The notes under the pieces are model-generated. The model searched no databases. It was given only the letters and a program-made list of their open reading frames with translations, and was not told the DNA's origin. Made by a program: the position numbers and the translations under genes. Positions 1-64,000 of a DNA stretch of 64,000 nucleotides are shown here, one piece after another. This DNA is from Epiperipatus broadwayi. Taxonomy: Eukaryota > Animalia > Onychophora. Every line of letters begins with the position of its first letter. The stretch's first letter is position 1. Location: positions 17,484,001-17,548,000 of the forward strand of contig JAQFVV010000001.1 of assembly GCA_028023455.1 (NCBI GenBank), read 5' to 3'.

Positions 1-123
1 GTGAGCACGAGTAAAAATATAAATTAAACAATTAATAAGTTTAAATATATGTATAAAACTAAATTTCCAGTGTTTGAAATTATTTTATTTACTTTCAGTT
101 CTAGTTAGTATTTCATGTTAAGT
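1..123 (+). repeat. Outer element 5' LTR, left part
   Basis: Aligns to ~7985-8105 (gagtaaaaat...tatttcatgttaa) and ends at (TA)n 124-140. Confidence 0.85.
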
Positions 124-140
124 TATATATATATATATAT

Positions 141-1878
141 TATAACGGAAATGGTTATTCGTACGGTTGATTAATTATTTGTACCTTCAACTATATTTAT
201 TTCGATTATTTTATTCTATATTATACTTATTTATTATATCCATTTATTCTTTTCATAACTTTTATTTCTATCCATTTATTGTTTACAACTTAGATTCTTT
301 ATTATCTTATTTATTATTTAACCAACGCCGTTACAATACAAGCAGAGAGCTAATACAGATACAAACTTAATTTCATATCTATACCCTTGATCGAACCCCA
401 AGGCAATACGTACATATTATCTTGGCGTTATTTTTCCCGACCAAGATACCCTCGGCTGCTGAACAACGCAAACTATTTCAAAGAAACTTAACGAATGTCC
501 AGCGCTTGCTATTTATTTTTTAGAATTGGGATTTCGCACGAACAAGCAGCACATGAATATCCTAAACAAATCAGTATGCCCCTTTAATCACTACTTACAG
601 TTTCCCCCCTGTCGTAGCTTGGTGATAGGAGAATAAAGCAAGGATACGAAATTTAATGACAAATATGTTTAATAATATTTACACTTTATATAAAAAATTA
701 CATTATAATAATAAAAACACACACTTATAAATACATGGCTATAATAAATATATGCAAATAGATCAGATATAAAAGTTCTTAAAGTCCTGTTGATAGAGTT
801 CTATTTTTCTCAAATCATTAATTTTATATTTAGTTATAAATAGTAGACAAATGAAAATGCATGCATGCTTTTACCTAGGCTTATGTAATTGTCCCATGGG
901 TATTTCTCCCGAGCGCTCTTGATTAACTTCCTCAGATTGTGGGGTTAATTTCGTTCCAGTTTTGGCTTGTTAATTCCTTAGGTTCTCCATTAACTTCCTC
1001 AGTTTGTGGGGTTATTTTCATCCAGTTTGCTGGTCGATTCTTTAGGTTGAGTTTCAATTGACAGCTACAGAAGTGGCGATCCCTCTAGCAGGTCAGGCAG
1101 AGATCTTACATTGCGAGTTAGTGATGAGATGGCTTGAATCCGAACCCACGTCCCTTTAACACCACTAGCCACGCACTTCTTCCATTTCTTTTAGCTGTTG
1201 CTTCTCTAAAGTCTCTACTAGCAATGCCAGACAAAAATTGTAATTTTATTAATATCTTTCTTTGTTCGTTGTTTTTAAATTTTTTTAATTAAGACTTAGA
1301 TTTCCAACCAATTCTTATCATTATGTTTCTTTATTTAATTAGTGGCTGGAATGTAAGTCCCAATTAATTTAACAGATCAGGCCAAGATCTTCCGTTGATA
1401 ACATTTCTTTGTCCGTGGAATTTAATTTGTCCAACAGACTTTCACACCTACGGTCATATTGTTTCTTTTTTATATATCACATATTACATTTATTTTATTT
1501 AAAGTTTACAATTCATTCATTTTTTTCACATTTACATTTTACATTTACTTTAATTTGTTATAATATATTTTTTAAAAGAGAGAAGAAACACATTTTTTTT
1601 TATGCATCCACTTCCCCTCTCCCACAATAAACAAAATAACTTTCTAGCATTTGATTTACCAGAGAGAAAGAGACACATTTCTTTATTTATGCAGCCCCCC
1701 TCCCCTTCTCTTATTATTACAAAAATCCACAGTAATTTTGACATTAGAATTTCAATTTTCTTTTCCTTCCTTTCTTTTTTTTAAAAAAAATTTCTTAGCT
1801 AATTTATTTCACCTTTATCACTTTCTAATTTTATTTATAAATATATATGTGTGTCGACGACTTTACATGGTCATCACA
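141..1878 (-). mobile_element. Solo LTR (~1.74 kb) inserted in (TA)n, distantly related to the LTRs at 8119-9815 and 12941-14632
   Basis: Termini TATAAC (read as decayed TGTAAC)...CATCACA; (TA)n on both sides (124-140, 1879-1895); shares terminal CATCACA, similar length and patches such as ttttcccga..ggctgctg with the inner element LTRs; no coding remnant. Strand inferred from that homology. Confidence 0.7.
912..1030. repeat. Two ~70-bp tandem units inside the solo LTR
   Basis: attaacttcctcag(a/t)ttgtggggtta..ttt..tccagttt occurs twice. Confidence 0.75.
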
Positions 1879-1895
1879 ATATATATATATATATA

Positions 1896-2155
1896 AGTGC
1901 AATCACCCAAGGTCTCATTAAATTCGAATTATTGTGAATATTTTGCTCTAAGGCTTGGCTCTGGGATGTTGAAAGTGAAGGGATGTGATGTGATCATTGA
2001 GAAATGTTATTGATTAAGTCTTTAACCTGGGGATATAGGTAAATAGGGCAGAATCCATGATGTATCTGACATATATTTTGTACATGATTGGACTCAATGT
2101 ATTTTATCTGTATTCCCAAACTTGTTGGATCGATATACATTTTTTGACTGGTACA
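1896..2155 (+). repeat. Outer element 5' LTR, right part (ends ...GGTACA)
   Basis: Aligns to 14648-14913; similarity stops at gtaca/gtacg. Confidence 0.85.
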
Positions 2156-3149
2156 TCATATTTTTTTGCCCGGGTATGGATGGCCAAACTGTGGGGTTTT
2201 TAGATAAATACCTACACCCTGATTAATGAATATCTTAATAGATATGAAATATGCATGTATTTTTTTTGGCTTTGTTTTGGTGACAGAAAACAAAAAAGTA
2301 TGGTCTACAAATAGCTGGGACCCAGGGTTTAAAAGGTGATATATGTACACAGACTCAAAAAGAGGGGAAAGGAAAGAAAATATATGTGTGAGATTTTTTT
2401 CTTTGTGTGATTTTATATATATGTAAATGTAAAGAAAAAATAAAAATAAACCAAATCCTGTATGTTTTGGTGTAAAATGAACAACTCCTCTGAATCTGTA
2501 GAATATTTCGATATATATAGGAAATAACTAGATGATAAATTTGTAATAGCAACAGATAGTGATTAATAAGAGACTTGGGTGAACAAAATATTAATAAGAA
2601 AGCATGTATAGTTTTTGCTTGTGCCCTTACAAAAAAAATTGCCAATGGTTTAATGAATCCCTTAAAAACACAAACAGTCTAATATAAGATTTGAACTGGA
2701 AAAATGAAAATTGGGTAAAGAGTCATTAAAGCCTAAGTGTAAAAATAAATCATGTTAACTGATACTTACCAACCAAATGAGGCAGGATAAATGTCAAATC
2801 TGTCCAGGCACAGGAGAGCAACTGGGTGTAATAAGAATAAAAATAATAATAATGTTGTTAGTATTTATATGTAAGAAAATAGCTGAGTGGCAAGTAGTAT
2901 AATTTTGTAAATAAAGACAGTAGACAGCTCAGGAGACTAGTTAAATAGGAAGCTGGCCTAGTGGTAGGATGGGAGATGATTTTAGGAGGGAAGGGTAGTG
3001 TAGCCTGTTAAAGTTATATATAGAGAAAAATATTTTTTTTCCACAATAAATCAACAGATAAAAGAGTAGTCAGAATAAGAGTTCAAGAAACTCTTTTTTT
3101 TTAAGTAAAGTGTGTTGAAAATTGAAAATAAAGATCTTTGTTTTAGAAA

Positions 3150-4140
3150 TGGATCTGACAAAAAAGAGCAGGTGGATCATCAATAGGGAGATTCTGAAGA
3201 GACAGTGGTTAATGACCCACTCAGCCTAAACAGCCTAGAAGTCACTATAAAAATCCAGAAATTGATGTTTGAGATGATGCCCATGATGATAGAAAACTTA
3301 ACAATGATGATGAGTAGCTTGATGGCAACAATAATGTATGACATTGAAGAAAAGATCTGAACACAACAAGAAAAGGTAGAGAAAAATATTGGAAGTAGAA
3401 GTATGCCAGACAGAAAGGATCTGGTACTTAATGCAAGAATCGATCAACAAAGACTTTTAATACCAAAGAGGGGAATTGAAAGTATCACCAGTAGTGAACC
3501 ATTCCAAAAGGACTTTAGAAGAAAAACCAGTAAAAACAGATTCCAAATGATATTAACCAAAGCTGGGATCAAACACCAAACAAAGAAATAAAAGTAAATA
3601 GGAATATCACAGACAATAAAATTCAAACCCCATCATGTAGATCACAGGACCTTCATTGATATCACAACTGGTGAGCCTGGAGGGAGTCCACAAGAGTACA
3701 TAGAAAGCTTGAGGGAACTATTTGAATTTAAAGCAATGAATGAAGCTGAGAAGGTGGCTGTTGCAAGCCATTATCTGAAGAACACTGTGAAGGATTGGTG
3801 GAGATTGTTAACACAGAAATCCACCAACTTTGAAGAGTATGATTTAGCTGTGCTAAGGCAATTTTGGAGTGATGAGCACCAAGAAAATTTGGTACATACC
3901 TTGATGGTTGAAAAGTATCAAGGGAGTTAGCAAGGAAACTACACCCATTTTTTTCTAAAATGGGTGGCCAGGTTTTGAACACTAACCACTTTCACATACT
4001 CTGATGTACACATTATATGCATTATAAAAAACATTATGCCCATATGGATCCAGAGGATGATGTTAAGATGCTAAATTGCTACCATCCCAGAGATGGAAAT
4101 ACTTTTAACCTCCATTGATGATAGGAACACAGACCTGAAA
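3150..4140 (+). pseudogene. gag: gag of outer Gypsy element (stops and frameshifts)
   Basis: Retrotransposon capsid-like stretch ...SPQEYIESLRELFEFKAMNEAEKVAVASHYLKNTVKDWW at ~3650-3930; start boundary approximate. Confidence 0.75.
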
Positions 4141-4229
4141 TGAAAAAGTCAAGGTAGATGAAAGAAAACAGAAATAACCAAAAATTCAAGAACTACAATC
4201 ATTCATGAAGGAGATATATCAAGAGATCA

Positions 4230-4560
4230 TAACATGGTAAATCTCTTCCCAATTGTGCAGATGATGGTAGAGACCCAGAGAGTACAAGCACTAGTAGATT
4301 CAGGAAGCCAAGTATTCCTGATATTGAAAACTTGATTTAAAAACATGAAGTTAAAAGGGAAAGTAATGAAACTCCAACATGGCCATTGGTCTAACCTTGG
4401 CAAATGGACATAATAAGTGAGAATTACCAAATATGACTGGAGGTGAAACTCAATCAAATATCCATGGGACATGCCTTTTTATTCATGGCTGGACTCATTA
4501 CATGGTGTTGGAATCACATTTTTTAACACAACATGAGGGCATCATTGATTATTCCAGAAG
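4230..4560 (+). pseudogene. pol: Aspartic protease of outer element
   Basis: ALVDSGSQV active-site motif (gat tca gga at 4297-4305); later FLTQHEGIIDY. Confidence 0.85.
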
Positions 4561-4789
4561 AACCTGTTACATAAAGCAAGAGGCTATGAAATTTCATGAT
4601 ACCCAGAAAAATCAGGTGGATAACTATAGTTGTATCATTCAACCAATTGACCCTGCATTGATCTCGACCAAGATCCAAGAAACATTGGATACCAATCCAG
4701 AGACCAGCACAAAATTAAGGAAATTTTTAGAAAAATATTCAAATTATTTTCCCAGATCCTGGGTCAAATCAAAGGTTACACCCATCACA

Positions 4790-6040
4790 TTAAGTTGAAA
4801 GAGGAATCATATGTCTAATCAAAGAATTATCCAATTCCCTTCCAATACAAAGAAGAAGTAAAGAATCAAATTAAACAGATGATAGAGTGGGGAATCATTG
4901 AATGAGGACTGTCCCTTCACAATAATCTTTTAGTGGTTGTCAGGAAAAGGGGTGGTGACATTCATTTGTGCCTTGATCCTCATAAGTTAAATAGTATGAC
5001 CATTCCAGACAGAGACATCTTTCCACCTATCCACAAAGTCTTTGATTGGCTCGCTGGAAAAACTATTTTCTCTACTCTGGATTTAAATGCAAGTTATTCC
5101 AGATGGCCCTTGATCCAAAAGATCGAAAATATACTGCTTTTCAGTATAACAACTAAAGCCATGTATTCCAGAGGGTACCTTTTTGCCTCATAAATAGTGG
5201 CACAAGATTGATGCACTGTCTTAAACAGGCATTCTCATAGGAATTACAAGACCATATGTTCTGTTATGGTGATGATATTGCGATAGTGTCAAAGAACATA
5301 GAAGAGCACATTAAGTACTTAAACCTATTTTTTAAGGAGTATGAGTGTGAAAACATCACTATTAATTCAGAAAAGAGCTGCTTTGCACTAAAAAAAATAT
5401 CCTTTTAAGGCCATATAATTAGTGCAGATAGAATAAAACCTCATCCTGAGAAAATTAAAGCTATTGACAAATTCCCAATTCCAACCACTTGCAAGCAAAT
5501 TCAATCTTTCCTGGGGTTATATAATTTCTGCCATAAATTCTACCCTGGGTTTGTTTTAGAAACAACTAATTTGATTGTTCTTATGAACAAAGACAAAATA
5601 TGGGCATGGACCACCACCCATGATCAGGGTCTGCAAAGAATCAAAAATAAGTTCTTACAGGTTTTAATGCTTCACCACCCAGATTTTAACTGCCCCTTCT
5701 ACATCCAAACTGACAGAAGTAAGAGGGATCTGGGGCTGTGCTATTTCAAATAGATAAAAGAGGACAAACACCAAGTTCTCTACTTTATCAGCTGAACCTT
5801 AAAAGGGGCTGAAATAAATTATAGAATGATGGAACAGGAAACACTATTGTGTGGGCTCATCATAATCACAGACCATAGGTGCTTGGAATTTTTAAACAAG
5901 TTTCCTCACAAACAACTGTCTCATTCATTGAAGCAACCATACAGAAATTCAGGTATAGCATAATCTACTGCCCTGGACCAGAAAATGTGGTAACTGATAT
6001 TTTAAGCCATCACCCAATACCAATGAACCCTCAAAACCCT
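4790..6040 (+). pseudogene. pol: Reverse transcriptase and RNase H of outer element, fragmented
   Basis: VVRKRGGDIHLCLDPHKLN, IFSTLDLNASY, YGDDI (5265-5279), FYIQTD, TDH (~5870), YCPGPENVVTDILS. Confidence 0.92.
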
Positions 6041-6199
6041 GCACTGCATGATCAAACCACCCAGATTATGGTAGCTCAGAAGGTAACTACTATTGAGAAT
6101 GAACTGCAGGATTTAGGATATTGGCAACAAGCTGAAGAACAAATGGGCATATAATCATCAAACTACAAAAAGATCCACACAAAAGAAGGGAATAAGATA

Positions 6200-7243
6200 G
6201 TCCATGGAAAATAATAATTCCCACAGAATTGAAGATAAAAATCATACATGTACATAAAAATGGGAACTATGGACCTCAAAAAACTGAAGAAGCTATCTGA
6301 TGATGGTTCTATTGGCCCAATCTATATGCTCAAATCCTTCTTGTCCTGAGAGTTGTATTAAATGTGCTCAAAGTAAACACTCTAACAAGTACTATGTGGG
6401 CTCTGTCCATCCCATTACTGTAACAAAACCAAATGAACTACTTGTCCCATTACAGGAATTTCAATGGTTCTGGTACTTGCTCATTACATATGAAATATTT
6501 TCAAAGTACATATGGGCATAACTGATAAGAGCAGTGGATTTGAAAAATGCATTCACATGCTCCCAAAAAAAATTCTGGAAGTAGAAAAACCAGAGGTAAT
6601 ACTATCTAACCATGGGATTGCATTTACCTCAAAGGAATGGACCAGTTGTATCGAGAAACAAGGGCTTTATCACCGATTAATGTCCATTAAAAACCCCCAA
6701 TCTAATTCATGTGAAAGGATCATGAGAGAAATTAACAGACTCTTCCACACATACACATCTCATGATCATTGGGGATGGGTGAGGAAAAATGATGAAATTG
6801 TGGAATACATCAACCATACTTTGAATGAGGCTACTAGATTTATGCCAAAAAGGCTTCACTACAGAAAACAATGTCCCAAAAATATTTAATAAAATTCAGC
6901 CAAAAGAGTATCTTGTTATTCACCCTGCAAAAGGAGGCCTATTCCCATATGGAAAAGATGGTCCAGACAAGAATGAAAAGATGTCACAATCTGCCCCAGA
7001 AGTTCCATGAAGGTGATATGATATGGCTGAGAGCACCAAAACCAACTAGTACAACAAAGAGGGAATTTCAAAAAATTCTTCCCACTCTACCATGGACCCT
7101 ACAAGATCCAAAGAAAATGTCAGGATAATGTATTTTTATTAAAAGGAGAACAAGGAAATAGAGGATCTTTTGATGCAAGGCATTTAAAGCCATATGTCCC
7201 ACCAGATTTGGGGAAATTGTGTAAATTAATCAAGCCAGATTGA
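6200..7243 (+). pseudogene. pol: Integrase of outer element, fragmented
   Basis: CIKC zinc-knuckle half, ILSNHGIAFTS, PQSNSCERIMREI (DDE core) and YHGPYKI (GPY/F module, ~7088). Confidence 0.9.
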
Positions 7244-7891
7244 CATGACAAGGAACAAAATGGATTCGTATAACTGGACTAAAAAACTAAAAGGAAACAA
7301 GACTAAAAAGAAATGCCTAAGTAACCAATTCTTTTGTTTTAATCTGTGGTTAGTTAAACCTTGTTAGCTAATTAAGTCATGTTATAGATGTATAAATAAA
7401 AATGATGATGTTGAATGTCAAATTAATGTGGTTGGTGGGCTTGATAATTAACCATTTCTTAATAGCTTACAGTTCTAATATTGTAATGTTATTTTCAATA
7501 ACTTAAGACTGGTCCAGTGAGATATACTCTTAAAATAAATAAAAGATGTTATTTTAATGAAAATTAATTGTTATTTGTAAAGAAAAGTAAAATAAATAAT
7601 TTTGTTTTTCTTTTGTCATTTTAGAATGACATCAAATTATTTTGTTATAATTGTTTTTTTTTCTTTGACATCATTTTGTTAAATGATAGCTTAGAGGATT
7701 GAAATAAGAAAAAAATATTTTTTTATACAATCAGTTTATCAATTTTTAAATACGCTGATTGACCAAAACAATCCTATGTTCTTGTAATAAATGCGAACAG
7801 AAAATTTATGTATATTAAAATTCATGGTCATTTAATTTAAGTTTTTTTTATATTTTGTTTAAATAATATAAGCCAATAATTTTGTGAAGGC

Positions 7892-8105
7892 TGTAATAAA
7901 TTAAGAAAATGACTGCTATATGTAAATGTATCTTGCACGATCTATCTGTATAAATATTAAACTAATGTCAAGAATTTTTTCATGAGTTTGAGTAAAAATG
8001 TAAATTAAAGAATTAATAAGTTTAAATATATTTATAAAACTAAATTTCCAGTAAGTTGAAATTATTTTATTTATTTTCGATTTTAGTTAGTATTTCATGT
8101 TAACT
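7892..8105 (+). repeat. Outer element 3' LTR, left part (start tentative)
   Basis: ~7985-8105 matches 1-123. TGTAAT at 7892 after a weak purine run is the candidate start; it cannot be confirmed because the 5' LTR start is outside the window. Confidence 0.65.
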
Positions 8106-8118
8106 TATATATATATAT

Positions 8119-9815
8119 TGTGACAGAATTACCTTTTCGACCGTTTGTAAATGTTTAATTTACTTTTTTTTTTTTACGATCGAGACAACTGTCACGTCAA
8201 GCAAAAAAGCAAATATAGACTCATTAATTAAGTCTATATTCCTGTTTGAGATTACCAATGGAATTTTTCAGTATTATCTTTCCCGATCCGATCACTTCTT
8301 CAGCTGCTGGACCTTCAGCTGCTGGATATTCATTCATAAGAATGATTTATTTAAAATAATCCAGCGCTTGAAATATTTATAATTTTTTTCGAGATTTAAT
8401 ATTACTGTACTATATCAACATGTGTACTTTTACTAGAATAAATGTCTACTTAGTATTTTATAAACCCTATGAGTATATCATTATAACTAGTATGGTGAAG
8501 AAGGAAAGACGAGACGTAAAGAGCTATTTATAAATAAATATTGTTTAATATAACCTTTCACCTAAAATAATAATTCTTTAATATTAAACATTTATCTGTA
8601 GATCTTTCATAGTTCATAGTCTTTTCTTACGTATTCTTTGGTACAGAAAACTACTAATTATTTTTATTCAGATTCACATTTGCAATTGCATTTTTTAATT
8701 AATGTGGCCATTTATGAAAGTGTGTGCACGTGTGTTGTATTAAAGTTACTTTACCTAGGTTTTCTGGACATTGACGAGGGAATTATTATCCATCCTGTGG
8801 ATTACTCCACTTCTTTTGTAGAGATGGAATTCTTGGGATCTGGCTGGATTCTTTCTTGCAGCTTACTTAGATCATATTCTTGAGGCTTCCAGGACAGGGA
8901 AGGTGAACCATCAGGCAGGTGCTATCTCTACTATTACGGCATGGGGAAGATGACTTTACACCCAAGGTGAGTGTGGATTAACTGGTGTCCGTTTGTGGCC
9001 CCTTAGCCCTGCATTTTCAATGTTTCAACTTCTTGGTACATTTTTGTTCACAACTCTCGAACTCTGTCTGTCAGCTCAGCAGACTCAAAAACCACTAAAA
9101 CATGGCTATTTCTTTTAAAATTTTTCTTACTTAATTGTCCCACAATCCTTTACTTATCTTCTTGATTGTTTTTGGAATGTCATTAATTACATTTCACACA
9201 TTTATTTTACTTTCATTAAATACACTTGTTTTTTATTTATTTATCTTTTTTTAATTTTATTTACTTCCATTTCTTTTTAATAAATAATTTTCTTATTTAC
9301 ACACTCTTTACTTTACACATCTATACATATATATTTCATGCATTCACATGTGTATTTTGAAGAGATGATCTTTATCTTTTTTTTGTAAATCTATTTATTT
9401 TTATTTATAATTGCGACGGAAATTTTATGATTGCTAATTCTACAATCATTAACCCTTTTTATTTTACTTTTCTCTTTAAGATTTAATCATCAACTTCGAT
9501 GATCTTATTTTACTATTTCTTAAACTTTACTAATTTTAAATTTAAAAAAGTTAACATTGGAAGGTGGAAGATAAGGATCTTGGTTGCTTACCTTCCTTCA
9601 CTTTCTTTAATTACCATAATTGGTTTTTTTTCATTAATTGCATTCCTCACTGCCATTTTGATTTTTTAATTAAAACTTAACTTAAAATAAATTTATTTCA
9701 TTTTTCTAACTTTATTATCCACTTTCTATAACTTAGTTTACATAAAACTCACATTTAATATTATACTATATATTAAATGTACACATGTGTGATCACAGTG
9801 TGTGTGATCATCACA
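8119..9815 (-). repeat. 3' LTR of inner element
   Basis: Near-identical to 12941-14632; carries a private 15-bp duplication (accttcagctgctgg) at ~8300. Confidence 0.92.
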
Positions 9816-9836
9816 TTACACCACTCCCTAATTTTT
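9816..9836 (-). promoter_or_regulatory. Candidate polypurine tract
   Basis: Minus strand AAAAATTAGGGAGTGGTGTAA directly precedes the 3' LTR; imperfect. Confidence 0.45.
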
Positions 9837-10132
9837 AAGAATTAAAATATAATGAACTTTCATGTGAAGGCCATTTTCATTCTTAATATTTAACTTCTTT
9901 GGTGAGGTAGTCATGGAGAGACAACTAGGCAAAAGCTATACATATTCAATCCAATCGATCTGCGCTAATCAAACCACTTTAATCCCTGTGTAAGACTTTA
10001 ACATACACTGACATTCATATAGGGTTTGAACTCTGTGACTGGCATGGCATTTCTACTGCCCATTCTACATAACATAAACTTGATCTGAAATTATTAATAT
10101 TCTTGATACGCTAGGAAATTTCATCTAGCCTG

Positions 10133-10420
10133 GATAATGTGCCCAGGATTCTTACTGGAGCTACATTGTTTTATTTATTTTTTGCAACACACACATATTC
10201 TTGATTCTTCATATTTTTATTCTCAATGTGATTCTTAATAAAGTGGGGAACTTTTTTATCTCTCAACGATAATGTGCCCAAGATTCTTACTGATATTACA
10301 TTATTAATAAAACAACTTCTTAATTCTTGAACTTCTTGACGTACTCATTTATATTGAGTTTTTAATAAATTGGGAACTTCTGTCCCACACAGATAATGAG
10401 CCCAGGATTCTTACCGATGC
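10133..10420. repeat. Three ~130-bp degenerate repeats in the inner element 3' UTR
   Basis: gataatg(t/a)gccca(g/a)gattcttac at ~10133, ~10268 and ~10393, each near gggaactt / ttcttgat motifs. Confidence 0.75.
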
Positions 10421-11122
10421 TTCATTATTTTAAAACTTAACACAGATACTCACCTGCACATTTCCATCATATACAGAGATGGCTTAACCAAGCTTAGATG
10501 TGATCCATACACAATTCCTATACACACACACAAATGCCTCAATCCAGAATCTCGATCATATATAATTGACATTTAACACTTAACTTTACAACTATTATTT
10601 ATTTGATTTTATTTTATTACATATTATATTCATTTAATAAGCTTGGATGTTTATTGTTCCATCCTATACCCTTTTTTCATTTATTTATTATTTCTAGCTG
10701 CATTTGCAGACTTACAGATTATACATTAAAATTTAAATTCTTTTGGCTATCATAATGGCATCTTATGAGAAGGGTTTTATTATACTAATGGTTGACATAG
10801 TTACTACATTTTAATCATTGTTTCTCTTTTCTCTTATTTTTTTTTGTGCGCAGCTGTGTTCGACAGTCTTACACTAGGAGTTTGTCATTATAAATTAGGT
10901 TGTTTTACGTTACTTCCTTTTGTTTTTTCATACTTTGCATTTAAAATTTTATCATGTAAAATCTTATTATTATTTTATCCTCTCTTCCCAGTACCTTTCT
11001 TTTATTTACATTGATTTTTTACTTTTATTTTTACAATTTATAAGTCGTTCTCCATTCTCAAAATCCAGGGCCGTTAATATTCGGTCGAGTTGACATATCC
11101 GTAGTGTTAGATTTCTTTTAAA

Positions 11123-12174
11123 TTAGTTTTTATCTGGAGGTTCTTTATTACTCCTTTTGTTCAACATATACCCACTGGTGCTGGGCCATGGAATTATATT
11201 CCTATGTATACCAAAGTATCTGAGTCTTTTTGGATAATTTTCATCTGCATATCTCTCCATCAGTCTGGACACTTTATTTCTATCAAAAAATCTTCTCTCC
11301 TTATTTCCTTCCCAGTAATTTCGATGAGGGTTATATGGACCCATTTTATAATCGGATCTTTAGGAGGGGTTTTGATTCCTTGATCTTCAGCCATGTACCT
11401 TGGCCTAGTACTGTTGAGTGCATTATGTAATTCGATGACTTGTTCGACTGTTTTTCTTTCGGCACCTATAATCATTTTCTCTACATTATATATTTCACTA
11501 CTGGCTTGCATGCATTCGTTGGTGCAGTTCTGCTTATCATTATTAATTATTTCTTTCATCACTAGATTTTCTATTTCACTTTCCCTTTCCTCTACCTTTG
11601 ACTCTATTCTCTCTATTGCTACCTTTAACTGATTGACATCAAGTCGTAGACTCTCTATAACTTTCTCGTTAACATCATTAATCCCTTCAATTTTCTTCCC
11701 TTGCTCTGCTTTAAAATCCTCTATTTCCTGATATACTACTTCTAGTTTATCTTCTACATTGGTTACCTTTTCATTTACTTCAATTCTAACCTCCTGTGCT
11801 CCATTATCCCACTCCCCCATAATTCGTTGCTCACATTTCTCGAGTAAATCAATTTGGCTATCCAATCTTTTATTTATGGCCGCCAATTGACAAGTGGTTT
11901 GCCTAACATTTTCATTTAACCCTTCAAATTTTTGATTGAAGCTCTCAGTTATTTGTTCATGGAACTCTTCCATCATTCCCTTGTTTGATTCCTCCCTTTG
12001 CTTCTCTCTTTCTTTGAATTCTTTGGAAAATTATTGCTATTTTTTTAATATCTCTTTTAACATATTCATCACATCATGGTATTCTACATTATACCCTTTT
12101 TTGTGTTCATTAGTACTAATACTCCCCTCTCTGTTACTTTGGACATCCATCTTTGTTTTTGCTCTCGTGTGCAT
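11123..12174 (-). pseudogene. gag: gag-like coiled-coil ORF remnant (238-aa open stretch 11260-11976)
   Basis: Starts MHTRAK at 12174, downstream of the PBS; long E/K-rich heptad region; then an R/N/Y-rich tail in another frame (11123-11344); no capsid motif seen. Confidence 0.65.
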
Positions 12175-12919
12175 GAATCTATTTTTAAGTTTATGAATTA
12201 ATCTTTAATTATATTTCTACTATACTAATTCTCGTTTGTTCTTGACCCTTTTATTTCTATTTGCTAATTTAATTCTTTCTTTTATGATTGGCATTTGGTA
12301 CGCCAGTTAATCCCAACCACACCTGCTCATATTTTTCACCTACCTGCCTTAGATTCGTTTCCTCTCCCTGATCTGTCTATTTTCCTGACTATTACTCTCG
12401 ACTCTACTACGTATATATTTATCGATAAATTTATTTTACTACAACTGTTTGAAACAAGACACATATATAATTTATTTTAAATTTCACTGATACACTTTAT
12501 TTTACTATATTTATGACACCGATAAAAAATTTTCAAAATCTATTCTCAATTTATATTAGATTTCAACATATTTCTTTTTTTGATCACAATTACATAAAGA
12601 CAACATAAATATTCGGTCATTCTGAGTATACAGATATTTAAATACTTTTTTTTTCTTTTCGTTTCCTTCTATAACAGTAAATATGCAAAAAAAAAAAACT
12701 TTTAATAGATTTTCACAAAGCTAATTTTCCCCCTTCCCTTCTCTTTTCTTCTACACATGTGACTTTGAAACATATATAACGAACTATAAAGCAAAGAAAA
12801 AAACTCTCCTTCTCGTCCTCGCTTTCTCACCAAGTTAATTTTTTGGAATTAATTTGTATATGAATAATTTTTTAACAAAATTCTATCCTATACGTGACTA
12901 ATAATTGTACAGCAAATGG

Positions 12920-12937
12920 ATCCCGGACTGGCCCCCA
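12920..12937 (-). promoter_or_regulatory. Primer-binding site complementary to tRNA-Pro
   Basis: Minus strand ACA-TTT-TGGGGGCCAGTCCGGGAT; 16/18 match to the canonical tRNA-Pro PBS TGGGGGCTCGTCCGGGAT, 3 nt from the LTR end. Confidence 0.88.
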
Positions 12938-12940
12938 AAA

Positions 12941-14632
12941 TGTAAAGAGAATTACCTTTTCGACCGTTTGTAAATGTTTAATTTACATTTTTTTTTTTTT
13001 ACAATCGAGATGACTGTCACGTCAAGCAAAGAAGCAAATATAGACTCATTAATTAAGTCTATATTCCTGATTAAATACTGAGATTACCAATGGAATTTTT
13101 CAGTATTATCTTTCCCAATCAGATCGCTTCTTCGGCTGCTGGATATTCATTCATAAGAATGATTTGTTTAAAATAATCCAGTGCTTGAAATATTTATAAT
13201 TTTTTTCAAGATTTAATATTACTGTACTATATCGACATGTGTACTTTTACTATAATAAATGTCTACTTAGTATTTTATAAACCCTATGAGTATATTATTA
13301 TAATTAGTATGGTGAAGAAGGAAAGATGAGATGTAAAGAGCTATTTATAAATAAATATTGTTTAATATAACCTTTCACCTAAAATAATAATTCTTTAATA
13401 TTAAACATTTATCTGTAGATCTTTTATAGTTCATAGTCTTTTCTTACGTATTCTTTGGTACAGAAAACTACTAATTATTTTCATTCAGATTCACATTTGC
13501 AATTGCATTTTTAAATTAATGTGGCCATTTACGAAAGTGTGTGCACGCGTGTTATATTAAAATTACTTTACCTAGGTTTTCTGGACATTGACGAGGGAAT
13601 TATTATCCACCCTGTGGATTACTCCACTTCTTTTGTAGAGATGGAATTCTTGGGATCTGGCTGGATTCTTTCTTGCAGCTTACTTAGATCGTATTCTTGA
13701 GGCTTTCAGGACAGGGAAGGTGAACCATCAGGCAGGTGCTATCTCTACTATTACTGCATGGGGAAGATGACTTTACACCCAAGGCAAGCGTGGATTAACT
13801 GGCATCCGTTTGTGGCCCCTTAGCCCTGCATTTTCAGTGTTTCAACTTCTTGGTACATTTTTGTTCACAGCTCTCAAACTCTGTCTGTCAGCTCAGTAGA
13901 CTCAAAAACCACTAAAACATGGCTACTTCTTTTACAATTTTTCTTACTTAATTGTCCCACAATCCTTTACTTATCTTCTTGATTGTTTTTGGAATGTCAT
14001 TAATTACATTTCACACATTTATTTTACTTTCATTAAATACACTTGTTTTTTATTTATTTATCTTTTTTTAATTTTATTTACTTCCATTTCTTTTTAATAA
14101 ATAATTTTCTTATTTACACACTCTTTACTTTACACATCTATACATATATATTTCATGCATTCACATGTGTATTTTGAAGAGATGATCTTTATCTTTTTTT
14201 TGTAAATCTATTTATTTTTATTTATAATTGCGACAGAAATTTTATGATTGCTAATTCTACAATCATTAACCCTTTTTATTTTACTTTTCTCTTTAAGATT
14301 TAATCATCAACTTCGATGATCTTATTTTACTATTTCTTAAACTTTACTAATTTTAAATTTAAAAAAGTTAACATTGGAAGGTGGAAGATAAGGATCTTGG
14401 TTGCTTACCTTCCTTCACTTTCTTTAATTACCATAATTGGTTTTTTTTCATTAATTGCATTCCTCACTGCCATTTTGATTTTTTAATTAAAACTTAATTT
14501 AAAATAAATTTATTTCATTTTTCTAATTTTATTATCCACTTTCTATAACTTAGTTTACATAAAACTTACATTTAATATTATACTATATATTAAATGTACA
14601 CATGTGTGATCGCAGTTTGTGTGATCATCACA
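12941..14632 (-). repeat. 5' LTR of inner element
   Basis: Direct repeat of 8119-9815; adjacent to the PBS. Confidence 0.92.
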
Positions 14633-14647
14633 ATATATATATATATA

Positions 14648-14913
14648 AGTGCAATAAACCAAGGTCTCATTAAATTCAAATTATTGTGAATCTTATGCTC
14701 TAAGGCTCGACTCTGGAATGATGAAAGTGAAGGAGTGCAATGTGATTATTGAGAAATGTTATTGATTAGGTTTTTAACCTAGGGATATAGGTATATAGGG
14801 CAGAATCTATGATATATGTACCTGACTTATATATCTTGTACATGGTCGGACTCAAGGTACTTTACCTGTATTCCCGATCTTGTTGGATTAATATACATTT
14901 TTCAACCAGTACG
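14648..14913 (+). repeat. Outer element 3' LTR, right part
   Basis: Aligns to 1896-2155. Confidence 0.85.
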
Positions 14914-16541
14914 ATAGTGACTATCAAAATGGGCATAAACCCATCATGTTTGAACCATGTAATGCTTAAGAGAAATGGATAATTGAAAACACCTAATATC
15001 TAATCTTACATTACAACTTATTATATTCCATAACATAAACCGAGTTAACTATGATCAGAATTAACCTACTTTGATGCTTTATATATATATATATTGAAAC
15101 AGTAAGATTCACATTCGAATCTTAAGTTTCACCTTTTCTATCGTCTCTCACCCACCACTCTATCTTACCCAAATTTAAACTTTTTTGGTATGGAATTGTG
15201 TGTGTAGCAATATTAAAAACATATAAATATATGTAAAATCCACCATAAACACACACATGTTCCGATAACAAATTTAAAGCAATAGATAAAAACAATGTAA
15301 TTTGTATTTTTGTTTAGTATATAAAAATATATAATTTTAACCATTTATTTTAAATTATAAAGTTCGTTATTTATTGCTTTGTTTAAATTTCATTTAGTAA
15401 TAATTTTAAAAATAGATTGTAATATTTAATTAAAAGTAAAAATAATCCTCTGTTCCCTTTTGTATTTGAAATTTTAAAAGTAACAGTCGGTGAGAGATAA
15501 TAGATTAATTAAAAAGAAAAATTTCCTAAAATCTAATTACCAAAAATATAAATGTAAAATTAAATGTGAACAATAGTAAAGCAGCTTCTATAGAAATTAA
15601 ATGTATAAGAATGTATTGATTATTCTTAGGGCAAATGATTGAATCCAAAATAAAATATAACAAAAAGTAAAAAGATAAGATCAAGAAAGGAGGTCATTTT
15701 GAACTTTCTCAGAACTTTCAGTGGAACTTTAGCTTTGCTCTCGATCAGTTGAGAGTCTCCAAAGATATATATTGTTTTACGTGCCACAGTATGCATGAGT
15801 AGAAAGCACCAAAGACTGTTCTCCCCAGAGATGGTCGATTGTGTGCTGATAACCTACGCCCATGCTCTCCATAAAATCAACCAAAGAAGATCTGCTGCTC
15901 CAAACAATTAGAAAGTTGCTGCCACTATTCAAATAACTAAATCACCTAAATACTGGAAAGAACTGCTAATGCTAGAATCATGAACAATTTGCTACTGACC
16001 ACTGAATCAGAAAACTTCTCATAAAACAGGTACCTGTAATGCCCAAGCTCTAGAGTACTCTATTAATATCATGCTATAGCTCATTCTTTATATAACTTAT
16101 AAACTATAAACTGTAAAATTCTCATTTGTAAAACTATAAATTTAATTATTAATTCCTCCTGTAAATTTCTCTAATAATCTAGCTTGCCTAACTCTATCTT
16201 TCTTGGGTACGTATTTCTAAAATCTACATTTTATTATATAATTATAGCATGCTTATGATTTTCTAAGTATAAATCTATGATTGCTTGAAACAGTGAATGC
16301 ATGTCAAATCTTCATTAATATTTACCTCCATAAATTACTTGATATTTTCGTATAAATTGACATGCATTCAATGCTTAATTTATTGTAATGCAGAGGTCTA
16401 CTGCTTAGCAAATGGCTGATGTATTAGTTATAATACTCACCCAGTTTACATATTGTTTTATATTTTATTAAATTTTAATTAATAATTCCATAAAACACAT
16501 TTCTTTGAGAGTCACAAATGTTCTTTATTAAATGTTGATAA

Positions 16542-17599
16542 TGTAAGGCCGAGTTATAAAATATATTTAAATCTTAACAGAATCATCTGTACGTTATATA
16601 TGTGTTACATTTTAGAGATGCGGTGACCCATTACAAGCCGTGAATACTTCGGATTTTTTAGGATTGAAATTAATCCCAGTCACCCTACACAAGTGGACAT
16701 AATACATGCTCCTGTAAGGCTTGACAAAAGTCACGCAGCCAGCAGGCAATCGTGGCATGAACCACTTGCCCTTGGTTATGCTTATGTAATACCTTACCTC
16801 TTTGGACCTTCGGCAAATGCCAGCCCATCCTTATAAACTCATTCACAGCTTTGCAGTTTCAATATACTGCCACTTCCTATTGCCTTTCTAGATGTACCAT
16901 GTGTTTCTTTATTAACTTTATTATTCTATGTATAACTTTGTCCCTGTATTAGTGATATAATTCACTCTTAAATAAATGTTTGCCCCTAGTTATTAGTAAA
17001 TATCTTTAATTAAATAAATATATGTCCACCGCTACTATTATAAATCTTACTTTAGACTCTTGTATTGCAAAAGTATAAATCCCTAAAGGTATGCCCTAGA
17101 AATACTTGCTCGAGAATTTTAGGCAGCTAGATTACATCAGCTGTATAAATAAATGTATCTCTTTGATATCTAACAGTATCGGAAAATCCCATTACTAAAT
17201 TTTAAATCTTACCAAATATTATTAGTAAATGATTTATTATTAAAATGTTTCAATAAATAATGTCAAACTATACATCTGCCATTACTTCTTTATTTATTTA
17301 TTCGATACCCATTCAATATGTTTCCTCGATTCTGTAAATATAAATGCTTAAGATTAATGTTATTATTGGCTAACTCGAAATAAAATTCTTGATTCTCATG
17401 CATCTCCCTGATCACTGTGCCTAAAGAAATATTTACTAACGTGGCATCAGATGCATTGTTTCGTAGATTCTATTGTGGAACCGATAAATTATGTTTGAAC
17501 TCAGTACTACGGGTGGCTTTGCTACCTAGATGGTGCTGCCATTCTGTGTGGTGGTTGAATTGTGCACTATGTTAATGAATCACGTTTCTGACTGTTACA
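16542..17599. mobile_element. Possible solo LTR or unclassified repeat ending in GTTACA at a (TA)n tract
   Basis: TGTAAG...TGTTACA termini and higher GC than the flanks; no TSD confirmed; left boundary uncertain. Confidence 0.3.
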
Positions 17600-17713
17600 A
17601 TATATATATATATATATATAAACATTACAAGCATAAAGCTAAACTAGTCAATATAAAATCAAAACTACCCCAAATCTAAAATTAAACCAGACCAGAATAA
17701 AAATAATATTAAA

Positions 17714-17757
17714 ACACAACCTAAGGTTTCACTGCTACAAGCAGACTTCTCAAGTGT
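17714..17757 (-). ncRNA. Type I hammerhead ribozyme, U3-A8 core variant (PLE 3' UTR, left arm)
   Basis: Reverse complement of the 19831-19874 motif. Confidence 0.65.
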
Positions 17758-17794
17758 AAAGAAATAATAAAAAATACACAACTTATATATACTA

Positions 17795-18772
17795 CTAAAA
17801 ACTATGCACAAATCCATTCACTTCCCATCCACCCTTAATATTAAAAGAACTCTTAAATAAGTTAATTGCTTCAGAATCATAAATTTTCAATAATAAAGAC
17901 TCTTTAATTCTTCTTTTGATTTCATTTCTCTCAAAGAAGACAACCTTAGCTTCATCAAAATCAATAGTGTGGCCTGTATCTTTTTCATGGACATACAAAG
18001 CAGAACTAAGATATCTATTTTTAACTCTACTTTTATGAACCTTTACTCTTTCATTTAAACTCAAAGTACTCTGACCTATGTAAACCTTCTTACAAAATAA
18101 ACAAGGAATAAAATATACCACACCAGGAATAGTCTTTCTATCAAAAACTTCCTTTGTATTATTCAATAAATTATTCAATGTAACACCCCTTTTCCAAGCA
18201 ATTTTCTTATTTCCAAACAATTTACTATTTCTACACACAATTTTATAAGAAGACAATTTAAATGGCAAAGAAATAAAATCATATTTTTCTTTAACCTTTA
18301 CATCCTTACAAATATTACTATTAAATAAAATACTTTTAACAAATTTATCAGAGTATCCAACACTTAAATAATCTTTATAAAATTGATATTTCTGAAACAA
18401 AGCTACCCCCCTAGAATTATTTAATTTAATATTCCTATGACAATAATTCCTTAAAGCAGCTACTTTATGAGATACAGACTGATAGCTATCAGGTTTAATT
18501 ATAGATCTTAATTCTTTACTTTTAACTAAATGACTGCACAATAAACAATTAGTTTCTATATTTCTAATCACCAAAAGATCTAAAAATTTTAACTTACCAA
18601 AATCTAACCCCCCTCCTTCTAACACAAATTTTATAGAAGGATCAAAACAATTAAACACATTTACAAATTCCTTCAATTTACCATTCTCAACAACAAATAA
18701 ACAATCATCAACATATCTGACAAATAATTTTACATATAAACAATTCTTTTTAATAATAATTTCCTCTTCCAT
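17795..18772 (-). CDS. Penelope-like element ORF, C-terminal part (RT motifs 5-7/thumb plus GIY-YIG endonuclease)
   Basis: VRYVDDCLF, LKFLDLLV, FISLPF linker, GVVYFIPCLFCKKVYIGQS, SALYVH, RRIKESL; open for 325 aa; N-terminus truncated. Confidence 0.93.
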   Translation of the reverse strand: MEEEIIIKKNCLYVKLFVRYVDDCLFVVENGKLKEFVNVFNCFDPSIKFVLEGGGLDFGKLKFLDLLVIRNIETNCLLCSHLVKSKELRSIIKPDSYQSVSHKVAALRNYCHRNIKLNNSRGVALFQKYQFYKDYLSVGYSDKFVKSILFNSNICKDVKVKEKYDFISLPFKLSSYKIVCRNSKLFGNKKIAWKRGVTLNNLLNNTKEVFDRKTIPGVVYFIPCLFCKKVYIGQSTLSLNERVKVHKSRVKNRYLSSALYVHEKDTGHTIDFDEAKVVFFERNEIKRRIKESLLLKIYDSEAINLFKSSFNIKGGWEVNGFVHSF

Positions 18773-18815
18773 AAAACTAATATAAACTAATATATAATCA
18801 GTTTATATTAGTTTT

Positions 18816-19793
18816 ATGGAAGAGGAAATTATTATTAAAAAGAATTGTTTATATGTAAAATTATTTGTCAGATATGTTGATGATTGTTTATTTGTTGTTG
18901 AGAATGGTAAATTGAAGGAATTTGTAAATGAGTTTAATTGTTTTGATCCTTCTATAAAATTTGTGTTAGAAGGAGGGGGGTTAGATTTTGGTAAGTTAAA
19001 ATTTTTAGATCTTTTGGTGATTAGAAATATAGAAACTAATTGTTTATTGTGCAGTCATTTAGTTAAAAGTAAAGAATTAAGATCTATAATTAAACCTGAT
19101 AGCTATCAGTCTGTATCTCATAAAGTAGCTGCTTTAAGGAATTATTGTCATAGGAATATTAAATTAAATAATTCTAGGGGGGTAGCTTTGTTTCAGAAAT
19201 ATCAATTTTATAAAGATTATTTAAGTGTTGGATACTCTGATAAATTTGTTAAAAGTATTTTATTTAATAGTAATATTTGTAAGGATGTAAAGGTTAAAGA
19301 AAAATATGATTTTATTTCTTTGCCATTTAAATTGTCTTCTTATAAAATTGTGTGTAGAAATAGTAAATTGTTTGGAAATAAGAAAATTGCTTGGAAAAGG
19401 GGTGTTACATTGAATAATTTATTGAATAATACAAAGGAAGTTTTTGATAGAAAGACTATTCCTGGTGTGGTATATTTTATTCCTTGTTTATTTTGTAAGA
19501 AGGTTTACATAGGTCAGAGTAGTTTGAGTTTAAATGAAAGAGTAAAGGTTCATAAAAGTAGAGTTAAAAATAGATATCTTAGTTCTGCTTTGTATGTCCA
19601 TGAAAAAGATACAGGCCACACTATTGATTTTGATGAAGCTAAGGTTGTCTTCTTTGAGAGAAATGAAATCAAAAGAAGAATTAAAGAGTCTTTATTATTG
19701 AAAATTTATGATTCTGAAGCAATTAACTTATTTAAGAGTTCTTTTAATATTAAGGGTGGATGGGAAGTGAATGGATTTGTGCGTAGTTTTTAA
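18816..19793 (+). CDS. Penelope-like element ORF, C-terminal part (second arm)
   Basis: Same 325-aa protein with 3 amino-acid differences (V/E, T/S, H/R). Confidence 0.93.
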   Translation: MEEEIIIKKNCLYVKLFVRYVDDCLFVVENGKLKEFVNEFNCFDPSIKFVLEGGGLDFGKLKFLDLLVIRNIETNCLLCSHLVKSKELRSIIKPDSYQSVSHKVAALRNYCHRNIKLNNSRGVALFQKYQFYKDYLSVGYSDKFVKSILFNSNICKDVKVKEKYDFISLPFKLSSYKIVCRNSKLFGNKKIAWKRGVTLNNLLNNTKEVFDRKTIPGVVYFIPCLFCKKVYIGQSSLSLNERVKVHKSRVKNRYLSSALYVHEKDTGHTIDFDEAKVVFFERNEIKRRIKESLLLKIYDSEAINLFKSSFNIKGGWEVNGFVRSF

Positions 19794-19830
19794 TAGTATA
19801 TATAAGTTGTGTTTTTTTTATTATTTCTTT

Positions 19831-19874
19831 ACACTTGAGAAGTCTGCTTGTAGCAGTGAAACCTTAGGTTGTGT
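19831..19874 (+). ncRNA. Type I hammerhead ribozyme, U3-A8 core variant (PLE 3' UTR, right arm)
   Basis: ACAC-UUGAGAA-GU-CUGC(uugua)GCAG-U-GAAA-CC(uua)GG-U-U-GUGU: stem I acac/gtgt, stem II ctgc/gcag, stem III acc/ggt, NUH=GUU; starts ~38 nt after the stop codon. Confidence 0.65.
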
Positions 19875-20082
19875 TTTAATATTTTTTTTATTCTGGTCTG
19901 GTTTAATTTTAGATTTGGGGTAGTTTTGATTATATATATATATATAAACAAAAATGCAAGTTAAAAAACTTGCTAACGCTTGTATTTATGTCCACAGATG
20001 GCGTCCTACCAAAAACACCTATCAAGCGTATTTTCGTTTACATAAACGTCAGAGTAGTTAGTATTCACTATCTCTAACTATA

Positions 20083-20140
20083 ATTCCACTTTCAGATCAT
20101 GATTTCAAGCTATTTGCTATCGTCAGTGAAAGACAGGAAT
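20083..20140 (-). ncRNA. Type I hammerhead ribozyme (copy 1)
   Basis: Reverse complement of the 20421-20478 motif. Confidence 0.9.
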
Positions 20141-20420
20141 AAAGAAACTAGATCTAAATACAAACTCTGAGCATTTATGAAACAATTTCTATTCAGCTTG
20201 CAAGCGTGAATTTTTTAGACACGTAATGTCTTCAAACTCAGCATAGCAAACCAGATAGCTATATGGGTCTGATCTCAGTTCAGCATCACCACATAGTAGA
20301 AGCCTCTGCAATCTATATCATTGCAAGAAAGACATTACGTGTCTAAAAAATTCACGCTTGCAAGCTGAATAGAAATTGTTTCATAAACGCTCAGAGTTTG
20401 TATTTAGATCTAGTTTCTTT

Positions 20421-20478
20421 ATTCCTGTCTTTCACTGACGATAGCAAATAGCTTGAAATCATGATCTGAAAGTGGAAT
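20421..20478 (+). ncRNA. Type I hammerhead ribozyme (copy 2)
   Basis: auucc-ugu-cuuuca CUGACGA u-agc(aaaua)gcu-u GAAA ucauga U C ugaaag-u-ggaau: intact core, palindromic stem III, 6-bp stem I plus internal loop and 5 more bp; predicted cleavage after C20466. Confidence 0.92.
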
Positions 20479-20819
20479 TATAGTTAGAGATAGTGAATAC
20501 TAACTACTCTGACGTTTATGTAAACGAAAATACGCTTGATAGGTGTTTTTGGTAGGACGCCATCTGTGGACATAAATACAAGCGTTAGCAAGTTTTTTAA
20601 CTTGCATTTTTGTTTATCATAAATGTACCTTTGAGGTCTTTCTTGCAATGATATAGATTGCAGAGGCTTCTACTATGTGGTGATGCTGAACTGAGATCAG
20701 ACCCATATAGCTATCTGGTTTAGTTTGAAGACATTACGTGTCTAAAAAATTCACGCTTGCAAGCTGAATAGAAATTGTTTCATAAACGCTCAGAGTTTGT
20801 ATTTAGATCTAGTTTCTTT

Positions 20820-20877
20820 ATTCCTGTCTTTCACTGACGATAGCAAATAGCTTGAAATCATGATCTGAAAGTGGAAT
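20820..20877 (+). ncRNA. Type I hammerhead ribozyme (copy 3)
   Basis: Identical motif; predicted cleavage after C20865, 399 nt from copy 2. Confidence 0.92.
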
Positions 20878-21796
20878 TATAGTTAGAGATAGTGAATACT
20901 AACTACTCTGACGTTTATGTAAACGAAAATACACTTGATAGGTGTTTTTGGTAGGACGCCATCTGTGGACATATATATATATATATATATATTCTGACTG
21001 TTACAATATATATATATATATATATTAGTCAGAACTAAAGAATGTCAACAATTTTGTGAAACAGACTTGAAATAATATCAATAAATAATTCATGCATTGA
21101 TTTATGAAAATAAAATGCTGAAAAAATGAAACTTATTATATATTAATAGTGGTCTTTATAATTCAAAAAAGATTACTTACATAAATATTTGGAAAATCTT
21201 TAATATTCAACAGAGAATATCTTTTCTCCACTATTGTAAAAAGACATTGTGATGGAATAATTATGAATAGTATCTAATGCTTTAAAGGCTTAAAAGGTAG
21301 TTATTATAAAATTATATCTGTAAGCTATAATTTGGAATGGTTAAAATCTTATTACATTTGCTGCCTAATGTCAGGCATAATGCTAAGCATCATGAGATAT
21401 TATTTATTTACATTTTCTGACTTTTGTCTTTGTACCCTATCAGATATGACATTTCTGGCTCATTTAGTATAACATGGTGGCCTGATATATGACAGACCGA
21501 TTTATAATTACATATTTATCAATCTCCTGACTCAACATGAATTCAATCCAACCAATCTTTTTAAAACTTTTATTGAATTCAAAGGCCTAACTATGGATAA
21601 TAATCCTATAGAGATCCTTGAAACCAAAAAGGTAAAGATTTAACAGAATAATAAATGCATAAAAATTAGCACATATCCACTAAATTAAATGCAAAAATAA
21701 AAACTGGACAATAGTTAAACAGAATTACAGTAGGGCAGAATAACTAAATTAAAAACAAGTTATGATAATCTGAATAATAATGAGAGACAAAGTAAG

Positions 21797-21988
21797 CAAG
21801 ATAAGGAAATGGAAAATGAACTTGAATGTGAAAATAGAAGTAAAATCAATAAAAAGAAAACAGAAAATAATGTGATATAATCAAGATAAGGAAATGGAAA
21901 CTGAACTTGAATGTGAAAATAGAAGTAAAATCAATAAAAAGAAAACAGAAAATAATGTGATATAATCATAATAATGTGATATAATCAT
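21797..21988. repeat. Tandem duplication 2 x 85 bp plus a short terminal duplication
   Basis: caagataaggaaatggaaa...aataatgtgatataat at 21797 and 21882, one substitution seen. Confidence 0.9.
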
Positions 21989-24900
21989 CGTATTTGAGTC
22001 TCATTTCAGGAAAGAAGTATTGTGTCAACCATAAATCACATAAATTTGCTATCAGATTTTTAATATATATGATATTATTTAATCTATTGCTTAAAAAATG
22101 AAATGGTTATAATTTTTGCAATATATATAAATGTATTATTATATTATTTTTTATGTTAAAGAAATATCCATTTAAATTTTAAAAATGTTAAATTTTTCAT
22201 TCTGTAATGTTTGAAAAGCATTGTCTATTTATGTTTGTTAATATTGAAATTTTCATACCTGCATAAAATAATAATAACTAATATCTGTTAAAATAGAAAA
22301 GTTAATTTAAAACATATTTTAAAATGTTAAATAAAAACAATTGAAGCTTGTACTAATTTAAAAAGCATTAAACAAAACCAATGAAGCATATAAAAAGTCA
22401 CGTGATATTCTTGTTGATAAACATAAGTTAGTTCAAGGAATAAAAATCATCACCGATATAATTAATTCGCATAAATAAGTATGAATAAAGTCAATAACTA
22501 ATTATTAGACAATAACTTTAATGCTTATGCATTAAGGATTTTTTTTAAATTCTGAGTTTTATGAAGAAAATTTCTATAATCATCAAGATATAGATAATAA
22601 TAGCCGGGGAAAATGTTTTTAATACTAGTCTTATAGTAGACTTACTACTTATTAAAACATTTATTACTTTTGTAGCACTTTTCAGATACAAAATTAATAA
22701 CAATGACAAATTGAGTTTGATAAGGTCCTAAATTTAGTTGTTCAATAATAAATTTAATTATTTTGCTTTTTTTTCAACTATTGAAAAAGTTGAATTATTT
22801 ATTTTTAAGGCATTTAAAAATATATTTGCAATGAAATTTCAAATTAAAAAAACCAACATGCATTTTGTGCATTTATCAGAATTGTGTTCTTAAGTTGATG
22901 GAATTGTGTTTTCAATATATATTGATGCATATATAAACATTATTTGTTTTGTGAAGCAATTTGACCACAAGTTTAAATTATAAATATTACTGATCATTAA
23001 GTTAATGTCGTTAGCAACATCTTTAATCTATATTTTTTATTATTATTTATGATATAAAAAAGTATATGAGCTTGATTAACACTATTATTAACAAAAAATA
23101 AATGCACTATTTTGAAAAACGTTTTTTGTATTTGTTGATTCTCCAAGCACCATATTGGAATTTAAAAAAAAAAACTGATCTGAGACACAATTTTCACAAA
23201 ACCTTCAATTTAGCAATATTAGAGGGAAAAACTTTACATTGATAGAAACTAGAAAAATTAAGAAAAACAATAAGCCCAAGCCAAATAGTGATTACCATTT
23301 AAAAAAAAAAAAGAAAAAAAAATCCAACATAATTATTACTTTATTGTTTGTTCATAATTTCTGATTTATCATTAACTAAGTTTAAATTACATCTTCAGTG
23401 ATAATTACTTTGTATTCCTCACAGAATTATATTTCAAACCATATATAATACTTCTTACATGAGATAATAGATAGCTTCAGAACTTATGGTAGTAGGAAGA
23501 TAAAGAATTTTTCATTTTTTTTTTTGCACCCCAGAAGTTGAAAAATCTCAAGGTATCTGGAAGAAAAAAATGTGCTCCTCAATAAATGATAAAAAAAATT
23601 TCTATCAGAATGTAAAGGAAGTGGGAATATTATTACTTATCACTATAAATACAATAAAAAAGTAAAATGTCATATAATTTGAAGTTCTAAATAAAATCAT
23701 CATGGTATATATATATATGTACTTTTTAAAATTGGTGCATAGGTATGCATTGTGTAAGTTCTTCTGCTAATAGTTATGAAAACTCAATAGCCTGATGATA
23801 CACAAGATGCATTACAAATTTGAGTTCATAATTTTTCATTATTTGCTGAAAACTATTTTGATTTTAGACTCTGGACAAGACAACCTTGATCATAACATCA
23901 CCACACTGAATAATCATTGCAATACAGAAAACAATTTACAAATTTAGAATATGAAAAAATTTCTCATTTTAAGAGCCATCACCAGAATTAGAGACAATAA
24001 CCAGCCAGAACACCAGAAAATAGTACAATCGGAGTATTGTCAAAATAAACTGCAAGACAAAAAAAACCTAAAGCAATCTATTAGAATATGATATGATAAA
24101 TTGATTTATTTCATTTAGAGAGGAAGAAACGTTGTGACTGATTCTTGTTCATTCTTAAAAAAATAAGCTCTTCATTTGGCTTTTCATTGGAAAATGTATA
24201 TAAACAAACAAACCAATGAAAATAATTGATGAATTAGCATATTCTCCTTTATGGTCCATTTCTTTTATTCTTTAGAAGGAAATAGGCCCTTTCTGAGCTC
24301 TTTCTTGACTTGTTGGATGTGACTGTATAAAAGTTTCAAGATTGGTGCATAGCTTAAAAAGAAAATATGTGTCTATCATATCTTTCGTACTGATGTATAT
24401 GTTGTGAAAGAATTCAATAATTATTATGTGAAATTATTCATCATTTTGGGTAGTGCTTAATAAAAATGCTTAAAATACTAATGCGGGTTTACGTTCCCTA
24501 TATATAACAAAGTGCCTTTGGATAAACAATTTAACATATACATAAATGTATACTATCTATCTATACATGTAAATACCATTCATATTGACTGACATAAGTA
24601 TAATATATTCACTTCTTTAATCGTCCGATGTAAATACATTCATGAATGAATAGCGCATCATATATATATATATATATTATTTGCAAAAATTAAGCTTACA
24701 GTATTTCATAAATTGTATTAATTTTAAAATCTAATCTTTGTTAACATCACGACCACTAATATAGCTAATCTTCCAAACAATAGCTTTCTTGTGCCTTTAA
24801 AGATTTTGAGACAAATTAATTGATTGTCCTTTTTAATACTAAAGCTTCCTTGGTATTCTTGTTTTTAATCATATTATAAATTTGAAAACTTAATCAAAGT

Positions 24901-25589
24901 TGATTAACACCTCCTCCGGTATAAGGATGTGATTACTAGAAGATTCAGAAGGAAATCCTGTAGTTTATTCAAAAATATAGCAATTATTGTTGGAAGCTGA
25001 AGGCTACAATAAATTAAAATTTTAGTTAAATCTTCTATGTTAAAAATAAAAAATGGCAATTATTTGATTTGCATTTAAAAAGAGCAGAAGAAAAGTCTAC
25101 ATTAGAATAATAAAACTCAAAATCTAGAAATAGTTGGAATAAATGTAAAATAAAAAGTCTTTTATCTAAAATTATTTTCTTTTGTATTCGTTATTTATAA
25201 TTTTATGCATATGCTTTTTTTTTAAAAAAAAAAAAAAAATCTTCAATGCATTATTATTTGGATAATGAATAATCTTAATTTTTTTTTTAAAAAAAAAAAC
25301 CACTTTTGACTTTATATACACATTTTTTGATTTTTATTATTTTATTTAATTGTTTATGTGAATTTATGTGCATGCATTCACACACTTGAACAATTTAAGT
25401 GTATTCTATATATTATAATTTATTACAGATATTAATTTTATATTAAAAATTATTGATATTAATACAATATTTCATTTAATTTAACTTTAGCTTTTCATCT
25501 AATTAAAATAATTGTATTTAGTAATTTTGATTGTAAGTTTTAAAAATTAAAACGAAAATAAAGAAATAGAGGAGGAGAAATTATGATAA

Positions 25590-25885
25590 TTATTAAATAT
25601 ATGATGCCCCACCTACCATTCAAGAATTATTGTCAAAATTCAAAGGAAATGAATATTTATCATAATAGATCTGACTGCCAGTCATTGGCAAATTTATTTA
25701 AATCTTCATCTCATGACCAAAAATTCACAGCTTTTAAATATGGTAGACAATCATATGTATTCCAATAAATGCCCCTTGGATTGAACAATAGCAGGCAAGA
25801 TTGATCTGTTGTCTTGATAGGATCTTGAACTGATAAGATTAAAAACCTAGTCATTATGTACATGGATGATATTGTCATTCATTGC
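25590..25885 (+). pseudogene. Isolated Ty3/Gypsy RT fragment
   Basis: Across frameshifts: YDAPPTIQELLSKFKGNEYLS / IDLTASHWQI / DQKFTAFKYGRQSYVFQ*MPLGLNNS / YMDDIVI. Confidence 0.85.
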
Positions 25886-27519
25886 ACTGAGAAATAAAAA
25901 TAAATAAATAGATAACAGCTTTTAAGCAAATATTTATGCACACACATGCATTTATGCTTTAGATATTATACATACATGCCTTAAAATAATACATTTTAAA
26001 CGTGTGTGTATAAATGTTTACTTTTAATAACCGCTAAAAATAATTATTTTAAAAAGTTATGTAAGAAAAATGGTGTGTTAATGTTTTTAGTTGAAGATTT
26101 AGTTGTTTTTAGAACAAATTGGTTTGATAAGAAACTTCATTGTCAAAGTCCATGGTGCATACAATTTAAAATTAATAACAGATAAACTAGTGCCATTTTA
26201 TTTATCTGTGAAAGATGATTATTTTCATCAATAAGTTTATATAAGAATTATTAAAAATTAGAACATCAAAATTTATTTAATTTATTTCTATATACTATAT
26301 AAAGTCTAAACAATTTCCATTCAAACACAATATATGCTTTCTGATTAATCCACATATTTTAAAAGTTCTATGATCCAACCAAATATTATTAAAGAACCGA
26401 TTTCATTGGAGAAAGAATAATTTTCAGTGTGATTGTATAAAATTATATATAATGTGTAACAGACAAAACTAGAGGATTAACATTAGTAGATTTCTTTGAT
26501 TCTGGATATTGCTTTTATATTTTCCTTTCATGTTTAAGAGTATACTTTTAAAGTTATAGACACAAAATAGCCTATGAAATGAAGAAAAACTCATCTTAGA
26601 ATATCTTTTAATTTCATGATGTAAATAAATTTTTTTTATTTATTTGTTATGGATTTGTATTTTACTGTTATTTTAAAATTAAATCTAAATATACCAACTT
26701 CTGTATTAACTAGATTGTTAATATCAATAAATCAAAAAGTTTAAGCTTGTAAAATTGTCAAATGTCATTAAAAATTTGATTGACTTAATAAATAATTATT
26801 AACATATATTTTTGTCTAAGGTTTGAAGATCTTTCTTGTCATATTTCTATGAAAGAAAAAAAAATAAAGCTAAGTAAAAATGATTTAATCTTTTATATTT
26901 ATTTGCTTGCTTAGGTATAAAATATTGATTTGGTTAATTTTATATATCTTTTTATTTTGTTTTCAGTAGTTTATCATTATCAATGAATAAAAATGACTAA
27001 TGGGTAAGAAATATTAATTATAACAATTTTTTGAAGATATCCTAATTTTTAGATTGTGAACAAATGTATTCATGTTAAGAATGTTTTTGCAAAAAAGCTA
27101 TAGCAAACTATCTAATTAAAATAAATCATTTATCTTGTAGTATTTTTTTTTTTTTAAGTTTCTCTTGTAGTATATTATTAATGGCAAAATCTTTAGAATT
27201 AGTTGGAATGAGTGAAATTTAATATTTTGCTTGTACTACACTATGTTTGAATGTATTGTAATTGATAAAAATAGTAGCAAGTACTGACTTCTTTAATGAA
27301 TTTTTATCTTTGCTTTCTTATATTTGTTTAACTTGGAGAAATACTGAATTTAGTAATTCAGTGTTAAAAGTTCATAATTTAGGAATGTGGTTATATTTTT
27401 CTTCTTAACGAATTGAAACCAGTGGAATGGGATAAAGCTTCTCTTTGTTAAAAAGTTAGCTAAATTTGTCAGGTATTTTGCTGTGAATTGACTTAAATAT
27501 CTGTGACCAATACAAGATA

Positions 27520-28850
27520 TTCTATGTTTCCCTGAATGACAAGTGATTAAAGGTAGACTTGAACCTTATATTTTGCCATTACTGTCAAAAACTCAGTTTG
27601 CAAAGAAAATCTCATCAACTGGGCAGGCAGAATTTTTATATAAGACAGTAATTGATAAAGTCAGAAACAACAAAAAATACGGTCTAATTGTAGTTCAGCT
27701 AGACATTAAATTAGCATTCAGTGTGATATAAATTGATATTTTAATTAATGCATTAGCAGATACATTAATACCCAGAGCATTAATGCACTTGATTATGAAT
27801 ATTCTTCTAAGTTGAGAAATTCAAACAATTCTTAGTGGAAAGTACACTTCCTCATTCATCCCATTTAGTTTGATTCCATAGGTTCACCATTAAGTGCTCT
27901 TTTATTCATTTTTTATATTGATCCTATTTTTAAAGCAACTGAAAATAAGATGACTGAAATATTTATACCTGGAATGAAGGCAAATATTTCATATATTGCA
28001 TACATGGATGGTATATCTTTCTGCCAACTAAAAAAAATAGATATCAAAACTAATAAAAATTCTAAATAATTACTCAGACAAATATAAACCAGAATTCAAT
28101 TTAGAAAAATCTAGGGTGTAGTCTATGTACTTGAGATGTCAACATCAGAATTACTTCAAAGGAAAGCCTAGCTTATTTGTGGAATTTCCTTTTCATTTGA
28201 ATGGATCACAGATACAGAGAAAATTAATGAATAAAAAGTTGAGAATATAATTAATTCTTTTTCCAAGTCATATTTATCACTCTATGCCAAAGTGTCCCTT
28301 TTTAATCTCCTAATATTGATACAGGTCACATCATATACATCTATAATAATATACACAAAAGCTTTTACACCTAAAATTTACTAAATTTGTAAGAAATTGT
28401 TGTGGGAAAGAAAACGGCATCAATATTCCTAAATAAGATTCTATGCCTTCTATCTCAAAGTGAATTGGGTTTACATTCTATAAAAATTATCCAAATTTAA
28501 AAAAAAACCACTTAAATCTTATATTGTAATGTGTGAGGATATTTTCATATCTAGAAATAGTTTTAAAATTATATTTACAGACAGGCCATCACCCATATGC
28601 AGTTACTGGAATAAGTTAATTTCTTCTTTATTACAAACTTCCAATTTAATATATTGCCTTCCCAAGAATAAATTTAAATACTGGAACATATATTCAATCT
28701 GCAATTACTTCATCTAATGAAAATAACAATCTCCATTTAAATGTAATCAATAAGCAGTTGAGTAAAAAATTCAAATACTGGTCATTAGAACCAAAATTCT
28801 ATGATTTTCTCTTAAAATGTAATCTTGAAACACTTCCCACCCTTTATTTC
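27520..28850 (+). pseudogene. Degraded non-LTR (LINE) reverse transcriptase
   Basis: LLSKTQF, VVQLDIKLAF (D..KAFD-like), GSPLSALLFIFYIDP, IAYMDG (YADD-like); 3' extent approximate. Confidence 0.75.
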
Positions 28851-29868
28851 TACAGATATAAAACATTAACAATGAAGACACATGCAAACTATGTCAGAGA
28901 AAATCAGAAACACAATCATATTTTCTATTCATATATATCACATTTAATAATATCTGGTGGGATAACCCCAAGATATTTAAAAATAAAAATGCAACATACA
29001 TACACTTCTCAATACATTTTAAAAAGGTACATATGCACACATTTGAGCCAGCACATTTATATTATTTTCATTACTGTGTACTAGATATACATTTATGCAC
29101 AATTCAAACACAAAAGGTCACTCTAATATATTTAAGAACAAAATAGATAATATATAATTAATGAATAAAAACTTTTTACCAATTAACATTTATTCAGACA
29201 CATTGTCACTACTGTGATTTTGCTTGAATTTATGACATGACTCATTATTATAAAATGATAACTAGATAAGTAAAAGCAAAAAAGAGATTAATACAAAGAT
29301 AAACATAGAAAGATGTAAATTCTATGCAGCAGTCAGAAAATGCTAAGCTGCTTTCAAGATTATATTCTTTTTTTCTGCTGCACATAGATTTGTAATTTTT
29401 TCCATCTTTAGCATGAAATAAAAATACAAGCATGTATGCAAACCACATGTCTTCCTTTGGTTAAAATGCCAAAGTCTTTCTTATTCTATCTTATGTATAT
29501 AATACTAAGTACTGTTTTGCAAATTTATAGTGTATTTTATTGTTCTCAATACTTTTTGGTGAGATAGTCATAATAAATCAGAATTTGTTATAACACAACC
29601 ATTTTTTTCTTTAAAATAGTGACTTGAAATATTTTTTTAACAATGGAGGTATTTTATTGTATGTACTTTTGAATTATTTGAATTTGCTTGGTATTTAGAT
29701 TTTATTATGTTATATATTTTGGATGTTGGACAATCTTTTAAAACCCCATTTACTGTTTGCTAGAGATGTTTTTATTTTGATATATTGGTAATCATAAAAA
29801 TCCAGTACATATTATTAATATCAGTTATTAGAGATTACTATTGTATCTTAATTTAAAATATTTGTCAA

Positions 29869-29945
29869 GTGTTGGTGGTCGAGAGTAGTTGTCCTGGGTT
29901 AGTGGGTTCACATCCCGGCCGATGCTATGAGACATGAAAAAAAAA
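29869..29945 (+). mobile_element. tRNA-Gly(TCC)-derived SINE (family A), internally deleted copy
   Basis: gtgttggtggtcgag...gggttcacatcccggccgatgct followed by atgagacatg(A)n. Confidence 0.7.
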
Positions 29946-30639
29946 TATTTATGATGGGGACCCATACACATATATTTTGCGTTTATATCTCTATGCAAAT
30001 TCTTTTACACACATATTTTAGCAAAGAAAAATAAGGGTTAAACTTTTTAAATCTTCCTTTTTTTTATGTGAGGTTTGAGATATAAATAGATTTTGGAATA
30101 CAAATTGAAATGCTAGTCATTTTTTATTAGCTATAATAAATATCAGAAAATATTATATTTTTACTATACCTTAAACTTGAAATTAATCTTATTAATTTTC
30201 TTTACTCTAGGCATTAATGGTGAATTTTAAAAAAGTATTGTAAAAAAAAAAAAAAAAACCTCTGAAGATTCGTTAGATATATTTCGTAGTGTAAAATTAT
30301 TTATACTGAATTTGAAATTATAGTTTTATATACTATTAATAAAAGAATATATTTTTCAACATTATTTTTGTCGCGAACTTGATGAATTTAATTATTTTGA
30401 TATCTTTGCTTCTCAATGTATCTCTCTTTTTTTGAGTAATTATTAATAAAAATGGATAGTAATGTTATCATATATTGAGTAACTTTATCTCTGGGCTTTA
30501 TTTTCATTATTTTTATGAGAAGTATTATCCATTACACTATACTAATAATTATATAGTGTGGATACATTTTTAGATAAAGTATACTTTTTACACATTACAA
30601 TATATTATAAATATTTATTTCTAAGTAAAACAATTAATT

Positions 30640-31275
30640 TCAGTTGTATTTATATATTGGACTATTTCCATCATTTAATATAAGTATTGAATAGTGAAAT
30701 TAGCAATTAAGCCAATGCACATGCACTTTAAAGATTTTTAATTATAAATGAATGCTCTCACTTCTCCAGACACAAGATATAGTCATTTGAAAAGATGGAA
30801 TAAATCCACCCATCCTTTCGACCCAAACATTTATGCATGAGCTCTCATTTCCATATGCTTAAGATTTGCCCATATATAAATGTTTGGGTCAAAAGGATGA
30901 GTGGATTCATTCCATCTTTTCAAAAAGACTATATCTTGTGTCTGGAAAAGTGAGAGTATTTATTTATAATTAAAAATCTTTAAAGTGCATTGGCTTAATC
31001 GCTAATTTCACCATTACAGTATAAAACATAGTGCTATATAAAATATCTTATTATATAAGTATTGAATGTAAAATTTAACTTTATTTAAATATTCCATATA
31101 TATTTAAAGCACACAGGTTAGTATATGCATACCATCTTGAGAGGTATTAGTCTCCCCTCTTCTTCATGAATTGTTGGCCTGAACAGTAACAGTACTAGCA
31201 TGGGAATTGAACCTGGGTCCATATATTATTGAATATTAAATTTTAAGGTAATACTCTAACCAACTGGAATGTGGA
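30640..31275 (-). mobile_element. tRNA-derived SINE (family B), interrupted by a fold-back element
   Basis: Minus strand cagttggttagagtattaccttaaaatt...ccaggttcaattccc; body matches 53150-53425 and 54531-54810. Confidence 0.65.
30694..31011. repeat. Fold-back / MITE-like inverted repeat
   Basis: Arms ~30694-30834 and ~30876-31011, ~40-bp spacer, several mismatches. Confidence 0.85.
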
Positions 31276-32060
31276 GCTGAGATCTGTCTTTACTGTGATT
31301 ATTGGTGGCCCATCTGTGATGGAAGATGACACTTTGACACTCTGGACATTGCAATGTATCTGTAAGTTAACCTACTAGTATGAAACAATCTTGGGATTGA
31401 CTATTTGAAAATTTTGAGTGTCAGAAAATGATGATGATAAGGAAATATAACCTGTGTTGCAGTTAACAAATAGAAGGGATGTAAAGGAAATATACATTTC
31501 TTAATCATCATCATTAATGTTAAATGTGACCATTTAACAATTATAATAAATAAGCAGTTGTGATAAACATTAGTAAATCATTGGAAACATATAGCACATT
31601 ATCAGTTAGTTATATAGCAGTTCTGTAGCAATATAAAATATTTTATAATAAACTCTTTTATTTAATTTTGCACTAAAAAGCCAAAAATATTATTTTATTC
31701 AACCACAATCGACATTTTAAGTTTAACTTGAAATAAATGTTAAGGGTATCCATAAATTAATTAATTCAATCACTAGTTGTAAAAATTAATAATTGAATTA
31801 ATTAATTTATGAACACTTTACAATTTTATTTAAAAAATCCAATTATAGTTGAAGAAAATAATTATGTTTTGCTTATTTAGTGCACAGTAAATTATAGTAT
31901 TTATAATAAATAATATATTGTAGCCATGATATATTGCTGCATTAAAAATAAATAGATATTTGGCAGCATACCCATTAAGATTAATTTAGAATTAGTTAAT
32001 TAATTTAAGGGGAAATAATATTTAATTTTTCCACATATTCATTGGATTATATGGTGTCAA

Positions 32061-32160
32061 GCATTGGTGGCCAAGAGGTTAGTGCAGCTGCTTTCCAGGC
32101 AGTTGTAAAGCAGTTGTCCATGTTCATGTCCGGCCGATGGCTTGACATATGAGAAAAAAA
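32061..32160 (+). mobile_element. tRNA-Gly(TCC)-derived SINE (family A)
   Basis: gcattggtggccaagaggttagtgcagctgctttccaggcagttg...ccggccgatgg aligns to tRNA-Gly(TCC); duplicated gcagttg; A-rich tail. Confidence 0.8.
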
Positions 32161-32250
32161 GAATCTAAGGTTCCAGGATTGATTCCTGTGCTAGTACTGT
32201 CACTGATCTTAAATACAACTAAATTACCATCATCACAAACTTTCAGGAAA
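32158..32250 (+). mobile_element. Partial SINE family B fused after the family A tail
   Basis: gaatctaaggttccaggattgattcctgtgctagtactgtcactg matches ~54578-54620. Confidence 0.65.
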
Positions 32251-35200
32251 ACAATTAATTTCATTATTTCTTACTTTATATTTCTTAATAAATAAAGGCT
32301 CATATATTTTTAAAACTAGATTTAAGACTTTAAGATATTTTACTGACCAGATGGCATCAATTTAATAAAGACTGTCTTCACAATTAACCCAAGAGTGACC
32401 ACACTTTATAAAATGCATATATTTATTTCTGTCTCTATACTTCCAATTTGATAAAACACTATCATCACTGAATAATGTTTTTTTTTTGGTAAATTTAATA
32501 AGATAAATGTGAGAATTGTTTATACTTTTAAATTAAGGTAAGTAGTTAATATTACTAAGCCAATATATGAATAGATTATGCATAAAGATGGTATTCTTCC
32601 ATTTGAAATATAGGATATTTTCAGTTTTTATGTATGTAAAGTATTTATATCTGTTTTATTATTCTTATATAATCTAGGATATTAAAGTTGTACTTACACT
32701 TGATTAACTTAAACCAAGAAAGGTGCCAAGAATATTTGGCATATTTTCAGAATTTCTAAAAAATTTAGGACCTAAAGCCAAAAGCATGGTTAGAAAAATT
32801 ATTCACCAACATTATTTTTACAGAAAGTTTTCTAGAAATTTGGCATAAAAGCAAAATAAAAATATAAAAGTCTTAGAAATTAGTAAATCCAACAATGATT
32901 CTAAAAATTATTACACATCATTATTTTGCATTTTTTACAAGCTACTTGAAAAAGTATATTAACAAGAATTTTTCCAATCTTTAAGAGCTATTGACCAACA
33001 TAACCTCTTGCTTTAAGATTAGAAGAAACTGTTGTGAATATGTTTTATCTTTAGAAACTCACACTGACTGGGGAGGGGGGGGTAAAAATGAGCAGGTTTT
33101 ATATTTATTGATCTAAATTCAACATATGATTTCTCTGGAAAAATAATTTTTTCTTAAAGTTTCTAAATTCTTTAATGCAGAAAAATCGTCAATAACTTTA
33201 CCAAATGCATTCCAATCAAAAAAAATCAAATGAAAGTAAATAAATGATAGTTGTGTAAAAAAAAGTTATAGAATCAGTTACAACACACATTTCAGCTTTT
33301 TTATATACTTCATTGAATATATAAATCAGTGCACTTCTAGATAAAGAATATAGGAAATTCATTTATAGTAATGACATTGTTTTGATTACATAAAAAAATG
33401 TTCTTTTACAGCAATAGAAATATCTCTTAATTAGTATAGAAATTGTTGGAAACCTTTTTCTAAATGTTGGAATCTTATTCTTAATTTAAGGAAGGCAGTA
33501 TACTCAACTTTTGATTTAAACAAAATAGAAACATTTTGTAGTTTGGATATAATTTTTTGAAACAATAGATTGAAACACTGTTCTACTTCATAATATTTAG
33601 GAGTAATCTTGAATATTCCTAACTTATTTTTCTCCTTTATTTAAAGTTTAATCTGAAATAATTTCTAAGAATACATTTTTTAGCAAAGTGGCCAGCATTA
33701 TTAGGGATTGTGATAAAAAAAACCTTTGTGGACACTTTCTTTAGTACTAACATATTTTACTGGTATATATTGTTTCCCCATTTAGAGACTCAACTAAATA
33801 TTCAAATCAATATCTTCTTTCTGAATGTTTATCCAAGAATCTACAATAATAAAATCAAGGCATAAAATGAACTTCTTATGAAAATCCAATAGTAAATCTG
33901 ACTGGATTTGATCTTCTTGGTCTTTACTAGAGTACCATAAACAGATTTAGTACAACCTATGGCCAATGTTATTATCTGCTTATAAATAAAATTTAACTGC
34001 AACTAACCTATGCAGAAACTACACAAATCAAGACCCATATATTTAATATTAGCTGTCAAATTTATAGCTAAAGTGGCAGAATTGAAGCACTTACTAAGGT
34101 CAATGGAGTTTTTATCCCTTAGCCAGAATATTTACAGATTTCTTTAATAATATGTTTGTTATTAATTAAAATATCTTTTAAAAAACCATAACTAATTAAC
34201 TAACTAAATAAAAGAGATTCTAGTTTTGGTTTAAAGATAGGTCAAAATATTATTACTACATGATATGATTTTAGTTTACAATGCCACTTTTTATTCAGTA
34301 CTCTGCTTGATTATATTATAACTGAAATTTATCTTAAAAACACATGGAATCCCATTAAATTATTAATATTTATATATCCCCATGCATATACATAAAGAAC
34401 ACATAATATACATACACATAACTAAAAAGTAGGAACTCGTGTTAAAGCAGTACACATCCTGTTGCCATATCTAGAATTCGGATCTAATCTATGTTAAACA
34501 GTTAACTGTTTTTCTTTTTCAGATCAATAACAAGTAAGTATAGGATTTTATGTTACAGTTAGATGTAACAAATCCAGTCTACCTTACTATCTAGTAGATA
34601 GTTGATAAATGTTTAGCCAGTTACTATAAGCTAGAAAATAAAGCTTCCACGACAATCGGAATTGATCAGATTAATGTTGACGTTCTGAATGTAAAAGTAA
34701 AAACTATAACTACATATAGCAACTTCACAGCAGGTGAGGAAATGATTTTATACTTTTATGGGCATTGATTCGTAGTTATCTTCCTTATAAAAGTACAAAA
34801 ATGCTGGAGGAAACCATGTTATTATTAAGAAACTTTTTGACTTCAGTAAACTTACTTTTACATATATAATATAAAGAATTTACCTAGAAAAAAATAGCTC
34901 ATTATATGAGTTATTAAGGATATGTTTTTTTCTCATTAAGTTTTAAAAAATAAATCATAATAGTTAAAAAACGAAGCTGAATTACCAGTTTCATTTTATT
35001 AAAAATATATTTTACTTCAAAACAAGTATTACAATTGACTTCAAATCTTTCATTAAATAGATTAAAAGTCAATAGAAGGCTTAGATTTTTGTCCAATGAA
35101 GTTAATGGAAAAATACAGCTATACATGATTTCTAAAGCAGTATTTTTGGACAATTAAATTTTACGTTTTATCCATTTTTCAGACATTTTATAAAAATCTC

Positions 35201-38200
35201 ATGATTAATGGGATTTTTTTTTTTACACGCAGATCTCTTATTACGAAAGAGAAGAATGTAGCTATGACAACTAAGATGAAAAGAAAATAATAACAAGAGA
35301 ATGTTATGCGTGGAAATGAAAAGAATCTTATTAATAAAATACACAATATAGGAAAATGTATATATTGTATTTTATAACTTAATATGTGAAATTAAAGAAT
35401 CTTTAGAAAATATATATCCTGTTAACCTAAATTAATTTAGTTAGCTAATAATTATTGATTTTTTAAATAATTTATGATGTTTAAATGTATATTTATATAT
35501 CTATTTCATTTTACTATTTCCTAAATATATTGCTTATGTATAAAATACTATTTTTAAATTTATATATATATATATTTCATTCTCTCTACATGTAATACCT
35601 TATAATTTTTTTTTGATGCTATGATACGCGAATATGTAACTTATTTTTGCAATTATTCCATGCTATGTATAATTTTACAGAAGAGTGAGTGACTTTTGTA
35701 ATAGTAATAATTTTTGAAAGCATAAGTATCATATGACTTAAGACTTTTATTTTTGCTTATTATTTGAATAAAATTGAAGTTTTACTTAGATACATCATTT
35801 TTGAGATCTCTATAAAATGCACTTTGGTTCATACAGTTATTTTGGAATATATATAAAAGTACATTGCAAACAAATTTTATGATTGTAGGATATCAGGTGG
35901 TAAAAGAGCTCTTTTGATAAATTGACATGTTTAGTATTAGTATTGGGTCTGAGCTAAAACATGTGATCAGATTAAAGAGGAATAATATTTATGACTGTTC
36001 TCATCATTTGTCACAATAATCAATGCTAAATGTGACTGATGTTTAAGGTAGTTGTGATAATATAATCATTTTATTAGATTAATATCTTTAATAACATAGG
36101 AGAATAAAGATTGGAAGTGATTTAAATGAAATCGATGCTATATTGGTTCAAATTATGTAAATTACAGAATCATTCAATTGATAACTTGTTTAAATCTTTT
36201 ACATCTGATAATATATGATGAAGTCATCTTTATTACAGTTCAGTATCATAAATTCTGTATGATGTGTATCTACAAGATACAATGTACTTGGTCAAAGAAT
36301 TACAAGATGAGATGTGTGTATATGCCAAAAGTTCTACAGGATGTTTTTTATCATATCATTTAAAATCTATTCTGCTATTTTTTATTATAATTTTTTAAAT
36401 CAATATATAGGTAGAGAGTATATTTTTTTATTGAATTACTAGATTGGTTTGATTAATAACACAATAGTTTTTTTTTCTGCTGAATTTTATGCATTGTGCA
36501 TTATACAAAGAAATTTTGTTTTATAGATTTAAAAATCTATGATGACAGTAGCATTAAAGATAAAATTTTGAGTACTCAATGAACTTTTTTCTTGACATAA
36601 TTGGCTTATTATCAGTTTACATAATAAAAAAAGACATCATTACTTAGCAATAGATTTTTTTTTCTATTTAAGTTATTAAGTTTTTTTAAAAAAACATTAT
36701 TGTATTTTTACTTGTTATGTGGATTAGTGAAAATATGGTTATTTAATTTAATGAATATAACTCAGAATTAAGAGAGGTTTTTTTTTTTATGAAAGATTAA
36801 TGTTTGATTCGTAGTGTGTTCTCTAATAGAGACATTATTAGTTACGAACTTGCTAATAGAATTGTTCTTCTGTGGACAATATCCATTATGTTTTACTTTC
36901 AGAATAATAAGATTTAATATGTTTTCTTCACTACCTTATGTCTTATCCACATAAATATTTTAGAAAGTCGAAAGAGAATATGTATTACTCATCAGATATA
37001 TACATATTGTACCAGGTTGTACCATCTTGCTGTTTTATTCACCCAGTTACAACCTGGTTTTAACTTAATTTACCATAATGTATCTTCTAATTTTTAGCAG
37101 TACTTACAGGTATAAATGATTAATGATTTTTGCTATGACCAAACCGCATCCTCATTCATCTGAATCAATAGCAAAGTATTAGAAAGATATGATTATATTT
37201 CCTAGTCATCCCCCTCCAGATAATATTATTTTATATTCTATTTTTCTACAATATCAAAATTATATCTTAAAAAATTAACAACTTGAGACAGCTTTTATTT
37301 TATTTTTTTAAAGAAACCAGTGTTCAGTGGATCATTTCTTTGAACACCATTGTCCAAAGGTTAATTAATTCACATTTTTTTTCTCTTTTTTTGTTTAGGA
37401 GATTCTTCCCTACGCTTATATCATTAAATAATTGAGTGTACAAGTAGTCTTTCATCCTGGAAATTAAATGGCTGAGTTTTCTGAATTTTAGTTTCAAAAT
37501 GGCATTTAATAAACAAGTAATAACATTAATCAAAATACAAATTATTCATTCATACATATCTTTACTGAACATTATTAACATATACATAGTACGTCATTAA
37601 AATAAATATGAATAAAATGTTACAAAATACAAAATTAATCTTAGATATCAATAGTAATAATAAAATTTTGGTTAATCATAACAATTAAGCAGTTTTAGTC
37701 AGTTCATTAAGAGTTTTTCAATTAAAAGTTAAACGGATATAGAGAGCTCTCATTCATCTTACAGGGAATATTTATTTTTAATATATTTACATGTGATATA
37801 TATCTAGATCATGGCCACAGATTTTAAGTTTCTTATACACACTACTTTTATCCATGACAAGGTGTTTAAGATCAAGGGCTCGTCTCCACAGTGAAATAGA
37901 AAGAAGATATCAACAAACATATCTGGAGCCTTAGTAATGTACTCAGTTTGAAACTTCCCTGAAAGTAAAGACTACCATGTGGTAAATTATTCTATACCAT
38001 TCTCTGGACTTTTTTTCATGTGATCTGCTACTCTATGAAAAAAATACAACTCCAATAGTAGTCCAATCAGCAACCAACAATGTAGCAAACATTCCTCTAT
38101 ATCATTAAATAATATAATAACCACGCAAAAACTAAAACAAAAGTTGACAGGGTTGTCTTTTATACTCTATGGCCTGTCTTCCAGGCATGTATCTTGTTAT

Positions 38201-38933
38201 ACTTTTTCTCTCTTCATTCTTCAGGAATTTAATCACCAGCAAAACATTTTATTTCAAAATTGATTATAAGCTGAAATACATAATTTTCTTTTGTTCTAAA
38301 TATAACACTCATTTCTGGCTGTAATATATTTTCGGCAGCCAAACAAAATGTATACTTTATAAGAAAAAAACTATGTTTAATACCTACAATTTATTTTTAT
38401 AATATTTCTACATTTTTATTTATTAAGTTTCTAATTACATCAATCCTCTAATTACCCTTGCTGTTGATCGACATTCCGATTGGCCATCTTTAATTAGTGA
38501 GAGAAGAGATATAACACCTTCCCTCCTTTTCTAATTCTAGATAATTATCTTGATTACATTTTTTTCTCTTATCTCTTTTAAATCTTCAAGTATATATATA
38601 TTATCTGCGTGGTCAAACAAATAATTTTCTTGCTTATTAATGAAACAAAATTTATCGTTTTTTTATTTTTCTAGAAGTATATATTTTCTTTCAGCAATCT
38701 CCACCCCCCCTCTTCCCAGAATGCCAAATATGATAGTACAAACAAAATTAACGGTACTATATATATGTACATATTAATCCGAAGTATGTTGATGATGAGA
38801 GGCACATTTTTTTCATTAAAAGTTTGCCTAATATTCATTTAATAAATTTCATAAATATTTTAGAAACCGAAAATTTGCAATTATTAATATTAATACATTG
38901 CACAGGCTTAAACCTGTGTTTATATATGTAATA

Positions 38934-39004
38934 TAGGCGGGATTCGAACTAAGACTTTTACACGACTCACTACTCTCAGTGCCATCTCATATTGCTGAGC
39001 CACC
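38934..39004 (-). promoter_or_regulatory. tRNA-like Pol III internal promoter (SINE-type head)
   Basis: Minus strand GGTGGCTCAGCAA (A-box-like) ... AGTTCGAATCCC (B-box); does not fold as a full cloverleaf. Confidence 0.7.
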
Positions 39005-39031
39005 TGATCACACACATGTTGAAAAGATAAA

Positions 39032-39088
39032 TAATCACCAATATACGTATTTCATGCTAAACCAGCAATCATCAGTTGGTCTAGATTA
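39032..39088 (-). ncRNA. Type I hammerhead ribozyme (third family)
   Basis: uaauc-uag-accaa CUGAUGA u-ugcu(gguuu)agca-u GAAA uacgua U A uuggu-gauua: intact core, palindromic stem III, stem I 5+5 bp with a 3-nt bulge; NUH=AUA. Confidence 0.9.
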
Positions 39089-39883
39089 CTATCCTCACAC
39101 ATATATATATAATCAGTATTCAGCTTTATATTAAGATATCCAATCTTCATACTTTAATGGAAAGGCTTCAAACTATTCCAACTCACAACTTTTCAGCCTT
39201 CCATTTCATTGAAAATCTGATGATGGAATGTTCAAAGCCCTTGTTAGTGCCAATGTTGTCATCCTACCCATGTTGACATATTAGTCATTCTGCCCCCTCA
39301 TGTACAGGAGAATAATCCATTTATACATACATATGTGAGGGATGGGCAGACCTTTTATACACTATTTATATAAATATTAATATTAAAAAATACTGTTATT
39401 TTATCTTCCAGAGATTTTGTAATCGCAGTAATATTTTTGTTTTAGAAAAATCTGCAAAAATATTTGATAATACTTTATAGCAGTATTAATTGACTATTTT
39501 GATTAAATATTTTAATTTATACGATTTCTTTGTACAGTGTTAGTAGTGTTTGAAGCATTTTGCTGCTGAAAATTGAATTATATTTATATTTGAGATTACA
39601 TTAAAAACAAGCAAATAATATACAGTTGTCTATACAATAGTTTTATTAATTTCATTTTAATCTTATTATAAAATTCAGATTTTTATTTCTAAAATAGTGT
39701 TAAAATAAATAAAACATTTGGATTACTATTACTATTTTGGTGGAAAACCAGACTTTGCATTAACAATTGATGTATTCTCTGTAAGAATAAACCACATTGC
39801 ACACACACACACACACATATATATATATACCATAGTAAGAGTTTATGATTATATTTCGCTTCAATTAAAATAATTGATTAGTC

Positions 39884-40121
39884 GTGCGCTAGTAAGTAGC
39901 TAAAGAGAAGTTTGAGCTTTAGTGTTGATGTATTAATATATGCTAAATGCTTTATTCATAGCTGAATGAGTTTATAGCTGAGTTATGAGATAACTCATTT
40001 AGCTATGAATATAAAAGCATAAGCTTTAAAAAGCGCTTAGCGTATATTAATACATCAACTAGCGTATATTAATACATCAACTAGAAAGTTCAAACTTCTC
40101 TTTAGCTATGTACTAATGCAC
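39884..40121. repeat. Fold-back / MITE-like inverted repeat with an internal ~22-bp tandem duplication
   Basis: gtagctaaagagaagtttga.../...tcaaacttctctttagctat; agcgtatattaatacatcaact twice in the right arm. Confidence 0.8.
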
Positions 40122-43100
40122 CACTCAACAAGTACATACCATAGATAATATATAATAAAATAGTTTTGTATCAAAGATTTAATATCAGAATAGATGATAA
40201 TTGTCTACATATTCTAGTAGAACGTATTTTATTCTATGTAAGATATAATTATTACTTATTCTATGTGGAATAGAATATTATAACATTTGAACAGTTATCC
40301 AAACCAACAATTTTATGAAAAAAAGATTACTGTTTGACACCATTTTAATTTTTTGCCAAAAAACAATTTATGTAGCATTAATAACATTAATAATAAATTT
40401 TTGGATGAAAACAAGTTTTTGATTTTTCCAATAGAAAATACAATCGAGATTGTTAATTTTTGTTATTTTGTCTTTTTTTTCATACTTTTACTACAATTTG
40501 TAATAGTATTTATTGAAAAGAGTTCTGTAGGATAGTGACTAGGATAATGGCCATGCCATAAAAATCAAATTCAAAGCATTTTTTTTTTTTAGATATACAA
40601 GAATTTTCGGTGAACTTAGGACCATATATTACTGAATGATAAGCAAATAGCTGAATATTTTTTGCTGAAAGAGAATAAAAATTTTAAATAAACTGTCGAA
40701 ATGATGATTTAAAAGAAAGGACATAATTGTCATAGTATAACTTTTATCACAAATAAAGACTATTATGTCACCATAAATAGGTACCGGTTTAATTTATCTT
40801 ACTTTTTTAAAATTATGAAGTTTAAGGACATGATATTTAGGCATTCAGAATATAAATTAAGGATGCATTATACATAATTAAAATGCAATAAACATTTAAT
40901 AGACAAACGAGAGAATAGACATTTATTTATGAACAGTTTTTATATAACTTATCGTTATATATATATTTAAGATAGTCAAAAGGATTGTTTATCTTCTGTT
41001 AAGCTTTATTTTATAGTTTTTTATTTACATGAAAAATCGTCTAATAAATTATTGACAGACCTTCAGTTTTTAAAGACTTTTTAATGCACTATTCTTTAAA
41101 TGTTTTTTAACAGCTTAGTTGGATGTCACTTCTCTTTTTCAAATAAAAGAGCACTCACTTTTCTGCAATAGTTTTGTAGTTAAGATACGGAAAGATAAAA
41201 TATATTTGAAAAATACGTTAAATTGAAGCTGTTAACAAAATAAATACATAAAAAAAGAAAGAAAGATCGAATTTAAATCATTTACGAACAAAACGAAAAT
41301 AAAATACTTTTGTTAAAAGAGAAAAAAGATTTATGTAATTTTTTTCATTTTTTATTTTATTATCGAATCTTGGGTCCAAATGAACAAAGCGCATTGAAAA
41401 AATAAGTATATATATGTTTAAGAAGAAACAATAAATTAGAAAATATGAACGATTATCTATCAAGACACAAAATGAGCGGGCTATTGTTAAAATAAAAAAA
41501 ATCTTTAGTACATATCTGTAAAATTGTAATGGTAGAACAAAAATATTTACAAGTACAAATGCTTTAATCAGCAACGTAAGAAATTACAAATTGCCAAATC
41601 TTATATTATAATGTGTGAAAACATTGAATAAAACTTAACAGATAATAATTACAAAAACTATTATAAATACTGCAATCTTTAATTAATTTCATTTAATTAC
41701 AAAATTGTAAGCAAATGCAGATTTTCTATTCCTACTCTAGAACCATTTATAATAAACATGAGTGTTGAATGAATATCAAGTAATAACACAATTTAATCCT
41801 TGTCTGCATCGATACCATTTTAAACTCAAATCCTCATTGATAAAAATGAAAGTCAGAAAGTGCTATGAATTTGTGAATTAAATCACACTTCACTTTTTAT
41901 TTTTCTATAATAAAAAAAATTAAATCATACTTCACTTCTACCTGATAATTGCTAATTACTACAGCTTTTAAATATTTCAGAGTTCTAATGCGAGATTGTG
42001 GTAACACTGATGATCGTTCAGTCTTTTCAGCTGCACTGCTATTAATAATAACAAAATCCTTCATTTGGGAATCTTTGGAGAAATTACAGATAGTCCTTCC
42101 ATTTTTCTTCCTTCTTTAAATACTTCTATCACTATTTTAATAATTTTGCAGTCATTTTTGATAGTAGAAAGTTAAACAAAAAATTTATTATTTTAAAAAA
42201 GTCTGAAGAGATCAGTATTCTGCAGTCATTAGAAATTTCAAAGTAGTCAAGTACTATTAATCACATCATTGAGTGCTAACTTCTTTTGTACTCTAGTATA
42301 GAGATCATATTTTTCATTAAATGTAAGAATTAATTTTTTTTACATAGTTTATTTAAATATTTATGATTATTTTTACATAATATTTATATAATAATTATTT
42401 AAAAGCAAAAGTATAGATGATTGTACTTGGGTTTTATAGAAATATGTCCTTATTTTTAAAATTATAATAAATTCATCATAATGGTAAATAAATAAATTAT
42501 GATGGTATGATTGATAACATTTTTAAATCACTCTTTAACCAAATTATCTTAATATTTGTGATATTTTAAAATTTATAAATGCAATTTTAAATTTTAGAAT
42601 AAAAGTTGATACATTTATGATGGCTTTAACATTAATTTTGTTATGTTTCAGTGATTATTCTAGTTTTTTTTGTTACATCATTCAATCAGAAAAAAAATTA
42701 TTGTCCTTATTACATATTTCACTTTATGATTATTTCTATATTTTCAATTTAAATATAATTTTTTGGGGTGTTTTTCATTTGTAATCTTATAATTTTAACA
42801 AATCAAATCCAATTTACTATTTTCTAATATAGATTAATTGTTTAATGATTACAAAAATTGCCACTTGGGGGAACAATGAAAATGTGTCCATTAATTTACA
42901 AGTTAGTACTGTTTGTAGTTTTGTATTTATCATTGGCAAAAAGTGAAAGTAAAATAATATTGATTTATTAATTTAAAAATAAATTTCAAGATCTCAATAA
43001 GTACAAAGAAATTTTATACAAATAAAATGACAGTATTGCTAATTAGTAGTTTTTTTTTGTTCTCAGGCTCAAGAGTGCTGGCAATAGCTTTTGTGAGCAC

Positions 43101-43628
43101 TCATTCTTTTGCTTAAATTTTGAAAATGGAAACATGTTTTTCATAGTTTGTTTATATAGTTATCATTATTTTTGCAAAATAATTGTAAAATATTTTTTTC
43201 CACAATTATTTTAATTCAGCCCAAATTTTATTCAAAAATATCCGTTTTTAGTAGATAAGGCAAAAAGGTATAATGTGAAGCATGGAAGTATGTGATTGGT
43301 TGAAAAAAAAAAATTTCATAAACACAATAATTGCTATCTTTTGTCATATATTTAACATTTTTAAACATAAATTTAAAAAAAAAAAGTTTAAAAGAAATAT
43401 TCATTTAATTATGAAACATTTTTACTTATATGAGAGATTAACTTAATAACTAGCTATATTTTATGAGCAATGGAGGCTCATGACCTAGCATATTAATTAT
43501 GTATTGAGCGGAGATCATCTAGTCATATTTAGCATAAATAATAACTTCATATTTTAACTTAACTAAAAGAAAGCAATGGTTCGAGTTTGATATATATATA
43601 TATTTAAGATTTATTAATAACAAAATTA

Positions 43629-44507
43629 TGTCGGGTTATTTAGCCGACGTGAGCCTTGGAAGTATTATATATATGTGTTTGATTCATATTTAACAATAAC
43701 ATTATCTTTGCAGCTATGCCAATAATATCTATATGTGATTTAATGAATTAGCGCTATTAGAATACATTATTGGAATACTATGACACCCCCAGAGATGAAA
43801 AGAGCATTTACTTAATTTAAACAACAATAATTTCATAAGCAGATATTATGTTTGGTTACATTCAATATTATGATTAATTTGAGTTATAGATAATTAATGC
43901 ATGGGATGGGTAATGAATAATTATATAAACGATACTAAATCTATCGCATTAATACTTATATTAAACTAATGGAAATATGTCTGTTTAAAGAAATCACTTC
44001 ATTACGGCTGGGCGACTAATAAGACACTGAAAGGCGGTGCGTGCATAGTGGCTGATTGGGTTGGTCCAATTATGCCTGGAGTGTGCTTCATGAATTTTAA
44101 TAATGAAGTAGACCGATTTCCTCTGCAAACGTAGGCAGGGTCAGTATGATGAACGAAAGAGTCCAAGATTCCCTGGAATGAAGTACAGGCGAATCATGGA
44201 TGACGAAGAGTGGTCGGCAACGACTTTATTGGGCTGGTTTCCCAGATCTCTCCCCATATAAAGCATGCACATAAGACCAAGGATGTCCCCAGGGTGGTTT
44301 TACAGCCTGGTTTAAGGACATTGAGAATGATGATGGGGCTCGATTGTGTGATTACCTCCATACAAGAGAGAAGCACGAACATATATAAAATGAAATTGCC
44401 TCTATGCACGAAATGCTTAATAATATAATATAAATATAATTCTAAAATTAAAGATTATCAAAACATATTTATTGCCCATAAATTATGAAATATTCGGCGT
44501 AATGACA
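43629..44507. mobile_element. Possible solo LTR / unclassified GC-richer repeat
   Basis: TGTC...GACA termini and TATA-like motifs; shares a 29-bp motif with 61344-61457; no TSD found. Confidence 0.3.
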
Positions 44508-47500
44508 TGGCTTCACTAAGCATACATGGATAATAATTATACATAAAGATAAAACTAAGATGTTAAGATCCCCTCCCCCTTACATTATGTTACTTAATAT
44601 TATTCATTACTTTTTACACATTTAATAAATCTCAATTTTGGTTAATCAATGCCTTTGTGAAAATATATAAATGATTACAAAATAAGTGGGTGGTGGTAAT
44701 AGCTAAGATGGGTTTTACATATATAATATAATTTAAGAATAAAAGATAGTGCATTACAGTAAACATGAAAATTATAATTAGTTTATTTATCAAAATCGCG
44801 AGCACCTGGGCAAGCCAAATAAGACTTGTTTTGATCAAATTATAAATTATTTACCCAGTAAATGATGGGTGGGAAAAACAAAATGAGTTATATGCTTGCG
44901 ATTTTAGAATATCATTGGCATTTCTTTTAAAATATAAATATATAGATCAAATTGAAAATTGTTTGCCGCTTGGAAATAAAAGAAAAGAAAACCATTATAT
45001 AGGAGGCTTAATATAGATTAGTTATATAGAGTTATAGAATACATATTTGAAGACATTTAATATAGATGATTTAAAAATATAAATATTACAGAGAAGGCAG
45101 GATTTAGGAATTATAAGTGGTCAAAGTTATTTTACCTTGCTTATTTAGAAGAGCGATTTCACCAGGAGTCAGTCCATCAGTATTGTTTCAATAGATCTAG
45201 GATAGCATTATTATTTGAGAATTAGCATTTCATTTTCACTGGAAAAATACATAAAGTTCAGTAGTACGGGATGCAGAGCTTTGTTCATGGGAACAGCATA
45301 TTAGAACGGAGGGAAAAGGTGAAATTTCCTACTCACGACACATTGAGTGAGAATTAAAACTGGTGTGGAATATGTATAGCAACATAGTTATTTAATGGTC
45401 TCCTCCTTTGTGGATTCAAATCCAGCAGTATATATACTTTTATTTTGAAGCTGTAACTTAGCAACTACTGCTGGACCTGAGGCAGTTTAAATACTTAAGT
45501 TTCATCTGGAATAGTTTGACCAGATACTCTTATCTAGTAAGATGTTTGAAACAATGCAAGTTTGTTATCAGTTTCTCGAACGATTGTTTTAAAATATATC
45601 TTATGATTTTTAAAACAAGCTAGCGTGGACAATTTCCACTAATGGGTTTATTTTATTATTACCAATTCATAATCTTTTACTTTAATCTAAGGGGTCTTTC
45701 GGGTAATTGTTTTTTGAGAGACTTTTTAACAAGATTGCATCATTTCTGGCTACAAAATTATATATGAAAAAATAATGTTTCATATATAATACGCTATATA
45801 TAATATAACTTTATTAATATATTCACAATCTCCTTCACTGAAATATATAGATATTTACTATTTACGCCCACATACACATGAGAATATTATTATTAAATAA
45901 AATATTTTTAAATTAACATACATACGTGTTTGTGATTTATGTTATAATATTAAGCAAAAGAAATATATATATTATTAGCTATGTATATATGTGTGCAAAG
46001 GTGGGTTTGAATACAGTTAGATGGTAGGAGATTGGATGTGGGATGTGAAGCAGGATCTGAGCATCAGATCATCTGCTTCAATATAAAAAGATGGTCTTGA
46101 CAACAAACAGATTAGTATTCTTGGCTCTTGATATTTTTTAAGTGGGCATTGCTTTTGGGTATTTAGATATATACATCTCATTATATTTCACCAAGTTTTA
46201 TACACCTATACCCCACTTAGGCAGGACTTTTATATGAGAATTCCCATAGTGATTATAAGAAATTTTACCTTCTATTTCGATTTACAACTGATTATTGGTT
46301 ATAGTGATTGCAAAAAAAGAAAATAATATTTTTGGCAGTCATTTTGAAAATGTCAGCTATCTTGTGATATTGATGACATCTTAGGATATTGATTTCAAGT
46401 CATCCAAAAAAAAAATGGTCACATTAATGTTTAAAATTATACATACTACAATAAAAAATATTATGTAATATGTTGATTATAAAATTAAAATACAATTAAT
46501 GTATTGTACTTCAATTTTTTCCAGTATTTTTGCCAGGCAATCAATACATTAATTAATGATATTTAAAGTAAAATTTATTGGCTTTAAAAGTAAAAAAAAC
46601 ACTTCATTCAGTACAATAAGTAATCAAAAGCTTATTTTGATGCTGTACGACAACAAAATATATTAATATTATATTTTTAAATGTGTACATAAGCTTAAAA
46701 ACTGTAGATTCACTCACTTTTATAGATTAAAATTCTTATTAACAATATTTTGCTTGCAGCAAAACTTGACAAAAATTCACATCAGGTGGATGAATAAAAA
46801 ATGTTAGAATATTTATTTTGCATCACATTTTAATACTTTGTAAAAAATTCAGTGAAATATAATTTTAAAACCAAAAAGTGTTCGTAAAATAATATAATAA
46901 CTTTATAAATATGAAATAAACTGCAATATATAATAGGCAACATAAACGTATTTGGAGTGAAATAAAATTCATTATTGCTACTGGATTTTTTTTAAAGAAT
47001 ACATAAAGCAATGAAATTACATTCTAAAATGTAAAATTTCATTTATAATTATTATAAAAAAATGGCGTTTTTTAACCAATGAAAATGTCTTGTTTTACGT
47101 TTTTCTTAATTTTTATATTTCTAAAAAGACATATTCTCAAATCAAATTTGAGTCTAAACATCATATTCTTATCAAAAATAAGTATTTTGCAAATAATTTG
47201 CAAAAGTAATAATAAATATATAATAAAGTATGGAAAACAATCAATTTTCATTGCTAAGTTTGAGAAAAAGATGAAATGATGACTACTTTGAAAACAATGA
47301 ACCATTGTTTAAAAACTTGTCCAATACTCTTTAAATAATGTTCTCTACTGAACTGGATACTTTTTCCACTTCAAAAGCAATCATTGTGAAATCAAAACTA
47401 AAATGTATATTTATAAATATTTTAATTTAAAAAATTTATATTTTATTTATTTTATTAAGAGTATGGAAATCATAAAAATATTTTAATTTAAAAGAGTTTT

Positions 47501-49659
47501 GATTGAGATAAATTTTTTGTTTGTTTTAATCTATTTCAAAAACAAAGAGTCAATTTTTTTAAATTTATTAAAAATAGTATTTGAGAAATAAAACAGGATA
47601 AAGAATAGCATTGGTTAAAACTTTAATTAAGATCTGTCAGAAGATAAAGATAAACCCTGGTTAGATTTTAAGATCTGGATAAAGATAATAATAGTATATA
47701 AAAGCTCTGTTTTAGCTAATTGCCGACTGCTGATGTGATTTTTTAAATAGTTTTTAATTGTGAAGTGAAGTTGGCTAATACACAAAAGAATATTGAATTG
47801 CCAATTATTAATTTCTGATTAATAACTGCTAATAAAACTATGCTTAATACTGAAAATTGCTACTATCCATTCATAATACAGAAACCACCCAAATTGAAGA
47901 ACCATATTAAAAGTATGTCATGCTAAAAACCTTCCAAGATACATCCCAGAGTTCAATAATTGTGACATCAGTACATGTCTTAATGTATTAAAACAGGCAA
48001 AACTCTCCATACAGTAGTGCCATGTGATGTTTAGTATTTTAATGTCTTAATGTGCTAGTTCAAAACTGATCATGAAATTGGCCTTCATATTCCATGACCA
48101 GATTAATGGAGATGAAAAAAGGAAAAAAAATCATAGTAGTGTGCTCCTGATAGAATAGAACCATATGCACACCACTGGACTAAAATCCGATAAAAAAAAC
48201 AAGCATGGAAGGTAACAGAACATTCTCCTATTTTAACCAGGAATTAAAAAACTAAATTTTATACTCAAAGCAAAATAATATGAACATAAGATAGGATTAT
48301 TAGTAATAGTTTAGACTTTGTTAGTAGTTTTCTAAATATTCTGTTTAATATCTGTATTTTCTTCTATGATCCATAAATTGTAGATAATTAAAGTAATATT
48401 TTATTTTTATTGCTTTGTCGGAGAGTGTATTATGAGTGGTATTTAATTTTTTTGATATTATTATTATTTGTTGTTAAAAGCTTTGGCAGATAATAGTTTT
48501 TCTTTTTAGATCATCTATCCCCTTTTATTTGAAATTAATTTAGTTTAAGGTGTGTTTGTGTATCCTGCAGACCATAAATCTTTTGGCTAGTGATTTATCT
48601 ATTATGTAATTCTGTTTTTCTTGTAAGCCATTGAGATTTTCAGATTTCCTTGTATTTATTATATTAAAGGTTAAGAAATTATAATCTTGTCTCTCTGCTT
48701 GTACAAAAGTAACCTTAAGGGCCATATTGTAATGCGACCTCTCATGAGTGTTTATGGAGCATATGACAATGTTATTTTGCCCTATTGTTTTTATGGGATT
48801 AAGGAAAGCCCTACATGTTGTTTGTTGACTTCTGTTCAAGATCATCTTTATTAAATCTCTAAATAAAGGAAAATAGAAATTAAAGAGTAGATAAATCGAT
48901 AGCAGAAAGATCATTATAGCCCCTATAAGTTAGATGAGAAAGCAAAATTATCTGCTGAAGTGTTTGATGCTACAATACTCTCATGTACTTTCAGACAATT
49001 AAGAGGTAGAATTTAAATCAAACTTTTATATTTTTGTTTGTCTAATAATTTTTTGAATTTAATAAAATTTAAAAATTATTAATAATTATATCTATTTTTG
49101 GATGATGTTTGCTTCTATATCTTGTCTGTCAATTGTTTGAACAATGTTTAAGATCTCTTTCTCTCCCTGGATCTAGCTGGCGAGATTTATATTTATCATC
49201 ATTAACTTTTTGATCACCATAAATTAAATTTTATATGTTTACAGTGGTATAGTGGTGCCCTCAGTGATAAAAAGAAGTGGAGTGTCTGCTACAATGGATA
49301 TAAAGACTTTAGCACTGCCAACATGTGGCTTCAAGTTTTAAAACCTATGTGAGATTTTGTTCAGACAGTTGAGAAATATTTCAGGAGTAGGGAGGCAAAA
49401 TTTTAAGTTAGAATCAGTTTATGCTAGTAAAGGGGTGTGGTTGGTGGAATAGTTTGGAGTAGGGATTCATCTTTTTAATGTGAATAAATAAGTAAATTCT
49501 CAAATAGTGTTTTTTTTTGATTTCTAAAAAAATTTTTTGAATGTAAGGAAATAAAGAAATAAATATTAAGTAGTTATATATTTTTAAAAAAGTAAAAAAA
49601 TTGTAAAACTGAAAATAAAAGGTGAGAAATATAGAAATATTGGGGTTCAATCTTGCTTA

Positions 49660-50290
49660 TGAAAATGAAATTCAATGAACAAAATGATAATGAAGTACTT
49701 GAGGAAGAAAACCCTATTTTTTTTCAAAAATCCCCAAGTAGTTGAAAGAGAAAGAGAAGTGACAGAGTCACAGGTGATGATGAAGACAATGATGGAGATA
49801 ATAAAAAATAGAGAAATAAAATAAAAAATCAGCAGAATATGATGAAAGAAAATAGAGAAATGCAACAAGAGTTACTAGAAATGAAAGAAAGTCAGCAGGT
49901 GATGTGGGAATAGCTTAAAACAGAAATGAAAAGAATGAGACAAGAAATAATCGAAAGAGTGGAGAAAGATCAAGAGGTCATAGAAACCATAGATTTGACT
50001 AAAGAATTTTAGGAAGTAGAAAATAAAATTAAGATGGTAAAAGAAGATGTGAGAGAAGTTAGGATGAGTTGATGGAAGATAGCATTAGGACAGTTAATGT
50101 GGAAATAAAAAGAGAAGAGATATGAAAAGATTGGATACAGATAGATAGTTATGGAAGACAGTTAGAGCATGCATGTCATGATATAAAAAAAAGTAGGAAT
50201 AAGTTAAAGACAGAAAATAATGTAAAGGGGTCTCCACAAGAAACCAAAGATAAGTTGATTAAGATAACTGTTTCTTCTGAACATGAATTT
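49660..50290 (+). pseudogene. Decayed coiled-coil (gag N-terminus-like) coding remnant
   Basis: MMKENREMQQELLEMKESQQVMWE*LKTEMKRMRQEIIERVEKDQEV...; same character as 11260-11976. Confidence 0.5.
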
Positions 50291-50595
50291 AAAATAAAGA
50301 AAAAGGTCAGGGAAAAGATTATGGAATATGAGTTTGAAGCAGAATTGGAAGTTACTTACAGAGCAAGTTGTTTAAAGCATTCAAAAAAACTGTAGAAGAT
50401 GGAATTTTCCTATTTACTATTGTCAATGTGATCAATAATAAAGGGAGACACTTTGAAGAAATGTGGAGTTTTGCTAAGCAAAAGGATCTTCAGGTATACA
50501 TTGTAGAATTGATAGAAGATACTGCTTTTTGTTCTATGAGAAATGCTCATAATCATTCAGTGAATGAAATATCTAAAACTATTAACTCCTGGGAA
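50291..50595 (+). pseudogene. YLPM1: Intronless fragment of the YLP motif-containing protein 1 C-terminal domain, one 1-nt frameshift at ~50367
   Basis: KIKKKVREKIMEYEFEAELEVTYRA/LFKAFKKTVEDGIFLFTIVNVINNKGRHFEEMWSFAKQKDLQVYIVEL...CSMRNAH...INSWE matches YLPM1 as I recall it (KKVMEYEYEAEMEETYRTSMFKTFKKTLDDGFFPFII...RHFDQFWSAAKTKGFEVY); recognised from memory, not searched. Confidence 0.85.
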
Positions 50596-53149
50596 ATTGA
50601 AGATTCTGAAAAAGATAGCAGCAAAATTAAAGTTGATGATATCTGACCATAAATAAGACAGATTTTCAAGAAAGAGTTGAGGGAGAGTTTGATAGTTGTA
50701 AGGGGGGGGGATCAATACTAGTATTGATCTCACTAGATGGAATATAGGGCAAGTGTTCAGCAAGGTTTTGTGGGGGATTTCAATGTAAAAAAAAAGGGGA
50801 GGGGGATTTTTTTTAAAAAGGAACAAAATAAAGAAAATTTTATTATATTATTTATTTCGAGGCATAATGACGCAGTTGAACCGGATACTTTCTCCACTTT
50901 GAAAGCCACCATCATGAAATCGAAACTAAACTGTATATTTATAAAGATTTTAAAAGAAACAAGGAAATTGTATTTAAAAATTTTTCATTTCATCTTTTTT
51001 ATTAAGAGTACGTGATATAACACACATGTACTTGACTGTAAATGGAAATCACAAAAATATTTTAATTTAAAAACAATTTGATTAAGAAAAGTGTTTTTTC
51101 TTGTTTTAATTTATTTCAAAAGCAGAGACTCAATTTTTTTTAAATTTATTAAAAGTGGTATTTGAAAAGTAAAAACAAGATAAAGAATGACCCTGGTTAA
51201 AACTTTTAATTAAGATCTGGTGGTAAATAAATACTAGCCCTGGTTATTTTTTAAGATCTTGTGGGAGATAACAATAGTATATAAAAGTTATGTTTTTTTG
51301 ATTGTGGAAAATATAACTAAAATATTTGCTAATTACAGACTGCTGATGTGATATATTTTTATGTTTGCTAATTGTGAAGTGAAATTGACTAATACAAAAA
51401 TTATTTTGCTATGAATTGCGAAGTCAAGACAACTAAGGGAATATTAAATTGCTGGTTACTAATTGCTAAAGAAACTATACTTAATACTGAAAATTGCTAC
51501 TATCCATTCATAGTGCAGAAACTACCAACCTTGAAGAACCATATTAAAAGTATCCTATGCTGAAAACCTTCCAAAACACACCCTGGAGCTCCACAATTGT
51601 GATATCAATAACATGTTTTAATGTGTTAGTTCAAAACTGATCATGAAATTACCCTTCGTATTCCATGACCAGATCAATGGAGACAAAAAAAAGAAAAAAA
51701 CACAGTAGGGTACTTCCAATAGAATGAAACCATGCACACACCACTGGAGTAAAATCAGACAGAAAAACTGAAGCCAGAAAAGTAACTGAACATTCTCCTA
51801 TTTTAACCAGGGCATATATCTCTAAATTTTATACTCAAAGCAAAATAATACAAGCATATGATAGGTTTATTAGTAATAGTTTAGATCTTATTAGTAGTTT
51901 TCTAAATATTCAATTTAATATCTGTATTTTCTACTATTATCCATAAATTGTAGATAAATTAAAGTAATATTTTATTTTTATTGTTTTGTCGGAGAATGTA
52001 TTGTAAGTGGTATTTAATTTTTTTTGATATTATTATTATTTGTTGTTAAATGCTTTGGCAGATCATAGTAGTTTTTTTAGATCATCTATCCCTTTTTATT
52101 TGAAATTAATTTAGTTTAATGTGTGTTTGTGTTTCCTGCAGACTGTAGATCTTTTGGCTAGCGATTTATTGATTATGTAGTTCTATCTTTTTTATAAGCC
52201 ATTGAAATTTGTAGATTTTCTTATATTTATTATATTAAAAATTAAAAACTTATAATCTTATCTCTCTGTTTGTATGGAGGTAACCCTAAGGGCTATATTG
52301 TACTGCAACCTCTTATGAGTGTTTATGGAGCATATGACATTTCTTGTCCCATTGTTTTTACAGGGTTAAGGAAAGCATGTTTCATGCTGTTTGTTGACTT
52401 CTGTACAAGATTGTTTTTACTAAATCTCTAAAGAAAGAAAAATAAAAATCAAAGAGTAGATAAATCAATGGCAGAAAGATTATTATAATCCCCTATAAGT
52501 TAGTTGAGAAACAACTTATCTTCTGAAGTGTTTGATGCCACAATACTCTCAGTCCGACAAATAAGGGATGGAATTTAGGTCAAATTTTTATATTTTTGTT
52601 TGATTAATAATTTTTTGAATTTAATAAAACTTAAAAATTTATTAATAATTATATTTTTTTGGTTGATGTTTGTTTCTGTATTTTGTCTCTCAATTATCTG
52701 ATCAATGTTTAAGATCTCTTTCTCTCCCTGGGTATAGCTGATGGTATTTATATTCATCATCATTAACTTTTCAATCATTGTAAATTAAATTTTTATGCTG
52801 TCAGTGACCTAGTGGTGCTCTCAGTGATAAAAAAAAGTGAAGTGTCCAGTACACTGCACAATACTGATATCTAAAGGTTTGTTGAAATTAATATAACATT
52901 TTTTATTATCAATTGAACACAAAATGAATAAATGAATATTACAGATGCCTAAAAGAAAATAATTTTAAGCTAAAAGAATGCACTACCATATATTTAAAAA
53001 ATTTCATGTTTATAAAGAGAATTGTCAAAAAATTATTTTATTAACTCAGAGCTGCTATTGCTCAGTAGTATGTACATCATAGTCTTTATAAATAGTGAAC
53101 AAAACCTCTCAAAAATAAATGGATAAAGTATGTTAAAGCAGTTGTCAAG

Positions 53150-53425
53150 TATTCTGTTAATTAGTATTTATATATTGGGATTATCTAATATTAAATATTG
53201 AATGTCATTATAAAAATTTAACTTTATTTAAATATTTCAATAATATTCAACTGTTAGTATTACCATATAGTGTAATATATGTACAACATTTCAAGAGATA
53301 TAAGTCTCTCTTCTTTAGGTGTTTCTGGCCTTATCAGTAACAGTACTAACATGGGAAATAAATCTGAAACTTAGATTCTTGAATATTGAATTTTAAGGTA
53401 AAGTTCTAACCCCTGAGCAATTCTG
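53150..53425 (-). mobile_element. tRNA-derived SINE (family B)
   Basis: Reverse-complement match to 54531-54810. Confidence 0.7.
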
Positions 53426-54019
53426 CCAACAATAAGAGTCAGAAAAAATTCCATATACTTATCTCTAATGTTCATCCTGATTTCTCCATTTTTTGCTAAG
53501 AGCAAAGTTAATTAGTGTTTTTCATAGATTATGTATAGTAAAGATGGTTGATTTAGAGAGTTTTTCACTATTGTCTGTGAATAACTTATTTGAATTTTTT
53601 TATTTGTATTTTTTCTCTCTATTCAATATTGTTAAATTTTCACAATTGAATATATGTTTCTTGGAACATACATGAACTGCTACTTTAAACACATTTATTT
53701 ATCTCTTTTAATCATCAGTTTGTGCTTTTGCAATTGCTTTTGAATGGGATGACTGATCTTACCAATATATATTTTTTCACATTCATGTAGTATTTCATAG
53801 ATGCAGTTTTTGCTTTTCAAGTTTAGGCTTTGTAAATGTTAGAATTCCCCATAGTATGATATGGCTCTGGAAAGCTGGTCTGATGTTATACTGATTTCAT
53901 ATTTTCCTAAATTTGTCAGCTAGTTTTGGTATATATGGGTATACTACCATACCAAAATTGTTTTTCTTTTGATGGGTTCTTTCTGTTGTTTATTTAAGGT
54001 TTTTTTAAATAACAGCTGA

Positions 54020-54450
54020 TGGTTAACCATATACATAAAAATAGCAGACAAATTAAGAAAAATATGTACTCAGTGTAACATCAGAACAGTTTTCCAGAGC
54101 CATACCACATTATGAGGAACTGTAACATATATAAATCCTAAACTTGAAATGCTGAAAAATAAAATTTGCATATATGAAACATCATATGAATGTGAAGAAA
54201 TGTATATTGGTGAAATAAATATTCCCATTGAAAGTGTTTGCATGAAGACAAACTGATGATTAGAAGAAAAAAACAGCTATGTCTGTACCAAGAAACATAT
54301 GTTCAATTGGGAAAATACAAAAATATTGGATAGAAAGTAAAATATACAAATAATATTTTCAAAGAAGCTGCTCACATGACAATGGCAAATGACCCCATAA
54401 ATTAATATAGTGTGACTATGCATAATGTATGGAAATCACTAACCAACTTT
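54020..54450 (+). pseudogene. Degraded Penelope-like GIY-YIG endonuclease remnant (older family)
   Basis: PYIK linker (~54028), CIYETSYECEEMYIGE (~54167), FNWENTKILD, FKEAAH; frameshifted. Confidence 0.75.
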
Positions 54451-54530
54451 GCTCTTAGGAAAAAGTGGAAAGATCAGGAGAAACCTCATAGATAAGTATA
54501 TGAAACTTTTACTGACTGTTGTGTTTGACA

Positions 54531-54810
54531 AGATGGCTCAGTTGGCTAGAGTGTTACCTTAAAATTCAATATTAAAGAATCTAAGATTCCAGGTTTGATC
54601 CCAAGTAAGTATTGTCACTGGTCAGGCCAGCAATATCTGAAGAGAACAATATCTCTCAAAAAGTTGTTCATATACTAACCTGTGTGCTATTACTACTAGA
54701 TGAATGTAATTGAAATATTTAAATAAAGTTACATTTTTCTAAAACATATTAGATGATGGAAATAGTCCAATATATACATATAACTAAAATACCATCATCA
54801 TAAACCTCCA
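54531..54810 (+). mobile_element. tRNA-derived SINE (family B)
   Basis: A-box TGGCTCAGTTGG (54534) and B-box GGTTTGATCCC (54592); body shared with three other copies. Confidence 0.75.
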
Positions 54811-56105
54811 AATAAACATTCTGTTAAGTAATCTTTAGAAATAATCAAGAAGTCTATTTTAACTTTAAGTAATTAAAAAAAAAACTGCTGAAAAATAATC
54901 TAAACTTCAAGTATAAACAAAACGGTTAAAAGAGATAAAGACTATTCATCAAAAAAAAAAAAAGATCAAAGATACAAAGTTATACTTGAACACTGCACTC
55001 TTGGACTAATATACTCTGGCCTTCATTGATTGTCCTATTTATAATTATAACTCTCAATAGAGCGAGAGTCGCTAGACCTTGTTTAATGATTGATTATATG
55101 TAAAAGTTTTCATTATAAATAAATATATATTATTAAAAGTAAACAAAGCGGTTTCATAAATAATAATTTCAAACTTTAAAGAATTTACTATACTATTAGC
55201 AGCAAATTATAGCAGACATATTTTGTATTAGACATAAACCTCATTGTTGTCTTTATAGACAAAATTAACTAAATAAAATGTCCAGTTAAACAAAGACTTA
55301 CCATATCATTTATAACAAAGATCTTAACTGTAATAATAAGGATGAAGATTCTTTTTAAATGTATAATACTAAAAAGAAACCCCCAAGAAAGAAAAAAGCA
55401 TTTTGATAATTCTTTTTGTATTTTTTTAAAATTATTTTGTTAAAAATAATAAATATTAAATAAAATATATTTAATATTCCTGAAACATTCAGATATATAT
55501 TACCTCTTTATATATATATATAATAAACTTTATTAATAACAAATTATTAATAGCAAATTATATATAAGTATTAACATATATATAAGAAAATTTTTGTCAA
55601 TGAAACAAGAGTTACTTATATAGTAATTAATTACCACATTTCATGATTAACAAAGTTAATGATAATCGTTCCACATTTCTTTCGATGTTTGTATTAAAAA
55701 TATAGTTTTCAACACTTCAATTATATACCTTCAAAAATACATATCTAATTTTTTTTAGAACTCCATCTATTTAAGACATTTCAAAGAATATTACAAAAAA
55801 CTTTAATAATTTAATTATTTTGAAAATCGCATTTTATTGACAATTAGTTTTTTCAGAGAACAATAATTGATAAAAAAAAATCTATTGGTTACTGTAATGT
55901 TTCATAAATTACATTAAATGTATCAACTAATTTTCTAAATTTCTCTTCATTATAGCCTTAATAATATAAATGAATTTTTAAAAAATAAATCCGTGTTTTA
56001 CTAATTTTCATCTCATTTAAAGTTTTTATTATATTTTCATTTATAATAACAGAAACTACTTCATCCTTATCTACTCAATGTTAATATATATATATATATA
56101 TATAT

Positions 56106-56400
56106 TAATAATTCAAACAAATATATTTAACACAGTATTCAAAATTAAATAATATATTCTTTACCAGAAGTATTTTCAATTGTTTCACTGACAATCTTTA
56201 TCAACTGTTAATACAAACGTACAAACAGAATTGTGGGAAATTTGAATAGATTGAATGATGGGTAATGCAAGTTTTTATTTTTTGTACGTTTGTATTAACA
56301 GTTGATAAAGATTGTCAGTGAAACAATTGAAAGTACTTCTGGTAAAGAATATATTATTTAATTTTGAATACTGTGTTAAATATATTTGTTTGAATTATTA
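56106..56400. repeat. Fold-back / MITE-like inverted repeat next to (TA)n
   Basis: 120-bp arms 56106-56225 / 56281-56400 with one mismatch seen; 55-bp spacer. Confidence 0.92.
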
Positions 56401-57319
56401 TTATATAATTTAAAAATACAGACATTTAATGGTTGTAGTTATATATATATAATATACCATTTTTATCATATAAATTATTTATATGTTCTTTCTATTTCTT
56501 TAAGGTATCTATATATATATATTTTTTTACTTTATCATTTTACACCATTTTCTATTTCAATTTTTAAATTCAGATCATTATCCAAACTAATTTGTTCTAA
56601 TATAAAGTAAATCAATCAACTTTCAATAATTTATCTATTTTCTTTAGTTTATTCTATTAATTACTTTCACTATCATTATTTCTATTATGTCATGTCTTCT
56701 CTACATAATTTCTAGTTTTTTAAAATGAATGTTTTTTTTTCAATTTCTTTCTGCTGCTTTATTTGTTACTTCCATATTAACTGACATATTTTTATACTTT
56801 CTAATCTTTTTTAAAAATATTTTATGTTTTTTTTTTTTCTGTAGCACATTATTAAAATTTCCTAAAATAATTCAAATTTTTTATTGGAATTTATTTTTTT
56901 CTATTAATTTACTATTATTTATTTTTTTTGTAATCCAACGATCTGAAAGTATTCTTTAATGGCTAACTTTAATTCAAAAATTAGCCATTTATTTTTGTCT
57001 CAATTTTTATTTTCTTATAAGATAATCTCAATTCAATCACTATTGAAATGTCATTTTAATTTACACTAGCTTTAGGATGTTCATTTGCAATCCCAATATA
57101 GTTTCTAAAGCTATTTACAATCAAAAATATCCATAATTGTAAAGCAGAAGCAACTACCTCCCATTCAGTTAAGCAGCACCAAACATCAATGAAAAGTCGG
57201 ATCTCTGGGCTCTGCTACACACAAGCCCAGCCTTTGACTTGGCTTTCAATTCACATGATGAACCATCAAAATGTAATAGTACTGAAATCTATTCTTATTA
57301 TATGAAAGCTATCCTGTGT

Positions 57320-57900
57320 GATCCACTGTCTTGTGATTACCAAACACTATGTTCATTGCTATAATTTTTTTTTCAAAAACATCAAATTTATGTCTTTCTC
57401 ATTTCTTACCCAAAGTCATAATAATCTCTAACAATTTTATCATCAATTCAGTATTCTATCATACAATATGAATCTTTAATTATTGTTATACATCTCTTTT
57501 CATAACTTTGAATTTTTTATAGACTCTATCATCATCACAATTATTGTTTGATATGAGTATCTGAATAATCACCAGGTAAAAGTAAAATGCTTTCAGTCTA
57601 ACAGTGATTAATATATCAGAGTTTTATTTGTAATTTTATTTTTTATTTTTTTGGCAATAATCATTACTTACATAATAATGGGTGTTTTTTTCCATAGAAT
57701 ACAAAACTCTCATAGCTGATATATTTTGTCTTCCCAGAATCTTCCAATTTAAATTTTACTATAAATTTATGAATTCCTGTGTCTTGTTCATAGTTCTAAT
57801 ACTCCAAATTTTTAGTGTATATTTTTTATTATAATGGTAATAGGCAGGTTGATTAGATTGATTATTCAATCTTGGGCAGTTTAGTAATTTAGCTGAAATA
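57320..57900 (-). pseudogene. Degraded LINE apurinic-type endonuclease (RTE-like)
   Basis: TLKIWSIRTMN (WNVRT-like) near 57800, then a remnant resembling G.RNE.G..F...IIAMN..F..H across stops. Confidence 0.5.
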
Positions 57901-57913
57901 GTTTTCATTTCTA

Positions 57914-58186
<273 letters not shown>

Positions 58187-60848
58187 ATCGTGCAGTCAAA
58201 ATTAAGTCATTGGCTTATGACATTGATATTATTAGGCTTATAAAGATAAAAAAATTCTTTTTTTTTTGCTTTTATTAGTACATTCCTCAACTCCTCTATA
58301 GTGCAATTATCTAATAACATAAAACTCAGCCAACTCTCTATAACTATGCATGCACTTTGTGAACAACTAGAGATATCAAACACTTGAGCTTTTATGCCTC
58401 TGTTGGTAGCTTGAACTATTTCAATACATCTTTTCCAATTAAGAGCTAGTTTATATCAATTTTTAATATCTTGTAAAAGATGAAATAATGATCTCTCTGC
58501 CGAAATTTTTTCCCAAAATAAATTTTTTTGTTATGACCAGTATGTTCTTTATATCAAGTTCACTACAGGCAACCGTTTACCAAGGGGGGCGGGGGGGTGA
58601 GAGAGAAAAAACATGTTACTTTTTCAATTTTTTTTCTTATTTCAAATGACATTTTTGAAAGTCGTTTTAATTTCAGTTATATATACACATATATATATAT
58701 ATAAATTTATTAATCCTTCTATCCATTCACCTGTCCATTCATTTACATATCTATTTATCTTTTATCCATCTATATACCTACCTATCCGTCTATCTAATTA
58801 TAAACCATGCAATCACTTGTTTGCCAGCTACTTACCTACATTATCTATTTATACTTAGTGTATAGATTTAAACAGTATAGATTTTCAATCATATATGGGC
58901 TCATTAAAAATATATATATGTAATTTTGCAAGGATTTTTAAAAGCACTAACATTTGAAAGTGTTATAAAATGCAATATCAATTTTTTAAAATAATTAACT
59001 GCTGCACTATCAGTTCAAACTGTGTAAATATATTACTTTAATTTTCAAGAATCTTTTAAACTGTTCTTTTAAATTGCCATGTGAAATACGCTGAGTGATA
59101 GATTAGTTGACCACCCTTGATCTATTAAATAGTTTTTCTAGATTTATATAATACAAATATAAACTTTTTTCTTTTTAAATTCATATACTATCAACGTTTT
59201 CATACACATATAAATAATCGTGTGGATAATATGTATTCGATTTTTAAACAAACTGTTAAATTCTTAAAAAAAATTCCAGCATCACTATCTTTAATAATCA
59301 TTAGTCTATTGCAAAATGAAAGTTTTCATATTTAGTGCAGTTTGTCTTTTTTGTGGATATTTAACTAACTTCTTATATAGATATATTTTTGTGCGTGTTT
59401 TATAATTTTAATGTAATTAACTTTTTTTTATATGTTATCTACCAACATCTTCAGACTGAATCTATTTTAGACAATATTTTTGGTAATGCCACTGATATCT
59501 TATTATTGTAATGAAATATTTGCTTTCAATCCTCTTTATCAGTTCTATTAGACATCTTCTATTTATTTTTAAATATCCATATTTTCATATTGGAAACAGT
59601 GAATGTTTTTCTTTTTTCAATCACAAAATCATAAATTGTGAATTATTTCTATTGAAATCTTGACTCTTTCCAAGTTTAAATTTATAATTAAGTATTTATT
59701 ATCTTCTTATTTTTTTCTACATTAACAAATTTAAGCAGGGTAATGGTTATTATTAAAGTCTTCTAATTTATTATTATCTTGAATTGTATGCTTTTGAAAA
59801 AAAACACTTTTATGTTTTGTCTAATTGGTCTTACTATATCTGACTTAAGTAATATTTATGGAAAAAAAAATTCTGTAAAATTCAGATGATTTAATTCTGT
59901 TTTATATATATATAAAATCATAAGTGATGGAAGTATCTTAGAAATAACTAAACCGTAAATGACAATTTTATGTAACACATTAGATCAAGGTTATTTTAAA
60001 TTCTGTTTTTGTAAATAATTTTATAGTTTTTGTTAAAGTGTAAGATCATGATTATTTTACATTCGTATTTTAAAGTAATTTTACAGTTTTTGTTAAAGTA
60101 TTGTACCGGTCGAAAATGTATGTCCATCCAACAAGATTTAGAATCTGAGCAAAAGTACCCCGAATCCAATCATGCCCGAGATACACAGGTCAGGAGCAAT
60201 CATGAATTGTAAACTGTTTGCCCATTTCCCAAATCTATAACACTACGGACAACACCCACAGTGGTACTATATAAATTAATTATTTCGGTGCTCGGTGCTA
60301 CATCGTTTTGCATGAGAACTCAGCTGATGATGAGAGATTGAGTGAACTCAAAATATAAGTAAAAAAAAACAAAATAAATATATTAAGGAGAATCGAACAA
60401 CTGGATTAAGTTTAAAAATATAAATATTTATTTTGGCAAAATTCAAGATGATTTTATATATTCAACTTCACACATTTAAAACTTTATTTTTGTTTACAAA
60501 TATTTGACCATCTTGATACAATTATTTTATTTAGACTGATATGAATTTAATGCGGCAGTTACAATACTGAACGTATATTTAAAAATAGGATTTTATTCAA
60601 TCTTACAAAACGGATCTATCTGGCTGTTTTGGTGGTCGTTTATACATTAAAACACATATAAAGATATGATAATAGTAGAGTTTTAATGTTTGTATGATTT
60701 CATAGGATGCCCTTGGCATTTGATACATAGTTTATTTTCATTTATAGCATTTATTGGCAACACTTAAATAAGGATACATTCTGATCAGTAAGTAGATTAA
60801 AAACATTATTTATTTCACATTTAACGTCAAATATCGCGAACTATGCAA

Positions 60849-60955
60849 GCGTTGTTAATCGAGAAGTCAGCGCAGCTGCCTTGCAAACAAATAGTTGGTT
60901 GCAGACGGTTGTGGGTTCGCTTCCCGGCTGATGCTATTACATATGAAAAAAAAAT
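60849..60955 (+). mobile_element. tRNA-Gly(TCC)-derived SINE (family A)
   Basis: gcgttg...cagcgcagctgccttgcaa...gtgggttcgcttcccggctgatgct attacatatg(A)n. Confidence 0.75.
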
Positions 60956-63900
60956 ATCATGAAACTCTATCAATACAGGAATGGCTTATTTCAATAAAGA
61001 GAAGGGCAGCTTCATGAGAGGTTGGATTTAAACTCCAACTAAAAATATTATAAAGAGAAAAACGTTTCATTATTACACATCATTACGGTTTATTTTGTTA
61101 AACAGGCTAAAAAACTAGCTATAAGAAATTGCAGTGCTAGCTTATGCCAGTGAGAGAAAGGATGGCACATTTGGTGAAGAAAATGTCATTCTCCGAATTT
61201 TAAGGTGGTACACTAGCTTCATGCTTTCGGTACCAAAAAGGGAAAGGTAGGAAGTAACTATGGGTCCAGATCATGGCAAAGCCGGATAGAGCTTCAACTA
61301 CACTAACCTGTTATGAATGAAAACAAAAAAAATGGAAGGCTTTGAATCCCTGGAATGAGGTACAGGTGAATCAAAGCAGTATATAAATATATACTTTACA
61401 AAGAAGAATGACAAACAAAGATGATCGTGAATCCCTGGAATGAGGTACAGGTGACTCAGATCACAGCCATATGTGGCTTATTAATAATTTCTGACATATA
61501 CCAGCAATGCTATTATAAGACTATAAAAACATTGGATTTAAATACTAAATAAAGCCTTAAATGGTTTAACAAATATGTAATGATATGTTAAAATAATGAC
61601 CCATGTAAGATAAAGTCATTTATCAAAAGTTAAACTATAATTAATGAAGCATGCATTTCTCCCCCTTCTTGAATCAATACTATTTTGTTTAAATATATAA
61701 AAAACTAAAATTTATGCACTTAAAAGTGTGAACAACAAAATAGAATTAGTTCACCAGCCTTTTTGGCAATCATGATGAATAACGAAATTAATAAAACTAA
61801 TGGACACTAATATCCACCCCAGATTGCAAAGTATTTATACATTTTGTATAATTTTACAGCAAAATATATTTTTTAAAAAAGCATATATTCATTTTACAAA
61901 AAAACTCAGTCTTATGAACTATTTATAAATAAATAAATAAGAACTCATTAATCCCCACCCCTTCTATTCCACAGCAGGATATAGAAGTTCGTAAGACTAA
62001 GTTTGATGACATTTACAAATATAAATCAAATGAAAATACAAAAATATCATTAAAATTAAATTATAACCGCACTAAATTATAAGAAAGATAAGTATGAGTT
62101 GGATGAAATATTTTATAAGATTAGTTTAGATTATAGAGAATCGATACCAAGGAAATAATTATTAGTTTAACATGCTTGTCAATTAGTGAGTTAAAAAGAG
62201 GTTTAACATAAAGAAAACATTAATTTTGAAGAGCTAGGATTCATGTAAGACAATTGTAATGGCTTAGGACTTGTTACCTCATGACTATGGGATGAAGTAG
62301 GCATGAGTCTCCCATGGCAGGCATAATTCTTTGATTTAACATATCTCTTGGCCTCAGTGGTTCTTTTACAGCATGGGCATACTTGAGAAGTAGGGGCTAC
62401 ATCTCTGCACAGTGAAGAGTTGATCTGAAGATGGAGGAAATGGGAGCTTAGGCCCCTCTTTTTATATATCAAACAGAAGTGAAGTCGGTTAGCCACTATT
62501 GAGTGAACTCTGACACAATAGATTTTTGGCCCTATTTATACAAACTTTGAGTTATTCAAAGAATGTTTTTAATTAAACTTTTTAACTCTTAATTAATTTT
62601 TAAGTTACAGAAATATTTTCTGTATTGTTATTGGAGATGCAATCGCAAGATCACTGTCCAAAAATAAATTCAAATCAATTTCCAGATTGGAAATACATTT
62701 GATAAAAATGTTAACAGCTAACTAAATCAATTAGCTTTGTTTTAAATTTTACTTTAATTTAAAAATTCCTTTTTAATCATGAATCAAAGTAATGTTCCCA
62801 CCCCTTTAATTATTCTTGGACAGTTGGCGATTGCATTTTCCATCTTGAATTTTTATGTAGTTTTATAATGAAAAATAATTACAAAATAAATAAGATATGA
62901 TCAAAGAAAAAAAATACAAAATTATTTACAATATTTGTTTGCACTTTTATATATATAAAAGCTCCATTAATATACGTATACATCTGAATTGCATCTAGTC
63001 ACATTAATATCAAAATAATTAAAGAATTTTTATTTAAAATTGATATTTGTAACTTTTATAGACTCTTCTCAAAAATATACATATAGTTTATATACGTATG
63101 ACAAAAAAAAGAGCAGGATAAAACATGGGGTGTGGTAGAACAGTGAAACTTGATCTTGAACTAAGGTTGGCTGTTTCAGTATATAAATATAATTTTATTG
63201 CATCTTTTTTTAAAAAAAAAATCTTTAAATTAAATCTTCTTCTAGAATCTTTATTACTGAGACTGAAAATTGGGAAAAGCTTAAGATATTTGAATGATTC
63301 AGCACTTTTTTTTTTGTCATTGAAAAAAAAACAATTTGAAAGTATTAATAATATATACTTTGTTAATGCATTTTTAAGTCTTTTTTTTTGTCAATAAATA
63401 ATCTGCTTCAAAAATAGAACTTAGAAATACAAGTCTATTCTAAGAAGTTTTGCTAAAAATCATAAATGGTGATTTTATGTAAAGGTTATTTTAAATCCTA
63501 TAAACATATGTTTAGTGTTATTCTTTTCTAATTTAATCCAACTTTAATGTAATGGTTTTGGAATTTCAAACATATAATATATGTGAAAAGAAGTATTAGA
63601 AATAAATATTTTTCTTAAACTATGTCAAAAGGATGGGGTCCAAGAAAGACATGAGGAGTTGGACACTGAAGGTGATAAGAGGGCATGACCCTTTGATTTG
63701 ACAGAATTTACAAAGTATTCTGGAACAAATTATGTAAAATGTTTGAGGAGTTGTAATTATCTTGTTAAAATGGATTTTGAAATGATGATATAAATAATTC
63801 AATGATTCCAAATACTTCCAACTCCTTATAGAACTAAACGATGTTAATAATCTAGTAATACATTGCATAATAACAATTGATACTCTGATCCTTTTTATAC

Positions 63901-64000
63901 TTTCTCTTAAGATTTGAATATCTAACAGTTACTTTTAAATTCTGTTTAATTATTTGCTTTTCTTGAGACTAAAATACTTTCAGATGATATTTAATCTGGA

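Follow-up and report, generated by a model that had tools for sequence, protein, structure and literature searches.

At this locus, a hammerhead ribozyme motif lies just upstream of a segment that resembles a tRNA-type Pol III promoter, which raises the question of what kind of element combines the two modules in this order and by which route its ribozyme could be transcribed. The analysis was based on a window of 64,000 nucleotides from Epiperipatus broadwayi; all positions are those of the window, and the element is read on the minus strand, so that its 5' end carries the higher coordinate. We consider it rather probable that the locus holds a solo retroposed copy, complete at ~480 nt, of a non-coding family with a very high copy number that can be described as a 'non-LTR retrozyme' or as Sm-alpha-like. 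The features of the unit are collected in Table 1.

Table 1. Features of the repeat unit and its immediate flanks, in window coordinates.
Feature	Position	Strand	Basis or remark
Full repeat unit	38893-39372	-	Contig depth, unique-contig stops, joint, no ORF
Upstream copy of the 13-nt direct repeat (TAATATTAATATT)	39373-39385	-	Within a (TATTAA)n-like microsatellite; TRF row 39363-39386
Hairpin rich in G+C, towards the 5' end of the unit	39288-39352	-	MFE and centroid folds
T4 run inside the unit; could stop Pol III after the promoter and ahead of the ribozyme of the following unit	39212-39215	-	Sequence
(TA)n microsatellite inside the family	39101-39112	-	Loose-end consensus at 39125
Type I hammerhead motif	39096-39023	-	Sequence; predicted cut after A39042
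Helix I, 5' strand: outer 13 nt, UAG bulge (39083-39081), inner ACCAA	39076-39096	-	Sequence and fold
Core box CUGAUGA (C3-A9)	39069-39075	-	Sequence
Helix II: U·U at 10.1/11.1, then four Watson-Crick pairs, loop GGUUU	39054-39068	-	Sequence
GAA (G12-A14, 39053-39051) and helix III (39050-39043)	39043-39053	-	Sequence
H17 = A, predicted self-cleavage 3' of this base	39042	-	Hammerhead numbering on the sequence
Helix I, 3' strand; last bases enter the T4 at 39025-39022	39023-39041	-	Sequence and fold
A-box-like TGGCUCAGCAA / TGGCTCAGCAA in a D-arm-like GCTCAG...GAGA	38992-39002	-	8/11 of TRGCNNAGTGG
B box AGUUCGAAUCC / AGTTCGAATCC	38940-38950	-	10/11 consensus positions
3' hairpin CACAGG/CCUGUG, 6 bp, 6-nt loop	38901-38918	-	Sequence and fold; 8 nt before the unit end
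Downstream copy of the 13-nt direct repeat (TAATATTAATAAT)	38880-38892	-	Read from the sequence

Extent and copy number of the unit

The borders of the unit were determined using Logan contigs from two DNA runs of the same organism, which were placed on positions 37600-40400 at 80% likeness. The summed contig depth amounted to tens to thousands in the flanks and to 10^5-10^7 between ~38890 and 39385, and its peak coincided with the bin that holds the hammerhead (39010-39103). The error-free unique contigs ended at 38912 and restarted at 39346, as is expected of unitigs, which can enter a repeat by up to k-1 bases. The unit has a length of 480 nt, is non-coding and has a GC content of 0.356 compared to 0.22-0.26 in the flanks. 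It is bordered by two copies of a 13-nt repeat that agree at 12 of the 13 positions, a match that was reached by 21 of 3000 intervals of 480 nt drawn at random from the window (0.7%). Since the target resembles a (TATTAA)n microsatellite, the border could be placed to within a few bases. Read from its 5' end, the unit consists of a structured region of 260 nt, the (TA)n stretch, the hammerhead, a T4 run, the segment with the A and B boxes and a hairpin, after which it terminates with ...CAATGTAT and without an A tail; the fold of the whole unit gave a z of -3.2 compared to shuffles.

A single contig was found to link position 39370 back to position 38890 with only two nucleotides, 'CG', in between, in a joint that the contig table lists without its kind. 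On the evidence of this one contig, the joint fits head-to-tail units of ~483 nt elsewhere in the genome, and because it means that the two ends of this copy abut in another copy, this copy represents one whole unit. This observation bears directly on the alternative that the stretch is not a separate non-autonomous unit but the 5'-truncated 3' end, i.e., a pseudo-LTR piece, of an autonomous Penelope-like element. Such insertions are often heavily 5'-truncated, and most of the single hammerhead motifs in animal genomes have been assigned to fragments of this sort (PMC4209133, PMC8557442); moreover, the depth of the 5'-most bin of the unit was ~7x below that of the next bin. However, apart from the joint, the contig depth reached the background exactly at the 5' end of the unit, no ORF of at least 80 aa was present within 3 kb of it, and no Penelope-like sequence in the window shared its tail or had any similarity to it (blastn, word size 7). 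We therefore regard a truncated Penelope-like element as decidedly improbable and proceed with a complete retroposed unit.

The family is extremely high-copy, and this locus is one solo, complete member of it. No second copy was detected in the window when a 301-nt region and the whole unit were compared with it (blastn, word size 7). The earlier note, which was made from the sequence alone, had assumed a solo unit of ~200 bp that is a circularly permuted monomer of a SINE-like retrozyme and had proposed a BLASTN search for tandem arrays and unit length. Its solo character was borne out by the single copy in the window, as was the description of the family as SINE-like and ribozyme-bearing, while its length has to be corrected to ~480 nt (39372-38893), a value that came from the contigs, the BLASTN search having returned neither a tandem nor a second copy in the window. 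With 331 nt between the 5' end and the predicted cut site and 149 nt between this site and the 3' end, the copy is permuted relative to a ribozyme-to-ribozyme monomer, as had been suggested. A view of the locus as an arbitrary fragment did not survive, because the defined ends and the repeat that resembles a target duplication argue for an ordinary retroposed unit.

The placement of the (TA)n stretch at the edge of the unit also had to be abandoned. The loose-end consensus at 39125 has an identical sequence across (TA)n and differs in length by 2 nt, and since it carries the stretch, (TA)n (39112-39101) is internal to the family. As a candidate insertion border, (TA)n was ruled out on the grounds that other copies hold it internally.

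The hammerhead motif and its possible conservation

The core of the hammerhead is complete and comprises C3 U4 G5 A6 N7 G8 A9, G12 A13 A14, the A15.1-U16.1 pair and an H17 that is not G (39075-39042). In the minimum free energy fold of a 75-nt piece (ViennaRNA), helix II forms, as does helix I, which has 5 + 13 bp and a single bulged base; the inner five pairs of helix I lie between 39080-39076 and 39041-39037. The third helix is short and of the dimer type, an 8-nt palindrome, AUACGUAU, that in a monomer would provide 2 bp and the 4-nt loop ACGU, and in a dimer 8 bp; the dimer was predicted to be 8.9 kcal/mol more stable than two monomers (ViennaRNA cofold). Of the earlier description of an intact type I hammerhead with a palindromic stem III, a UAG-bulged stem I of 10 bp and cleavage after A39042, the palindrome (39050-39043), the bulge and the position of H17 by numbering were all recovered, whereas stem I proved to be longer. 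The word intact applies to the core but not to the motif as a whole: U39068 stands opposite U39054, where helix II would usually begin with the G10.1-C11.1 pair, and the Rfam hammerhead models did not match, neither at the gathering threshold in the whole window nor at E<=10 on pieces of 401 nt and 91 nt. Special descriptors were likewise required for the short-helix-III hammerheads of animal retroelements (PMC4209133). The missing matches agree with this need, yet they are a true negative as regards model-based membership. Because the U·U occupies the place at which the minimal hammerheads of Penelope-like elements keep a highly conserved G10.1-C11.1 (PMC4209133), the activity of this hammerhead is uncertain.

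A descriptor that demanded a helix I of at least 5 bp, a helix II, a helix III that is short and palindromic, and an H17 other than G found four sites in the window, whereas 3000 shuffled windows yielded 7 hits, an expectation of 0.0023 per window. These are the motif described here and three copies of another family, which forms an array of 399-nt hammerhead units at 19944-20972 (the 20-kb array) with hammerheads at 20435 (+), 20834 (+) and 20126 (-). The two families have the same core, and in both of them U·U occupies 10.1/11.1, helix III is a palindrome of 8 nt and helix I comprises 5-6 bp; the copies of the array are tandem and inverted within an AT microsatellite. In contrast, the array has C both as its H17 and as its N7, has no B box and shows no sequence similarity to the unit outside of the core (blastn, word size 7), which is consistent with the earlier statement that the two are distinct in sequence. 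On direct reading of both families, seven helix pairs (2.2-2.5 with 1.2-1.5, 10.2/11.2, 15.3/16.3 and 15.4/16.4) are changed on both sides and are still paired, and none is broken. These apparently compensated pairs support a real, selected hammerhead fold, and the U·U that is common to both families suggests a habit of the lineage rather than damage.

The variation among the copies is given here as the positions at which the majority of the contigs departs from this copy. Among the entries listed, such positions are 38901, 38917, 38918, 38936, 38951, 38959, 38967, 38999, 39082, 39118, 39119, 39139, 39162 and 39191, i.e., they are spaced by 10-20 nt in the tRNA-like part and the 5' part, and none is listed for 39000-39081, which contains the hammerhead core, helices II and III, the spacer and the T4. 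That this stretch is less variable than its neighbours is suggestive but is not proof of conservation.

The earlier note had also considered that the hammerhead and the A and B boxes might occur independently in other copies and be mere chance neighbours. Loose A and B boxes (0.52 matches per shuffled window) and the bare CUGAUGA-N-GAAA pattern (1.7 expected per window) are indeed frequent by chance. However, the full descriptor is expected far more rarely, within the unit, depth is greatest and variation lowest in the bin with the hammerhead, and contigs of other copies bridge the hammerhead and the tRNA-like segment, e.g., a 143-nt contig over 38909-39049, which places both modules in one unit of enormous copy number. 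A chance association is therefore very unlikely already, to the point of being hardly credible.

The tRNA-like segment and the proposed route of propagation

Both boxes and the cacagg/cctgtg hairpin that had been noticed in the initial reading were found again at the positions given in Table 1. The A box begins 39-40 nt past the predicted cut site, the two boxes are 53 nt apart, and the tRNA-like head begins 370 nt into the 480-nt unit. Since loose A and B boxes are so common by chance, the promoter reading cannot rest on statistics, and the boxes as a statistically significant feature in their own right were dropped from consideration. The Rfam tRNA model had no match (gathering threshold in the whole window; E<=10 on 401 nt and 91 nt), nor did ARAGORN find a tRNA at its default setting or when relaxed to -ps80; at -ps70 and below it returned a 'tRNA-Thr' at 38982-38894, which is implausible and was disregarded. 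Another subfamily reads CAGTGGTA at the D-arm-like site (loose end at 39001). In the B box there was no majority variant among the entries listed, and at the A-box position 38999 most of the contigs of the family differ from this copy. In the hairpin, the contig majority differs from this copy, with U-A instead of C-G (38918/38901) and G·U instead of A-U (38917/38902), which amounts to one compensated change.

It is possible, although we hold it to be doubtful, that the tRNA-derived segment is a relic or a module of the 3' tail and not a working promoter. According to this explanation, an old piece of a tRNA-SINE would be kept together with the hairpin in a Penelope-type terminal region for recognition by the reverse transcriptase, the family would be transcribed by read-through or from another promoter, and the hammerhead might be weak or inactive. 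The degenerate tRNA-like part, which no tRNA finder calls, whose T-stem is broken on reading and whose A box matches at 8/11, aligns well with such an origin, and so does its position near the 3' end, which is unlike the 5' position in a SINE. The internal T4, the U·U mismatch in helix II and the string TATAAAAG at the 5' end of the unit (39359-39352) point in the same direction, as does the statement that animal retrozymes are without promoters of their own and depend on read-through (PMC7761336). Against a relic stand the near-perfect B box, for which no majority variant is listed even though there is nearby variation each 10-20 nt, the retained D-arm-like GCTCAG...GAGA with CAGTGGTA at the same place in the other subfamily, and the precedent of Sm-alpha, in which hammerhead elements are driven by Pol III (PMC6765202).

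If the segment is a working promoter of the high-copy retroposed family that we favour, the order of the modules has a direct consequence. A ribozyme upstream of the putative Pol III start would be placed in the transcript of that promoter only by a tandem or circular template. This had been pointed out from the sequence at the outset, and the joint between 39370 and 38890 fits the tandem units that such a route would need. In tandem arrays, Pol III would start at the tRNA-like segment (near 39015), ~10 nt upstream of the A box, and the transcript would cross the junction into the hammerhead of the next unit, where it would meet the T4 at the end of helix I. Paired hammerheads could then cut the multimers into unit-length RNAs with the tRNA-like head at their 5' end. 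These RNAs may be ligated into circles, and they may be copied back to DNA by a Penelope-type reverse transcriptase. The insertion ends of this copy are at 39372 and 38893 and not at the ribozyme site, which leaves the hammerhead upstream of its own promoter. Most likely, this copy is silent as regards the ribozyme; at most, it would give rise to a hammerhead-less RNA of ~140 nt that ends at the flanking T4 at 38874-38871.

The dependence on a Penelope-type enzyme is suggested by analogy, namely by the type of the hammerhead, the absence of an A tail, the AT microsatellite as a target, a target site duplication (TSD) of >4 bp and the probable tandem copies, all of which are traits that have been described for such elements (PMC7229834, PMC8557442, bioRxiv 10.64898/2026.07.22.740005). 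A Penelope origin of such elements was proposed (bioRxiv 10.64898/2026.07.22.740005), and microsatellites have been described as targets of Penelope-like elements (PMC8557442).

A more far-reaching version of this route, in which the family is a self-sufficient Pol III 'retrozyme', is unlikely in our view. Here each ribozyme-to-ribozyme RNA would be a tRNA-headed, SINE-like molecule with its promoter just past the cut site and a T4 stop, which would be circularised and copied by a Penelope-type reverse transcriptase from the conserved 3' hairpin; one turn of copying would yield permuted solo copies and several turns would yield arrays, and the hammerhead with its U·U would be an active form peculiar to this lineage.

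With respect to the efficiency of transcription, the internal T4 at 39215-39212 would stop part of it before the next hammerhead, and the A box is weak, with the family majority differing from this copy at 38999; both features disfavour an efficient Pol III route. A depletion of T-runs as a sign of Pol III use was absent from the unit (2 observed compared to ~3.4 expected), which also speaks against such a route. An RNA-labelled run contained contigs of the family, and their share was no higher than that of other repeats. The ratio of contig depth in the RNA run to that in the DNA runs was 0.8-8.6 per thousand along the unit and 0.4-13 in the neighbouring repeats, although such ratios are a poor measure of expression and contigs cannot reveal circles. 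As the ratio falls within the range of the neighbouring repeats, there is no sign of special expression.

Relation to known hammerhead elements

A close parallel to the family that we propose, a retroposed unit with both modules, is found in Schistosoma, whose hammerhead retroposons Sm-alpha and Sj-alpha were reportedly described by Ferbeyre et al. in 1998 and Laha et al. in 2000. In both cases a short, non-coding, very high-copy unit, dispersed and, for the present family, probably also tandem, combines a promoter-like tRNA part with a type I hammerhead. Sm-alpha and Sj-alpha are SINE-like elements with a tRNA-derived Pol III promoter (PMC6765202, PMC2770079). In Sm-alpha, the promoter lands at the 3' end of the cleaved units, single copies cannot propagate and tandem copies are needed (PMC6765202). 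However, the order there is promoter and then hammerhead, whereas here the hammerhead (39096-39023) precedes the A box (39002), so there is no promoter-upstream-of-hammerhead layout, and the tRNA-like segment, 39 nt past the cut, would come to lie at the 5' end of the cleaved unit. Sm-alpha is also shorter (335 nt compared to ~480 nt), its heads were called tRNA-Gln while the tRNA-like part here is too decayed for tRNA finders, and the U·U at 10.1/11.1 and the lack of an Rfam match set the present hammerhead apart.

Similarities to the non-LTR retrozymes of metazoans are just as evident. Cervera and de la Pena (2020) characterised these elements by type I hammerheads, a low GC content and TSDs of >4 bp (PMC7229834). 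The unit studied here shares with them its non-coding, low-GC character, a helix III that has 1-2 bp and is capped by a palindromic loop of small size, a TSD of >4 bp, probable tandem copies and a presumed mobilisation by Penelope-like elements. It is slightly longer, with 480 nt compared to the published 170-400 nt, and the ends of its solo copy do not lie at the ribozyme site. Moreover, those retrozymes are said to be without promoters (PMC7761336), whereas a promoter-like tRNA segment is present here; Pol III and SINEs are nowhere mentioned in the 2020 paper (PMC7229834).

The third group, the minimal hammerheads of Penelope-like elements described by Cervera and de la Pena (2014), resembles the motif in its core boxes, the unpaired base after A9, the palindromic helix III, the presumed dimers and the fact that it was missed by standard models (PMC4209133). 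However, their helix II has 7-8 bp compared to 4 bp here, where G10.1-C11.1 is also missing, and their helix I has 4-5 bp compared to 18 bp with a bulge. Additionally, the hammerhead at this locus is not attached to a Penelope gene, as judged by the ORF search and by the comparison with the Penelope-like sequence in the window, and so does not sit in a pseudo-LTR of an element that encodes RT and GIY-YIG. These minimal hammerheads are said to have been the subject of work by Lunse et al. in 2017 (cited in PMC6765202). As regards classical tRNA-derived SINEs, these have a 5' tRNA-like head and an A-rich or simple-repeat tail, neither of which is found here, and the unit fails the classical SINE layout because the inserted copy does not start with the tRNA-like head. 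Since known retrozymes, Sm-alpha and the Penelope hammerheads all differ in these respects, a putative tRNA-type promoter directly behind the cut site together with a U·U hammerhead in a retrozyme-like family is a new variation on these known elements.

The locus itself is one probably silent solo member, and its value lies in the family and not in the locus. Reviews describe animal retrozymes as being without promoters of their own (PMC7761336), and Sm-alpha, the one known exception, is limited to schistosomes in the literature considered here. A very abundant family with a tRNA-type promoter behind the cut site would show how such elements can secure their own transcription, and the U·U with which helix II begins in both of the unrelated families would widen the range of natural hammerheads beyond the standard models.

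The 480-nt unit and its flanks

The 5' part of the solo 480-nt repeat is AT-rich apart from a G+C-rich hairpin (UCUGCCC...CCCUCA / UGAGGG...GGCAGA), and the whole unit folds better than its shuffles (z = -3.2). At a distance of 14 nt from its 5' end the unit has a match to the TATA consensus, TATAAAAG, which may represent a Pol II or upstream promoter element or may have arisen by chance in AT-rich DNA. The flanks hold other repeats, with copy numbers far below that of the unit and summed contig depths of 10-100 times the single-copy level, and the surroundings of the unit are therefore rich in repeats and poor in genes. One 22-nt sequence is also duplicated in tandem without mismatch (2.1 copies).

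Features in and around the unit and elsewhere in the window
Feature	Position	Strand
TATA string	39352-39359	-
G+C-rich hairpin	39288-39352	-
Flank repeats	38258-38727; 37600-37787; 39856-39949; 40138-40231	
Tandem duplication	40038-40084	+
SINE head	54534-54602	+
CUGAUGA...GAAA match	54253-54295	
Hammerheads, 399-nt array	20095-20126	-
	20435-20466	+
	20834-20865	+

A tRNA-derived SINE head

A separate SINE head, clearer than the tRNA-derived segment of the 480-nt unit, carries an A box (TGGCTCAGTTG, one mismatch) and, 58 nt 3' of it, a B box (GGTTTGATCCC). The match to the bare hammerhead core 280 nt upstream was without supporting helices.

Hammerhead design in two families

In the hammerheads of the 399-nt array, as in that of the 480-nt unit, U·U occupies positions 10.1/11.1; helix III of the array's hammerheads is an 8-nt palindrome, AUCAUGAU. 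This combination of U·U and an 8-nt palindromic helix III is a non-canonical design common to two unrelated families in the E. broadwayi genome.
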